This document shows, one piece after another, positions 1 to 64,000 of a stretch of DNA of 64,000 bases (position 1 is the first letter of the stretch; each line of letters opens with the position of its first letter). Origin of the DNA: Myxococcales bacterium (GTDB taxonomy: Bacteria; Myxococcota_A; Polyangia; Polyangiales; DASUME01); the NCBI GenBank assembly GCA_047601445.1, contig JASGJH010000001.1:5408001-5472000 (forward strand), in the 5' to 3' direction. Below the pieces are notes generated by a model. The model saw nothing but the letters and a program-made list of their open reading frames with translations. It ran no database searches and was not told the origin of the DNA. A program made the position numbers and the translations under genes.

Positions 1-105
1 GGTCCAGGAGCCGGCTTTGTCCTCGGCGTGGGCCACGCCGGAAAGGCTCATGCTCACGCTGCAAGCGAGCAGCGCAGCCTTGAGCGAGCGGAACGTCGAA
101 CGCAT
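1..105 (-). CDS. N-terminal fragment of a secreted protein (runs off the window start)
   Basis: Read manually, not in the ORF track. ATG at 105-103 follows a purine-rich AGGGAGAGAAG and gives MRSTFRSLKAALLACSVSMSLSGVAHA|EDKAGSWT, a Sec signal peptide with an AHA cleavage site. Confidence 0.75.
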   Translation of the reverse strand, partial: MRSTFRSLKAALLACSVSMSLSGVAHAEDKAGSWT

Positions 106-340
106 ATGTCTTCTCTCCCTGCTCCACCGGAGCACTTCGCCGTGGTGTGCGGCTTCAGGCGGGAGACTGGTCGAGCGAGATTTCTGAAATGTTTCTCATT
201 CGCAAAAAGGAAACTTTGACTGTTTTTCAGCGAAAAGAAGTCATCCCAAAGCGGGAAATCCAGACCTGAACATTCGGTGGAGAGCAGGGGTATTGAGACA
301 GGCTTTGCGGGCCCGTGAGAGGTCCGCTATCTAGGGCCGC

Positions 341-1444
341 ATGGGACTTTCCGTCGGCATCGTGGGCCTGCCCAATGTGGGAAAATCGACTCTATTCAAT
401 GCTCTTTCTTCGAAGCAGGCCGAGGCCGCTAACTACGCCTTCTGTACCATCGAACCCAACGTCGGCGTGGTGCCGGTTCCGGACGCCCGCTTCGACGCGC
501 TGTGCCAGGTGATCGAGCCCGAAAGCTCCGTCCCAGCCACGGTCGATTTCGTGGATATCGCGGGTCTCGTGCGCGGCGCCAGCAAGGGCGAGGGCAAAGG
601 AAATGCGTTTCTAAGTAACATCCGTGAGTGCGATGCCATCGCCCACGTGGTCCGATGTTTCGAAGATGAAAACGTGCTCCATGTGGACAATCGAGTGGAC
701 CCGGCGGCGGACGTCGCGACCATTCACACGGAGCTCATCCTCAAAGATCTGGAGACCGTCCAGAAGCGCCTGGAGCGCGCCCGCCGCGCCGCCAAGGGCA
801 ACGACGCCCTGGAGAAGACCGCCGTGGGCCTGTGCGAGCGCCTCGAGAAGCTGCTCGACGCCGGTAAGCTAGCCAACGCTCTGACGCCCGAGAACGAGGA
901 CGAGGCCAAGGTCTTCCACGACCTCAGTCTGATCACGCAAAAGCCCCTGTTCTACGTGTGCAACGTGAAGGAAGACCAGCTCGCAGCGGGCCTCGAGGAC
1001 CCGCTGGTGAAGCGCGTCCGCGCCATCGCCGAGCACGAGGGCGCCGAGGTGGTGGTCATCTGCGCGGCCATCGAAGCCGAGATCATGCAGCTCCCCAAGG
1101 AAGACCGCGGGGACTTCCTGGCCTCGGTCGGCCTGACCGAACCTGGTCTGAACACGGTGATCCAAACGGGCTACAAGATGCTCGACCTGATCACTTACTT
1201 CACTGCCGGCAAGAAGGAGGTCCGTTGCTGGACCATCAAGCGCGGCACCAAGGCCCCGCAGGCCGCCGGTAAGATCCACTCGGACTTCGAGCGCGGCTTC
1301 ATCCGCGCCGAGGTCACCTGGTGGGAAGACCGCGTGAACCTCAAGACGGAAGCCGCCTGCCGTAGCGCCGCCAAGACCTCCACCGAAGGCAAGGAGTACG
1401 TGGTGCGCGACGGGGACGTGATCTTCTTCCGCTTCAATGTCTGA
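341..1444 (+). CDS. ychF: Redox-regulated Obg-like ATPase YchF
   Basis: GIVGLPNVGKSTLFNAL, DIAGLVRGASKGEGKGNAFL, AAGKIHSDFERGFIRAEV and C-terminal EGKEYVVRDGDVIFFRFNV; 367 aa. Confidence 0.98.
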   Translation: MGLSVGIVGLPNVGKSTLFNALSSKQAEAANYAFCTIEPNVGVVPVPDARFDALCQVIEPESSVPATVDFVDIAGLVRGASKGEGKGNAFLSNIRECDAIAHVVRCFEDENVLHVDNRVDPAADVATIHTELILKDLETVQKRLERARRAAKGNDALEKTAVGLCERLEKLLDAGKLANALTPENEDEAKVFHDLSLITQKPLFYVCNVKEDQLAAGLEDPLVKRVRAIAEHEGAEVVVICAAIEAEIMQLPKEDRGDFLASVGLTEPGLNTVIQTGYKMLDLITYFTAGKKEVRCWTIKRGTKAPQAAGKIHSDFERGFIRAEVTWWEDRVNLKTEAACRSAAKTSTEGKEYVVRDGDVIFFRFNV

Positions 1445-2600
1445 GCCGCGCCACCCGAGGGGACCGCACGGGGAGGAACAAGCCCCGAGCTTCTTCGCGA
1501 CCGCTGCCAAGGGCACCGAGGGCGCCCTGCGCGACGAGCTGCGCGAGCTGCGGGTGCCCCGGGTGCGCGCCGACCGCGGGGGTGTCCACTTCGGGGGCGA
1601 GCTCCAGGACGCCATGCGGGTGTGCTTCGAGAGCCGCATCGCGCTGCGCGTGCTGTGGCGCCGCGGGTCCTTCGAGGCCCACAGCGCCGAGGCCCTGTAC
1701 GAGGGCGTGCGCGCCATCGACCTGGGGGACGTGCTCGATCCCGACAAGAGCCTGAGCGTGGTGGCCACCGTGAAGCACGGCGCGCTCACGCATTCGGGTT
1801 TCGTGGCGCAAAAGACCAAGGACGCGTTGGTGGACTCGCAGCGTGTGCGCTTCGGCGCACGCTCCAACGTGGAGCGCGATGATCCGGACGTGCGCGTGGT
1901 GGTGCACATCGCCAAAGACCAAGCCGACCTCTTCGTGGACTTGGCGGGAGAATCATTGCACCGGCGTGGCTACCGTTCCGAGGCGCGCGAGGCGCCCATC
2001 AAGGAGACCTTGGCGGCGGCCATGCTGAGGCTCGCTGGATGGGACCGAAAGCGACCGCTGGTGGACCCCATGTGCGGCTCCGGGACCATCGCCATCGAGG
2101 CCGCGATGTGGGCGCGGGACATGGCGCCGGGCTTGTTGAAGCGACCCTACGGATTTCAGCGCTGGGTGCTGTTCCAGGAGCCGCGCTACAAGGACGCGCT
2201 GATCGCGATTCGCGAGCAGGCGAAGGCGCGCGTGCTGCCCGCGCAAGCGGCGCCGTCGATCATGGCCCTCGATTGCGACGGCCTGGCCGTGAACCTGGCG
2301 CGTAAGCTCGCGGGCAAGGCGGGCGTCGGGGTCCACGTGGAGCGCCTCGACGTGGTGGACTTCATGGGTACCGATCCGGCGGGCCACGTGATCACCAATC
2401 CGCCCTACGGCGTGCGCATCTCGCGCGGCGAGGACTTCGAGACCCGCCTCGCGCGGGCCTTCAAGGGGCTCAAAGGTCACCGTATCTCCGCCATCTGCCA
2501 CGATCGCAAGCTCGCCCAGGCGATGCACAAGGCGCCCGTGCAGGAGCACGCGCTGTGGAACGGCGACCTCGAGTGCAGGCTCTACAGCTGGGACTTGTGA
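1437..2600 (+). CDS. THUMP-domain class I SAM-dependent RNA methyltransferase (RlmL/YpsC-like)
   Basis: DLAGESLHRRGYR, APIKETLAAAML, DPMCGSGTIAIEAA and TNPPYG motifs; start overlaps the ychF stop. Confidence 0.92.
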   Translation: MSEPRHPRGPHGEEQAPSFFATAAKGTEGALRDELRELRVPRVRADRGGVHFGGELQDAMRVCFESRIALRVLWRRGSFEAHSAEALYEGVRAIDLGDVLDPDKSLSVVATVKHGALTHSGFVAQKTKDALVDSQRVRFGARSNVERDDPDVRVVVHIAKDQADLFVDLAGESLHRRGYRSEAREAPIKETLAAAMLRLAGWDRKRPLVDPMCGSGTIAIEAAMWARDMAPGLLKRPYGFQRWVLFQEPRYKDALIAIREQAKARVLPAQAAPSIMALDCDGLAVNLARKLAGKAGVGVHVERLDVVDFMGTDPAGHVITNPPYGVRISRGEDFETRLARAFKGLKGHRISAICHDRKLAQAMHKAPVQEHALWNGDLECRLYSWDL

Positions 2601-2685
2601 TTCTCGGCGGGGGTGCTGTTGGCGCCCCTCTCGGTCACCGCTGAGGTTGGGCAAGCTGGGCTGTGCTCACCATCCACGGCCGTGC

Positions 2686-3393
2686 TCAGAGCGGCTTCAG
2701 GGTGGCTACCAGAGGCAGGTGATCGGAGGCCACACGGGCCTCGCCTTCAGTGTGGCAGTGCACGTGAGCCAGCATGGGCTTCGGATGCACCCACACGCGG
2801 TCCAGCGCCAGCAGGGGCAAGAACGACGGATAGGTGGCGTGGGAGGCGCTGCGCCCGAAGCGCTCGTGGAGCCAGCGCAGGGGCCGGCCCATCAAAAACC
2901 ACTCGTTGAAATCACCGAGTAGCACGGTGGTGGCGTCCTCGTCGTGGGCCACGTGGGCCAACAGGCGCTTGACCTGATAGCGCCGCTCCGCCGGCCGCAA
3001 TCCCAGGTGCGTCGCGATGACCCTCAGTCGCTTGCCCCGGACATCGAGGTCCACGTCGAGCGCGGTACGCGGCTCGTAGGAGCCAACATGGAGGTCGAGG
3101 GTCTCAACGCGCAGCACGGGCAAGGTGGTGAGCAAAGCGTTGCCGAAGTGGTCGTTGCCGACGCGCGCGATGGGCGCGCAAATCGCGTGAAAGCCCGAGA
3201 GCTCCGCCAGAATATCCACGGGTTCGGGTTGGCCCGCGTCCGTGGGGTGGAAGATGACCTCTTGCAGGGCGATCACCTCGGCGCGCAGGGCCTTGAGCAC
3301 GCGCGCAATGCGAGGCACGTCGTGTCGACCATCGGTGCCGACGCAGCCATGCACGTTGTAGGAGGCCAACGTCACGCCCATGGCGCTAAGCAA
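2686..3393 (-). CDS. Endonuclease/exonuclease/phosphatase family protein
   Basis: ASYNVH, VIALQEV, ATHLGL, LLGDFNEW, LDRVW and ASDHLPL motifs. Start may be the second Met (MGVTLAS). Overlaps the upstream PLD gene. Confidence 0.92.
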   Translation of the reverse strand: MLSAMGVTLASYNVHGCVGTDGRHDVPRIARVLKALRAEVIALQEVIFHPTDAGQPEPVDILAELSGFHAICAPIARVGNDHFGNALLTTLPVLRVETLDLHVGSYEPRTALDVDLDVRGKRLRVIATHLGLRPAERRYQVKRLLAHVAHDEDATTVLLGDFNEWFLMGRPLRWLHERFGRSASHATYPSFLPLLALDRVWVHPKPMLAHVHCHTEGEARVASDHLPLVATLKPL

Positions 3394-5545
3394 ACCTGCG
3401 CTCCATGCGGCGCGAGACGCGCGGCGGGGGACGATCCGACAGCACGCGACCGAGGAACCAAAGGCTCAGAGACCAGGCCACCACGCACAACACGAGGTAG
3501 AAGCCATGCCGTGGGCTCGGCTCCCGCAACAGGGACTCGAGCTGCTCGGCGCACAGGGCAGTGCCGAGCACACCCGGCAAGAGTCCCACCAAATTGCCTA
3601 CAAAAAATGGCCCAAATGGCACGTACAAGGCCCCGGCCAGGAGGTTGATCGCCGTGAAGTTCCCGAGCGGGAACAGGCGAGCCGAGGTGGTCGCTCGAAA
3701 GCCCCGTCGCCGCAGGTCCGCGCGCAGCTTGCTCATGCGCGGCCCGCGCAGGTAGTCGAGTGGGGCACGGCCCAGGGCACGCCCGAGCCCGTAGAACACG
3801 CTGGCACTGACGAGCGCACCGAGCAGTGCGTAGGCCGAACCTCGCAGCGGACCGAAGCCGAGCACACTCAAGGTCACCAACAAGGTCACCGGACACAAGC
3901 CAAAGCCCAGCACCACGAAGGCCACCATCACGTAGAGCCCGGGAGCCGCACTGAAGCGCACCGCATCCACCAGATCGACCGTGCGCTCGAAGACTTCGAA
4001 GGAGCGCAAGAGCCGCGTGTGCCAGGCGATGGCAAGCACGATCAGCGGCCCGAGCAAGATGCTCAATCCCGCCAGCGAGCGCGGCACCGGCCGCTGCAGC
4101 TCCACCGGCAAGAGCCCGTTGATGAATGCGTCGGCGGCCATCGGGCGCTCCGGATCCACCACGAGTTGCTCGAGCGGAGCCAGGTTGAGCGGCGCCGAGC
4201 TCTCCACCGGCAGGGGCAGCAGGCAGCGCAGCCCACGCCCTTCACTACGGCGTGCTCGCAGGAGCGCCGCCAACGACCCACCGTGACCCGCCTCGGCGCG
4301 CGCCACTTCGTCCGCTGTCATGCCGAGATGCTCCGCTAGCAAGCGGCGACGCATGTGGGCAATGCCTTGGCGCACGCGCGCGCCGGCGGCCCCCGCAGGC
4401 GCCTCGATGGCGAGATCGCACTCGGTGTCGAGTCCGAGCGAACGATTGCTGAGGTTCGACGAGCCCACCTTGAGCAAGCGGTCGTCCACGATGAGCAGCT
4501 TGGAGTGGACGTTGACGCTCTGCTCTCCCAGCCCCTGTTGCTCGGGGTACACGGTGTGCAGACGGCCATGAACGTCGGCCTCGCTCAGCTTGCGCAGCAC
4601 TCGCTCCCGCAAGACGCCCATGGAGCTCTGCTCCAGCCAGCCGCACTCGACCTTGGGCAACACCACGATGAGCTCCGGACAGCCCGGTTCGCTCAAGCGT
4701 TGGCACAGCAGCTCGGCCACCGCCGCTGCCGTGAGGTACTGATTCTCGATGTACACGAGATGCTCGGCGCTCTTGAGCGACTCCAGCGTAAGCTGCTCGA
4801 CTTCCCGCACGTCCCGGTGATGCTCCGCATCGGAAGGCTCCGTGCGCACGATCGCCACCTCCACGTCGAGCAGGTCGGGCTGCACCTGCGGGAGCCAGCG
4901 CATCCCGCGCGCCCTCGGCTTGGGCAAGGGCTGTCCAGTGGCGCGTTGCCAGCGCCGACGTACGAGCTCTCCTAGTCCCTCGGCCGCGGCGCCGCTCACG
5001 GCGAGCTGCACGTCGTGCATCGGTGCGTAGGGCGCGCCGCTCGGGTCCTTGCGGTTGGGGTCGGCCGGAGCGTGGAGCGTGGTGTCCCAGCGGCGGATCG
5101 TGAGGTCGATCCCTCCGCAGAAGGCCAGACCATCGTCGATTACGACCATCTTCTGATGGTGGGCGGCGCCCAGCTGATGACGCCCATCGAGCGCGTAGGA
5201 GAGCCGGGGGTGGGCCATGGAGCCGAACTTGTAGGAGGGCAGGAGCTCGCGCTCGAGCGCATAGATCACCGAGAAATCCCAGGCCAACACGAAAATGCGT
5301 AGCTTGGGGCGTTCATCCAACACCTGATTCAGGAACTCGAGCAGCGTGCCCGGCAGACCATCCGCTGGATTCGGATCGAGCACGGTACGCGTGTCCACGT
5401 CCCAGCCGACGATGTAGACCGTGTGCTCGGCTTGCAGGATGGCGGCGCGCAGGGCGCTGAAATAGGCCGCTGCGTCGACCAACAACGCGACGCGATCCGC
5501 GTGCAGGCAGGCAGAGCAAGTACGGCCTGGCACCAGGACGCTCAC
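3386..5545 (-). CDS. Phospholipase D (two HKD motifs) fused to a C-terminal VTT/DedA membrane domain
   Basis: HHQKMVVIDD and VHSKLLIVDD...GSSNLSNRS motifs; C-terminal hydrophobic helices with RLFPLGNF. Confidence 0.9.
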   Translation of the reverse strand: MSVLVPGRTCSACLHADRVALLVDAAAYFSALRAAILQAEHTVYIVGWDVDTRTVLDPNPADGLPGTLLEFLNQVLDERPKLRIFVLAWDFSVIYALERELLPSYKFGSMAHPRLSYALDGRHQLGAAHHQKMVVIDDGLAFCGGIDLTIRRWDTTLHAPADPNRKDPSGAPYAPMHDVQLAVSGAAAEGLGELVRRRWQRATGQPLPKPRARGMRWLPQVQPDLLDVEVAIVRTEPSDAEHHRDVREVEQLTLESLKSAEHLVYIENQYLTAAAVAELLCQRLSEPGCPELIVVLPKVECGWLEQSSMGVLRERVLRKLSEADVHGRLHTVYPEQQGLGEQSVNVHSKLLIVDDRLLKVGSSNLSNRSLGLDTECDLAIEAPAGAAGARVRQGIAHMRRRLLAEHLGMTADEVARAEAGHGGSLAALLRARRSEGRGLRCLLPLPVESSAPLNLAPLEQLVVDPERPMAADAFINGLLPVELQRPVPRSLAGLSILLGPLIVLAIAWHTRLLRSFEVFERTVDLVDAVRFSAAPGLYVMVAFVVLGFGLCPVTLLVTLSVLGFGPLRGSAYALLGALVSASVFYGLGRALGRAPLDYLRGPRMSKLRADLRRRGFRATTSARLFPLGNFTAINLLAGALYVPFGPFFVGNLVGLLPGVLGTALCAEQLESLLREPSPRHGFYLVLCVVAWSLSLWFLGRVLSDRPPPRVSRRMERRFA

Positions 5546-6086
5546 ATTCCACTCTAGCAGTGCACGGTCAGAAACAAGGACGGAGTGCGTGCGCAGTAGT
5601 GTTGGAGGGGCCTTGGCTCAGACGAATGCGTCTCTACCGAGACGCGTCGGTTTGTGAGAAAAAGCCTATTTTTCAGCTCGATCTCGGCGTGTCTTGAGTC
5701 ACACTCCCGCTCACTTCGCGACCCCCGTCGCGAGTCGAGCGGCAGCACTGTTTGCTCGCGGGGCGGACTCGCCCGCTTCGACCTCACCATCCCCTTGTGT
5801 GGCATCCCCGTCAGGGACGCATAGGGGTGTGGACAAGGTGTATTGCTTGTGGAGAACTCGCGCGCGGCACGTCGCGTACTCGCGTGCAGACGCTGGAAAG
5901 CTCTCCGCAAAGGCGCTTTCCACGCATGTGCCGCGCGACGCGTGGCCAACTGGGTGCAAAGGCGCTGCTGCCGATCGCTCGAGCACGGAGCAAGCGTGCG
6001 CGAGGTGCCACGGGAGTGCGCCATGAAGTACTGCCGTCGTGGGGCAGATTCGCTGAAAGGTCGCGCCGTGCGCCCGGGGAATGTCC

Positions 6087-7940
6087 CTAGGGCGTCGCGG
6101 TGTCGGCGGACTCGGGCTGCTTCTCGAGCACGTCGATCAGATCCTCGAGCGGCTTCCGCAGGCACGCCAGGCAGTCCTCACGATGCTTCTTGCCGCAGCC
6201 GTTGCGGGGCTTCTGGGACATGCGCACCAGGAGCGGCAGCGCACGGGCGTCGCCGATTTCCGCGAGCTGCGTGATTTCGTCGCGCTTCTGTGGGCAGGTC
6301 TTGGCCAGCTGCAGGTAGGCCATGCGCCGCACGTACTGAGGGATCTCTTCGATCGGGAGGTGTCCCAGCATGGCGTTGGCAGCGTTCACGCGGTCATCGC
6401 GCTCTTCGGCCGCAACCAGGCGCTCGAAGTCGGGCTCGAGCGCAGCCGGAAGGCCCGTCTTGGTGGGCCCCGACGGTTCGCTCTCGTGATCGGCGTCGGC
6501 GGGCTTGGGCGGCGGTAGGTTGAGCTGCTGAGCCACCACCTGGGCGACCTCGGCGACCTGCCCCTGCGGGCGCACCTCGATTTGCCCCGTGGCCACGAGG
6601 AACACGGCGGCTCCCAAGATGGTGGTGAGCAGAAGAGTAATCAGCCAGGCAACCCACGAGCCGCGCTTCTTCTTGGGCGGCAGCGAGGAGAGAGCTGGCT
6701 TCTGCTCCTCCGGCAGGGCGGCCATCAGCATGGCCCCGGTGCCACCAGCAGGCGGCGGCACGGTGGCCGCGAAGGCATCGGTGGGCGCCTGCGGCAGTGG
6801 AGCGGCCGTGCTCACGCTCGAGCGCGTCGCCGGCACGACCGGCGGCGGGAAGAGGTTCGGCTGCGTGTTCGGCTGCGTGTTCTGGTTGGCCGGCGGCATG
6901 TTCACGGTGCCCGTGGTGGGCGTCCGTGTGTCGCGCAGCCCGGGCCCCACGCGGCGCGAGCCAGTACGCCAGCGGGGCTGCTCCGAGACGTCGAGCTGAG
7001 CGATCGCCCGCAGCTGTTCACGCACCAGAGTGGCGTCGTTGGGACGATTGTCGGCGCGCCGCGCGAGCAGGCTCGCCACCAAATCTTCGAGCAAGTCAGG
7101 CATGCCCGCGTCGCCCGAGACGACCTTGAGCCGCGGCGGCACCTGCGAGAGCTGGCGCTCCACCAAGGACTGCAGGTCGTGGGCGCCCGCCCAGAGCTGC
7201 GTCCCCGCCATGCATTCCCAGAGGATGACGCCGAGGGCGTAGAGATCGGCGCGGTGGTCCGCGGGATTGCCGATGGCCTGCTCGGGGGCCATGTAGCCGG
7301 GGGTCCCGATCACGATGCCGAGCTGGGTGACCTGGGCCTCGTTGCGCATGGAGGGTGGGGCCAGGCTCTCGCGATCGAACTTGGCCACGCCGAAGTCGAG
7401 CACCTTTACGAGCTCGCCACCGTCGTCCAGGAATTGGAGCAGCACGTTATCGGGCTTCAGGTCGCGGTGGACGATGCCGTAGCCATGGGCGGCACAAAGG
7501 GCGTCGGCCAGCTGCGCACCGAGGTCAGCGGCGCGTGCCCAGTGCAGCTTGCCCTCCGCCTGCAGCACCTTGGTCAGGCTCGGGCCGCGCACCAACTGCA
7601 CGGCGAGGAACGCCGTGCCGTCCGGCAACGTGCCGAAGTCGAGTGCAGAGACGACGTTGGGATGGTCGATGCGGGAGGTGGCCATCGCCTCGCGCGCGAA
7701 GCGGGCCGCGAGCTCGGCGTTCCCGGCGTGCTCCGGGTGCACGACCTTGAGCGCCACCTGCTTGTGCATCATCAGATGCTCGGCGATGTAGACCGCGCCC
7801 ATGCCGCCTTCGCCGAGGAGCTCGAGGACGCGATACCGATCGGCAATGACCTGTCCCAGCCATCGGTGATGTCGGTGCGGAGTGCTCATGCGGGTCGCGG
7901 TGCTCCCTTGGAGCACATGCCTTTCGCTTGACCTCGCCAC
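6087..7940 (-). CDS. Membrane Ser/Thr protein kinase with C-terminal Cys-containing helical domain
   Basis: LGEGGMGAVY, VALK, HRDLKPDN, DFG, GTPGYMAPEQ, then a Pro/Thr linker and one TM segment (WVAWLITLLLTTILGAAVFLVA). Start uncertain. Confidence 0.93.
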   Translation of the reverse strand: MARSSERHVLQGSTATRMSTPHRHHRWLGQVIADRYRVLELLGEGGMGAVYIAEHLMMHKQVALKVVHPEHAGNAELAARFAREAMATSRIDHPNVVSALDFGTLPDGTAFLAVQLVRGPSLTKVLQAEGKLHWARAADLGAQLADALCAAHGYGIVHRDLKPDNVLLQFLDDGGELVKVLDFGVAKFDRESLAPPSMRNEAQVTQLGIVIGTPGYMAPEQAIGNPADHRADLYALGVILWECMAGTQLWAGAHDLQSLVERQLSQVPPRLKVVSGDAGMPDLLEDLVASLLARRADNRPNDATLVREQLRAIAQLDVSEQPRWRTGSRRVGPGLRDTRTPTTGTVNMPPANQNTQPNTQPNLFPPPVVPATRSSVSTAAPLPQAPTDAFAATVPPPAGGTGAMLMAALPEEQKPALSSLPPKKKRGSWVAWLITLLLTTILGAAVFLVATGQIEVRPQGQVAEVAQVVAQQLNLPPPKPADADHESEPSGPTKTGLPAALEPDFERLVAAEERDDRVNAANAMLGHLPIEEIPQYVRRMAYLQLAKTCPQKRDEITQLAEIGDARALPLLVRMSQKPRNGCGKKHREDCLACLRKPLEDLIDVLEKQPESADTATP

Positions 7941-8075
7941 ACCCTTCCCATGATTCCTAACCCTAGGTAGCCCGGCTCCGTCTTGTCAACGGAAGCGCAG
8001 GGTGGTTGTGCGATCTCCAGCCCAAGCGGAGTGATTTCCAAGGTTTGACCCACTTGATTGGGGGTGCGCGAAGAC

Positions 8076-8999
8076 CTACGTCAGCCCCGCGACGATGCGC
8101 TCCGAGACCTCCCAAAGGCGGGCCGCCAAGGCAGGGTCCCGCGAAGCTCGGGTGGAGTCTGACACATTGCAGTCAGCGAAATACTCCCCCGAAACGCCGC
8201 TGAGCGACGGATGCGTGGCCACGTAGCACTGGGTGGCGGCCCCCTCGGGGATGGACTTGAGCACGATGGGTCCGGCCAGGTCCATCGTGATGCGCGCCAC
8301 CGCCGGCATGCTGCGCTGGAGTTCGCTACGAATCACCCCTGGGTGCACCGCGTTGGCCGTGCGGCCGGTGCCCGCCCAGCGGCGCGCGAGCTCCTTGGAG
8401 AACAGCAAATTGGCGAGCTTGGACTGACCGTAGGCACGCCAGGGCTGATAGCCACGGCTGCCGGAGAGGTTATCGAACTGAATCCCTTCGGGCTTGGGCG
8501 CCATGGTGTGGGCCGAGCTGCTGAGCATCACCACGCGGGCGCGGCTCGACAGGCAACCGAACAACCCGGTCACCAGCATGAAGTGACCGATGTGGTTGGT
8601 GAAGAACTGGAGCTCGATACCGTGGGCTTGCTCGAGCTTGGGCAGCGCCATGATGCCCGCGTTGCAGATGATGCCGTCGAGCTGCTCGCCGTTCTGGCTC
8701 ACGCTGCGGACACAGGCACGCACCGACTCGGGATCGGAGAGCTCACAGACCAGGGGCACCACCTCGGTCCCGAGCTTGTCCACGACCCGTCGGGCCTTCT
8801 CCAGGCTGCGCGCGGTGGCCAGCACGCGGGCGCCTCGCCGGGCCAGCACGCTCACGGTCTCGAAGCCGAGACCGGATGTGGTGCCGGTGACCAGGAACGT
8901 GCGCCCTTTGAGATCGATACCGTCTGTGACCTGGCTGGCCGTGGAGCCGTAGCCGAAGCCGCTCGGGCCATTGGCCTTCAGTCGTCCGAGAAGAGACAT
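8076..8999 (-). CDS. SDR family oxidoreductase (retinol dehydrogenase/WWOX-like)
   Basis: TGTTSGLG, NAGIM, NHIGHF, YGQSKLAN, VHPG. Confidence 0.93.
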   Translation of the reverse strand: MSLLGRLKANGPSGFGYGSTASQVTDGIDLKGRTFLVTGTTSGLGFETVSVLARRGARVLATARSLEKARRVVDKLGTEVVPLVCELSDPESVRACVRSVSQNGEQLDGIICNAGIMALPKLEQAHGIELQFFTNHIGHFMLVTGLFGCLSSRARVVMLSSSAHTMAPKPEGIQFDNLSGSRGYQPWRAYGQSKLANLLFSKELARRWAGTGRTANAVHPGVIRSELQRSMPAVARITMDLAGPIVLKSIPEGAATQCYVATHPSLSGVSGEYFADCNVSDSTRASRDPALAARLWEVSERIVAGLT

Positions 9000-9011
9000 G
9001 CCGAAGTCATG

Positions 9012-9557
9012 TCACGCTTTCTTCTCCGACGCTTGTCGTGCGCGATCCATGCCCTCGATGATCAGGCGCTTGGCCTCGGCGGCGTCTCCCCAGCCCGCGA
9101 CCTTGACCCACTTGTTGCTCTCGAGATCCTTGTAATGCTCGAAGAAGTGCTCGATTTGTCGCAGCGTGATCTCGGGCAGATCGGTGTAGTTCTCGACCTT
9201 CTCGTAGCGACGCGTGAGGCGCGGCACCGGCACGGCGATGATCTTCTCGTCGCCTCCGGCCTCGTCTTGCATCTTGAGCACGCCCACGGGGCGCACCGCG
9301 ATGACGGCGCCAGGGATGATGCCGCGCTGGTTGGCGATCAAGACGTCGCAGGGATCGCCGTCGTCCGAGAGCGTGTGCGGGATGAAGCCATAGTTGCCGG
9401 GATAGCGCATGGCCGTGTAGAGGAACCGATCCACGACCAAGGTCCCCGCGGCCTTGTCCATCTCGTACTTGATGGGCTCACCGCCCACCGGAACTTCGAC
9501 CACCACGTTCACTTCATCGGGCGGGTTTCGGCCGATGGAAATCGCATCGAGACGCAC
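9012..9557 (-). CDS. ppa: Soluble inorganic pyrophosphatase (family I)
   Basis: [58 protein letters not shown] start after AGGAG. Confidence 0.97.
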
Positions 9558-10089
9558 TGCAACTGCTCCTGTAAAAAGGCCTTAGGTCGTACCTTTCGAC
9601 GAGCACGGGAGCAAGCTGCGCGCGGTCTTATCGTGATCGTTGTCCACGGGCGCGCTGCTCCGACGCCGGCTCGGACGCACGGTGACGATCGCGTGACGTC
9701 GCACGAGGTCACGCGATCCATGGCTAGCTAGCCCGGGCTCTTCGCCACGCGCGCGGGTCAGTCGTCTTGTCGAGGGCACGCAGCGCGCAGCGGCTCGCCG
9801 GGTGAGCCGCGACGCCAGCTCCGGCTGTGGTGTGCAAGACGGGAGCAGCCCGAGGGGTCCTTGCGGCGTGTTTTGTCGCGCGCCCCGAGCTTGGCAATCA
9901 ACGCTTGGGCACGTTCGCGGGTGTGCGGCTTGCACTCCACGACCGTTGCCGGAAGGTGGGAGGGAGTAGCCGCAAAAGAGGCTACCCGCGAGCCGCCGTC
10001 TCACATCGAAACCAGAACGCGAGTGAGCAGCGACCCGATGCAACGGACATGCAGCCTGGATATGCAAGCCGATACGCAAGGGGGCTCCG

Positions 10090-11787
10090 ATGGACAACAT
10101 GTTGGACATTTCGAGGGAGGCATTTCCCAATCCCGCGCTGACGCGCCTGAGCTCCGTCTTGCACGAGAGCGAATCGGCGACCCAACGCGGCATAGACCGG
10201 GCCTTTCCGGCCTCGCTCACCGGTCTCGCCGAGCACGCCAAGCGCGGGCACAACGCGGAAGAGATGCTCGGTCATTTCCAGAAGGGCGACTATCCGCACC
10301 TCACGCCCGCGGAGATCACACCGCTCGTGCATGACCCCGTACAGACGGCGAAATGCGCCGCCTCGGGCGAAGGCTATCTGGCGCAGATCTTCGGGTCGAA
10401 GCTGGATCAAGTCGTGGACATGGTGGCCCATCAAGCGGGCGTGAGCCGTACCTCGGCCCATGTGATCCTGGGGCTCTCGGCGCCGCTCTTGCTCGATGCG
10501 CTGGAGAAAGAGAGCTCGATTCGACAGCTCGACGCGGAGGGCCTCTCGCGTTTCCTGAGCGACCAGGAGGAGCACGCCCATAGCCTGCTGCCCGGCATCG
10601 TCGACGGCGCGGCGAGCGCGGCGGCGGGCAAGCCCATGCGCATCCAGCCCGGCACCGACGTGGCAGAGAAGCCCCTGTTCGCGCAGGGACCGGGGGCGAT
10701 GGCGTACTCGAGCACGGCGGCGGCCGTGAGCGGTGGCATCCCGGTGGCGGGCTTGCACGTGCATGCGCGCGGGCAGACACCCACCCTGGACGAGGGCGTC
10801 GAGGAGAGCTTTCAAGAGCCCAGCAAGCTCACACGCGGCTTGTTGTGGCTGGTGGGAGCACTCGCGCTGATCGCGCTGATCAGCTGGGGCCTCATGCGGC
10901 TCGCGCCACGACCACAGGTACCGGCAGTCCCGCAGCTACCGGATAACGTCGGCACCAGCGAGCCCGCCCGGGACCGCGGAGCCTCGGTCGACACGAGCTT
11001 GCCGGGCGGTGTGGGCATGGCGATGCCGAGCCCGATGCCAGCGCCCAGCGAGGCAGCCAGCGAGGCGGCCATCAGTGCGTCGAAGCCTGCGGCGATGCCC
11101 GCTCCTCAAAACCGGCCACACACGCCCGCCATGCCCGCGACGCCCGCGCCCAACGTGACGGGGGGCGTGACCACGAGCGCCGAGACCGGCACGGGCCGTC
11201 AGCCGCGGCTGGCTGGCGATGAAGCCGTGCGCGCGCTGAAGAAGAACGAGCCGCTCGGTCCGCGCGCAGACGCCGTCTCTACAGTGTCGCCGCCCGACAG
11301 CGAAACCGGCGTGGCCTCACTCGGCGTGCTGGAGAAGGAAGCGACCCCGGCCATCGTCGATCCGCCCAAGCAAGTCGAGGGCATCGTCGAGACCCAGCGC
11401 ACCAACGTGTCGCAGGCCCGGAGCGCGCGGAAGCTGCCGGCGTACTTCGTGGGCGGCGCGCTGCCCCCGCAGCGCTTCATCGTCAAGGACCTCGAGTTCG
11501 CCGAGGGTTCGGCGGAGCTCCCGCACGATAACAAGACACTCGACCGCACGGCGCGAACCCTGCGCGAGCAGCCGGGTGCGAACGTGGTGATCGAGGGCTA
11601 CGCCGACGATCCCACGAGCGCCGAACACACCGCCGAGCTTTCCCTGGAGCGCGCCGAGTCGGTGAAGGACTACTTGGTGGAGCACGGCGTGCCCGAGCAT
11701 CAGCTGGAGGCAGTGGGCATGCGTGACGCCCGCCGCGACATGGGACTGCACGATCGACGCGTGGAACTCGTAGTGCTGACACGCTGA
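10090..11787 (+). CDS. DUF937-like N-terminal domain + TM + Pro/Ala linker + C-terminal OmpA-like domain
   Basis: N-terminal helical region typical of DUF937/YidB-OmpA proteins (LAQIFGSKLDQV...AGVS); TM LLWLVGALALIALISWGL; C-terminal VIEGYAD...LSLERAESVKDYL...RRVEL. Confidence 0.8.
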   Translation: MDNMLDISREAFPNPALTRLSSVLHESESATQRGIDRAFPASLTGLAEHAKRGHNAEEMLGHFQKGDYPHLTPAEITPLVHDPVQTAKCAASGEGYLAQIFGSKLDQVVDMVAHQAGVSRTSAHVILGLSAPLLLDALEKESSIRQLDAEGLSRFLSDQEEHAHSLLPGIVDGAASAAAGKPMRIQPGTDVAEKPLFAQGPGAMAYSSTAAAVSGGIPVAGLHVHARGQTPTLDEGVEESFQEPSKLTRGLLWLVGALALIALISWGLMRLAPRPQVPAVPQLPDNVGTSEPARDRGASVDTSLPGGVGMAMPSPMPAPSEAASEAAISASKPAAMPAPQNRPHTPAMPATPAPNVTGGVTTSAETGTGRQPRLAGDEAVRALKKNEPLGPRADAVSTVSPPDSETGVASLGVLEKEATPAIVDPPKQVEGIVETQRTNVSQARSARKLPAYFVGGALPPQRFIVKDLEFAEGSAELPHDNKTLDRTARTLREQPGANVVIEGYADDPTSAEHTAELSLERAESVKDYLVEHGVPEHQLEAVGMRDARRDMGLHDRRVELVVLTR

Positions 11788-11801
11788 AGCGGAGGAGAGA
11801 A

Positions 11802-12411
11802 CTACTCGAGAGTGTCGAGCAACTCCTGGGCATGCTGTTCCTGCAGGATCAGTGTGTCCCGGAGGCGCGCCAGCTCCTTCGCCTCGTCCACTGCATTGCG
11901 CGGAGTGACTTGCGTGTCGAGCAACTCTGCTAGCTCGCCGTGGAGCGCCATCACGGCGTAGAGAAAGCTCCGATTCGATCTGGGTTGGATCAATCGACTT
12001 CAAGTTGAGGACATGCTCTTGCCCGCGGGCCCGCACATGTTCGAACGCTGCCGACTCCTCGTGCGACTTCGTGCAGTTTCTTTCCAAGCTGTCGTGGACC
12101 GCCGTCAGCTCCGCGAGCGACCTGCGAGCCAGGTTGACGACCTCGGTGTGGCGTCCGAGCCGAGCTCCGATGAGCGCCGTCCGTTCTGCCACAGCTTCGG
12201 CCTCGAAGAGCAGGCCGGCAATTTCAGAGGGACGAGAAAGTGGACGGCGCAAAATGCCGTTCAATCGTGCCTCCCCTGCTTCTGCCGAGCTGAGTTCGGT
12301 GGAAAGTGATTCGGCTGGTGGGTCAGCACACGCTACCAACGACCAAGCCGCGACTGCGTACGCAAAGCGCCGCGCACAAAACTGCCTCAAATCCCCCATG
12401 AACCCAGGCAA
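11802..12411 (-). pseudogene. Frameshifted DUF4142-like lipoprotein (or sequencing error)
   Basis: The frame with the lipobox (SLVAC) continues in another frame near 11974-11975. Removing one base gives ...IDPTQIDRSFLYAVMALHGELAELLDTQV...LRDTLILQEQHAQELL, a DUF4142-like pattern. Confidence 0.55.
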
Positions 12412-12595
12412 ACTGCAAACGACAAGCCACGCCGAAAATCAGCCCGCTACGAAAAGCCCGGCAAAATCTCCCTGAATCGCCGGCTGACTCGCGGCGGCGC
12501 GAACCGGGTAGCGGCGTTGTCCCAGTGTCTGGGATGTTTCCAAGACGTCTCTGGCAAGCAAGGAATTATCGAAGCTGTCGCTTCGTGCTCCTCAA

Positions 12596-13672
12596 ATGCC
12601 CGAAGATCTGGAATATCTCCAGGAAGAGGACCGCGTGAAGATTCTGCAGTTCCCTTCCAAGGCCCAGGCCCGCGCGCGCAGTCGCTCGCAAGAGCCCCCT
12701 CCAATCGACCTGAGCCTGCAAACCCGCGTCATTCATGGCTACAAGCGAGCCTTCATCCACGTGGGCAAGGGACCGGCCCTCCTGCTGATCCACGGCATCG
12801 GCGACAGCTCCGATACCTTCCGGGAGATCATCCCGTGGTTGGCCCGCGACTTCACCGTGGTGGCGCCCGACCTGCTCGGCCACGGCCGCTCCGACAAGCC
12901 GCGCGCGGACTACTCGGTCGCCGGCTACGCCAACGCCATGCGCGATTTGCTGAGCGTCATCGGCATCGATCGCGTGACGGTGGTGGGCCACTCGCTGGGC
13001 GGCGGCGTGGCCATGCAATTTGCCTATCAGTACCCGGAGCGCTGCGAGCGGCTGGTATTGGTGAGCTCGGGCGGCGTCTCCCAGGAGGTGCATCCTCTCT
13101 TGCGGCTGGGAACGGCGCCGGGTGCCAGCCTCGTGCTGCCTCTATTGACGTCGCGCCTGGTGAAGCTCGGGGGTAGCGGGCTCTTCCGCGTGCTCGAGGC
13201 GCTCGACACCGACGTGGGCCGCGACGCCGACGACTGGATGCGCGTGTTCGACGCGTTGCCCGATGCCACTTCGCGGCGAGCCTTTGTGCGCACGCTGCGC
13301 GCCGTGGTGGACTATCGCGGGCAGGTCATCACGATGCTCGACCGTTGCTACCTCACGCGCGGCATGCCGACGCTGTTGGTCTGGGGCGCGCGCGACGGCG
13401 TGATCCCCTTCGAGCACGCGCGCATCGCCCACGCCGCCATGCCCGGCAGTCGCCTCGAAGTGTTCAGCCAGGCCGGACACTTCCCGCACCACAGCGACCA
13501 GGCGCGCTTTCTCTCCGTGGTGCGCGACTTTGTCGCGAGCACCCAGCCCGCGAATTACGCCGCCGAGGAATGGCGCGAGCTGCTGCGGCGCGGACGGCCC
13601 CAGGGCCAGCAGACCCCCGGCGCTGAGCTCGCAGAACAGACCCTGGCCAGCAGCGTGGGCAGCGGAACGTAA
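12596..13672 (+). CDS. Alpha/beta fold hydrolase
   Basis: LIHGIG, DLLGHGRS, nucleophile GHSLGGG, WGARDGVIP, AGHFPH. Confidence 0.93.
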   Translation: MPEDLEYLQEEDRVKILQFPSKAQARARSRSQEPPPIDLSLQTRVIHGYKRAFIHVGKGPALLLIHGIGDSSDTFREIIPWLARDFTVVAPDLLGHGRSDKPRADYSVAGYANAMRDLLSVIGIDRVTVVGHSLGGGVAMQFAYQYPERCERLVLVSSGGVSQEVHPLLRLGTAPGASLVLPLLTSRLVKLGGSGLFRVLEALDTDVGRDADDWMRVFDALPDATSRRAFVRTLRAVVDYRGQVITMLDRCYLTRGMPTLLVWGARDGVIPFEHARIAHAAMPGSRLEVFSQAGHFPHHSDQARFLSVVRDFVASTQPANYAAEEWRELLRRGRPQGQQTPGAELAEQTLASSVGSGT

Positions 13673-13676
13673 TTAT

Positions 13677-13797
13677 CGGGAGGGCACGCGACTTCCCCGC
13701 CCGTCGCGGCAAAGCCGCGCTGGGACCCACCCCACCGCGGGGTTCGCTTTGCTCAGGGCGTCGGGGCCCACCCCATCGCGGGTTCGCTTCGCTCACG
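13677..13797 (+). repeat. Dispersed REP-like repeat family 1 (one full copy plus a partial 3' duplicate)
   Basis: CGGGAGGGCACGCG...CCGTCGCGGCAAAGCCGCG.TGGGACCCACCCCACCGCGGGGTTCGCTTTGCTCA; related to copies at 23753, 27057, 27706 and 27809. Confidence 0.8.
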
Positions 13798-13950
13798 GTA
13801 TGCCCGCCCACGATTAGGTACCTGAGGTCACAAAAGGGGGCCTGGCTGCCAACCGCCCGGGCCGCGCCGGGTACCGAAAAGGCGCTATCCTCCGGCCCGA
13901 TTTTCCTGGCGCGCGCCCCCGCGCGCTTCGAATGGCAGGAGACACCGCAC

Positions 13951-14583
13951 GTGACCAACGATCCTATCGAGTTTGTGAGCGAAGCCGTTCCGGGCCTGTT
14001 CAACGCCGGAGCCAAAGAGATGAAGGCCGCGGCGGATCAAGGCGACGCAGACGCCAAGCGTCGCGTCTCGGAGCTCCAGGCCACCACGCGCGCCGTGCGC
14101 GTAGCGCTGGAGGGCAAGGGCGGCGGCGACGTGTACCTGCTGATCAAGGGAGGCGAGATGACCTCCTCCAAGTCGGCGCCGAGCGAAGCGGTGACGCTGA
14201 CCATCGCGGCCCCCGCCGAAGCCCTCGAGATCGCGCTCGACGAGATGGGTGAGGAAATCGAGAAGGGCTTCAGCAAGGGCCCCAAGCGTCTGGCGCGTCT
14301 GTCGGCCAATCGGGTCACTGCCTTCATCGACCGGCTCGTGGGTGAGAAGCTCAAGCTTCACTACGTGGTCAAAGACACGCCCGACTTCGACGAAGTACGG
14401 GTGAAGATCGGCTTCGGCGCGGAGCTGGCGGAGAAACCCCTGTTCACGGTGGCCGTCGACTACGATACGCTCGAAGAGATCCGTGAGCGCAAGCTCAAGC
14501 CCCAGGCGTTGATGGGCCGGCTGCAAATCACGGGCGACGCGGCCCGCGCGATGCAACTGGGCATGGAGCTGATGCAGAGGTGA
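13951..14583 (+). CDS. Hypothetical protein with SCP2-like (sterol/lipid-binding) segments
   Basis: GTG start after AGGAG. C-terminal FTVAVDYDTLEEI...LKPQALMGRLQITGDAARAMQL matches the SCP2 pattern; the N-terminal half (GKGGGDVYLLIKGG...VTLTI) resembles a second SCP2-like unit. Confidence 0.6.
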   Translation: MTNDPIEFVSEAVPGLFNAGAKEMKAAADQGDADAKRRVSELQATTRAVRVALEGKGGGDVYLLIKGGEMTSSKSAPSEAVTLTIAAPAEALEIALDEMGEEIEKGFSKGPKRLARLSANRVTAFIDRLVGEKLKLHYVVKDTPDFDEVRVKIGFGAELAEKPLFTVAVDYDTLEEIRERKLKPQALMGRLQITGDAARAMQLGMELMQR

Positions 14584-15719
14584 TTCGTTTGGCTGGTCAT
14601 CGTTCGAGTTGGGGCGGCCGCACCTTGGGCTCGCCCCTTCTGCTTTTGCTGACCAGCCTCACGGCTGCCTGCAGCGTCGACTTTGCGGGCGTGCAGCAGG
14701 ACCCAGGCAGCACGCTCGGCGACGGTGATGGAGATGGAGACGGCGACGGTGATGGAGACGGCGATGAGCCCGGCTCCGACGGCGATGGCCCGGTCCACCC
14801 TAACCCGGGCGATGGAGACGGCGATGGCGATGGGGACCAACCAACCCCGCCCGACCCAAAGAGCTGCGATGGCAAGGCCAGCGGCTCGGTCGAGATGCGC
14901 CAGCGCTACTCCCAGGCCGTGGTCGATGACTACCACAAGTGCAGCGCCGAGAATCAGACGCGCACTTGTAGCGATGGCACCTGGAGCGCGTGGACGGGGC
15001 AGGCCCAGGCCAGCACCTGCGCCGTAACAGCCCAAGGCGTGTGTCGCGCGGATATTCCTTGCAGTAGCGGCACCTGCACGCCGAGCGCGGCGAACCCTCT
15101 GATCTCGCGCTGCCTGCTCGAGAGCGGGGCGAGCTGCAACGGCAACGAAGAGTGCGTGGAGGCGTGCATCGACGGCAAGTGCGCCGAGCACGCAAGCGCC
15201 GGTGGAGCGTGCGACGAGTCCGACGACTGCGCGAACCTGGCTTGCGTGGGCGGCGGCTTCGGCAGCGCTAGCTGCGTGTCCGAGCTGTGTATCTGCCCCT
15301 CGGGCAGCTACTGCATGCAGAACGCCCAATGCGAGGGCACCTGCGTGAACAATCAATGCGCGGAGCTCAACACGGGCTGCGACTTCGGGGACCAGGCCGA
15401 CTGCGCCAGCAACGCCGTGTGCACCGCGGGCGACTGTCTCTTGAAGAATGGTGAGGCCTGCGCCGAGAACGACGCCTGCCAGCACACCTGCATCGGCGCG
15501 CTCTGCAGCGAGCTCTCGGGCTTCAATGGCGCCTGCGACGACGCCGCGGATTGCAAGTTCGGCTTCACCTGCGGGGGCCCGGCGCAGGCGCGCAAGTGCC
15601 TGAAGCCCGCGGGCACCAGCTGCACCACGGAGGCCGAGTGCGCGAGCGCGAGCTGTGCTTGCACCAGCTCGAGCGGGCCTGGACCTGGTTGTATGGGCTC
15701 CAAGGTCTGCGGCGGGTAA
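14580..15719 (+). CDS. Cys-rich lipoprotein with (GD)n linker
   Basis: Lipobox LTAAC, two GDGDGD runs, then repeated Cys modules of the type GxxCxxxxxCxxxC. Start uncertain. Confidence 0.8.
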   Translation: MIRLAGHRSSWGGRTLGSPLLLLLTSLTAACSVDFAGVQQDPGSTLGDGDGDGDGDGDGDGDEPGSDGDGPVHPNPGDGDGDGDGDQPTPPDPKSCDGKASGSVEMRQRYSQAVVDDYHKCSAENQTRTCSDGTWSAWTGQAQASTCAVTAQGVCRADIPCSSGTCTPSAANPLISRCLLESGASCNGNEECVEACIDGKCAEHASAGGACDESDDCANLACVGGGFGSASCVSELCICPSGSYCMQNAQCEGTCVNNQCAELNTGCDFGDQADCASNAVCTAGDCLLKNGEACAENDACQHTCIGALCSELSGFNGACDDAADCKFGFTCGGPAQARKCLKPAGTSCTTEAECASASCACTSSSGPGPGCMGSKVCGG

Positions 15720-15761
15720 TGCTCGGGCGCGCCGTTCTCTGCTAAAGCACGCTCACCGAGA

Positions 15762-16292
15762 ATGCCCACTTCGTCCACGAAAACTCCCGCCCGGCGCCTG
15801 CCGGTGGTGCCTGCAGAGCGTGCCCCGGTCGGCTGCTTGACCTGCGCTCTGTGCTGCTCCTACATCGCCGTCGAGATCGACGGGCCGAGCAGCGTGAAGA
15901 GCGCCACCGAAATTCTGTGGCACCTCTACCATCATCAGGTCAGCGTCTACCGCGACACCGACGACGAGTGGGTGGTGCAGTTCGAGACGCGTTGCCGTCA
16001 TCTCTTGCCCGACAACAAGTGCGGCATCTACGAGACACGGCCGCACATTTGCCGGGAGTACTCGGAGCAGAGCTGTGAAGTTAACGCCGAGGACGAGGGC
16101 ACGACCTTCTACACGCCGGAGGCCTTCCTCACCTACCTGCAGGGTCGCAGCAAGCGCATCTACGCGGCGGTCGCCAAGGGCTTCATGCCCGGGCCCGAGC
16201 ACCTCGGCGCCGTGCGAAAGCTCCCGCCGGCCCCCAAACGGAGCTTCCAGCAGCGCGTGCACGAGCTGCGCGCACGCGGTCTCCCGAAGTAA
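15762..16292 (+). CDS. YkgJ family CxxCxxCC cysteine-cluster protein
   Basis: CLTCALCC ... CRHL...NKCGIYETRPHICREY. Confidence 0.9.
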   Translation: MPTSSTKTPARRLPVVPAERAPVGCLTCALCCSYIAVEIDGPSSVKSATEILWHLYHHQVSVYRDTDDEWVVQFETRCRHLLPDNKCGIYETRPHICREYSEQSCEVNAEDEGTTFYTPEAFLTYLQGRSKRIYAAVAKGFMPGPEHLGAVRKLPPAPKRSFQQRVHELRARGLPK

Positions 16293-16521
16293 GCACCAGC
16301 AATGGATGCGCTAGGTGCGTGCCTTCGACGCTCTTCGGCGCACGCTCGGTGGGCAAGGCGACCAAGCTGACCCGCTGGGGCATCCCTGCGCTTCCCGATA
16401 GACGTGTCCGTATCGCTCAGCGGATTAGCCGACGCGCTCGAGCGCCTGGATTTCGGCTGATTCGGACGTTCCACACTCGGGGGCACGGTTCTCGCAAAAG
16501 CTCTGAGCAGGAGAGCCGAGC

Positions 16522-17061
16522 ATGCCCACACAAACGTTCCGGATCGACCTAGAAAACATCAAGAAGCGCGCACGCGAGCACATGGCAGAGGGCGCCGTGA
16601 CCGAGTCTTACGGGGCCGACCGCCAGCAGGTGCTGAAGGTGCTCAATGAAGTCTTGGCCACGGAGATCGTGTGCACGTTGCGCTACCGCAACAACTACCT
16701 CGTCGCCCAAGGCATCCATGCGGAGTCGGTGGCCGCGGAGTTCAAGCAGCACGCCATGGAAGAGCAGGATCACGCCGACCGCGTGGCCGCTCGCATCGTG
16801 CAGCTCGGGGGGGAACCGGACATGAACCCGGCCAACCTGATGACGCGTTCTCACAGTGAATACAAGACGTCCCAGAGCTTGGTGGAGATGCTGCAGGAGA
16901 ATCTGGTGGCCGAGCGCGTGGCCGTTTCCACCTACTCGGAGATCGTGCGCTGGCTGGGCACGGGAGACACCACGTCGCGTCGACTCATGGAAGACCTGCT
17001 CGAGAAGGAAGAAGAGCACGCGGACGACTTGGCGAGTCTGTTGCACAGCCACTCCGACTGA
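16522..17061 (+). CDS. Ferritin-like (bacterioferritin/DPS-like) protein
   Basis: LATEIVCTLRY, EEQDHADRVAARIVQLGGEP, LVAERVA, EEEHADDL; AGGAG RBS. Confidence 0.9.
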   Translation: MPTQTFRIDLENIKKRAREHMAEGAVTESYGADRQQVLKVLNEVLATEIVCTLRYRNNYLVAQGIHAESVAAEFKQHAMEEQDHADRVAARIVQLGGEPDMNPANLMTRSHSEYKTSQSLVEMLQENLVAERVAVSTYSEIVRWLGTGDTTSRRLMEDLLEKEEEHADDLASLLHSHSD

Positions 17062-17173
17062 GCCTCGCTCGGCTCCTTGCCGCCCGTGCGTGCTTACTCC
17101 GCGCGGGACCCACACCGGAGCCCATTACTCCCATTGAGGAATTGCCGCAGGCGGGCGCACAATTGACCTCTTT

Positions 17174-20100
17174 TTGGGAGGAAGCGTCGTGGACGGTTCG
17201 TCCGCCTCCGCGCGGCAAGGTCGAGTGAGCATCGAGGCTGGAGAGGTCCTGGGGGGCCGCTATCGAGTCGAGCGGCTCTTGGGCGAGGGCGGCATGGCCG
17301 CCGTCTACGCGGTGATCGACGCGGCCAACGGCGAGCGCAAGGCGCTGAAGCTGTTGACCGCGCAAGCCAAGCACCAGATGGGCGCGCTCTTCGAGCGCGA
17401 GTACCGCACACTCTCGGGGCTCCGTCATCGCGGCATCGTCGAAGTGTTCGAGTACGGCATCGAAGGCGGGCGCCCGTTCTACACGATGGAGCTGCTCGAG
17501 GGACAGGAGCTGACGAAGCTCGCGCCGCTTCCCTGGCGTGAGGCCTGCACCTGCGTGCGCGACATCGCCGCCATCCTCGGGCTCTTGCACGCTCGGGGAC
17601 TGATCCACCGCGACCTCAGTCCGCGCAACCTGTTCCGCTGCGTGGACGGTCGCGTCAAGCTGCTGGACTTCGGCGCGCTGGCCGCAGTCGGAGAGGTGAC
17701 CGAGATCGTCGGCACAGCGCCCTTCCTGCCGCCCGAGGCGCTCGACAAGCGCGCGCTCGACGGGCGCGCCGATCTGTACTCGCTGGGCGCACTGGCCTAC
17801 TGGCTGCTGACCGGCGTGCACGCCTACCCCGCGAAGAACTTCGCCGAGCTGCCGCGTCTGTGGCAGCACGAGACGCCGCTCGTGAACAGCATGCTCAAGC
17901 TGCTCAAGCAGGAAGGCGCCGAGGTTCCGGCCGAGCTCGAGATCCTGGTCCAATCCATGTTGCGGCTGGATCCCACCGAGCGCCCCGCCGACACCGCCGA
18001 GGTAATCGCGCGTCTGACGGGCGTAGCGGGCCTGGATCCCGAAGGCCGAGACGAGGCGGCGCAGGGCTATCTCGACAGCAAAGTCTTCGTGGGGCGCGAG
18101 CGCGAGCGCGAACGCTTCGCTCAGAAGCTGGCGAGTGCCCAGCAGGGCAACGCCACCACGCTCTTCGTGGAGGGCACGGAAGGCGTGGGCCGCTCACGTT
18201 TGCTCGAAGAGCTCACCGTGATGGCGCGTGTAGCGGGCAGCGTGGTGCTGCGCGCCCAGGGCTCGAGCGAGAGTCATGCCTATGGGCTCGCGAGCAACCT
18301 CGCGTGCGCGCTGCTGCAGGCCTTGCCGGAAGACGCCCTGGAGCTGGCGCAACCCCACGCGGACGCGCTGACGCAGTTATCCCCCGAGCTCAGGCGCGCG
18401 CTCGGACGCGCGACGCCGGCGGCAGGGCTGAGCGACGTACGCGAAGATCGTCTGCGCAAACAGGCGGCGCTGCACGGCTGGTTCGTCGAGGTCAGCCAGC
18501 GCAAGTCGCTGGCTATCATGGTGGACGATCTCCCGCTCGCAGACGAAGAGTCCCAGGCGTTCTTGGCGACGCTCGCCCACGCCGGCAAGGGCCCGCGCTT
18601 GCTGGTGACGGTCACCGCGGCGACCGGGACCTCGCAACGACTGTCGAGCGCGGCGCAGAGCATGCGCGGCGAAGCCACCCGTCTCTGGCTGTTGCCACTG
18701 ACCGCGCCGGAGACGCGCCTCTTGTTGCGCTCGGTGTTCGGGGAGACGCGCTACCTCGATCGCATGGCCGAGCGCCTGCACAAGCTCTCGGAGGGCAACC
18801 CTCGCTATTGCCTCGAGCTGGCCCGCAACCTCGTGCGCTCGGGAACGGTGCGTTACGCGGACGGTATGTGGGCGTTGCCGAGCGACATCAGCGCGGACGA
18901 TCTCCCGAAGAGCCTCGAGGCCAGCGTACTCTCGCGCCTCGATCGGCTGTCCCCCGAAGCCCGCGATCTGGCTCGGCTCGCGAGCGTGCCCGACAACGGC
19001 TTTCTCACGCCGGCCCTGTTCGGAGGCCTCACGCAGGACTCATCGGGCACGCTCGAGGCGGCGCTCTCGGAGCTGGTGGAAACGCAGGTGCTGCGCAACG
19101 CCTCGGGCAAGTACCGCTTCGCGCACCCGCTCCTGCGCGACCACTTGCACGCCGAGCTCCCCGACGCCGAGCGTCGCCGAGTGCACCTGGCCTTGGGCGC
19201 CGCGCTCGCCAGTGGCGCAGCAGGGGACGACGTTCAGCAGCTGCGCGCGAGCCTCCATTTTTTGCGCGCGGGGGATGTGGCGCGTGGCGAGGCGCTGCTG
19301 CTCGAGTGCGGCAACCGCATGCTCGATCGCGGGGTGGAGTCGGTCGGAGAGGCCGCTCCCATGTTCGACGAAGCGGTCACGCTGCTCGACGGGCTCGGGC
19401 GCGACAAATACTCCCTGATTATCCCGCTCTCGATGCTGTCGTTCGCGGGCTACTTCGCCGACCGCCGCTACGGCATGCGGCACGGTGAGCGGGCGCTCTC
19501 GTTGCTCCAGGACGTCTTGCGCATGAACCTGGCGCGCAAGCTGCGCCGCTTCCTCGGCGCACGCATCGCCTTGCTGGTGTCGCTGGTGGTGGCGGGCATC
19601 GGTCTGCGCCGAGCCAAGTTGCGCGCCCCCAACGTCACGATGACGGTGCGCTGCCTGCTGTCGGCGGCCTCGACCCTGGCCGGCATGACGGCCATCGCGA
19701 TCGACCCGCGTAGCACCCATCGCCACGCAGCGGTCATCGAGCCGTTGACCGCGCTGGGTCCACAACACGCCGCCACCTTCTTGCATCGCTTCTGTCTCGC
19801 GCTGGCCATGGGCGTAGAGGACCGCCCCGCCGAGTCGGTGCGCGCGCTGAAGTCGCTGATCGAGTGGCTCGAGAGCGACCAGCCGATCCACAACATGCCT
19901 GCCCCCGCGCGCCGCAACTACCTGGCCGGCTCGCTCTTCACGCTCGGCATCCGTGCTTGCTGGAAGGACGGTAACGAGGGCCTCGCGGCAGCCGAGAAGC
20001 TCGAGCAGTTCGGACCGCTCTACGCCATGTACGCGGACCAGCTGCGGGCCATCTACTACTCCAACGTGGGAGATCTCGAGCGTTCCCAGCACTATCGCAA

Positions 20101-21295
20101 GCGCGTCGAAGTGCACGCGATCCAACTGGGCGGCGCCTGGCAGGTGGAGACCTGGGCGCCGGCCGACGCCACCAAGCTGGCGCTCTGGACCAACGACGCC
20201 GTGTCCATGAAGCGCACCGCGCAGGATCTGGCGCGCTTGGCCGTGGAGTTGCCCTCGTTCCAGAGCCACGAGCGGCGGGCCCGTGCGGCCTACCTGGTGA
20301 TGCGTGGCAAGGGTCAGGAAGCCATCCCGCTGTTGACCGACGACGAAGAGCCCCTGGCGGTGGTCGGCTGGAGCCGCACGCGCTCCCAGCTGGTGCGTGC
20401 CCTGCGCGAGGTCGGCGACCCGGCGCGCTCGCACGCGGTGGGCGCGGACGCGCTTTCGCGCCTCTCGACGGCAGATCTCGAGTACGTGGCCCACACCCTC
20501 ACCTTGCAGGTCGAGTTCGCGCTCACGGAAGCTGCGCTCGGACGCTTCCGTGAGGCCAACGCGCGGCTCGACCAGATGATCGCCCACCACACGCCACTGC
20601 AGGGTCTCCTGGTGTTGAGCGTGCTGCACCAGGCGCGCATGCGCGTGGCCTTGCTGCAGAACGACCTGACGACGGCCCAGGCACAGCTCGCGGAGCTCGA
20701 GCGCTACGCGCGTCCCACCGGCATCCCGAGCCTGCTCGAGTCCGTGAACGCACTCAAGCGCGAGCTCGCGCGCGCGCTCAACCCCGGCCAATCGGACACC
20801 GAGGGGCTCTTGTTGCGTGATCCGGCGCGCCTGGTCACGCACGTGGAGGCGCTGATGACCCGCACCGGGCGTCACATTGGCGAGCGCGCGAGCAGAGCCG
20901 TGCAGATCGCGCTGGAGCTCACGGGCGCGGACGCTGGCTTCTTGGTGGTGGTGCGCGAGGACGCACCGCTCGCCGAGATCGGAGGCCGCACGCCCGACGC
21001 GAGCCTGGTGGCATGGGCCAAGGAACGTCTGCTGGCTGCGCTACGCAACGACGAGACCGCTCAAGTCGAGGACCGCACCGGCATGACCGACCTGAACCTC
21101 AAGTTCGTGGGCGACGTGCGCTATTGCGTGACGCCGCTGTGGGTCTCTCGCAACCGGCGCGACGTCCCCGTGGCGGCCATCGCGCTCGGCTTCAGCCAGG
21201 GCAACCCGCAGCTGCCGAGCCCCGAGGTGCTGCGCGTAATCGGCGGCTACCTCGAAGAAGCCGACGCCACCTCGGACATCCAAACTATTTCTTGA
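17174..21295 (+). CDS. Ser/Thr kinase - AAA/STAND-type ATPase - TPR-like - degenerate GAF multidomain protein
   Basis: LGEGGMAAVY, HRDLSPRN, DFG; FVGRERE, GTEGVGRS (Walker A-like), VDDL, SEGNP, YRFAHPLLRD. Probable start GTG at 17225. Confidence 0.88.
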   Translation: MGGSVVDGSSASARQGRVSIEAGEVLGGRYRVERLLGEGGMAAVYAVIDAANGERKALKLLTAQAKHQMGALFEREYRTLSGLRHRGIVEVFEYGIEGGRPFYTMELLEGQELTKLAPLPWREACTCVRDIAAILGLLHARGLIHRDLSPRNLFRCVDGRVKLLDFGALAAVGEVTEIVGTAPFLPPEALDKRALDGRADLYSLGALAYWLLTGVHAYPAKNFAELPRLWQHETPLVNSMLKLLKQEGAEVPAELEILVQSMLRLDPTERPADTAEVIARLTGVAGLDPEGRDEAAQGYLDSKVFVGRERERERFAQKLASAQQGNATTLFVEGTEGVGRSRLLEELTVMARVAGSVVLRAQGSSESHAYGLASNLACALLQALPEDALELAQPHADALTQLSPELRRALGRATPAAGLSDVREDRLRKQAALHGWFVEVSQRKSLAIMVDDLPLADEESQAFLATLAHAGKGPRLLVTVTAATGTSQRLSSAAQSMRGEATRLWLLPLTAPETRLLLRSVFGETRYLDRMAERLHKLSEGNPRYCLELARNLVRSGTVRYADGMWALPSDISADDLPKSLEASVLSRLDRLSPEARDLARLASVPDNGFLTPALFGGLTQDSSGTLEAALSELVETQVLRNASGKYRFAHPLLRDHLHAELPDAERRRVHLALGAALASGAAGDDVQQLRASLHFLRAGDVARGEALLLECGNRMLDRGVESVGEAAPMFDEAVTLLDGLGRDKYSLIIPLSMLSFAGYFADRRYGMRHGERALSLLQDVLRMNLARKLRRFLGARIALLVSLVVAGIGLRRAKLRAPNVTMTVRCLLSAASTLAGMTAIAIDPRSTHRHAAVIEPLTALGPQHAATFLHRFCLALAMGVEDRPAESVRALKSLIEWLESDQPIHNMPAPARRNYLAGSLFTLGIRACWKDGNEGLAAAEKLEQFGPLYAMYADQLRAIYYSNVGDLERSQHYRKRVEVHAIQLGGAWQVETWAPADATKLALWTNDAVSMKRTAQDLARLAVELPSFQSHERRARAAYLVMRGKGQEAIPLLTDDEEPLAVVGWSRTRSQLVRALREVGDPARSHAVGADALSRLSTADLEYVAHTLTLQVEFALTEAALGRFREANARLDQMIAHHTPLQGLLVLSVLHQARMRVALLQNDLTTAQAQLAELERYARPTGIPSLLESVNALKRELARALNPGQSDTEGLLLRDPARLVTHVEALMTRTGRHIGERASRAVQIALELTGADAGFLVVVREDAPLAEIGGRTPDASLVAWAKERLLAALRNDETAQVEDRTGMTDLNLKFVGDVRYCVTPLWVSRNRRDVPVAAIALGFSQGNPQLPSPEVLRVIGGYLEEADATSDIQTIS

Positions 21296-21312
21296 ACGGC
21301 AAACCGCGTCCG

Positions 21313-21849
21313 TCAGCCGGACACGCTGCGCAGCATCTTGAGGAAGCTACCCGGCAGCATGAACATGAAGCTGTGGGTCGCGAACCGCACTTCGGCCCCG
21401 TCGCGCAGCTTCATGGTGCCGCCAGCGCTCAAGCGCACGCCGTCGACGAAGGTGCCGTTGGTGGAGTCCTTGTCGGTGATCTGATAGCCGCCATCGGCTT
21501 CCAGGATATAGGCGTGGAACTTCGAGACTCCCGTGCGCGCGATGCACAGGTCGAGGTTCGGCGTGCGACCGATGCTGATGTGCCCGGAGAACGCGGCACC
21601 CACGCGCTTCTTGAGCAGCAACACCTCGCGTCGATCGGGAGGCAAGATGCGCGACGAAACGTCACTCTCGTCGAGGTACTCGGTGCGGAAGCTGGACGGT
21701 CCACCCGCGCCGACTTCGACGCGAGCACTCTCGACGAGCACCGGACAGGAGATCTGCGCGAGGAAGGCCGTCTCCGTGAGCTTGGCCATGGTACGCGCGT
21801 AGTGGGCGAGCGAGGTATCGCGGGACTCAGCAATCATTGCCACTCCCAT
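21313..21849 (-). CDS. FHA domain protein (paralogue A)
   Basis: IGRTPNLDL...VSKFHAYI...DKDSTNGTFVDG. Confidence 0.9.
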   Translation of the reverse strand: MGVAMIAESRDTSLAHYARTMAKLTETAFLAQISCPVLVESARVEVGAGGPSSFRTEYLDESDVSSRILPPDRREVLLLKKRVGAAFSGHISIGRTPNLDLCIARTGVSKFHAYILEADGGYQITDKDSTNGTFVDGVRLSAGGTMKLRDGAEVRFATHSFMFMLPGSFLKMLRSVSG

Positions 21850-21966
21850 AGCTTACCATTCGCGGTTCGGATCTGACGACGTGAGCTGCGAACGACAGCA
21901 TCTCCCGCGCTCCCACACGCCTTTCGGCTAGTCCGCGGACAGCGCGCGGAAGCCGCGCTCGCGCCC

Positions 21967-23692
21967 CTAGTAGGCCGGTCGAGTCAGTGTGATGTCGGCA
22001 TCCTTGAATGCCACCTTGTAGGCCTTTTCGGCTTCCTTGGCGGGCTGCTTCTTTTTCTGTCCCGTGAGCGCCTGGGCCAGTCCGAACAGCGCCCAGCCGT
22101 TGCCAGGATTGTGCTCCAGGTCCTTACGAAACACGACTTCGGCCTCGGCGTGTTGGCCGGCATCCAGCAAGGCCGCCCCCTGGTAATGCCGCACCGGATA
22201 GAACCAGTCAGCAGGCTCGCTGTAGGCCAGCTGGTCCTCGAGGGCCACGGCCTCCTGCCAGAGCACCAGCGCCACCGGGTCCTTGGCGGCCTCGGCGATG
22301 CGCGCCTCGACGACCTTGGCGGCGACCTCGAGCACTGCTTTCGCCAAGTTCAGATTGGCCATCATGTCGGGCGGCAGACCATTCGCGATCTCACGAATGG
22401 CCAAGGCGTGCTGTGCCGCGGCCTCCCGCTCACCCTTGCTCGCGCGGGCCATGCCCTGTGCGTGATGCCACAGCGCGACCAGCGTCCGATACTTGGGATC
22501 GGGCGGGGGCTCCTTGAGGATGTCGTCCCAGCGGCCAAAACGGACCATCACGAGCAGAGGCTCGGAGAGGAAGAAGTCCATGCCGGGCATGCCGCAGACC
22601 ACGTCCTTGGGGATGCTGGTGGCAGACTCGCGCGCCGCCCCGAGCGCCTCGGCGCTGCGCCCCTGCATGGAAGCCGCGAAGGCGAGGAACCCGAAGTTGT
22701 GGCCGAGGTAGAACTTGTAATAGCCGGGCGGCGTGGTGGTCTTGAGGTAGTTGCGGTCGACGTCGATAGCGCGTCGATTGGACTCCGCCGCGTCCGAGTA
22801 GCGACCCACGCGCTGGTAGATGTGCGCGGGCATGTGCACCAAGTGGCCCGCACCCGGCACCAAGTTACCGAGCCTGGTCGCAGACGCGAGGCCACGCTCG
22901 GGTGTCTTGGACGCCTCCACCGCGTGGATGTAGAGGTGGTTCGCGCCCACGTGCTCGGGCGCCTTCGCGAGCACGCGCTCGAGGGTCTTCACAATCTCCT
23001 CGGTGTGTTCGGTGGGCTCGCCGCTCGGAGTCCAGAGCTTCCACGGGTTCAAGTCCATGAGCGACTCGGCGTACAGGGTCTGCACGTCGAGATCGTCCGG
23101 GTAGTGCGCGGCCACGTCGCGCATCGCGAGCGCGTAGGAGTGGCTGTACGAATGCATGGCCACGGGATCGACCCACTCGGGTCCCTTGAAACGCTTGGCG
23201 AGGGCCGTGATGAGCGCCTGCTCCACCGGAGAGCCCGAGAATCGGCGCGGCCTGCTGCGCCGCCTGCAGTGCGTCCCAGGCGGCGCGTGCGCGCTCGGGC
23301 AACATCGGCATGTTGTAGTTGGGGCCCAGCGTATAGGCGACGCCCCAGAAGCACAGCGCACACGTGGGATCGATCTCCGCGGCTCGGGCGTAGGAGCGCG
23401 CGGCCTCGTCGTGATTGAAGCCGTAAGTGAGCGCAAGCCCTTGATCGAATAGCGCCTGCGCGTCATCCACGCGATGACTGATTGTGCGGTGGACTTGACC
23501 GAGGTCGCCGAACAGCTTGGCGCCTTCGGTCATGCCCGTGAGCGTCCAGCCCGAGGCCTGCTGGGCCTGGCTCGCGGCAGGGGCCGCTGGCGGTGGGGCC
23601 GAAGCGACCTGCGTGGGAGTCTTGGGAGCCTTGGTTTGAGAACTGCCGCAGCCGCCGGACAGCACGACCACGACGAGTAGCGCGTATCGCAT
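21967..23692 (-). pseudogene. Conserved TPR lipoprotein interrupted by a single frameshift (~23230-23250)
   Basis: GAGGAGG RBS, then MRYALLVVVVLSGGC...FDQGLALTYGFNHDEA...LGPNYN...AAQQAAP in one frame. Continues as SPVEQALITALAKR...HLYIHAVE...HLVHMPAHIY...YSEPADWFYPVRH in another frame. Confidence 0.8.
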
Positions 23693-23752
23693 GACACCTC
23701 CTCGTGAGACGCCATGCTTATACGCCCGCCGCGCGCCTGAATCACGACACTT

Positions 23753-23800
23753 CGTGAGCGCAGCGAAACCTCGCAGTGGGGAGGGCGCGCGCCCTCCCCA
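23753..23800 (-). repeat. Dispersed REP-like repeat family 1, internally deleted copy
   Basis: Reverse strand reads TGGGGAGGGCGCGCGCCCTCCCCACTGCGAGGTTTCGCTGCGCTCACG; includes a perfect palindrome; lies just after the BON-gene stop. Confidence 0.7.
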
Positions 23801-23814
23801 CAAATGGCGGCGAT

Positions 23815-24726
23815 TCAGTAGGAGTAGCTGCTGCCGTCGGTGACGCGCTCCGCGCCCTTGATGGCGAGGTAGTTGTCGACCTTGCCGCTGCCAGCATAGC
23901 CGCGAGCCAGGCGCTCGACCTGCCAGCGCTCCTTGTCGCTCATCACCAAACCGCGCAGAGAGATGTTGCCATCTTTGGTCGTCACCTGGACGTTCTTGGC
24001 GGTGTACGAGAGAGCATCGTCGTTCCTGATGGCGCGCCGGATACGCTGGGTCGTCAGCCGGTCGCCCTCGCTCTTTCCTTGCTGGAGGTCGTTGTTGCGG
24101 CCAATCGCGGACTCGTCGACCACGGGCTCGCCCCCCATCACCTGGCTGGAAGACGTGCCTTGCGTAGGCGATACGGCCTTCGTGGTGCCGGGCCCCGTGA
24201 GAGCCCCGGGCGGATTGCCGAACGTCACGTCCGCCGTCGTGCTCGTGCCGCGACCGGTGTCGATGATGACGTCGGAGCTGTTCGAGGCCGTGGCGCGCTG
24301 CTCCTGGTGCAGCGGCATGTCCATCTTCTCGTATTCCGCGCTGTCGGCGTCACGCATGCCGTTGGCGCCCACACCCAGCGCTTGGTCGGAACGCGCCTGC
24401 GCCGCGCTCTGGGGCTGTTGGGACGCGCTGGTGCCGCCGGTGCTGTTCGGGGCGGTGGCGCGCTGCCCCTGGTGCAGCGGCATGTCCATCTTCTCGTACT
24501 CCGCGCTGTCGGCGTCACGCATGCCGTCGGCGCCCATGCCGAGCGCTTGGTCGGAGCGAGCCTGCGCGGGAGTCTCGGCCTCCGAATACACGGGGTTGTA
24601 ACGCTCCTGGTACTCCGCCCCGTTCGCTTCGAGCGTCGAGGCGACGTGTTGCGGTTGCGGTTGCTGACGATTGCAGGCGGGCGCCGCCAGGCAAAGCAGC
24701 AGCGCGCCGAAGTAGTAGCGTTTCAT
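23815..24726 (-). CDS. BON-domain lipoprotein with an internal 39-aa duplication
   Basis: MKRYYFGALLLCLAAPAC after GGAGGGAGG; C-terminal BON domain (IRRAIRNDDALSYTAKNVQVTTKDGNISLRGLV...VDNYL). Confidence 0.85.
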   Translation of the reverse strand: MKRYYFGALLLCLAAPACNRQQPQPQHVASTLEANGAEYQERYNPVYSEAETPAQARSDQALGMGADGMRDADSAEYEKMDMPLHQGQRATAPNSTGGTSASQQPQSAAQARSDQALGVGANGMRDADSAEYEKMDMPLHQEQRATASNSSDVIIDTGRGTSTTADVTFGNPPGALTGPGTTKAVSPTQGTSSSQVMGGEPVVDESAIGRNNDLQQGKSEGDRLTTQRIRRAIRNDDALSYTAKNVQVTTKDGNISLRGLVMSDKERWQVERLARGYAGSGKVDNYLAIKGAERVTDGSSYSY

Positions 24727-24999
24727 TGTGTTCCTCCCTCCGGATGCGCGCGAGGCGCGCACGACGTGCCAGTTTTCGCGGGCGCTCCACACGAACCGCA
24801 CGCTCGAGAGCCATGAAAAGCGGCGTACGTGCGGCCCATCGAAACAGGAACAACTGCAGGCCGCGTGCCGCGTGTCATTTGACATGCCAGCGCCTTTTCA
24901 CAGCTAAAACTGGGCCCCCGAGGGCGCCGCGCTAACAGGGCGGCGCCAGGTTCGGCAGGCCCGCCACACCACATTCGAGGTGTAGCGAACGCGTGCGCA

Positions 25000-26670
<1,671 letters not shown>

Positions 26671-27056
26671 CGCGTTCCCCGATAGCCCGCCGCAACTGAT
26701 GCGGACCATTGTTGTCTTCGATCCCGGAAACCAAGTCTTGCCCGGTCCAAACGCAAAGCACATGCCACGCAAATTGCACGGATTCCGAGCGCTCCTGGCT
26801 TAACTTTTCCGCTCGACATATGTCTCCCATCCTCGGAAACGGGGCCGATTGCGACAAAATGCCTCGCACATGCCGTGGCCCTTCGTGCGCTTGCGCTTTC
26901 CATCGCGTGCCCTCGATCCATAGCGATCGAGCTCGCGCAGTGAGGCCGCGATGTCCTGTGGGCGCCAGCGTCACGACTCGATTCGGCTGTGTTGTCACAG
27001 GGCGACAGTGCGCGTTCGAGCAATGTTGTGAGCGCGAACTTGAGAGTCGTTTGTAA

Positions 27057-27110
27057 CGGGGAGGGCACGCGCCCTCCCCGACCACCGCGGCAAACCCGCG
27101 ATGGGACCCA
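27057..27110 (+). repeat. Dispersed REP-like repeat family 1, 5' part
   Basis: CGGGGAGGGCACGCGCCCTCCCCGACCACCGCGGCAAACCCGCGATGGGACCCA. Confidence 0.75.
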
Positions 27111-27149
27111 GCTGGGCTCCCGCGCTCTGCTTGACCACGCGGCGGGGCA

Positions 27150-27701
27150 GTGCTTCGTGTTGTTTCGATGGGCTCATCGCGCGCCCTCGGCAAAGCACAC
27201 GTGCACTATCGCGCTCCAAAAGCCGCACCACCCGTTGCCGCGCCACCACCGAGGCCCATCCCGGCTTGGCTCGAGCACCTCGTGCGTCTGCTCGAAGACC
27301 GCTTCACGGTTCCTGGCACGGACCTGCGCTTCGGTTTGGACGCCCTGCTCGGGCTCGTGCCAGGCATCGGCGACGCGGCCAGCGCCGCAGGCTCAGCGGG
27401 CGTGTTTTGGCTCGCCCTGCAGCGAGGCGTCCCCCGCGTAGTCATCGCGCGCATGGCCCTGAACGTGGCCATCGATGCCCTGCTCGGCTCAATCCCGCTG
27501 CTAGGCGACGCGTTCGACTTCGTGTGGAAGGCCAACCGCAAGAACCTGCGCCTGGTCGAGCGCTATCAGGACTCACCGGTGCCCAAGCAGGCCCGCGCGA
27601 GCGACTATCTCACCATGGGACTGGTGGGCCTGCTGCTGATCGGTGCGGTAGCTCTCCCGTTTCTGGTCGCTGGCACGCTGATTGGTTATCTCTGGGGGTA
27701 A
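27150..27701 (+). CDS. DUF4112 domain membrane protein
   Basis: RFTVPGTDLRFGLDALLGLVPGIGD...RMALNVAIDALLGSIPLLGDAFDFVWKANRKNLRL. Start uncertain. Confidence 0.9.
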   Translation: MLRVVSMGSSRALGKAHVHYRAPKAAPPVAAPPPRPIPAWLEHLVRLLEDRFTVPGTDLRFGLDALLGLVPGIGDAASAAGSAGVFWLALQRGVPRVVIARMALNVAIDALLGSIPLLGDAFDFVWKANRKNLRLVERYQDSPVPKQARASDYLTMGLVGLLLIGAVALPFLVAGTLIGYLWG

Positions 27702-27705
27702 TTGC

Positions 27706-27885
27706 CGGGGAGGGATGCGCCCTCGCCGCCCGTCGCGGCAAAGCCCGCGCCAGGACCCAGCCCACCGCGAGGTTCGCTGCGCTCACGCGTGCTCGCAACT
27801 TCACGCAAGAGGGCACGCGGCCTCCCCACCCGTCGCAAAGGCGCACTGGGAAAACCCGCCCTGCCGTGAGGTTCCTGCGCTCACG
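27706..27885 (+). repeat. Two tandem copies of REP-like repeat family 1
   Basis: Copies at 27706-27787 and 27809-27885, both GAGGG...CCGTCGC...GAGGTTC(G)CTGCGCTCACG. Confidence 0.8.
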
Positions 27886-28029
27886 ACCAGGCGGTCGCCT
27901 CGGACTTCGCCTGGCCCGCTCGAAAAAGCCCGGGCCGCCGCGCAAATGTTCCGTGGATTCTGCTGGCAATTTGGGGGGGTAGGCCTTACATCACGGCGCC
28001 CCCGTTTTTCCCCGGGGCGAGAGGTCGAC

Positions 28030-29958
28030 GTGAGCGAGCAGGACGAGCAGGCCCCCGGCTGGACCATCGCAAAAAGCGCGGAGCTCTATCAGGTCCGTGG
28101 CTGGGGCGAACCCTACTTCGCAGTCAGCGAGCGCGGCACCGTGGAGGTGCGTCCGGACCCGGAAAAGCCGAGTCGCAGCATCGATCTCCACGAGCTGGTC
28201 CAGGACCTCGAGGCGCGCGGCCTCGACCTGCCGCTCCTGATCCGCTTCAGCGACATCCTGAAGGACCGCATCCGTCGCCTCAACGAGTGCTTCGGCCGCG
28301 CCATCAAGGAGCACGACTACCCGGGCGTCTACCGCGGCGTGTTCCCGGTCAAAGTGAACCAGCAGAAGCACCTGATCGACGAGGTGGTGGAGTTCGGCCA
28401 GCCCTGGCAGTACGGCCTCGAAGCCGGCTCCAAGCCCGAGCTCCTGATCGCGCTCTCGGCCATCAGCGATCCCAACGGCCTGATCGTCTGCAACGGCTAC
28501 AAGGACCGCAAGTACATCGAGACGGCCCTCCTGGCCCAGCGCTTCGGTAAGACCGTGATCGTCGTGCTCGAGCGCATCGAAGAGCTCGACTTCGCGCTCG
28601 AGGCCTCCGCCAAGACGGGCATCCGTCCCTGCCTCGGCGTGCGCGCCAAGCTCAGCTCGCGCGGCGTCGGCCGCTGGAAGGACTCGGCCGGTGATCGCGC
28701 CAAGTTCGGCCTCACCATCAGCGAGATCGTGGAAGTCTGCGAGCGCCTGGGTGCGCGCGACATGCTCGACTGCCTGCAGCTCTTGCACTTTCACATCGGC
28801 AGCCAGATCTCCAGCATCATCCCCATCAAGAACGCCATGCAGGAGGCCGCCAACCTTTACGTGGAGTTGGCCAAGCTCGGCGCGGGCATGAAGTATCTGG
28901 ACGTGGGCGGCGGTCTCGCCGTGGACTACGACGGCTCCAAGACCGACTTCCACGCTAGCAAGAACTACAACATCCAGGAGTACGCCTCCGACGTGGTGTC
29001 CTCCATCCAGGAAGCCTGCAACAAGGCCAGCCTGCAGGTGCCCACCATCATCAGCGAGAGCGGTCGAGCCATCAGCGCCCATCAGTCGGTGCTGGTGTTC
29101 GAGGTCGTGGGCACCCACGAGCTACGCCCAGGCGAGGCACAGGATCCGGGCAAGAACGCCAACCGCGTGCTGCAGCAGCTGTTCGAGACCTACAAGGGCG
29201 TGATGCCCAAGAACCTGCAGGAGGCCTACCACGACGCGCAGCAGGGCAAGGAAGAGGCCGAGAGCCTGTTCAAGCTCGGCTACTTGAGCCTGCGCGAGCG
29301 CGCTCAGGCCGAGCGCCTGTACTGGGCCTGCTGCCAGAAGATCGTGCTCACTGGGTCGCGCCTCAAGCGCGTACCGGAGGAGGTCGCCGACCTGCGCGAC
29401 CAGCTGGCCGCCATCTATTACGGCAACTTCTCGATCTTCCAGTCGGTGCCCGACAGCTGGGCCATCGATCAGTTGTTCCCCATCATGCCCATCCACCGGC
29501 TCAAGGAAGAGCCCACGGTGCGCTGCGTGATCGCGGACCTCACCTGCGACAGCGACGGCAAGATCGACCGCTTCATCGACGTGGAAGATCCCAAGGCGGT
29601 GCTCGAGGTGCACGACCTGAAGCCCGACCAGCCCTACATGATGGCGATCTTCCTCAACGGCGCTTACCAGGAAATCCTGGGCGATCTGCACAATCTGTTC
29701 GGCGACACCAACGCGGTGCACGTGCGGCTGTCCGACGATAGCGACGACGAGTACGAAGTGAGCCACGTGGTGAAGGGCGACTCCATCCACGAAGTGCTCG
29801 ACTACGTGGAGTACGAACCGAGCGTGATGATCGAGCGCATGCGCTTGCAGGCGGAGCGCGCCAAGCGCGAGGGCCGCATCACCGTGGACCAGGTGAAGCT
29901 GCTCCTGAGGCACTATGAAGAGAGCTTGGGGAGCTACACGTACCTTACCGATGATTGA
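28030..29958 (+). CDS. speA: Biosynthetic arginine decarboxylase
   Basis: VFPVKVNQQ (PLP lysine), GLEAGSKPEL, HFHIGSQI, DVGGGLAVDYDGS, DLTCDSDGKID, GAYQEILGDLHNLFGD. GTG start at 28030 after GAGG. Confidence 0.97.
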   Translation: MSEQDEQAPGWTIAKSAELYQVRGWGEPYFAVSERGTVEVRPDPEKPSRSIDLHELVQDLEARGLDLPLLIRFSDILKDRIRRLNECFGRAIKEHDYPGVYRGVFPVKVNQQKHLIDEVVEFGQPWQYGLEAGSKPELLIALSAISDPNGLIVCNGYKDRKYIETALLAQRFGKTVIVVLERIEELDFALEASAKTGIRPCLGVRAKLSSRGVGRWKDSAGDRAKFGLTISEIVEVCERLGARDMLDCLQLLHFHIGSQISSIIPIKNAMQEAANLYVELAKLGAGMKYLDVGGGLAVDYDGSKTDFHASKNYNIQEYASDVVSSIQEACNKASLQVPTIISESGRAISAHQSVLVFEVVGTHELRPGEAQDPGKNANRVLQQLFETYKGVMPKNLQEAYHDAQQGKEEAESLFKLGYLSLRERAQAERLYWACCQKIVLTGSRLKRVPEEVADLRDQLAAIYYGNFSIFQSVPDSWAIDQLFPIMPIHRLKEEPTVRCVIADLTCDSDGKIDRFIDVEDPKAVLEVHDLKPDQPYMMAIFLNGAYQEILGDLHNLFGDTNAVHVRLSDDSDDEYEVSHVVKGDSIHEVLDYVEYEPSVMIERMRLQAERAKREGRITVDQVKLLLRHYEESLGSYTYLTDD

Positions 29959-29971
29959 TTCGACTGAGGTT

Positions 29972-30063
29972 CCCGTACGCGTGCGTGCCCGTGCCCGCAA
30001 GCGATCGCTCGCTAGCGGCACCGGCACTCGGGAAAACGAAGGTCGCGTACGGGCACGGGCACG
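29972..30063. repeat. Intergenic inverted repeats
   Basis: CCCGTACGCG (29972-29981) pairs with CGCGTACGGG (30044-30053); CGTGCCCGTGCCCG (29984-29997) pairs with CGGGCACGGGCACG (30050-30063). Confidence 0.65.
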
Positions 30064-30130
30064 TTTACGAGTAGGTTGAGCCGGATCGGCACTGGTTGCG
30101 CGCGGAAGGCGCGCCCGGAGGAAAGAGAAA

Positions 30131-31453
30131 ATGTCTCGGATCGTTTGTAAGTTTGGTGGCACGAGTCTGGCCGACGCGAACCAGTTCAAGAAGGTGCGCG
30201 CCATCGTGGAATCCGACGCTCGCCGCAGCATCGTGGTGCCCTCGGCGCCCGGCAAGCGCGTGCCCTCGGACGCCAAGCTCACAGACCTCCTCTACCTGTG
30301 CCAGCAGAGCGCGGCGGTGGGCTCGGACTTCGCAGCTCCCTTCGCGCAAATCCGCGAGCGCTTCCTCGAGATCGAGCGCGAGCTCGGCGTGTCCGCCCGC
30401 ATCGGGGAGCACCTCGACAAGCTCGCCGCGGACATCAAGAAGGGCGTCACGCCCGATCACGTTGCTTCGCGCGGCGAGTACCTCAACGGGCTCTTGATGG
30501 CCGCCTATCTGGGCGCCGAGTTCGTGGACCCCGCCGACTGCATCCTCATCACCGCCAACGGCGGCGTGGACCAGGAGACCTACCGCTCGCTCGGGGAGCG
30601 CCTGAGCGACCCCAAGAAGCGCTACGTCGTGCCCGGCTTCTACGGCCGTGACGCCAAGGGACAGGTGAAGACGTTCTCGCGCGGCGGCTCCGACATCTCG
30701 GGTGCCATCGTGGCGCGCGCCGCCAAGGCCGAGGTCTACGAGAACTGGACCGACGTCTCGGGGCTCCTGATGAGCGATCCGCGCATCGTGAAGAACGCGA
30801 AGCCCATGGAAGAGGTCACCTACGCGGAGATCCGCGAGCTCTCGTACATGGGAGCCTCCGTGCTGCACGACGAAGCCATCTCGCCCGTGCGCGAGGTCGG
30901 CATCCCGATCAACATCCGCAACACCAACGCGCCCGAGCACCCTGGCACGCGCATCGTCAACAAGCTCAGCCCCGAGATCGACAAGAGCACGGAGATCGCG
31001 GGCATCGCGGGCAAGAAGAACTTCTCGATGATCAGCATCGAGAAGAGCTTGATGAACAAAGAGATCGGCTTCGCCTATCGCTTGCTCGGCATCCTCGAGC
31101 GCCACGGCGTCAGCATCGAGCACTGCCCCTCCGCCATCGACAGCATGAGCGTGATCGTCGAGTCCTCACAGCTCGGCGACAAGACCGAGCTCGTGCTCGG
31201 CGAGATCCGCACCACGCTGGCGCCCGACAAGCTGGAGTTCGTCCCGCAAATTGCCCTGATCGCAGTGGTGGGCGAGGGCATGGCCAAGACCATCGGCATC
31301 GCTGCCAAGGTGTTCGCCGCCCTGCGCGACGCGGCCGTCAACGTGCGCGTCATCAACCAGGGCGCCTCGGAGCTCAACATCATCGTCGGTGTCGTACCGG
31401 ATGACTACGAGAAGGCCGTGAACGCCCTGTACGGCGCGTTCGTCGCCAACTGA
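30131..31453 (+). CDS. lysC: Aspartate kinase (AAK domain plus two ACT domains)
   Basis: KFGGTSLAD, VPSAPGKR, TFSRGGSDISGA, WTDVSG...DPRIV, ELSYMGASVLH, INQGASELNI. Confidence 0.95.
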   Translation: MSRIVCKFGGTSLADANQFKKVRAIVESDARRSIVVPSAPGKRVPSDAKLTDLLYLCQQSAAVGSDFAAPFAQIRERFLEIERELGVSARIGEHLDKLAADIKKGVTPDHVASRGEYLNGLLMAAYLGAEFVDPADCILITANGGVDQETYRSLGERLSDPKKRYVVPGFYGRDAKGQVKTFSRGGSDISGAIVARAAKAEVYENWTDVSGLLMSDPRIVKNAKPMEEVTYAEIRELSYMGASVLHDEAISPVREVGIPINIRNTNAPEHPGTRIVNKLSPEIDKSTEIAGIAGKKNFSMISIEKSLMNKEIGFAYRLLGILERHGVSIEHCPSAIDSMSVIVESSQLGDKTELVLGEIRTTLAPDKLEFVPQIALIAVVGEGMAKTIGIAAKVFAALRDAAVNVRVINQGASELNIIVGVVPDDYEKAVNALYGAFVAN

Positions 31454-31585
31454 GCTTGCCCCCCCGACCCTACCCACGGTGGTGCCGATCCACGGGCCAC
31501 CCATAAAGTGGCTATCGCTGGCCGCGGGTGGTGATAGTCTCGGACGACGGAGCGATGGGCCCCCTGCCCGACGCGAGGTCCCCCG

Positions 31586-32128
31586 ATGGGCAGCACCATG
31601 GAAGCCACCACCACCCAAAACCAGACCCTGGCCTCGTTTGCCAAGCGCTATGGCCGGTTGGACCTGGACGCCTTTTTGGCGCAGTTCGACTGCCCTTTTC
31701 TGGTGGAGGCTGCGCACGCGGCGGGCTTGCGCGACGAGAGCGGACCGCAGGCCTATCGCACCGAGTACATCGCCTCGGCTGACGCGAGCAGCAAGCTCCT
31801 GGGGGCCGAAGATCGCGAGCTCTGGCCCATCCGCAAGCGTGCCGACTCGGCATTTTCGGGCCACATCGGCGTGGGGCGCACGCCGAACCTCGACATCTGC
31901 ATCGCGCGCACCGGGGTCTCCAAGTTTCACGCCTACTTCTCAGAGCGCGAGGGCGTCTTTCAGCTGACCGACAAGGAGTCCACCAACGGGACCTTCGTGG
32001 GCGGCGAGCGCATCAACCCCGGCACTCCCATCTCGCTGCGCGACGGGGTGAAGCTGGAATTCGCGAACCATCCCTTCACCTTCATGTCGCCGGCCCGCTT
32101 TCATCGGCTGATGCAATCGGTGGGCTGA
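31586..32128 (+). CDS. FHA domain protein (paralogue B)
   Basis: VGRTPNLDICIARTGVSKFHAYF...DKESTNGTFV; colinear with 21313-21849. Confidence 0.9.
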   Translation: MGSTMEATTTQNQTLASFAKRYGRLDLDAFLAQFDCPFLVEAAHAAGLRDESGPQAYRTEYIASADASSKLLGAEDRELWPIRKRADSAFSGHIGVGRTPNLDICIARTGVSKFHAYFSEREGVFQLTDKESTNGTFVGGERINPGTPISLRDGVKLEFANHPFTFMSPARFHRLMQSVG

Positions 32129-33292
32129 TCACGCTCGGGGCCGCGAGGCCTCTCGAGCGATCTGCTCGAACGCGAGCGGGGCCTGATCGATGCTTGGGAG
32201 CGCGGCGATCTCGTCGCGCACGTGCAGGGCGCTCGCTTTGAACGCCGGCTCCGCGAGCACCCGCGATAGGGCGGCTCGAATGGCCGGAGCCGAGGCCGGA
32301 CGGGGCACCTGGATTCCGGCACCGATGGCCTCCACCCGCTCGGCGTTCTGGGGTTGGTCTGCGAACAGGGGCACCACCACCATGGGCACGCCATGGGCCA
32401 GGGCGCCGAGCACAGTGCCGGAGCCGCCATGACAGACCACCGCGCGCGCTTCGGGAAGCACCTGATCCTGCGGCACAAAGCGCGCGACCTGCACGTGGGG
32501 AGGCACCGCACCGAGAGTCTCTGGAGGCAGCTCCGCGCCCGTGGTGAGGAGCACCCGCAGGGGGAGGTCCGCCACGGCATCCAGCACGGTGCGGTACACG
32601 CCCTGGATGTGAGTCGTGCTCCCCGTGACGGTGCCCAGCGTGAGGTAGACGAGGGGCACGGACGCGTCGGACCAGGTGAACGAGAGCGGCGGGTGCGAGG
32701 GCAGGGAAGCGCGGAAGCGGTGCAAGATACCCGGCTCGCCTGCCTCCACATCGAAGGAACAAGGAAAACGGCTGAACGTGGGCTCGTTGCGCAGAGCGCG
32801 ACCCTCGGGGTCGGAGGCCAGCCCAAGGGCGGCGCGGTGGCGCTCGAGGGCTGGACGGCTCCACAGAAAGAGCTGGCTCTCAGCCAGGCTGATGGCCACG
32901 CGCGCGTGCGGAAGGCCGAGCTTTTCCGCAGCGATCACGGCGGCATACTCCTGCGCTTCGCGGACCAAGAGGTCAGGTCGAAACTGCTCGACTGCGGCGC
33001 ACAGGGCCGGCAGCGCGTGCTCGGCGCAGGCCCCTGCGAACACCTCTTCGATGACGAGTCGCACCGCGTCGGCCTCCGAGGCGGCGCGCATGCGCGCCCA
33101 AATCGGGCCCAGGCCAGCATCGCCCGGGTGACCGACCGGGAAGAACTGCGCACGACTTCGGACCACCTGCTCCGTCAGCTCGGCCGGAGCGCCCACGGCC
33201 ACCTCGTGGCCACGCGCGAGGCAAGCCTCGATGAAGGGAACCAACGGCTGGAAATGCCCCGTGTTACGCAGGGAGGTGAACAGAACGCGCAT
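32129..33292 (-). CDS. GT1 family glycosyltransferase (MGT/EryCIII-like)
   Basis: MRVLFTS...GHFQPLVP, VYLTLGT, RFVPQDQVL...VVCHGGSGTVLGALAHGVPMVVVPLFADQPQNA. Confidence 0.92.
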   Translation of the reverse strand: MRVLFTSLRNTGHFQPLVPFIEACLARGHEVAVGAPAELTEQVVRSRAQFFPVGHPGDAGLGPIWARMRAASEADAVRLVIEEVFAGACAEHALPALCAAVEQFRPDLLVREAQEYAAVIAAEKLGLPHARVAISLAESQLFLWSRPALERHRAALGLASDPEGRALRNEPTFSRFPCSFDVEAGEPGILHRFRASLPSHPPLSFTWSDASVPLVYLTLGTVTGSTTHIQGVYRTVLDAVADLPLRVLLTTGAELPPETLGAVPPHVQVARFVPQDQVLPEARAVVCHGGSGTVLGALAHGVPMVVVPLFADQPQNAERVEAIGAGIQVPRPASAPAIRAALSRVLAEPAFKASALHVRDEIAALPSIDQAPLAFEQIAREASRPRA

Positions 33293-33350
33293 GGGTGAAG
33301 AGTGTCGCCAACGGATGCGAGACGGTCAATCGAGAGCTAAATCGGCAGCC

Positions 33351-35060
33351 ATGCGTCTGTTCTCCTTGATTGGCTCGAGTCTGATCGTCACGGGCTGCGT
33401 CGCGGTTCAGCCCGGCAAGCCCGTCCAAGAGTTTCCGACCTCGGCCAAGCTCGCGGCCATCGCCGTGCAAGCCAAGACGCAGCCGGGCGCGCAACTCGAG
33501 TTCGCCCAGGGCGGCGAATGGCGCGCCGAAGAAGCCGGGACCATTCAGGAGGACCAGGAGCGTGTGGCCAGCATGGCTCCCGAGCTCGCAGTGAAGGTCG
33601 GCGCCCAAGCGTCGCAGGCACTCGACTGCGTCGCGCACGAGTTGGCGCGCGTGGTGGCCGAAACGGGAGATATCCCCTCGCTCGGGGTGCGGCGTTTCAT
33701 CTCGGGGCGCTGCGGTGCCTGGATCTCCTCGCCGGCCGCGCGCAGCTTCACGCTGACCGCACCGCCTGGTGTAGACGCGGCGCAGGTCGAGCAAAAGATT
33801 CGTGAGACCGTGGCGGCCATGCCTCCGGAGCAACTCGGCGCAATGCGCGGCATGCAGCTGGGCCTCGGCGCGGCACGAGTGCACGGCGCGGCGGGCGATC
33901 AAATCACCGTCGTGACCGCGTTCGGCGAACCACTGGTGGAGCTCACCTCCATCACGCGCATTGCCGACGCCAAGGGCCGCGTATCCATCGCAGGCCGCAT
34001 CAAGCGACCGGCCCAGTTGGCCCATGCGTTCATCAACCGAGGGCCGCTCGGCGTGGCTGCGTGCAAGCTCGATCCCGCCCGCAGCCTGCCCGACTTCGTG
34101 CTCACGTGCGAGATGGATCCAGCCGACGACCACGCGTGGGTGCAGCTCCTCGCTGCACCGCCGGGTAGGTTGATCGCCACTCCGGTGCTGGAGATGTTGG
34201 CCTTGCGCACGCCCGATGCGGCGCGGAGCTACCGAGCGCCCGACGAACTGAGCAGCGGCCGGGCCCAAAGTGCCGCCGAGTTTCAGACGCAGGCGCTGCA
34301 GGTGCTCAACGACATTCGCGCGCGCGCGCAGCTCGCCCCCCTGAGCCACGCTGCCACCCAGAGCGACGTGGCGACCCAGGTTACGCTGCCGTTCTTCCAG
34401 TCCGTCAGCAGTGACGGCGCGAGCGCCGACGACCTCAACACGACCATCGCCATGGGTCTTCTAGCCGGCTGGTCCGTGCAGGGTGGTGTCATCGCGGCGG
34501 CCGATCTCGCAGCATCCATGTCCGAGCAGCAAGGAGACGCGGGGCGCTGGGTATCGAGTGCCCTCGAGCTGCCCATGGCACGAGCCGTGTTGCTGGCTCC
34601 TTCGGCCTCCAGCCTGGCCATCGGCGTAAGCCTCGAGCCCAAAGGAGTCGCGGCCCTGGCGGTGGCCTATCAGTTCGTCGATCCCCACGCCGACGCCGAT
34701 CGACTCGCAGTCGACATCCTCGTGCGCTTGAAAGACGTGCGCGACGCTCGGCATCTCGGCAAGACCGTGATGATCACCGACACGCCCGGCCTGAACGACG
34801 CCCTGCAGAGCATTCGCAACAAGGGGCAAGCACCCGGGCAGGCTCTGGAGAACGTACTCGACCACGTCTCGTCCTCGCTCGGCCGGAGCGTGCTCGGCTT
34901 CGCCTGGGAGACCCACACGCTCGACGGCATCGAGTTTCCGGAGGAACTCCTGCGCCAAGGCGATCTCTACATCGGTGCCGGAGTTGCGCAGTATCGGCCA
35001 GCCGGCGCCGCATGGGCGCAGTACGCGGTCCTATTCGCGGTGATCCAAGCGCAACCCTAA
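33351..35060 (+). CDS. Hypothetical lipoprotein, possibly with CAP-like domains
   Basis: MRLFSLIGSSLIVTGC lipobox; LNDIRARAQLAPL resembles a CAP-domain N-terminus. Confidence 0.7.
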   Translation: MRLFSLIGSSLIVTGCVAVQPGKPVQEFPTSAKLAAIAVQAKTQPGAQLEFAQGGEWRAEEAGTIQEDQERVASMAPELAVKVGAQASQALDCVAHELARVVAETGDIPSLGVRRFISGRCGAWISSPAARSFTLTAPPGVDAAQVEQKIRETVAAMPPEQLGAMRGMQLGLGAARVHGAAGDQITVVTAFGEPLVELTSITRIADAKGRVSIAGRIKRPAQLAHAFINRGPLGVAACKLDPARSLPDFVLTCEMDPADDHAWVQLLAAPPGRLIATPVLEMLALRTPDAARSYRAPDELSSGRAQSAAEFQTQALQVLNDIRARAQLAPLSHAATQSDVATQVTLPFFQSVSSDGASADDLNTTIAMGLLAGWSVQGGVIAAADLAASMSEQQGDAGRWVSSALELPMARAVLLAPSASSLAIGVSLEPKGVAALAVAYQFVDPHADADRLAVDILVRLKDVRDARHLGKTVMITDTPGLNDALQSIRNKGQAPGQALENVLDHVSSSLGRSVLGFAWETHTLDGIEFPEELLRQGDLYIGAGVAQYRPAGAAWAQYAVLFAVIQAQP

Positions 35061-35077
35061 GTCCTCCGCGCCCAAGT

Positions 35078-35319
35078 GAAGCCCGTGCGCACACGGGGTT
35101 CTCCCTTCTGCGCGCGGTCGCCATGGGCAGCGATCCGCGTTGTACGTCCCGTGATCGCTTCGAACGGTGGGGCCGCGAACTCGCTCCTCGGGTGGACTCG
35201 AGTTTCGCTCAGACAGCGCGGCTCATCAGGCCGCTGACCTGGTGGTATTTCTGTTCTGCGCTTCGGCCGGGGGCGTGCCATGCGCGCAGAAGGGAGAACC
35301 CCGTGTGCGCACGGGCTTC
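35078..35319 (+). mobile_element. MITE/REPIN-like or structured-RNA element, copy A
   Basis: Perfect 38-bp terminal inverted repeats (35078-35115 and 35282-35319) around a 166-nt core homologous to copy B. Mobility is inferred, not shown. Confidence 0.6.
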
Positions 35320-35343
35320 CCATGGGTGCTCGGTGTGCTCAAA

Positions 35344-35432
35344 CTCGAGTTCACTCGAGTGGGCTCGCCAAGGGTTCGCTTGAGTTGAGCTCTCGCTCGA
35401 GTTCACTCGAGTGGGCTCGCCAAGGGTTCGCT
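35344..35432 (+). repeat. 37-bp perfect direct repeat x2 (period 52)
   Basis: CTCGAGTTCACTCGAGTGGGCTCGCCAAGGGTTCGCT at 35344-35380 and 35396-35432. Confidence 0.9.
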
Positions 35433-35507
35433 CACCGGGAAACTCACTCGAGCTCGGATGAGCAAAGAGAACAAACGAGCACGAGGGCTCGCGGCGCGCT
35501 CTTGGGT

Positions 35508-35750
35508 AGCCCTCTGGTGAGGGCAAGGGGCTTCCCTCTGCGCGCACGGCACGCCCCCGGGTGAAGCACAGAACAGACGTACCACCAGGTCAGCCACCTC
35601 ATGAGCCGCGCTGTCTGAGCGAAACTCGAGTCCGCCCAGGGAGCGAGTTCGCGGCCCCACCGTTCGAAGCGATCTCATGACGTACGACCGTGGATCGCAG
35701 CTCATGGCGACCGCGCGCAGAGGGAAGGCCCTTGCCCTCACCAGAGGGCT
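35508..35750 (-). mobile_element. MITE/REPIN-like or structured-RNA element, copy B (inverted relative to A)
   Basis: 38-bp terminal inverted repeats with 1 mismatch (35508-35545 and 35713-35750); core is the reverse complement of the copy A core with scattered substitutions. Confidence 0.6.
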
Positions 35751-35785
35751 CTCCATCTGGGGCGCGCCGCGAGCCGTCGTGAGAG

Positions 35786-37105
35786 TCAGGAGCGGTAGTC
35801 GGCGTTCTCGCTGATGTACTCGTGGGTGCGATCGGCGCCGAGCACGATCGCAGCCTGATCACCGAGCCCGAGCTCCACAGTGATCTCCACGCTGCGCTCG
35901 TGGGGCGGATAGCTGACTGGGGGACGGAAGGTGAGCCCGTCGGCCGGCGGCACCGAAGCGTACAGCTCGGCGGCCTTGAGGTGCGCCACCAGGGCCTGCT
36001 CCTTGTCCGGACTCAGCGCGAAGATGCCGTTCTTCATCAGCTCGATGCCGCCCATGGTGAGGCGAGTGCGCGAAAGATCGAGCGTGGAATCCACAGCGCC
36101 CACGTACTTGCCGATGGCACACACGAGACGGCCCACGTTGGGGTCGTTGCCTGCCACGGCGCACTGGAACAGCGGCGAGTTCACCACACTCTTGCCGATG
36201 GCGCGCGCCAGCGCCTGCGTGGGAGCGCCCGTGACGTGCACGCGCATCACGTGGTGCACGCCCTCGCCGTTGCGCACTACGTCTTCGGTGAGGTCGCGGC
36301 ATAGCTGCGCCAGTCCCTCGCGGAAAGGCTTGAGATCGGCGCACGGAATCTGGCGCGAGGTGAGGGCCACCACGGTGTCACTGGTGGAGGTGTCGCTGTC
36401 GATGGACATGCAGTTGAAGCTATTGTCGACGGCGGTGTGCAGCGCAGCGCGCAGGTCTTCGCGTGTGATGTCGAGGTCGGTGAGGATGTACACCAGCATG
36501 GTGGCCAGGTTCGGCTCGATCATGCCCGCGCCCTTGGCAATGCCCACGATGCGACCGGCGCCGACGTTTACGCTGCGAATCTTCGGATAGAGGTCGGTGG
36601 TGCAGATGCCGTGCGCGGCCGGCAAGATGGACTTGGGCTGCAACGCCTGCACGGCCTCGGGCACGTGCTGACACAGGGCGTCCACGGGCAACTGCCAGCC
36701 GATGACTCCCGTGGAGGACGGCAACACCTCGCGTGCACTCAGGCCGAGCGCGCGCGCTGCCTCGCCGCTCACGCGCTCTGCCGCCTCGACTCCGCCCGGA
36801 GCGCACACGTTGGAGATCTTGTTGTTGATCACGATGGCGCCCAGACGCGGCTCCTGCAAACGCTGACGCCCCACGATCACGGGCGCGCCCGGGAAGGCGT
36901 TCTTGGTGAACATGGCGGCGAACGAATCGGTGGGCTGGTCGAGCGCAATCAGCGTGACCGTCATCTTGGCAGGCTTGGGAACTTCCATCGGCGTGAAGGC
37001 GAAGCGCGCGGTGCCCACACGAAAGCCGCGCGGCAAGGCCGCCTGGCTCTCGAGCCAAGTGAGATGCGCTGCCTGGGAGTCGAAGCTGAGCTGAGTCGAG
37101 GCCAT
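35786..37105 (-). CDS. argJ: Bifunctional ornithine acetyltransferase/N-acetylglutamate synthase
   Basis: FTKNAFPGAPV, SSTGVIGW, GIAKGAGMIEPNLATML (autocleavage Thr), SIDSDTSTSDT, VRNGEG, GNDPNVGR, ENADYRS. Start MASTQL. Confidence 0.95.
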   Translation of the reverse strand: MASTQLSFDSQAAHLTWLESQAALPRGFRVGTARFAFTPMEVPKPAKMTVTLIALDQPTDSFAAMFTKNAFPGAPVIVGRQRLQEPRLGAIVINNKISNVCAPGGVEAAERVSGEAARALGLSAREVLPSSTGVIGWQLPVDALCQHVPEAVQALQPKSILPAAHGICTTDLYPKIRSVNVGAGRIVGIAKGAGMIEPNLATMLVYILTDLDITREDLRAALHTAVDNSFNCMSIDSDTSTSDTVVALTSRQIPCADLKPFREGLAQLCRDLTEDVVRNGEGVHHVMRVHVTGAPTQALARAIGKSVVNSPLFQCAVAGNDPNVGRLVCAIGKYVGAVDSTLDLSRTRLTMGGIELMKNGIFALSPDKEQALVAHLKAAELYASVPPADGLTFRPPVSYPPHERSVEITVELGLGDQAAIVLGADRTHEYISENADYRS

Positions 37106-37158
37106 GGGTGGCCGAACAGTGACCGTTTTTGTGGGCCAACGCAAAGAGCGGACGGGGG

Positions 37159-38052
37159 TCAGCCCCTGGGTGCTCGCGCGCGCATGAGGAGGTAGCCCGC
37201 CAGTAGCATCAGCACGGCACCGAGTAGAAAGCCCGAGCTCGGCGGGATCTCGAACACCAGGGTGTCCACCAGCATGCCCAGAGCGATCGAGGAGTAGCCG
37301 ACGATGGAGACCTTGGCGGCCTCGGCATGGACGTAGGCGTAGGTCATGAGCAGCTGACCGAGCAGGCCGAAAGCGGCCAGGGCCAGGGTGAGAGCGGCAA
37401 AGTGCATGAGCGCGAGCGCTGGGGGCAGCGACCTGAAGTGGCCGTTGGTCACCCCCGCCAGCAGGGACACCAGCGAAACCCAGGCAGAGAAGTGAAACAC
37501 CACACGTTCGGGTGGATCTTGCTCGGCCGCGATGCGCACCCAGATGTGCGCCACGGCGCTGGCCAGGGCTGAGCCGATGGCGAACGCGGCGGGCACGACC
37601 GGAATCTGCTGCGTGTTGGCGGAGGGATCGAGCAAGACCCAGGCGCCCGCAAACGACAACGCCATGGCGAGCCAGGTGCTGCCCGCGACCCGCTCCCGCA
37701 AGAACAGGGGGGACGCCAGCGCCACGAACACCGGCTGCGAGAGCCCAAGCGTGGAGAACTGGGACAACGAGAGCGAGCGCATGGAGGCGAAGTTGAGCCC
37801 CATGGCCATGGACCCGAACAGCGAGCGCGCGAACAGACTGCGCGGCGCGACCGGCCGCACACCCTGCCCCTTCCGCTGCAACATCCACCACAGAACCGGC
37901 AAGCCAGGGGCCGTGCGCACGAACATCACTTCGCTCGTGTCGAGGCCCACCTGCCGCGCGAACTTCACCGCCGTCTGCATCGCCACGAACGAAAGCGTCG
38001 CCAACAGCATCAACACGATCGCTTTGGTGGGTCGCTCAACTCGCTTGGACAC
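37159..38052 (-). CDS. DMT/EamA family transporter
   Basis: About 10 TM segments; PVFVALASPLFLRERV, GQLLMTYAY. Confidence 0.9.
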   Translation of the reverse strand: MSKRVERPTKAIVLMLLATLSFVAMQTAVKFARQVGLDTSEVMFVRTAPGLPVLWWMLQRKGQGVRPVAPRSLFARSLFGSMAMGLNFASMRSLSLSQFSTLGLSQPVFVALASPLFLRERVAGSTWLAMALSFAGAWVLLDPSANTQQIPVVPAAFAIGSALASAVAHIWVRIAAEQDPPERVVFHFSAWVSLVSLLAGVTNGHFRSLPPALALMHFAALTLALAAFGLLGQLLMTYAYVHAEAAKVSIVGYSSIALGMLVDTLVFEIPPSSGFLLGAVLMLLAGYLLMRARAPRG

Positions 38053-38188
38053 GCGGAGGTGCTCATAGCATTCCTCAGAGCCCGCACCCCAGAGAGGCGA
38101 GCACGCGCACGACTACGTTCTAACGAGCCGACGCTTGACGCTTCCTCTCCTTCCTTCCCATCCCATCAAGCTGCACACCGCCACCAGA

Positions 38189-38388
38189 GCTGCGGGCGTC
38201 AGAAGGGGTCGAGCCGCGAGCGCCCCCGCAGGGCCCGACTGAGGCGTACTTCCTGTACGCCGCAGGGAGGGACCGAGGAGGTAAGCCGCGGATCGGCCCC
38301 TGCTGGCGCCCGCAGCAAGCTCCTGTACGCCGCAGGGAGGGACCGCGGAGGTAAGCCGCGGATCGGCCCCTTCTGGCGCCCGCAGCAA
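38189..38388. repeat. REP/BIME-like cluster: 68-bp direct repeat x2 plus a partial inverted copy
   Basis: 38251-38318 and 38321-38388 (period 70, 2 mismatches). 38189-38218 is an imperfect reverse complement of CGCGGATCGGCCCCTTCTGGCGCCCGCAGC. Confidence 0.85.
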
Positions 38389-41300
38389 TTAAGGAAGCCA
38401 GGCGACGTCGGCGGACCACATCGTCCCCGGCCCATACCCAAAGGTGACCATCGTGCTGCGTGGCAGGGCGATCTCGAAGCGCACGCCCAGGCCCACGTTG
38501 CCGCCTGGGCCGCCGTTTTGGGTGTTGCCGACGACGCCTTCCACGTAGGCGCCGCGCGCGACGCCGCGCAAGAAGGGCGGGATCATGCTGGTGGCGTCGA
38601 AGCCCGCGCGCGCCTGGCTGGCCTCCCCTCGTGAATTGCTGCCGACCGACACCGTGGGCACCCAGGCTCCGAGGCGCTCGCGCGCGGTCATGCTCAGCAA
38701 GCCCGCCGTGAGGCCGAGACCGAACGCGTTGGCGTCGGCCTGGGCAGTCACCGCAGCCTCGGCGGCACCCATGCCCGAGAGAATGGCGAAGGCCTGCTCG
38801 GCGTCGCTGGCCGCACCGCTGAAGTTCAGCGCGGGGCTGCTGGCGCGGCCGGAGACCTCCACGAACAGCGGCGATTGACCGCCGGGGGGCTCGTAGCTCG
38901 CGCGCAGGTCGAGCTGGGGCTCGTCGGAATCCTCCAGGAAGCGCACCGTACCGCGCTGAATGTTGAAGGACTTGCCAAGCAACTTGAGGTTGCCCTGCAC
39001 GATGGTGGCCTCGCCGACCAGCACGTCCTTGCCCTTGATGTTCTGCAGCGCGAGATCGAGCCCAAGCTGCACGCGGAAATCGCGGTGCTTGAGCCAAAGG
39101 TCCTGCTTGGACCTGATCTCCAGGGTCTGCAGCGCGAACCCCGACTCCCCCTGCTTCCTCTCCACACTCAGTGCCTGCTCCGGTGCGTCGCTCATGCGCA
39201 CGTCCGGATGCGGCTCGAGCTCCTGCACTGCCTTGCCTGTCGAGCCCGAGAACTGAAACGTAGCGCTGCGTACGAAGGCTTCGACCGAGAGCTTGCTCTG
39301 CTGGTCGAGGTGCGCCGCGAGGTCCGCACCCAGCGTGGCGCTGCCCATGATCTGCCCCTGGCGTCGCACCGGCACGTTCTCGGCACGCAGCTTGAGCTTG
39401 GCCTCGGCGCGGCCACCCGGCAGGAGCTTGGCCTTGCCCTCCAGATAGAGTCGACCATTGCGGTCCCTGGCAGATACGTCGGTGAGCGTCAGCGTGTCGC
39501 CCGCAAAGTCCACGCGTCCGTGGATGCCACGCACGGGTTGGGCCAGGCTCGCCACCGTGAAGGCCACGTCATCGAACACCAGGTAGCCGTGCGGAACGGG
39601 CTGGCGCACGCTGCCCGTCACCCGAACGTCTCCGCTGAACGTGCCGCCGCCGCGGCCCACCGCGCTGGTGAACTCGAGCAGCGGTGCCACCATGAGATTG
39701 GCCACGCGCAGATGCATGTCCAGCGGAGAATTCAGCGAGATCCCGGGCCTCACGCCGCGAAAGCGCAGCGGCAGGGTGGCCTGCAAGGAACCGCGTTCCT
39801 TGCCGCCCGTGACGATCTTGAGAGCGAGCTCGGCGTGGTGCGCGTCGTTGCGCAGAGTGGCACTCCCGGAGATCGGCTTCGAGCTCGCGGTCGTGAGGCC
39901 TTCCACACGCAGATTCAGGTCCACGTCCGGAGGGCCACCGGCGGGCAACACCGCCGCTAGCTCGAAGCCTGCTTGACCGCTGTTGAGGTTGCACAGGCCT
40001 GGCATGGCATAGAGCGGAAGGTTTTCGGCGCTGCCATCCAGAGTGGCTTGCGCCGAGCCGGGCTCGTCGGGCCAATCCCAAATCCACGCGCTCGGCAGCA
40101 CCAGGTTGAAGAACGCATCTCCGCCGCGACTGGTACTCGCGCTGAGCGATCCTCGCAGGCGCATGTCATCGAGGTCGGCCTGCGCGATCAGACTGGTCTG
40201 GAGCTCGGCTCCGCAGTCGGTGTCGAAGGCGGAGCTGCGTGCGTCCGCCGTCATCTGCAGCGATCCCTTGTTCGAGCCGTTCTCGCGCACGAACGTCACG
40301 GCGCCCGCGGTCTGCATCGGTAGGGCCAAGCCACTCGCCTGCACCAGCTTGCCGAGCATGCCCTGGAGCGCATCCAGCGCATCGATGCGCCAGTGCAGGT
40401 CCATGTGCACGCTGGGCGGAAGTCCCTGCAACGCCGCGAGCCCTTCTACAGGAAGCGCCAGGTCGAGGCGGCCCTCGAGCTGGGGTTCGGGATGACTGAA
40501 GTCCGTGGCATGCAGCTCGAGCGTGGCACCGTTGCCCGTGAGCAGTGCCTCGGCATGCACCTGCGGTCGCCCGAACGTCTGGTCTCGCAGCGATACCGTC
40601 AAGAAGCCCGAGGGTTGGAGCGGATTGCCCTCCACGTTCAAGCTGGCCTGCACGGATGCGTCGCCGAGCGCGCCCGCGACCGGCAGCATGGGCGGCGGCA
40701 AATCGGAGAGCGGACCATTCGCCGTCACGTACAAGCGCCCGTGCCCAGCGAGTAGGGCATCCTTCAGCGCGGCCGGCTCCGCGGGCCAGTCGTACTCGGC
40801 GGTGGCGTCCACCACGAGTCCCTTGCCGCCTCGCAAGCTGAGCTGCGCGCTGGCCTGGCGCGAACCCGAGTTCACATCGAGCGCCAGCGTGCCGCGCAAG
40901 GGCGGTGCGTCCGCCGCCTGCACATGGTGGGCAGTCAGCCACAGGCTCACGTTCGGATGCTCGAGGTCGCCCGAGATCACGGCGCGCCCGTCGAGCGCGC
41001 CAGCAAGCCCCGGGAGCAACGGGCTCAGCAGCTCCAACGCGAAGTCCGAGGTATCGAGCCGAAACGCAAGCTCGCCGTGCGCGCCGAGCAGCCCGTTCGC
41101 GTCGAGCCTGGCGCGTCCGCTACGCAAGGAAAGACCGCGCACCGCGAAGGCGCCCGCCGCGTAGCGGATGTCGGGAACCAGCAGCGACAGCGAGCGCCCG
41201 TGTACGCTCCCCGCAAACTCCGCTGAAAGGCTCGTCGTGAACGTCTTGGCGGAGAACCATGGCGACAGCGTGCCGTGGACGACCCCGTGCGCTTCGACGT

Positions 41301-42867
41301 CCTGGCCGCTCGCGCGAATCGAGCTGCGCAAGACCACGCCGTCAAGCATGGCTTGCACGCTCAAGCTCGGGATCTCGAGCTTCGGCGTGGTCAGGCGATC
41401 GACGCTGACTGCCACCTGTGCCTGCGGCGAGCCAACGCTGCCGGTGACGTTCAACTCGGCTACCACACGGTTGGCGCGCAGCGATTCGCCGAGCTTGGGC
41501 CCACCCACCACGAACTTGGCGTGCGTGCTCAAGTGGCCGTGTCGCGAGCGCGCGAACTGGAGTTCTCCGGTCAGTGCCCCTTGAAACGGTTGCCCGAGTA
41601 GCGTGCTCACGGCACCCAGAGAGATCGCTCTGGCCTTCAGGCTGGCGTAGGCCGCGCCGCTGTGCCTGTCATAGGTACCACTGCCCGTCAGCGAGCCACC
41701 GAGGTCGTTTAGCTCGAGCTGCTCCACATGCAGCGTCCTGCCGCGCAGATGGGCCTGCACGCGACCCGAGGGCAACACGCTGGCGCCCACGCTCCAGCGA
41801 TTCCAGCGCGCGTTCAGATGCTGTGCTCGGGCGCCGAACTGGTAGTCGGCGTGGATCTCTCCGCGCACGGCTTGAGCCGGGAGCTCACTCACCAGGGCCC
41901 CTAGAGATGCCGCCGAGAGGTCGAGCGAGCCGCTGATATGACGCGCTCGATAGTTCGCGCGCGCGCGCAGCACCGTCCCGCCACCGCGCAGACGGAGGTC
42001 GCCATGAATGGTCTCGTCTTTTCGGCGCAGCGATAGTCGCAGGTCGACACGGGCTTGGAGTCGTCGCCCCTCTGCCAGGCCCAGGCGCTGCAGCACGCGT
42101 CGATCGACCCCGCGCATCTCGAGGTGCACGCCATCGAGGGCCACGGGCTCCCAGCTGGCGTCCCAGGCAGCAAAACGCACCGACAGCTCGAAGGGAGCGT
42201 CCACCGCCGTACCCTGCAGTCGCAGTCCTCCGCCGCTCGCCGCGCGATAGCCTCCCTCGAGGTGCCCACGCAGCTGCTCGACGGTTCCTGCGAGCAGGCT
42301 CAGCTCGGCGCGCTGCACGAAGATATCGGGACCCTCCACGTACTTGAAGGCTCCCGTGAGTTGCGCGATGCGCGCCACGCGATCCTGCGTCCACACGCTG
42401 TCCACGCTCGAGCGCAGCAGCTCGACGTGCTCGAGCGTCACGCGCCAGTCGCTCTCCTCGTCGTCGGACTCTGCCCCGCCTTGCGCCGCGGTCGACGCAG
42501 ACTTCACCACGTGCCCGAATCTGACTTTGGCCCCCTCCAGCTTGGCCCACGAGAAGCGCACGTCTTGCTTCAGGAGCGCCCACGGTCGAAACGACACGCG
42601 TGTGCGCTCCACGGTGGCCGTCAAGCCGATCCAGGGGATGCTGACGTGGGAGTTGATCAGCTCGGCGCCCCAGGGGTCGAGCCTTTCCACCCGCTCGAAT
42701 CGAAGATCCACCTCCGCTTCGTCGTGCAGCACTTTGACCCCGTATGCGGCCAAGCGATCGCGCAGCGTAGGCACCTGGGTCGCCACCACCAACGCCGCCA
42801 CCACCAGCAGCACCAGGCCCACCACCAGGCCCACCGCGAACTTCGCCATGCGTCGCACCCAGCGCAT
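38389..42867 (-). CDS. tamB: Translocation and assembly module TamB (AsmA-like, C-terminal DUF490)
   Basis: 1492 aa; N-terminal TM anchor; Gly-rich beta-taenia composition; C-terminal LLGKSFNIQRGTVRF...PQLDLRA...VSGRASSPAL; coupled to an Omp85 gene. Confidence 0.85.
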   Translation of the reverse strand: MRWVRRMAKFAVGLVVGLVLLVVAALVVATQVPTLRDRLAAYGVKVLHDEAEVDLRFERVERLDPWGAELINSHVSIPWIGLTATVERTRVSFRPWALLKQDVRFSWAKLEGAKVRFGHVVKSASTAAQGGAESDDEESDWRVTLEHVELLRSSVDSVWTQDRVARIAQLTGAFKYVEGPDIFVQRAELSLLAGTVEQLRGHLEGGYRAASGGGLRLQGTAVDAPFELSVRFAAWDASWEPVALDGVHLEMRGVDRRVLQRLGLAEGRRLQARVDLRLSLRRKDETIHGDLRLRGGGTVLRARANYRARHISGSLDLSAASLGALVSELPAQAVRGEIHADYQFGARAQHLNARWNRWSVGASVLPSGRVQAHLRGRTLHVEQLELNDLGGSLTGSGTYDRHSGAAYASLKARAISLGAVSTLLGQPFQGALTGELQFARSRHGHLSTHAKFVVGGPKLGESLRANRVVAELNVTGSVGSPQAQVAVSVDRLTTPKLEIPSLSVQAMLDGVVLRSSIRASGQDVEAHGVVHGTLSPWFSAKTFTTSLSAEFAGSVHGRSLSLLVPDIRYAAGAFAVRGLSLRSGRARLDANGLLGAHGELAFRLDTSDFALELLSPLLPGLAGALDGRAVISGDLEHPNVSLWLTAHHVQAADAPPLRGTLALDVNSGSRQASAQLSLRGGKGLVVDATAEYDWPAEPAALKDALLAGHGRLYVTANGPLSDLPPPMLPVAGALGDASVQASLNVEGNPLQPSGFLTVSLRDQTFGRPQVHAEALLTGNGATLELHATDFSHPEPQLEGRLDLALPVEGLAALQGLPPSVHMDLHWRIDALDALQGMLGKLVQASGLALPMQTAGAVTFVRENGSNKGSLQMTADARSSAFDTDCGAELQTSLIAQADLDDMRLRGSLSASTSRGGDAFFNLVLPSAWIWDWPDEPGSAQATLDGSAENLPLYAMPGLCNLNSGQAGFELAAVLPAGGPPDVDLNLRVEGLTTASSKPISGSATLRNDAHHAELALKIVTGGKERGSLQATLPLRFRGVRPGISLNSPLDMHLRVANLMVAPLLEFTSAVGRGGGTFSGDVRVTGSVRQPVPHGYLVFDDVAFTVASLAQPVRGIHGRVDFAGDTLTLTDVSARDRNGRLYLEGKAKLLPGGRAEAKLKLRAENVPVRRQGQIMGSATLGADLAAHLDQQSKLSVEAFVRSATFQFSGSTGKAVQELEPHPDVRMSDAPEQALSVERKQGESGFALQTLEIRSKQDLWLKHRDFRVQLGLDLALQNIKGKDVLVGEATIVQGNLKLLGKSFNIQRGTVRFLEDSDEPQLDLRASYEPPGGQSPLFVEVSGRASSPALNFSGAASDAEQAFAILSGMGAAEAAVTAQADANAFGLGLTAGLLSMTARERLGAWVPTVSVGSNSRGEASQARAGFDATSMIPPFLRGVARGAYVEGVVGNTQNGGPGGNVGLGVRFEIALPRSTMVTFGYGPGTMWSADVAWLP

Positions 42868-44987
42868 CAGAACGGCTCACCGATCGTGATGTGCACCGCA
42901 CCCTCGAAGTGCTTACCGAACACGTTGGTGGTGTCGTCCGAACCGGCCGCACCGCCCACGCGCTGCATGCGCGGCGGACGCCAGCCCACGTCGAAGCGCA
43001 GGGGACCTACCAGCGTGCGGTAGCGCAGGCCTCCTCCGACCGCCGTGTTGAGGTGCGAGAAGCGGAAGCTCGGTTGTTGGTGGACATCCCCCATGTCCGT
43101 GAACAACGCGACGGAGAAGCTGTGTGTGATGGGTACGCGCAGCTCGAGCGAGCTCTCCCAGCGCCGAATGCCGCCCGAAATGCCATCCCCGAGCAAGCCG
43201 GGCGCGAAGCCGCGGTTGCTCTGGGCGCCACCGCCGCGCAGACGATAGTTCTGCGGTCCCACGTCCTGGGATTCGTTGTCGAGCTTGGAGCCGGCCTTGA
43301 AGATGTGGATCCAGCCCACGGCGAAGCGGCCCGCCAACACCATGCCGAGACCGAGCGGCACGTAGGCGCGCGCATCGGGCGTCAGTCGCAGGTAATTCCA
43401 CGAGCGCGCGCTGACCTTGAAGGCCTCGTGGGCGCCGATGGCGAAGTAGGCACCGTAGTTGGGATTGGCGGCGTCGTCGCGTAGGTCGAGCACGGCGCGC
43501 TGCTCCACGTAGGGCAACTCGTAGCTCGAGGGCGCGCTGGTCACGATGGGCTGGCGTTTGCCGACTGCCATGTACTCCTGGTGCAGCGCGAGCACGGTCA
43601 TCAGGCGTTGCTTGAAGAAGCCGCGCTCGAGGCCCACCGAAGTGCCGAAGGAATTGCGGAAGAAGAGCAAGAAGGGATCGGGCCCGTTGTCCCAGAAGCT
43701 CGCCACGTGCAGGGTGGTGCGGGCCTCGGGCACGCCCGGCTGAGAGAAGTCCACGCGCAGCAGGTTGCCGAAGCGCGGGCTGTCCGGAGGCACACCGGGG
43801 AACTCGGAGAGGAAGATCAAGCGCGGGCGCTCCTCGATCCGCAGCCGTCGTAGTCCGCCGAAGAAATTGCGATTCTCGTAGCTCCCGATCAGGTGCAGGT
43901 CCCACTGCGGCACGCTCACCCACTCGGGCGCGATCCAGCCGGTGGAGAGCACACCGTTCATCATGCCTCCGCCCAACATCCACTGGCTTCCGCGCCGCGG
44001 CTCGACCTCGATCACGATGTCGATGTCATCACCTGGCTTGTCGAGATCGCCGCGCACGGTCACCGCGGAGAAGGCACTCAGGCCGTAGACCGAGCGCTGA
44101 GCGTCCTCGAGCGCGTCCTCGTCGTAGAGGCTGCCCGTCTTGAGGCGTGAAGCGGCCAGAATCGGCGCGTGCGGGATGTCGGCCCGGGTCTGGACCCGCA
44201 CCTTCCCGATGCGACACACATTGCCCGGGGTTACGTGCAGGGCCACGTCGGCCGCGTGGGCGTCGCGCTCGATCACCACTTCACCGCGCACGCTCGCGCG
44301 CGCGTAGCCCGCATCGCCCAAGATCTTGGTCACGCGCCCCTTGGCCTGGTCCCACAGTGCCTCGTCGAAGATCTGGCCCTTCTCGAGTTCCAAGGACTTG
44401 CGCACGCGCTTGCGCATCCTGTGCGGCACCGAATCGAGCCCCTCCCAGCGCAGCGCGCGGATCCGCACCGGCTCGTTCTCTTCGATGGTCACCGTGATCT
44501 GCGCCGGACAACCTCGACCTCCGCAGTCGGCCACTTCGGACTGCTCCACCCCCGCCGGCTCGTAGGACACGCCCGCGATGCGCATGTCGTAATAGCCGCG
44601 CGCCTGGTACCAACGCTCGATGCGCTGCAGGTCGAGCTTGAACACCGCCTCGTCGTAGGTGGGCCACGACGTCCATGGCCACGAGTACAGCCCCTTGGAG
44701 AGGCGCACACGGTCGAAGGGTGGCACGCCGCAGTCGGGCTCACGCACCGCCGTGAAGCCCAGCGTCACGCGCTTGCGCTGCTCCGTCACCAGGCAAGCGC
44801 GCAGCGCGCCCGGGTCGAGCTCCTCGACGCCGTGCAAGTTCAGACGCGCAACACCGTAGGTCTTCGGTGGAATCTTCGCGCAGCCCAGGCACAGGAGGAG
44901 AACGGCTAGCCATACGCGCGCGCAGCGTTCTCGCACTGAAGTCCACTCCCGCGGCACAGGCCGAATGCGGGAGGAGGAGCAACGCAC
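42867..44987 (-). CDS. tamA: Omp85 family TamA/BamA-like outer membrane protein, probably a lipoprotein
   Basis: POTRA segments (WYQARGYY, LGDAGYARA), GGAQSNRGF, SLELRVP, GLRYRTLVGPLRFDVG, terminal HITIGEPF; LCLGC lipobox. Real start probably near GTG 44936. Confidence 0.88.
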   Translation of the reverse strand: MRCSSSRIRPVPREWTSVRERCARVWLAVLLLCLGCAKIPPKTYGVARLNLHGVEELDPGALRACLVTEQRKRVTLGFTAVREPDCGVPPFDRVRLSKGLYSWPWTSWPTYDEAVFKLDLQRIERWYQARGYYDMRIAGVSYEPAGVEQSEVADCGGRGCPAQITVTIEENEPVRIRALRWEGLDSVPHRMRKRVRKSLELEKGQIFDEALWDQAKGRVTKILGDAGYARASVRGEVVIERDAHAADVALHVTPGNVCRIGKVRVQTRADIPHAPILAASRLKTGSLYDEDALEDAQRSVYGLSAFSAVTVRGDLDKPGDDIDIVIEVEPRRGSQWMLGGGMMNGVLSTGWIAPEWVSVPQWDLHLIGSYENRNFFGGLRRLRIEERPRLIFLSEFPGVPPDSPRFGNLLRVDFSQPGVPEARTTLHVASFWDNGPDPFLLFFRNSFGTSVGLERGFFKQRLMTVLALHQEYMAVGKRQPIVTSAPSSYELPYVEQRAVLDLRDDAANPNYGAYFAIGAHEAFKVSARSWNYLRLTPDARAYVPLGLGMVLAGRFAVGWIHIFKAGSKLDNESQDVGPQNYRLRGGGAQSNRGFAPGLLGDGISGGIRRWESSLELRVPITHSFSVALFTDMGDVHQQPSFRFSHLNTAVGGGLRYRTLVGPLRFDVGWRPPRMQRVGGAAGSDDTTNVFGKHFEGAVHITIGEPF

Positions 44988-45097
44988 ATGCCAGCACGCA
45001 GCAGCCCACGAGCCAGCGACGCCAAGCTAGGACGGCAACACCCGAGTGGAGGCATGTGCGGGTTGCTTACGTCGATGTTGCGCGGGACGGTTAGTCG

Positions 45098-45964
45098 GTG
45101 GGGTGGAGAACGAAATACCGCGCGCGCTGGCCGCTGGTCGCGCTGTGTGTCGCCGTAGCTCCCGCCTGCTCGAAGATCGACAAGCCGCCGCCACCCGATA
45201 TGACCTCGCTGATCGAGTCCTATCGAGAACCTACGGGCGTCCTCAACGACGAGACCATCGGGCCTGCCTATGAGTCGCTGAACGCGACGTTCGGCTTCCT
45301 CAAGCCGATCTGCGGTTGGGACGACGACGTGCTCACCGAGGCCTGCCAGGCCGGCGGCAAGTGTTTCCTGTGCGACGGTCTGGACCCGATGAGCCAGGCG
45401 TTTACCTCGGTCTCGGAAAGCGACGAGGGCGCGCGCGAGCTCTCGAGCAAGATCTCGGGCATCGAAGGCTACATGAAGATGACCCGCATCTGTCCGGGCT
45501 TCGGGGCCGAGCCCACCCTGAACAAGGCCAACGGTGTCATCGACCTCACGATCGGCTTCACCAGCCGCGGCATCGACCCCGTGTTCGGCGGCACCATGAA
45601 CGAGTGCCAGGTCCTGATCAACGACGTACCGACGACCATGGACGGCGATATCTCGATCGCCTACGAGCGCAGCTTCTTCCTGGATGAGCTCGATGAGCTC
45701 GAGCCCATCGTCCGTTTTCGCGGCACCATCTCGAACTCGGGCGGCAGCGACGACTTCGACGCCAACTTGCAGTTCTCACCCGTGGAGGGCGCCAACTTCG
45801 CCGTGGTGTTCGACGTGCCCGACGAGGGTTCGTACAAGTTCGTCAACGGCGTGAGCGGTACCGGTATCGAGGCCGCCAACGGACGCTTTAGCTGCGTCTT
45901 CACGGGCCCCGAAGCGCAACCCATGATCTGCACGAACGTCGCCACCGGTGAGGTCGTGCAATGA
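45098..45964 (+). CDS. Hypothetical lipoprotein
   Basis: Signal with VAPAC lipobox; strong GC3 codon bias; several Cys. Confidence 0.75.
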   Translation: MGWRTKYRARWPLVALCVAVAPACSKIDKPPPPDMTSLIESYREPTGVLNDETIGPAYESLNATFGFLKPICGWDDDVLTEACQAGGKCFLCDGLDPMSQAFTSVSESDEGARELSSKISGIEGYMKMTRICPGFGAEPTLNKANGVIDLTIGFTSRGIDPVFGGTMNECQVLINDVPTTMDGDISIAYERSFFLDELDELEPIVRFRGTISNSGGSDDFDANLQFSPVEGANFAVVFDVPDEGSYKFVNGVSGTGIEAANGRFSCVFTGPEAQPMICTNVATGEVVQ

Positions 45965-46788
45965 CGCTCCGCATTTGGGGCCTGCTCGTCGCCCTCCTGA
46001 TACTGGGCGAGAGCTCACAGGCCTCGGCCTACCATAGCGACCGCAAGCGCGTGGTGCAGAGCACGGCCTACTTGCTGAACAAGGGCGAGAAGATCGTGGG
46101 GCCGTTCCGCGTCGACTACGGCATCCTGGACAAGCTCCAGGTGGGAACCTACGTGGTTCCCTGGGCCTTCGTCATTCCGAATATTCAGTTCAAGATGCTG
46201 GTCTTCCAGAACGAGCATTGGGTCGTCTCGCTACGTCCCGGTCTCTTCTACGCGGACCTGGCCATTCCTCACAACCTCTACGGAATCGGGCCCGACAGCA
46301 CCGACCTCAAGCTCTGGCTCGTCCCCATCGAAGGCTACGTTTCACTGAACTTGCCGCGGCGGCTCACGCTCACGCTGGGCGGCGTGTACACCGCTGTCGC
46401 GGGACACGGCCACTACGATCCCGATGACTTCGACGGCACCGCAGCCGCCTCCAACGCCCAAGTCGGACTCGGGCTCGAGTGGCGTGTTAACCGCATCACC
46501 GCGCTCTATTTGGCGGGTCGCTACATCGCCTATCAAAACGCCAACGGCGTGGGTTCGGTCACGGTCGACGTCGACGACGCGACCACCGCCGACGTCACCG
46601 CCAAGGGAACCGCCAATGGCGCCGACGCGAGCAACGGCTATTCGGTGCAGGTGAGCGCCCTCTTTTCGTGGCGATATTTCAACCTGCGACTCGGCGTCGG
46701 CTACGGCAACTACAACGCACCAGGCCTGAACCTCGTGGTGCCGAAGCGTCTTCCGTTTCCTGTCTTCGATATCTTCTGGCGCTTCTGA
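45961..46788 (+). CDS. Hypothetical outer-membrane beta-barrel protein
   Basis: Signal peptide (ASA|Y), alternating beta strands (VGLGLEWRV, NLRLGVGYG), terminal DIFWRF; ATGA overlap with the upstream gene. Confidence 0.7.
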   Translation: MTLRIWGLLVALLILGESSQASAYHSDRKRVVQSTAYLLNKGEKIVGPFRVDYGILDKLQVGTYVVPWAFVIPNIQFKMLVFQNEHWVVSLRPGLFYADLAIPHNLYGIGPDSTDLKLWLVPIEGYVSLNLPRRLTLTLGGVYTAVAGHGHYDPDDFDGTAAASNAQVGLGLEWRVNRITALYLAGRYIAYQNANGVGSVTVDVDDATTADVTAKGTANGADASNGYSVQVSALFSWRYFNLRLGVGYGNYNAPGLNLVVPKRLPFPVFDIFWRF

Positions 46789-46899
46789 AGGGTGGCTGGC
46801 TGGGGCGCGGAGGAAGGCCACGGCGAGGCCTTGCGCCTCGTACCAAACTGAGAGTCCCACAACTAGATCCGCCAGGAAGCCTGCGATAAATTCGTGCGC

Positions 46900-47973
46900 A
46901 TGTCGTCCACCGCTGCGGAAGCGGTATCGTTCGCTGCCTATCGCGACTTCGTTCACTGGCAGTTGAAGCGCTTCGGTGCGTCGTCAGGTGCCCTCGATGA
47001 TCTCACGCAGGAAGTTTGGGTGGTCTCGCTCACGCGCAGCCCACGCCTGCTCGACGACACGGCCACGCGCGCCTGGCTGACCCAGGTGTGCCGTCGGGTG
47101 GTGGCGAGCGATTGGCGCTCACGGGCGCGCTCGCCGCTCTTGTACGGCCCGGCGCCGGAGATTCGGGTCGCACCCGAGCAAGTCGAGCGCATCGACGACG
47201 ACCAGCACGAACGGCAACGTCAGCTCGCGCTCGCGCGCCTGAGCGACGCCGAGATCGATCTGCTCACGCTCTACGGAGGCGGACAGCTCAGCATGCGCGA
47301 GGTGGCCGAGCTCGTGGGCGCACCCGAGCAGACGGTGTACTCCCAGTATCGCGCGGCGGTGGAGCGAGCCTCACGGGAGCTGCGCCGTCAAAGTCATGCG
47401 CAAGCCGATGCGTCCGCCGAGCTGAGTCTGGACGTTCCCGATGCGAAGGACCTCTGGGATAGCGACGAGGCCGCCGCCGACCAGGGCGAGTTCGTGTTCT
47501 ATCGCCGTGACGAGGAGCTCGGGCTGGGACGCCTCGGCAACGTGGTGCTGTGTCGCTGGCGGCGCCGCGCCTACGTGGAGAGCACGCGTGCACTCGAGGC
47601 CGCCATCCGCCTCGCCCATGCTCGCATGCAGCTCCCGGTGCTCCTGGTGAACGACCTCGACGCGGACATGCGTCTACCGAACGTCGACGAGCGCAAGGCT
47701 CTGCGCGAGCACATCCGCACCACCTCCGAGCTCGTGCCGCTGGTCGTCGACGTGATTGCCAACGCCACCCTGCGTCACATGATCAGCGCGGTCATCGGAG
47801 GCATCATGGTGTTCACGCGCTCGCCCACGTCCTTGGTCCTCGTCGGTACGGCCGAAGCGGCGAGCCAAGCGCTGGTCGGCCGAGCCCGCACCTCCCAGCG
47901 CGCGCTGGGGGTCGACGAGTTGGCTGGCGCGCTCGCGGCGCTGCACGATGCGGCCCCTCCGGCGCGGCCCTGA
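46900..47973 (+). CDS. ECF-type sigma-70 factor with a ~190-aa C-terminal extension
   Basis: Region 2: LKRFG...LDDLTQEVW...RAWLTQVCRRV. Region 4: LARLSDAEIDLLTL...LSMREVAELVGAPEQTVYSQ. Confidence 0.8.
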   Translation: MSSTAAEAVSFAAYRDFVHWQLKRFGASSGALDDLTQEVWVVSLTRSPRLLDDTATRAWLTQVCRRVVASDWRSRARSPLLYGPAPEIRVAPEQVERIDDDQHERQRQLALARLSDAEIDLLTLYGGGQLSMREVAELVGAPEQTVYSQYRAAVERASRELRRQSHAQADASAELSLDVPDAKDLWDSDEAAADQGEFVFYRRDEELGLGRLGNVVLCRWRRRAYVESTRALEAAIRLAHARMQLPVLLVNDLDADMRLPNVDERKALREHIRTTSELVPLVVDVIANATLRHMISAVIGGIMVFTRSPTSLVLVGTAEAASQALVGRARTSQRALGVDELAGALAALHDAAPPARP

Positions 47974-48276
47974 GCGCCTGCTGGGTCCTGTGTCAGGGCC
48001 GCCGAGAGCCTCTCTATGGAGAGGGGAAGGCCGGCCCGCATCTGGTTAGACCGGTGGCCGGTGGGGCAGCCGACCTCTGGGGTCTCCTCGGGACCCGCTT
48101 GTGTGGCCTGCCGCACATCTCATGAAAATGCGATTTTTCTCGATCGAAACGCTCATAAATCCCGAAGGCCGCTCCCCACCATAAAGACACAAGCGACGAC
48201 GAACTTAGCTTCGCTGACTTGCTTAGAACGAGCTTCCCTTCCTGCTTCCTCTCCCTTAGCCAACAGGAGTTTGACC

Positions 48277-48468
48277 ATGAACGAGAACATGCTGGTTTCC
48301 CTCGACGACGCGGCTCTTGACGAAGTGAACGGCGGCCTCTCGCTGAGCCTTGGCGTGAACGACACCACCGTCGTCGGCGCGAGCGTGGATCTCAAGGATG
48401 GCATCGGCGCCAGCCTCACCCTGCTTGGCAAGAAGATCGGTTTCAAGCTCGGCATCAGCTTCGGTTGA
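48277..48468 (+). CDS. Double-glycine leader peptide precursor, copy 1 (63 aa)
   Basis: AGGAG RBS; MNENMLVSLDDAALDEVNGG|LSLSLGVNDTTVVGASVDLKDGIGASLTLLGKKIGFKLGISFG. Confidence 0.85.
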   Translation: MNENMLVSLDDAALDEVNGGLSLSLGVNDTTVVGASVDLKDGIGASLTLLGKKIGFKLGISFG

Positions 48469-48535
48469 TCGGCTCGGGTACTCGCTTCCCTGTCGTACTT
48501 TCCTGGTGCTTCCTCAACTTACTGGAGAATTGATC

Positions 48536-48727
48536 ATGAACGAAAACATGCTGGTTTCCCTTGACGACGCGGCTCTTGACGAAGTGAACGGCGGCCTCTC
48601 GCTGAGCCTCGGCGTGAACGACACCACCGTCGTCGGCGCGAGCTTGGACCTCAAGGACGGCATCGGCGCCAGCCTCACCCTGCTTGGCAAGAAGATCGGT
48701 TTCAAGCTCGGCATCAGCTTCGGTTGA
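48536..48727 (+). CDS. Double-glycine leader peptide precursor, copy 2 (63 aa)
   Basis: GGAG RBS; protein identical to copy 1 except one V->L; other differences are synonymous. Confidence 0.85.
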   Translation: MNENMLVSLDDAALDEVNGGLSLSLGVNDTTVVGASLDLKDGIGASLTLLGKKIGFKLGISFG

Positions 48728-48745
48728 TCTCCTAGACTCCTGTCG

Positions 48746-48784
48746 GCAAAGACGCCGGGCCCCAAGGGCTCGGCGTTTTGCTTT
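48746..48784 (+). terminator. Intrinsic terminator after the peptide genes
   Basis: GCAAAGACGCCGGGCCC-CAA-GGGCTCGGCGTTTTGCTTT: GC-rich hairpin with a T-rich tail. Confidence 0.75.
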
Positions 48785-48888
48785 AAGCCGCCCAGGAACT
48801 GCTTCTAGAGCCGGCGCGAGAGAGAGATTCTCCTCACAGCCATGGCCAACCATGCGAGGCTAGCTACCGGTCTCGAACGGGGGTTGGG

Positions 48889-51399
48889 ATGCGTTCGCGC
48901 TGGTGGCTGTGCTTGGTGTTGTGTGGAACTGCGTGTGGAGAACGCACCGTCGTCCTGGTGCCACAAGAGGGCGAGGTGGGCTGTGATGCCTGCGTGCCCG
49001 CTCAGGACTCGGGCACGAACCGGCCAGATTTCCCCGAATTCTTGAGCCAGGGCAGCTGGGCCTCGGACCAACCGGGTTGCACGCACGGGGGCAGCGTCTT
49101 GCAGTCGGGCTACGACCGCGACGGCGACAAGCTGCTCGACCCCGACGAGGTGATGGCGACGTCGAGCGTCTGTGCGGAGCTCACCCCATGCGTGGTCGAG
49201 GAGAGCGCGACCCAGGTGACCGTCACCTGCCCGAATCAACCGGCCGTGGTGGTGGATCGACCGGAACCCGGCATGCCCGGGGTGATGACTCAGGTGAAAC
49301 CGGCGGGTAACGAGTGCCCGAACGGAGGCTTCCGTGTCGAGACCGGACATGACGCCGACGGCGACCAAGCCCTGACCGGTGGAGAGGTCGAAGGCCTGAG
49401 CTGGGCATGCGCTCCCTATTGTGGCGACGGGACCACGGATCCCGGCCTGGGCGAGGGCTGCGACGACGGAAACTCCGACGACCAAGACGGCTGCGCCGCC
49501 TGCCACGTCATCCCCGACTGCGCCTGGCCCGACCCCGACGAGGGCTGCCCGGCCTTCGAGTTCGCGGTCACCTCGGCCGCGCCGATCTCCGGACCAACTC
49601 AAGGCGGAACGCAGATCACCCTATCCGGCGCTTTCCCCAGCGTGACCACGGCAGCCAACGTAGAGGTCGTACGCAGCGGCAGCACCACGCCCCTCACGGT
49701 GGTCGATGCCTCGAGCAGCCGCATCCGCTTCCTGACACCCGCGGGCAGCGGTCTCACCAACTTCCAGCTTCGCATCGCGGGCAAGCTCGTGGAGTTTCAG
49801 CGCTACGTGCAGAACTCGGACGGACGCACGGAGGTGGCGCTGGAGAACGAACTGGCCTTTGCCTACGACGCACCGGTGATCAACAAACTGACTGGCTGCG
49901 AGGACCATCCACCGGCGACCACCCACTGCCCCGACGCGGGCGGCACCACGATCACCATCGATGGCCACAACTTCGGCAGCCAGGCGAGCGACATCAGCGT
50001 GATGCTCTCGCAGGAGAACCTCGGCGACGTGCCCTGCACCCAGGTGGCGCTGGTCGAGCCGCACACCAAGATCTCGTGCACGCTGCCCGCCTACACTCGC
50101 TACGAGCCCAGCTTCGACGTGAAGGTCCAGGTGGCTTCGCGAACCAGCGAGCCCGCGCCCCTGCTCGCCTACGCGGGTATCGCGGTGGTGCCCGGTACGC
50201 TGCACCTCGAGGGTGCGGAGCCGACGAGTCCGCTACTGCTGTCCGACGTGACGGGCGTGTACGACCTGGTGTTCGACGTGAGCGGGCTCTCGAACGCACA
50301 GAGCGCGCTGGTGCGCGTGGGGTCGTTCCCCTGCACCGGAGTTGGCTTGGTGCATCATGACGGCTCGGACCTCACCACGGTGTCCTGCAGTGTGGGCCCG
50401 GCCGCGGGCGCCGACTTGCCCATCGTAGTGCGCGACGGCGATCGCTACTCCCCTCCGAGCGAGGATCGCATCAACTATCCCGCGCCCAAGATCATCGCGG
50501 GCACCATCCGCGGAGCGCTCGCGGACGACCTCGGTGAGACCAGCTTCAGCGCGCAGGCTTCGCAGGGCGACCGGGTGTTCTTCGATGTCGAGAACGTGTT
50601 CGACAAGGCGGTGACTCCCCCGCTGTTCAGCGCGCACGTGGGCCCCTACGCCTGCGATCGCTTCGTGATCCACGATGGCAGCCCGGCCACCGCCGAGTGC
50701 CAGCTTCCGCTCGGTTGGGGCGGCCCCTATCACATCACCGTGAGCTCGCGCGGTCAGGACAGCGAGCCTGGCACGGACAGCGTGAGCTTCCCCGACACGC
50801 CCACCATCGTGGCCCTCGCGGGCTGCCCAGGAGGCACCGCGTCCGCCACTGGCGGCTGCTCCACCGAGGGCGGCATGGAGCTCAGCGTTACCGTCGATCA
50901 CCTCGATTATCAGCCTGGCGATCCGCTGAGCGTGTGGCTCGGCAGTGCTCCGTGCAGTGAGCCGCGCGTCTCCTTGCCGCTGCCCAACAACGCGGTGCGC
51001 CGGCGCATCTACTGCACTGTGCCTCCCGGCCTCGGCAACGCCGCGGCGCGCGTGATCTGGGGCCTGAAGCAGTCACCTCCGGCGGCGCTCTTCGCCTATG
51101 GGTCACCGACCATCGACTCCCTGAGCGGCTGCACGGACCAGGGCGACACGACGCTGGCCTGCCCGCGCAACGGTGGCGTGAAGCTCACCATCCAGGGTGA
51201 GAACTTCGGCGCTTCGGGTGCCCAGGTGCGTATCGGCGAGCAGAACTGCCTGGGCGTCGCGCACGACGTACTCACACCGCACCGAAAGCTCACGTGCACA
51301 TTGCCGTCAGGGTCGGGCCAGAATGTGCCTGTCTGGGTCGTCAACGGCGGTAGCGGGGGCGAAGCGTTTTACATGAGCTACGCCCCAGCGGGCGGCTGA
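48889..51399 (+). CDS. Surface lipoprotein with a myxobacterial Cys-rich repeat and multiple IPT/TIG domains
   Basis: GTAC lipobox; two C.NGG/HGG...G.D.DGD..L...EV modules; CGDG...EGCDDGNSDDQDGC...C; TIG-type GPTQGGTQITLSG, GGTTITIDGHNFG, GGVKLTIQGENFG. Confidence 0.85.
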   Translation: MRSRWWLCLVLCGTACGERTVVLVPQEGEVGCDACVPAQDSGTNRPDFPEFLSQGSWASDQPGCTHGGSVLQSGYDRDGDKLLDPDEVMATSSVCAELTPCVVEESATQVTVTCPNQPAVVVDRPEPGMPGVMTQVKPAGNECPNGGFRVETGHDADGDQALTGGEVEGLSWACAPYCGDGTTDPGLGEGCDDGNSDDQDGCAACHVIPDCAWPDPDEGCPAFEFAVTSAAPISGPTQGGTQITLSGAFPSVTTAANVEVVRSGSTTPLTVVDASSSRIRFLTPAGSGLTNFQLRIAGKLVEFQRYVQNSDGRTEVALENELAFAYDAPVINKLTGCEDHPPATTHCPDAGGTTITIDGHNFGSQASDISVMLSQENLGDVPCTQVALVEPHTKISCTLPAYTRYEPSFDVKVQVASRTSEPAPLLAYAGIAVVPGTLHLEGAEPTSPLLLSDVTGVYDLVFDVSGLSNAQSALVRVGSFPCTGVGLVHHDGSDLTTVSCSVGPAAGADLPIVVRDGDRYSPPSEDRINYPAPKIIAGTIRGALADDLGETSFSAQASQGDRVFFDVENVFDKAVTPPLFSAHVGPYACDRFVIHDGSPATAECQLPLGWGGPYHITVSSRGQDSEPGTDSVSFPDTPTIVALAGCPGGTASATGGCSTEGGMELSVTVDHLDYQPGDPLSVWLGSAPCSEPRVSLPLPNNAVRRRIYCTVPPGLGNAAARVIWGLKQSPPAALFAYGSPTIDSLSGCTDQGDTTLACPRNGGVKLTIQGENFGASGAQVRIGEQNCLGVAHDVLTPHRKLTCTLPSGSGQNVPVWVVNGGSGGEAFYMSYAPAGG

Positions 51400-51538
51400 G
51401 AAGATCGCTGACAAACGTTCGCCGGTCGTGAGCGTGGTGGTGGACATCGACTTTACATCGACTTTGACGGGCGACGGCGTGCGTGGCCGCTCTTGCGGTT
51501 GACGCTCCGAACATTCGACGCTCACGCAGTCGACGAAC

Positions 51539-54500
51539 TCACGAGGAAGAGGCTAGTGCGCGCTCTACACAAGCCAGCAGCTGGGGCGTGTTGTACGGCT
51601 TCTGCAGAAACAACATCCCGGGCTCCTGGGACTGAAACCCTTGCGTGACGATGTCCTTGCTGTGACCACTCGTGAGGATGGTCTTGATCTGGGGTCGCTT
51701 GCTCCGAACGAGCTCGGCGACTTGAAGGCCACTCAGGCCGCCCGGCATCATGACGTCGGTGAGCAAGAGGTCGATGTCGCCGTCGTAGGTCGTCGCGGTC
51801 CGCACCGCCTCGACCCCATCCGCGGCTTGCAGAACCTCGTAGCCCTGGGATTCGAGACTCCTCGCAAGCACCGCACGCACTGCGCCCTCATCCTCGACCA
51901 CGAGTACGGTCCTGCCCTCACCGTGCGGAGCCGGCTCTCGAGCTGCGAGGCTCATGGTCTCGGCTGGAGCCTCGACGAGCGGCAGCAGGACCTTGAAGGT
52001 GGTGCCGCGTCCCAGCGTCGTGTCCACCGTCACCGAGCCACGATGCTGCTTGATGATCCCGTAGACCGTGGAGAGGCCGAGGCCGCTGCCCTGACCCACT
52101 TCCTTGGTGGTGAAAAACGGCTCGAAAACGTGCGGCAAGACGTCCGGCGCGATCCCCGAGCCGGAGTCTGAAAGCGAGAACATCGCCCATCGCCCGGCCG
52201 AGACATCCGCCACGGCAGCCGCCTCGCTATCGTCGAAGTGCGCCACCGAGGTCCGAATCTGCAGGCTGCCCCCGTGTGGCATGGCATCGCGGGCGTTGAC
52301 TGCGAGATTCAGCAGCACCTGCGTGAGCATGTTCGAATCGGCAAACACCACGATCGCCTCGGGGGTCGGATCGAAGCGCAGCGCAATGTCTTCCCCGAGG
52401 ATGGGCGTCAGCATGCGCAATGCCTCGAGAATGGTCTGATTGAGATCGACGTTCTGGGGCTGCATCATGCTGCGGCGTCCGAACGCGAGCAGCTGCGCCG
52501 TGAGTCCCGCCGCTCGCTCGGCCGCGCGCTCAATCTCGTGGACCGGCGCCGAGATCGACGGCGGGAGGTCCCGACGCGCCTCGAGCATGGATGCCTGCGC
52601 GAGCACGACCGTCAGAATGTTGTTGAAGTCGTGGGCGACGCCGCCTGCGAGTTGGCCGATCCCCTCGAGCTTCTGTGCTTGCCGCAGCTCCTCCTCCAGC
52701 TGCTTGTGGCGAGTCATGTCCACGACGGCCTTGGTCACGCGCAGCGGCTTGCCCGAGGCGTCGCGTTCGACACGCCCCTTGATCGAGACCCAGATCCAGT
52801 GGCCGGCCGCGTGGAGCACGCGCAGTTCGAGGTTGAGCTCCTCGCCGTGGAGCAAGAGGTCGGCCAGGACCTCGCGAACGAGAGCCCGGTCCTCGGGATG
52901 CACGATGTCCATGCACATGGCGAGGCCGCCCGCTTCCATCTCCTGCCGCGTCCGACCGAGGAGTTCGAGCAAGGGCTCATCCCAGAGCATGCGATCTTCC
53001 TCGATCTCCCAGACGCTCGTACCGATTCCGCCCGCGCGTAGCGCCGCATGCAAGCGTTCCTCGGACTCGCGCAGGGCCTCTTCGGCGCGCTTGAGCGGGT
53101 CGATGTCGGTGGCGGTGGCGACCGTGTAGAGCAGCTGACCGGAGCTGTCCCAGACAGGCACGGCGCGCGCGGTGACCCAGTGATACTCGCCGGTGCGATC
53201 GCGGATTCTGATCTCGTAAGTGGTCTCCCCTTCCTCACCCTTCAGGATGCGGTCCCACGCACCTCGGACTCGCTCAGCGTCCTCGGGATGCAGCGCCCTC
53301 GCCCACAGCGCAGGGGCCGTGAACGTTTGGTCGCCAGCCGAAGCGCCGGGTGAGAAGTAATCACGCCAGCGCTTGTTGGTGTAGATGTAGCGACCGTCCG
53401 GCGCGATTTGAGAGACGAGGTGTGGGATGGCATCGGCGAGGCTGCGCAGCTGCTCTTCGCTCTCGCGCAGGACGCGCTCCGCCTCCTTGCGGGGGGTGAT
53501 ATCCAGGGCGACCCCTTCCATCATGGGCGGAGTGGTATCGGTTCCCTCGTAGGCTCGTGCCCTGGACGACAGCCACGCGCAGGTCCCGTCGGGTCGTAGA
53601 CAGCGGAACTCGATCTCGTACTCACTGTGGTGATCGAGGGCGTACTGGACGGTCTCCCGAACCCGTTGTTGGTCGTCCGGATGGACGTGCGCCATGGCAC
53701 TCTCGAACGTCAACGGCGACTCGGCCGACAACCCGAACATCGCCCAGCACTCCGCGGACCCCTCGACCTGATTGGTTTGTAGGTTCCAGTGCCAGGTGGC
53801 GAGCTTCGCGCCACGGACTGCAAGGCGGAGGCGCTCCTCGCTGTGGCGAAGGCTCTCCTGGGTCCGTCTTTTCTCGGTCAGGGCCTCGGCGAAGATGACG
53901 ATGCCGCCTACTCCGCCGTCCGGCGTGTGCCAGGGATGAACCTCCCAGCGCAGCCATTCGACGCTTCCGTCGGCGCGCACGAAGGTGTCCTCCTCGGCGC
54001 GCTGGTGGTCCCCCGCGAGGCAGCGTTGGTGGACTTCCTTCCAGCGCTCCGGGAGCTCGGGAAAGACCTCGTAGTGGCTGCGACCCAGGATGGAGGGCGA
54101 CAAGCCATAGTGGCTGCGCCACTGTGCGCTGGCCGCCAAGTACCGCATGTCGGTGTCGAACATCGCGAGCGAGAGCGGGCAATGCTCGATGCAGGCGGCG
54201 ACCTGGCCTCGTTGTCGCGCCAGGGCTTCTTCGGCGGCTCGCTGGTCGGTCACGTCCTCATGGGAGCCCTCCCATCGGAGCAGGCGACCATGCTCGTCCC
54301 GCTCGGCCACCGCCAAGCACAGGATGTGGCGGTAGGAGTCGTCCTTGTGGCGAAGGCGGTACTCGAGCCGCAACAGCGCCGGCTCCTTGGCGAGCTTGGT
54401 CGCCGTGAACGCACTCCGCAGGCGTTCGAGATCCTCCGGATGCACGCGCTGGTGCCACGCCAGCAACCGGTTGGGAAACTCCTGCTCAGAAAAGCCCAGC

Positions 54501-54664
54501 TGGCGCTTCCAGGCCGCGTCGAAGAACGCGTGGTCGTTGCGGACGTCCCACTCCCAGAGTCCGACCCCTCTCGCCTCGATGGCCGCGCGGAACAATCGGA
54601 CTTGTGAGTCGACCCGTTCGGATCTGGTCCATTCCGGTCCTGAATGGCGATGCGCTCTGGGCAT
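51539..54664 (-). CDS. Hybrid multi-PAS sensor histidine kinase/response regulator
   Basis: About five PAS/PAC units; QAQKLEGIGQLAGGVAHDFNN, NLAVNARDAM, FEPFFTTK..GQGSGLGL; receiver VLVVEDE...LLTDVMMPGG. Start assigned to MPRAHR. Confidence 0.93.
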   Translation of the reverse strand: MPRAHRHSGPEWTRSERVDSQVRLFRAAIEARGVGLWEWDVRNDHAFFDAAWKRQLGFSEQEFPNRLLAWHQRVHPEDLERLRSAFTATKLAKEPALLRLEYRLRHKDDSYRHILCLAVAERDEHGRLLRWEGSHEDVTDQRAAEEALARQRGQVAACIEHCPLSLAMFDTDMRYLAASAQWRSHYGLSPSILGRSHYEVFPELPERWKEVHQRCLAGDHQRAEEDTFVRADGSVEWLRWEVHPWHTPDGGVGGIVIFAEALTEKRRTQESLRHSEERLRLAVRGAKLATWHWNLQTNQVEGSAECWAMFGLSAESPLTFESAMAHVHPDDQQRVRETVQYALDHHSEYEIEFRCLRPDGTCAWLSSRARAYEGTDTTPPMMEGVALDITPRKEAERVLRESEEQLRSLADAIPHLVSQIAPDGRYIYTNKRWRDYFSPGASAGDQTFTAPALWARALHPEDAERVRGAWDRILKGEEGETTYEIRIRDRTGEYHWVTARAVPVWDSSGQLLYTVATATDIDPLKRAEEALRESEERLHAALRAGGIGTSVWEIEEDRMLWDEPLLELLGRTRQEMEAGGLAMCMDIVHPEDRALVREVLADLLLHGEELNLELRVLHAAGHWIWVSIKGRVERDASGKPLRVTKAVVDMTRHKQLEEELRQAQKLEGIGQLAGGVAHDFNNILTVVLAQASMLEARRDLPPSISAPVHEIERAAERAAGLTAQLLAFGRRSMMQPQNVDLNQTILEALRMLTPILGEDIALRFDPTPEAIVVFADSNMLTQVLLNLAVNARDAMPHGGSLQIRTSVAHFDDSEAAAVADVSAGRWAMFSLSDSGSGIAPDVLPHVFEPFFTTKEVGQGSGLGLSTVYGIIKQHRGSVTVDTTLGRGTTFKVLLPLVEAPAETMSLAAREPAPHGEGRTVLVVEDEGAVRAVLARSLESQGYEVLQAADGVEAVRTATTYDGDIDLLLTDVMMPGGLSGLQVAELVRSKRPQIKTILTSGHSKDIVTQGFQSQEPGMLFLQKPYNTPQLLACVERALASSS

Positions 54665-54725
54665 GGCTTTCCCCCAAGTACGCACTCCTCGGCGTATGGC
54701 CTCATCATGAGCTACGCTCCCGCGC

Positions 54726-57062
54726 GTGACGTCGACGCAGCCGGGCAACGCCGAGAGCGCGGTTGGGGTGGGCGATGGCCGCGTGGGAGCGCTGCTCGGT
54801 CCCACCAACACGGGTAAGACCCATCGCGCCATCGAGCGCATGCTCGAGTTCGACACAGGCATGATGGGCCTGCCGCTGAGGCTGCTGGCGCGCGAGGTCT
54901 ACGACCGCGTGAGCGCGCGACTGGGCGAGCAGGCGGTGGCCTTGGTCACCGGCGAAGAAAAGCGCGTGCCGGCCAAGCCGCGTTACTGGATCTGCACCGC
55001 CGAGGCGATGCCCCGCGACTTGAGCGTGGATTTCCTGGCGCTCGACGAGGTGCAGCTGATCGCTCACCCAGAGCGCGGTCACGTATTCACCGATCGCGTG
55101 CTGCACTGGCGCGGTCGCGCCGAGACATGGTTCATGGGCTCCGACACCAGCGAGCGCCTGCTGCGCGGGTTCGTGCCGGGCCTGTTCGTCAACAAGCTGC
55201 CCCGGCTTTCCCAGCTCACGCACCTGGGCAAGAGCAGCTTGCGCACACTGCCCCGCCGCAGCGCAGTGGTGGCCTTCAACTTGCCACAGGTGTACGAGCT
55301 GGCCGATGCGCTGACTGCGCGCCGCGGTGGTGCCGCCGTGGTGCTCGGCGCGCTCTCGCCGCGGGTCCGCAACGCCCAGGTCGCGCTCTACCAGGCCGGC
55401 GAAGTCGACTTCCTGGTGGCCACCGATGCCATTGGCATGGGCCTGAACCTCGACATCGACCACGTGGCGCTGGCAGGACGCACCAAGTTCGACGGCTTCG
55501 AGACCCGCCCGCTGGAGGACGCCGAGCTGGCGCAAATCATCGGGCGGGCCGGCCGCTACTTGCGGGACGGAACGTTCGGCACGCTGGCGCCCGAACCAGA
55601 GCTGCCGCCGGGTTTGGTGAAGCGCCTCGAGTCCCACCACTTCCCTTCCCAGCGTTTCGCCTATCATCGCAACGCCGACTGGGACTTCAGCAGCACCCAG
55701 GCCCTGCTCGTGAGCCTGGCCCTCAAGCCCTCGCAACCGCACCTGGTATCCGCTCCAGACGGCGACGACGTGCTCGTGCTGCGTGTGCTCGCCAAACGAC
55801 CCGAGGTGATGCAGCGCACCCGCACGCGCCGCGGTGTGCAGCTCCTGTGGGACATCTGTCGCATTCCCAACTACGAAAAGCGCATCCCCGAGCACCAGGC
55901 GGAGCGCCTGCTGCCGCTGTTCGTTCAGCTCGCCGATCACGACGAGCTCACGGCCGAGAGCGTGGACCGCGAACTCACGCGGCTGGCACGCTTCGACGGC
56001 GACATCCACCAGCTGATGGATCGCCTGTCCGGCGTGCGCACCTGGAACTACGTGAGCCATCAGGCCGGCTGGGTCGAGGAGGCCCGCGACTTGCGTGAAC
56101 GCACGCGCGAGCTCGAGGACAAGCTGGGCGACCTCTTGCACCAGCGCTTGCGCGAGCGCTTCGTGGGCAAGACCAAGCGTCACCCGCCGCCCCGCGCAGC
56201 CGGCAAGGAGAGCAGCGTAGCCGGGCCCCACAGCCCCTTCGCCAAGCTGATGGACCTGCCTATGTACGCGGCCCAGGGCGACGCCGAACACGACGAGCAG
56301 CGCTGGGTCGAGGAGCTCATCGAGGCGCCGTTCGAGGCCATTCGGATCGACGCCAAGGGGGAGCTCGGGTTCGAGGGTCATCGCATCGCCAAGCTCGAGA
56401 CGGGACCCACGCGCCTGCGTCCCGAGCTCAAGCTGCTCTTGCCGGACTGGGTCAGCGCAGGCACCCGTGCGCGGGTCACACGCCGCCTGGTGGCCCACGT
56501 GCGCGACAGCGTGAGCTTTCTGTTGGAGCCGCTGGCGCTCGACGACTCGGCGAGCCCGGCCTTACGCGGCCTCTTCTACCAACTCGAGCAGGGACTCGGC
56601 AGCGTGCCGGTGGCGAGCGCGCGCGAGCAACTGCGCGTGCTCTCTGCACGAGAGTTCGAGGGCCTGCGTGAGCGCGGTGTGAGCGTGGGCCGCTTCAGCG
56701 TGTTCTCGCTGCCCATGCTGGAGCCGACCCGCCTCGCTCTGCGCTGCGCGCTGGTCACGGCCTCCTTGTTTCGCGACGTGCGCGCCAGCGTGGCCCTGGC
56801 CAGCGAGCACGTGGTCGCCGACCGCATCGACCAGCTCGGCCGCGAGCACTGGTTTGCCCTGGGATTCGTGCAGCTCTCGAGCGTGGCCGTACGCTGTGAC
56901 GCGGTCGAAGAGCTCTCGCTCCGGCTGTCACCGCTCTCGCTGGAGGAGCGCGTGAAGGAGATTCAGTTCGTGCTCAGCTGCAAGCCGGAGCGCGCGCAAG
57001 CCCTGGCTCAGGAGCTCTTTCGCACCCGCAAGCGACGCAAGCGCAAGTCGGTCCCGCGGTAG
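54726..57062 (+). CDS. SF2 helicase, Suv3/MgpS-like
   Basis: LGPTNTGKTH, PLRLLAREVY, LDEVQL, VATDAIGMGLNLDI, QIIGRAGR. Confidence 0.9.
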   Translation: MTSTQPGNAESAVGVGDGRVGALLGPTNTGKTHRAIERMLEFDTGMMGLPLRLLAREVYDRVSARLGEQAVALVTGEEKRVPAKPRYWICTAEAMPRDLSVDFLALDEVQLIAHPERGHVFTDRVLHWRGRAETWFMGSDTSERLLRGFVPGLFVNKLPRLSQLTHLGKSSLRTLPRRSAVVAFNLPQVYELADALTARRGGAAVVLGALSPRVRNAQVALYQAGEVDFLVATDAIGMGLNLDIDHVALAGRTKFDGFETRPLEDAELAQIIGRAGRYLRDGTFGTLAPEPELPPGLVKRLESHHFPSQRFAYHRNADWDFSSTQALLVSLALKPSQPHLVSAPDGDDVLVLRVLAKRPEVMQRTRTRRGVQLLWDICRIPNYEKRIPEHQAERLLPLFVQLADHDELTAESVDRELTRLARFDGDIHQLMDRLSGVRTWNYVSHQAGWVEEARDLRERTRELEDKLGDLLHQRLRERFVGKTKRHPPPRAAGKESSVAGPHSPFAKLMDLPMYAAQGDAEHDEQRWVEELIEAPFEAIRIDAKGELGFEGHRIAKLETGPTRLRPELKLLLPDWVSAGTRARVTRRLVAHVRDSVSFLLEPLALDDSASPALRGLFYQLEQGLGSVPVASAREQLRVLSAREFEGLRERGVSVGRFSVFSLPMLEPTRLALRCALVTASLFRDVRASVALASEHVVADRIDQLGREHWFALGFVQLSSVAVRCDAVEELSLRLSPLSLEERVKEIQFVLSCKPERAQALAQELFRTRKRRKRKSVPR

Positions 57063-58126
57063 CGCCGCCGCGCGACGAAGGCGAGCAACGTGAATCCCCA
57101 CGCCCAGCTGATTCCGCCACCCGTGCGCCCAGGCCGCAGCGTGCAGTCGTCGAAGCAGCTGTCAGGCGCGGGGGCGGCATGATAGGGCTTCTCGTAGTAG
57201 GCGCGCTCGAGACACACCACGTTCGACGCCACGCTCTCGTTCCCCGCGCGGTCGCGCACCACCACGACGGCCGGCATCTTCTCCCCCGGCAAGAGCCCTG
57301 CCGCGGCCAAGTCTACGCTCAAGGTGGTGTCCTGCGTTTCGAACACTGGCAACGAGGACGCGCCGCCCGGCAAGGGTTGCCCCTCATTCAGATAGGACGA
57401 CCCACAGGGCCCGGGATTGGCTAGCCGCACGTCATTGGGGTTGAGATACACCACGAAGTGATGCTCTGAATCCGGCAAGGTCCCTTGCCAGCTCAGCTGG
57501 CCGGTGATTTGCCCGCTCGTCGCGGTCAGACCGGCAGCCGGAGCCGGAGCATCCACATCAACATCGAAGTGAAAGATGCGCGGTTCGCCGAGGCCCGTGT
57601 CGGGCACGCTCCCGATCTCGTTGGGAGTGTCGTTGACGAGCGGCACCACGTACAGGTCCCAGCGCCCGCGGCGATCGCATGCCTGCTGGCCTGGTGAGGC
57701 GAAGAGCTCCGAGGCATGCAGCGTGAATACCTCGCGCACGACGTCGATGTTGCGCTGCGTCCGAGCGATCTTCGTGCAAAGTGTGCCCGTGCTCGTCATC
57801 GCGCGCGCGTCCGGTGTCCAGCAGTCTTGGCCGGGTTGTCCGAGCCAGAGCTCCATGAGCTGCGCGTCGATGGCTGCAGACGTGCGGAGGTAGTTGAAGG
57901 CGAACTTGATCTTGGTGCTATCGGCACCGTCGTCCACTGCCCCCTCGCACTGGAGCTTGCTGATGGTGAGCGGCAGGAGGCTCGGCATCTGCTGCTCTCC
58001 CCCGATGCTCACCTCGACGTTAAGGAGAGGAAAGGAGTAATCCGAAGCCTTCTGGGCCGCCGCGGTAATCGGCACCAGCCACACGCAGACCAGACTACTC
58101 ACGATCGACGCTACGTACTCTCGCAT
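57008..58126 (-). CDS. Secreted protein with an FN3-like region and MYXO-CTERM-like C-terminal anchor
   Basis: Signal MREYVASIVSSLVCVWLVPITAAA; DVDAPAP...LSW...VVVRDRAGNES; tail CTLRPGRTGGGISWAWGFTLLAFVARRR. Confidence 0.7.
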   Translation of the reverse strand: MREYVASIVSSLVCVWLVPITAAAQKASDYSFPLLNVEVSIGGEQQMPSLLPLTISKLQCEGAVDDGADSTKIKFAFNYLRTSAAIDAQLMELWLGQPGQDCWTPDARAMTSTGTLCTKIARTQRNIDVVREVFTLHASELFASPGQQACDRRGRWDLYVVPLVNDTPNEIGSVPDTGLGEPRIFHFDVDVDAPAPAAGLTATSGQITGQLSWQGTLPDSEHHFVVYLNPNDVRLANPGPCGSSYLNEGQPLPGGASSLPVFETQDTTLSVDLAAAGLLPGEKMPAVVVVRDRAGNESVASNVVCLERAYYEKPYHAAPAPDSCFDDCTLRPGRTGGGISWAWGFTLLAFVARRRYRGTDLRLRRLRVRKSS

Positions 58127-58225
58127 GCCCCTCGACTCGTACCCGCGCTGCGACGCAGGCGGTGTACTCGCCTGGCGGCGACGCGTCCATGGGCCAGCCC
58201 CTTCAAACACCCCGAGCACCAGCCC

Positions 58226-59284
58226 CTAAGGTCCCGAACATGCGGCTGGCACGGCCTCCCGGAACAGATCGGTGTTGGCTGCGGCCAGCGCCAGCGCGTC
58301 GCAGGTCCATGACGCGGCGGACGGTGCACGGACCCACTCTGCGACGCTGTATTCGGGCGCACAGGCCGGTGGCGCGCCGATGGCGCAGTTCGGGCCCATC
58401 GGATCGCAGCCGAGCACGCTATTCTGGCGCACCGAGCTGAAGCGGCCCAGCAGCACGTCGTGGCTCGCGGCCTTGAAGTGGATATCGAGGTAGTGGTCGC
58501 GGGCGCGCTGCACGAGGTGCATGGCCACCTTGTCGAACCCCTGCACCTGCGCATAGATGGTGAAGCCCGGTGCGCCATCGTGGTCGTCGTCGTTGATTCG
58601 GCAGTCGCTCGCGCTCCCCGCTGCGGGCAGCGCGCTGAGATCGCTCGGACACGTGCAGGGCGCGTTGTTGAGCCAGGGCTTCTCGGCGGTGGTAGTGGGC
58701 AGCGTCTGGCCGGAGGAACAGCCTGCGGGCTGCATGAGGGAGTAACCGAGTCCCACCACGGGTTGGTCCGAATCGAACGTCCGACTCTGCGCGTCGAATT
58801 GCAGCTCGAAGCGATTGGGTGGCGTCTGACTCGCCTCGAACTCTGTGGTCGCCGGGATGGTGGCGAACAGCGACTGACCGAAGTAGTGGCACGGTTGCTC
58901 CCGCATCACGAGCACGCCGCCTTCGGAGCTGAACTCCACCAAGCTCAAGCCGGTGGTCAAGGGCTTGGCCGCCGGGTCGTCGGCCCGGAAGAAGAGCCGC
59001 ATGTAGTAGCGCCCGAGCATGCGCTGCGTGAGCTGCTCGGGCGTCTCCACGTTGCCAGCATCCGTATCGCCCAGTGGGTCGGTGTGTTGGCTGCTCGCGT
59101 CGTCCGAGGCACCCGAGTCACGGGGCGGCTCCGCTGCGGCGTCGGCGTGCGAGCCATCTGGCTGGCTCCCCGCGTCGAGATCACGGAACTGCGGATCGGT
59201 GCAGCTCGCGCACACCAAGCCAGCAGCGAGGCAGCCCCCTGCGCGCAGCCAGTCCCTGCGGCCCCCACGAAACCTGAGCATCAC
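58226..59284 (-). CDS. Hypothetical Cys-containing lipoprotein
   Basis: VCASC lipobox, acidic low-complexity linker, DDDHDGAPG motif. Confidence 0.7.
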   Translation of the reverse strand: MMLRFRGGRRDWLRAGGCLAAGLVCASCTDPQFRDLDAGSQPDGSHADAAAEPPRDSGASDDASSQHTDPLGDTDAGNVETPEQLTQRMLGRYYMRLFFRADDPAAKPLTTGLSLVEFSSEGGVLVMREQPCHYFGQSLFATIPATTEFEASQTPPNRFELQFDAQSRTFDSDQPVVGLGYSLMQPAGCSSGQTLPTTTAEKPWLNNAPCTCPSDLSALPAAGSASDCRINDDDHDGAPGFTIYAQVQGFDKVAMHLVQRARDHYLDIHFKAASHDVLLGRFSSVRQNSVLGCDPMGPNCAIGAPPACAPEYSVAEWVRAPSAASWTCDALALAAANTDLFREAVPAACSGP

Positions 59285-59302
59285 CCCGCTACCTTACACC
59301 AA

Positions 59303-60103
59303 TCAGGTACCGAACAAGTCTTTCACGTCTCGGAAGGCCGTCTGGTCGGGGGGCCCGTCGGCGAACAGGTAGTGCCCGACGCTGTCAGGGGTGAGCGCCA
59401 CGATCGTGGAGGAGCGAGTGCCGTAGGCTGGCGTGCGGACGCACACAGCCGACAGAAGCTGCAGCGTGGGCCGATCGAAGGGCGCATCGGGGGGCAACTC
59501 GGGTAACACGGAGAGCGGGGCCGGCGTGCCGTCCGAGAGCAACCCGATCAAGCGCTGCGCGAGCTCATCCCAGGCCAAGCTCTCCATGTCCGTGAGCCCT
59601 GCGAGCACCTCTTTGGCGCGCCCGACCTTCCAGAAGTCCGACGAATCCAGGCGGTCATTGGGCAGCACGTGCACCCCGCGCGGCACCGGCTCCACCTCGA
59701 TCTCGCGCTGGTCGTCCCGACCGTACGCCGCGAACAAGTCGCCAGCGCGCCCGAACATCAAGTTGAAGCTGTTGAAGTCACGCCCGTCGAGGCCAGCCAG
59801 CAAACCACGGATCGCCCGCGCGTTCTCGCGTTCAAGCGCGTGCACCACGAGCTCACCACGTGAGCGCTTGCTCGGATCCGGTGCGCGCAGCGTGCGCTGG
59901 TTGGTGACGCCCACGAACAGGCCCTCGCGCGTGACCCCCATCCAGGTCCCAAGCGCCTTGAGGTCGCGACCACCCACGGTGACGGGCTGCTCCAAGATGC
60001 GCATCGGACCTGCGCTGGGACGAGCGAAGAACTCGTCGCGGTTGGTCGCGAGCACGAGCGGGAAATCCGAGCGCACGCCATGCAGCGCCACGATGGTGCA
60101 CAT
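59303..60103 (-). CDS. NRDE family (TANGO2-like) protein
   Basis: MCTI...LVLATNRDEFFARP, GRDLKALGTWMG, SRGELV, YGTRSSTIV. Confidence 0.93.
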   Translation of the reverse strand: MCTIVALHGVRSDFPLVLATNRDEFFARPSAGPMRILEQPVTVGGRDLKALGTWMGVTREGLFVGVTNQRTLRAPDPSKRSRGELVVHALERENARAIRGLLAGLDGRDFNSFNLMFGRAGDLFAAYGRDDQREIEVEPVPRGVHVLPNDRLDSSDFWKVGRAKEVLAGLTDMESLAWDELAQRLIGLLSDGTPAPLSVLPELPPDAPFDRPTLQLLSAVCVRTPAYGTRSSTIVALTPDSVGHYLFADGPPDQTAFRDVKDLFGT

Positions 60104-60121
60104 GGCTCGAGTGTAGGCGCG

Positions 60122-60757
60122 CTATTCGGTGCCTTCTACCCGGGCGCGCAGCTTGTAGAGCGTGTGGTAGGGCAAGTCGCGGGCGCCCAGCTTGGCCAGC
60201 CACTTGGGAATGCGACCACCGATGTCTGCCTCCACCTCGTAGAGCACCTTCACCTTGGCGGGCTCCACCTGCCACATCTTGAGTGAGCCCTGCATACGCG
60301 GCATGCGCACCACGTGCTCGGGCACGGCCCGCAGATCCGACTTCACGCCCACGAAGGTGATCGCGAGCGACTTCTTGTCCTCCGCCCAGGTGAGTGCAGT
60401 GTCGGCGATCACGTCGCGGTCCCACACCGGCCAGACGCCGCGAATGCGGTTGTACATGAGGGCGCGCGTGGGGCTCAGCTCCTTGAGCAAGGAGGACTCA
60501 CGGCACAGGTACATCCAGTCCGTGTGGTGCTTGTAGTCCATCACCGGTTTCAGCACGTCCTCGAGGGTCCCCTTGATGTGGGTCTGCCCGCGAAAGGCCG
60601 GCATGTCGCCGTCGAGCTCTTTCTTCCAGGTGTGGATCCCATCGTCTTCTTCGATGTACTCCCACTGGCTGGTGCCCGTGGCGAGCGCGGGGAACGCGAC
60701 CCCCAACAACAACAGCGCTGCGATGCCAAAGCGCGCCCAAGTCCGTGACGTCTTCAT
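60122..60757 (-). CDS. Secreted START-domain (lipid-binding) protein
   Basis: Signal peptide; WEYIEEDDGIHTW, WPVWDRD, VRMP, ADIGGRIPKWL. Confidence 0.85.
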   Translation of the reverse strand: MKTSRTWARFGIAALLLLGVAFPALATGTSQWEYIEEDDGIHTWKKELDGDMPAFRGQTHIKGTLEDVLKPVMDYKHHTDWMYLCRESSLLKELSPTRALMYNRIRGVWPVWDRDVIADTALTWAEDKKSLAITFVGVKSDLRAVPEHVVRMPRMQGSLKMWQVEPAKVKVLYEVEADIGGRIPKWLAKLGARDLPYHTLYKLRARVEGTE

Positions 60758-60907
60758 GGGCGGCAGACTGCGCTGGGAGGGCCTCGTCAGGCAACGGGGA
60801 CTGGGCTGACAAACCAGTACTTTCTTTGGCCACTGCAGCCCGAGTTGCCGTGATTCTGTAATTTTCCATGCCCTGACGGCGAACCGGGCCGTGGACCGGT
60901 CCCCTGC

Positions 60908-63900
60908 CTAGGCGCCCTGTTCTGAGGCCTGCGGGGCGCTGGCGACGGCCGCGGGTTCGCGCCTCGTCACTAGCAGGCGCAGCAGCACCGGCAGCACCAC
61001 CAGCGAGAGCACGGTGGAGGAGAGGATGCCGCCGATCACCACGGTGGCGAGCGGGCGCTGCACCTCGGCGCCGGCCCGGGTGGAGATGGCCATGGGGAAG
61101 AAGCCGATAGCCGCCACCAGCGCGGTGGTGATCACGGGCCGCAGCACCGACAGCGCACCCTCGAAGAGCGCCTGAGCCTGATCGGCCGAGAGCGCGAGAC
61201 GTCGCTTCACCTCGCTCGCCATCACCACGCCGTTGAGCACCGCCACACCGGCCACCGCGATGAAGCCCACCGCCGCCGGGATGGAGAACGGCAACTCGCG
61301 CACGAACAGCGAGAGCACGCCGCCGATCAACGCGAACGGAGCCCCCGCGAAGACCGCCGCCGCATAGCGCAGGCTGCCGAACATCAGGAACAACATGCCG
61401 AAGATCACACCGAGGGCCACGGGCACCACCAGGCCGAGCCGGGCGCTCGCACGCTCGAAGTTCTCGAACTGTCCGCCCCACACCAGGTGCATGTCCTTGG
61501 GCACGGCCAGCGCCGCCACCGCGGCCTTGGCATCGGCCACGTAGCTCACCAGATCGCGCCCGCGCACGTTGATCTCCACCACGACGCGACGCTCGAGCGC
61601 CTCGCGGTTGATCACGGCAGGCCCCTCGGCCTCCTTGATGTCGGCCACCAAGTTGAGCGGAATGGGATGCCCCTGCGCGCTGCCCACGGGCAGGCTCCCC
61701 AGCGCATCCGTCGAGCCATCGGGCGGAGGCATGCGCAGGCGCAGCTCGAAGCGACGTTGCCCCTCGAACACCAGGCCCGCGGGCCGGCCTACGCGCGCGG
61801 CCTCCACCACGTCGAGCACCTCCTCGGCGGTGATCCCGTAGCGCGCCAGGCGATCGCGGTCCGGTTTGACCTCGAGCAGCGGCAAGCCGAGCACGCGCTG
61901 CACGCGTAGGTCGCCCGTGCCGGGCACGTTCTTGATGGCACGTCCGATGCGGTCGGCGAAGGCCTTGAGGCGCACCAGATCGGGGCCGAATACCTTGATC
62001 ACCAGGTCGCCCTTGGAGCCGGCGAGCAGCTGATTCACACGATCTTCGATGGGCTGCGAGACCGCCACGAAGGTGGCCGGCACCTCGGCCTCCACCTTGA
62101 GCTTGATGGCTTCTCCGAGGCCGTCGAGATCATGGGCCGTGACCCACTCTTCCTTGGGTTTGAGCTTGACGCGCAGGTCGGACTCGTCGGGCCCGACCGG
62201 ATCGGTGGGCACCTCGGGGCGCCCCGTGCGCGAGACCACCGAGAGCACTTCGGGAAAACCCTTGAGCACCTGTTCCATTTGGGTGTTGAGCTGTTGCGCC
62301 GCGCCGATCGACACCGAGGGCAAGCGCCGTGTATCGATGGCCAGTTCGCCTTCTTCGAGGCGTGGCACGAACTCAGCGCCGAGCGAACCCGCGCACACGA
62401 AGGTGAGCACCAGCGCAGAGGTCGCGCCCGCCAAGGTGAGCTGCGGACGGGCCAGCACCAGCCCGAGCACGCGCCCGTAGACGCGACGCAACCAACCGAA
62501 GAAGCCGGCGTGCTCATCGTGGGCGTGCTTGGGAGACGCGAGTACGTAGGCCGCGAGCGCCGGGAAGGCCGTGAGCGAGAACGCGAGCGCGCCGAACAGG
62601 GCCAAGGCCACGGTGATCGCCATCGGACGGAACATGCGCCCCTCGACCCCCTCGAGCGCCATCAAGGGCAGGTACACCATCAGGATGATGGCGAGCGCGA
62701 AGGTCACCGGGCGGGCTGCGCGACGCATGGCTTCGGAGACCACCTGGGCGACGTCCTCGCGCTTCTGCACGTGCTTGATGGCGAGTGCGGCGAGCGTGGT
62801 CTCGAGCATGACGATGGCGCCGTCGACTAGCAGGCCGAAGTCGATGGCACCGAGCGACATCAAGTTTCCGGTGACCTTGAGGCGCACCATGCCGATCAAC
62901 GCGATGCCCATGGAGAGCGGGATCGCCAGCGCCGCGATCAGGGAGCCGCGAAAGCTCCCCAGGGTCAAGAACAGCACCACCACCACGAGCAGCGCGCCTT
63001 CGGCCAGGTTGATGGCCACGGTCTCGAGCATGCGCCCGATGAACTCGGCGCGATCGTAGAACGCGTGGATCTCTACTCCCTCGGGCAGCTCGTGCTGAAT
63101 CGCCTCCAGGCGCTGCTTCACCGAGGCCACCACCTCGCGCGAGTTGGCGCCGATCAACATCATCACGGTGCCGGTGACGATCTCGCCCTCGTCGAGCTTG
63201 GTCACCGTGCCGAAGCGCAGGGCCGGTCCGAGCTGCGCCGAGCCCAAATGCCGCAACAGCACGGGGGATCCGCGGCGATCCACGGTGACCACCGTCTTCT
63301 CGATATCCGAGAGGCTCTTGAACTGCGCGTCTCCGCGGATGGTGTAGCTCTCCTGGCCCTTCTCGATGTAGCCCGCGCCGAGCGCCAGGTTGTTGCGCTG
63401 CAGAGCCGAGAGCACCTGGCTCAGCGTGAGCTCGTGGGCCATCAAGCGCCCTGGGTCGAGCACCACCTGGTATTGCTTGGCCTCGCCCCCCATGGCGTTC
63501 ACTTCGATCACGCCGGGCACCGAGCGCAGCTTGTAAGCCACGACCCAGTCGAGCAGCGTGCGCAGCTCCATCGGCGTGTGGCGATCGGAGCTCAGGTAGA
63601 ACTCGTAGATCTGCCCGAGCCCCGTGGACACGGGCGCCAGCTCGGGGCGGCCGTAGACGTCGGGGATGTCGGCCTCGGCGAGCTTGAGACGCTCGGAGAT
63701 CAACTGGCGCGCGAACCACACGTCCGTCTCGTCGTCGAACACCACCGTGACCACCGAGACGCCGGTGCGGCTGATGGAGCGAATCTCGGTGACGTGGGGT
63801 ACGCCATTCACGGCCGCTTCCACGGGATAGGTCAGGTACTGCTCGACCTCGATGGGCGAGAGGCCCGCGCCCGAGGTGAGGATCTGCACCTGCGTGTTGG

Positions 63901-64000
63901 TCACGTCCGGGACGGCGTCCACCGAGAGCTTGCGCAGCGCGAACACGCTGGCGACGGCGACCAGGGCCCAAGCCACGAGCACCCCACCTCGGCGGCGCAC
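60908..64000 (-). CDS. czcA: CzcA/CusA family heavy-metal efflux RND transporter (5' end just outside the window)
   Basis: DAVPDVTNTQVQI, TGNLMSLGAIDFGLLVDGAIVM, GVEGRMFRPMA, GVAVLNGVVM, RPVITTA, GAEVQRPLATVVIGG. Confidence 0.93.
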   Translation of the reverse strand: MRRRGGVLVAWALVAVASVFALRKLSVDAVPDVTNTQVQILTSGAGLSPIEVEQYLTYPVEAAVNGVPHVTEIRSISRTGVSVVTVVFDDETDVWFARQLISERLKLAEADIPDVYGRPELAPVSTGLGQIYEFYLSSDRHTPMELRTLLDWVVAYKLRSVPGVIEVNAMGGEAKQYQVVLDPGRLMAHELTLSQVLSALQRNNLALGAGYIEKGQESYTIRGDAQFKSLSDIEKTVVTVDRRGSPVLLRHLGSAQLGPALRFGTVTKLDEGEIVTGTVMMLIGANSREVVASVKQRLEAIQHELPEGVEIHAFYDRAEFIGRMLETVAINLAEGALLVVVVLFLTLGSFRGSLIAALAIPLSMGIALIGMVRLKVTGNLMSLGAIDFGLLVDGAIVMLETTLAALAIKHVQKREDVAQVVSEAMRRAARPVTFALAIILMVYLPLMALEGVEGRMFRPMAITVALALFGALAFSLTAFPALAAYVLASPKHAHDEHAGFFGWLRRVYGRVLGLVLARPQLTLAGATSALVLTFVCAGSLGAEFVPRLEEGELAIDTRRLPSVSIGAAQQLNTQMEQVLKGFPEVLSVVSRTGRPEVPTDPVGPDESDLRVKLKPKEEWVTAHDLDGLGEAIKLKVEAEVPATFVAVSQPIEDRVNQLLAGSKGDLVIKVFGPDLVRLKAFADRIGRAIKNVPGTGDLRVQRVLGLPLLEVKPDRDRLARYGITAEEVLDVVEAARVGRPAGLVFEGQRRFELRLRMPPPDGSTDALGSLPVGSAQGHPIPLNLVADIKEAEGPAVINREALERRVVVEINVRGRDLVSYVADAKAAVAALAVPKDMHLVWGGQFENFERASARLGLVVPVALGVIFGMLFLMFGSLRYAAAVFAGAPFALIGGVLSLFVRELPFSIPAAVGFIAVAGVAVLNGVVMASEVKRRLALSADQAQALFEGALSVLRPVITTALVAAIGFFPMAISTRAGAEVQRPLATVVIGGILSSTVLSLVVLPVLLRLLVTRREPAAVASAPQASEQGA

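Follow-up and report, generated by a model that had tools for sequence, protein, structure and literature searches.

A family of double-glycine-leader peptides with a predicted all-beta core, probably exported in trans, from a myxobacterial genus

To our knowledge, the unmodified products exported behind double-glycine leaders by Gram-negative bacteria fall into two groups: membrane toxins of helical or glycine-zipper type, and proteins that carry short amyloid hotspots. The EbfG1-4/PteB system of Synechococcus elongatus is described as combining small double-glycine proteins with a C39 cysteine-peptidase transporter; in a heterologous assay amyloid was formed by EbfG1-3, which have a role in biofilm formation (PMC4997328, PMC9981879). 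MccAB1 of Acinetobacter baumannii is reported to build biofilm with amyloid fibres and to have two predicted transmembrane helices (PMC13188072). The ten classic class IIa microcins are given cores of about 5-10 kDa, or 60-90 amino acids (PMC10233263), and the classic microcin system, as described, has one membrane-fusion gene. CdzC and CdzD of Caulobacter crescentus are described as a two-protein glycine-zipper toxin with a membrane immunity protein, CdzI, and CdzC as forming surface aggregates (PMC5380434). Bacteroidetocins are described as class IIa-like and disulfide-bonded (two to four Cys), with resistance mapping to BamA (PMC11901371).

The locus analysed here is a pair of peptide genes in a 64,000-nucleotide stretch (the window) of the genome of a Myxococcales bacterium. 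What is new is the core of the encoded peptides; systems of this kind (class II microcins, EbfG/PteB, Cdz) were already known, and such peptides had been reported to form amyloid.

Tandem precursor genes and their surroundings

Two 192-nucleotide open reading frames of 63 amino acids each lie in tandem on the forward strand at 48277-48468 (copy 1, P0001) and 48536-48727 (copy 2, P0002). Each has its own ribosome-binding site, read from the sequence: AGGAG at 48265-48269, 7 nt before the first ATG, and GGAG at 48524-48527, 8 nt before the second. In copy 1 the 20-residue double-glycine leader is encoded at 48277-48336 and the 43-residue core at 48337-48465 (4263 Da if unmodified); in copy 2 the leader is at 48536-48595 and the core at 48596-48724 (4277 Da). 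Longer overlapping reading frames at 48016-48468 and 48398-48727 were rejected as starts because the family alignment begins at the second ATG, the one bearing the ribosome-binding site.

The copies differ at six codons: five synonymous third-position changes and one GTG/TTG change, which gives V37L in copy 2. This synonymous excess departs from neutrality (binomial P = 0.004). GC3 was 0.83 and 0.84 in the two copies, in a genome of 66% GC. A tandem pair of the same family, 258 nt apart, was found at an unrelated genomic position in the same-genus genome G004; its proteins are identical and its 11 differing codons are all synonymous (P = 1e-7). The window precursor genes are real, translated and under purifying selection.

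Copy 2 is followed on the forward strand by an intrinsic-terminator-like element (48751-48784) consisting of a 12-bp hairpin (48751-48777) and the T-rich tail TTGCTTT. The hairpin folds at -29.7 kcal/mol (z -3.85), with none of 200 shuffles as good; it was absent from the list of a simple pattern-based terminator scanner. An earlier note, made from this DNA alone, had described the two genes, their codon differences and the terminator in these terms, and all of this was confirmed. It had also called the flanks of the two copies unrelated. That was true of the alignment overall, which is poor, but the last ~17 nt around the ribosome-binding site and a pyrimidine-rich stretch do align.

A conserved upstream element, likely the promoter region, was placed at 48121-48214 on the forward strand by aligning three orphan loci (those of the window pair, G004 and L063), and the resulting profile matches this position by construction. 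The next match in the genome, at 4866913-4866986 (E 4.5e-4), lies before the operon-borne paralogue described below. The window pair and the paralogue have homologous upstream DNA, which suggests shared regulation. An ECF-type sigma factor gene (46894-47973), with a C-terminal extension of about 190 amino acids without a family match, lies directly upstream of the pair; the other neighbour is an IPT/TIG gene (48889-51399). Since the tandem pair in G004 has neither neighbour, no link between these genes and the window pair is assumed.

No C39 domain was found in the window. A search for small open reading frames with a predicted membrane segment within 1.5 kb of 12 loci revealed none that recurred and none at all at the window locus; those flagged at other loci overlap or oppose known genes or have no ribosome-binding site. 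Six flanks contained no conserved short open reading frame. The operon and orphan loci read each have different, unrelated neighbours, among which were no recognisable tailoring enzyme and no recurring two-component or receptor gene. The picture of a window without transporter, tailoring enzyme or immunity gene, as drawn earlier, is thus unchanged, and the peptide is probably unmodified, as had also been proposed.

Leader, paralogue operon and export in trans

The leader is of the double-glycine type. P0001 has L9, L14, V17 and G19-G20 (i.e., Leu-12, Leu-7, Val-4, Gly-2 and Gly-1), a pattern found in 39 of the 42 family members, and a leader helix was predicted at residues 12-19. The Leu-12, Leu-7 and Val-4 positions of such leaders are described as docking in the protease groove (PMC6363468).

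A genome-wide search revealed exactly two C39 peptidase domains, both outside the window and each 2-4 kb behind double-glycine peptide genes. In total, the genome contains four copies of the family. Outside the window these are a paralogue at 4867145, 584 kb away, and a distant copy at 7659571. The paralogue differs from the window genes at two of 20 leader residues and is 60% identical in the core. It heads an operon in the order peptide, hairpin terminator, MFP, MFP, C39-ABC transporter, with the transporter at 4869359, 2 kb behind the peptide gene. The same order with a family member first was found in L010, L044 (G004), L046 (G006) and L060. A hairpin and T-run separated peptide and MFP genes in six of six folded operons of this slot, a count made without a shuffle control. 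Two distinct MFP genes, one RND-MFP-like and one HlyD-like, precede each transporter in all related operons read (L003:9451-11370), and the catalytic Gln/Cys, His and Asp motifs were intact in all five transporters checked. OEP/TolC-type matches numbered 40 in the genome, were unlinked to the operon, and lay 36 kb away at the nearest. The 5' region of the operon (L003:8970-9145) contains a conserved GC-rich inverted repeat, possibly an mRNA-stabilising hairpin.

Among nine same-genus genomes, a beta-type core was found in five: G003 (cut by a contig end), G004, G005, G006 and G007. G002 contained the family leader with other cores. All six (G002-G007) encode the transporter at 60-87% identity. 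The remaining three contained neither a credible family match nor a close transporter (at least 60% identity); these three are drafts of 87-99% completeness, and the genomes, being kin, are not independent.

Altogether, the co-occurrence of peptide and transporter, the paralogue-headed operon, the shared upstream DNA and the conserved leader positions make export in trans likely, as the earlier note had supposed export to be: the precursor is very probably cleaved after Gly20 and exported by the transporter at 4869359. The window copies could leave through the second C39 transporter of the genome as well, or through it alone.

A second cassette was found at 8271921-8277760 (L004:7922-13761), in which five tandem double-glycine peptide genes of another family precede their own MFP-MFP-C39 transporter. 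The cores of this second family are Asn/Leu-rich and 41-45 amino acids long, several with Cys. Three lone copies were located at 3710592-3711417, and five stand before the orthologous operon of G004 (L045). Similarity to the CTB bacteriocin model NF038167 was weak and sub-threshold, and these peptides are themselves candidates for an amyloid or matrix role. The five-peptide array is immediately preceded by a gene for an OmpA-domain TraB-like outer-membrane protein (L004:5689-7422; 194 bits, cut-off 700), and a long gene with a similar start occupies the corresponding position in G004. The motif GG-N10-GC, which is the sigma-54-type consensus, occurs ~70-110 nt before the starts at 8271921, 3711417 and 3741530, pointing to a common regulon that would include the second family as well as a lone Gly/Leu-rich peptide encoded at 3741530. 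Two orphan double-glycine reading frames were also noted, at 3943749-3943958 and 4099227-4099403; one has a Cys-rich core and the other is Pro-rich and lies beside P450 and ATP-grasp genes. A related MFP-MFP-C39 operon was found in another family of the order (G011, L054:4762-12457). It includes a long reading frame at 5936, possibly an outer-membrane factor, and two Asn-rich double-glycine peptides, one reaching 28.6 of the 32 bits of the CTB model cut-off and the other Trp/Arg-rich at its start.

Predicted fold, family and variation of the core

The 43-residue core of the window peptides contains no Cys, Trp or Tyr. In P0001 its front half carries a charge of -2 and its back half +3, and the same acidic-front, basic-end split was found in 24 of 42 family cores. 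Two AlphaFold2 runs, using alignments of 21 and 42 sequences, predicted a four-strand amphipathic meander (strands E21-27, E30-38, E42-49 and E52-59) plus the leader helix. Confidence was moderate (core pLDDT about 78, 72-79 over residues 21-60; overall mean 69; pTM 0.43). The composition, the charge split and the meander agree with what had been read from the sequence at the outset.

Hydrophobic/non-hydrophobic alternation in P0001 alone was 9, vs. 3.9 +/- 1.7 in shuffles (P = 0.007). Over the 42 cores it was 346 vs. 165 +/- 11, a family-wide statistic inflated by the choice of members and faces by eye. A windowed hydrophobic-moment test gave only marginal values for individual sequences (P about 0.05 for P0001), less clear than the alternation count. 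Across the 42 cores, face A was 80% large hydrophobic and 0% charged and face B 75% Gly/Ser/Ala/Thr, figures that are partly circular, as the pattern itself and the strand boundaries guided the assignment of columns to faces, which was done by eye. Gly42 is conserved in every sequence, and 36 of 42 cores have an (F/L/V)-G-(K/R/H) turn. Trp and Tyr together made up five of 1886 core residues, vs. 6.4% in 47 beta-barrel-like C-termini of the same genome, a roughly chosen set; Cys made up two of 1886, in two of the 42 cores, and Ser plus Thr 19%. Net core charge ranged from -2 to +3 and GxxxG averaged 1.6 per core. None of the 42 cores contained a 19-residue hydrophobic stretch, the length of a transmembrane helix.

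The beta-signal consensus is a terminal aromatic residue with alternating hydrophobics, and BAM takes its substrates from the periplasm, where type I export does not deliver them. The earlier claim that the core ends like an outer-membrane beta-signal did not hold up: the window peptides end in Gly, a strict signal occurs in four of 42 cores and a terminal aromatic residue in eight. C-termini vary freely, with Gly the commonest last residue (15 of 42).

Successive homologue searches yielded 13, 9 and 47 proteins. The family set consists of 42 distinct sequences, kept by eye for the common core pattern, with cores of 39-52 amino acids; 12 proteins were left out as leader-only (P0012-14, P0017, P0018, P0021, P0046-51). 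The approximately 40 homologues are confined to one genus among the genomes searched and keep both the Leu-12/Leu-7/Val-4/Gly-Gly positions and the hydrophobic/small alternation. The 31 same-order genomes outside the genus gave one weak match. With up to 15 candidates scored per genome, a class sample of 400 other genomes gave one weak, leader-only match and a phylum sample of 400 genomes gave none. Viral contigs yielded 55 pattern matches, none of which was confirmed. No longer or fused forms appeared at E <= 0.01 among 8000 candidates of 126-2000 amino acids, which is weak evidence; an all-length search gave nine proteins, the single longer one being P0021, with two leader repeats.

Library searches were equally sparse. 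Pfam gave no match for P0001 and three single weak matches across 21 members. NCBIfam matches were all sub-threshold (TIGR03949 in four of 42 and TIGR04302 in two of 42). A sequence search of the PDB gave two chance matches (E >= 0.9) and Foldseek none at E <= 0.001. The best matches of two VIA-align runs were to unrelated sheets at Z 3.7-3.8, with none at Z >= 5, a result that speaks to neither a new nor a different fold. In the ESM Atlas the whole protein scored 0.82 at best, which is chance level, and the core alone had no match. No characterised family was found by any of these routes, and the claim of a new family holds for the core: this is a previously unlisted peptide family with an unusual core, predicted to be all-beta. 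The literature search found no report of the family or of myxobacterial unmodified double-glycine peptides; such sequences could be among the hits tabulated by microcin screens, and the string ‘myxococc’ has no occurrence in the main text of PMC12219008.

The operon slot is variable. In L061 and L062 it carries cores unrelated to the family (z about 1), with MFP 75% and 83% identical, leader 80% identical, and the same 5' region and terminator. One of these other cores also occurs in L063, behind the orphan-type upstream element. In L010 identity is 81% for the MFP, 95% for the leader and 47% for the core, so the core drifts faster than leader and adaptor. The other cores form at least two types (L061:274-465, L062:139-330, L063:1349-1540), in which an amphipathic, helix-like half comes after a single strand; the searches gave about ten proteins of this kind (P0012-14, P0017, P0046-51). 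Operon and orphan copies were mutually most alike in two of three genomes (72% and 84%). In this genome the window pair was nearer to the orphan pair of another genome (65%) than to its own operon copy (60%). Cargo swapping and core drift together favour a role under diversifying pressure, either as a toxin or as exposed surface material.

Possible functions and comparison with known systems

We tentatively propose that the window peptide is an exported, unmodified beta-peptide that assembles itself into matrix fibres or a coat on the cell surface, in the manner of EbfG or MccAB1. The precursor leader would dock on the C39 domain and be cut after Gly20, and the 4.3-kDa core would cross both membranes via the transporter, its two adaptors and a shared TolC. 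Once released, the core is predicted to be a flat sheet of four strands, greasy on one side and covered with Gly/Ser on the other. With a single layer, two unpaired edges and some 16 hydrophobic side chains open to the solvent, such a sheet would not be monomeric in water, which argues for self-assembly. The greasy face could be buried against a second sheet (ribbon or fibre), at a surface or interface (coat) or in lipid (barrel); in a fibre, the flat Gly/Ser faces could pack too. By analogy with EbfG1-3 and MccAB1, the nearest precedents in function, the assembly may serve in the matrix or in adhesion. The window copies would be co-regulated with the transporter operon, and the extra gene copies, together with the terminator between peptide and transporter genes, suggest high output. 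Counting against a fibre, the amyloid motifs of these precedents are mostly missing; GAV/GAA occurs in three of 42 cores.

The same sheet could instead act as an antibacterial microcin, a possible but doubtful role in which a few cores (e.g., 3 x 4 strands) would form a small beta-barrel in the membrane of a competing or prey cell, its hydrophobic face turned to the lipid and its small residues lining the lumen. The anchor of trimeric autotransporters is a barrel with four strands per subunit, and the stems of beta-pore toxins consist of Gly-rich alternating strands, which those of the core may resemble. A greasy outside and small-residue inside would suit a narrow barrel. The main argument for a microcin is the fast core drift and cargo swapping, which are typical of conflict proteins; leader and exporter are also of the class II microcin kind as described in PMC10233263. 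Class II microcins are described as typically having an adjacent immunity gene (PMC12219008, PMC10233263), and no candidate was found beside the loci here. This is not decisive, since bacteroidetocins are described as killing without an immunity protein (PMC11901371), and the producer might be safe because type I export bypasses the periplasm or because an immunity gene lies elsewhere. Also against the microcin, the strands, 7-9 residues long and bounded by tight turns, would be short for a bilayer, the Trp/Tyr girdle is almost absent, charge is near neutral, and there is no conserved C-terminal receptor-binding tail. The extra copies, the terminator before the transporter genes, the lack of an immunity gene and of an aromatic girdle, the short strands and the neutral charge together place fibre or coat ahead of pore. 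The absence of helix-length hydrophobic stretches from all 42 cores points the same way.

Fibre and pore need not exclude each other, judging from MccAB1 and CdzC, which are both fibre and toxin. It is unlikely that one 43-residue unmodified all-beta peptide, leaving by a microcin-type transporter, joins two or three partners in a barrel in foreign membranes, with neither BAM nor a receptor domain nor an immunity protein involved, and also forms fibres on the surface of its producer. If it did, no natural beta-barrel pore bacteriocin would be smaller, and the peptide would be one of several exchangeable cargoes of a plug-in export cassette that belongs to an uncultured myxobacterial genus.

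We consider it improbable that the peptide is a strain-identity or signalling peptide, exported and read by a kin receptor with the variable core as strain label. The core does vary between strains under a constant leader, the operon and orphan copies of two of three genomes are most alike within the genome, and quorum peptides are described as also using double-glycine export (PMC6363468). However, the orphan pair of another genome resembles the window pair more than the operon copy of this genome does, the loci read have no recurring two-component or receptor neighbour, and a multi-copy, strongly amphipathic core of 43 amino acids is large and aggregation-prone for a signal. Very little probability is given to a RiPP precursor modified by remotely encoded enzymes (e.g., Ser/Thr dehydration or epimerisation): the Ser and Thr content would allow it and the nearest Atlas cluster, at the chance-level score, is auto-named ‘putative type A2 lantipeptide’, but no tailoring enzyme lies beside the family operon or orphan loci read and there is no Cys for thioethers. 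Least probable is a beta-signal mimic that binds the BamA of neighbours, or a mini-barrel inserted by BAM in the outer membrane of the producer; the last strand alternates like an outer-membrane strand and bacteroidetocins, a double-glycine family, are linked to BamA (PMC11901371), but those are disulfide-bonded while Cys occurs in just two of 42 cores here, type I export bypasses the periplasm, and the freely varying C-termini, with Gly at the end of the window peptides, argue against a BAM substrate or beta-signal protein.

The reach of these findings is narrow, with one genus among the genomes searched, and the function of the peptide is a proposal. Within it, double-glycine export gains a further sort of cargo, a Cys-free 43-mer that is predicted to be all-beta and has a conserved pattern of two faces, and such systems are extended to a myxobacterial lineage for which no literature report was found. 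A 43-mer can be synthesised, so that pore and fibre are directly testable, and it could serve as a natural model of minimal beta-sheet assembly. The operon slot, which swaps unrelated cores under one leader, is a natural experiment on the purpose of small exported proteins.

Compared with described systems, class IIb microcins differ from the family in having a Gly/Ser-rich siderophore tail, where C-termini here are hydrophobic, and modification genes, none of which were seen at the loci read. The family shares with bacteroidetocins, as described, a double-glycine leader, a Gram-negative producer and no immunity protein; that class was ruled out, as any Cys occurs in only two of 42 cores. With Cdz, as described, it shares small hydrophobic Gly-rich proteins and type I export without its own TolC gene. 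A Cdz-type toxin was ruled out by the near-identical copies, the low GxxxG count (mean 1.6), the predicted all-beta core and the lack of an immunity candidate. The double-glycine leader, PCAT plus MFP with a remote TolC, and absence of tailoring enzymes are those described for class IIa microcins, but assignment to this class fails on the adjacent immunity gene and on core size; the core, at 43 amino acids and 4.3 kDa without a transmembrane helix, differs likewise from MccAB1, and GAV/GAA is rare. The EbfG system is alike by description, with several small GG-motif proteins and a C39 peptidase transporter, here four copies and two transporters. It belongs to another phylum, and its A-(F/I)-N-I-(G/S) amyloid hotspot is absent from P0001 and P0002; in the present family the whole core is predicted to be a four-strand meander, peptide copies stand apart from the transporter, and two MFP genes precede it.
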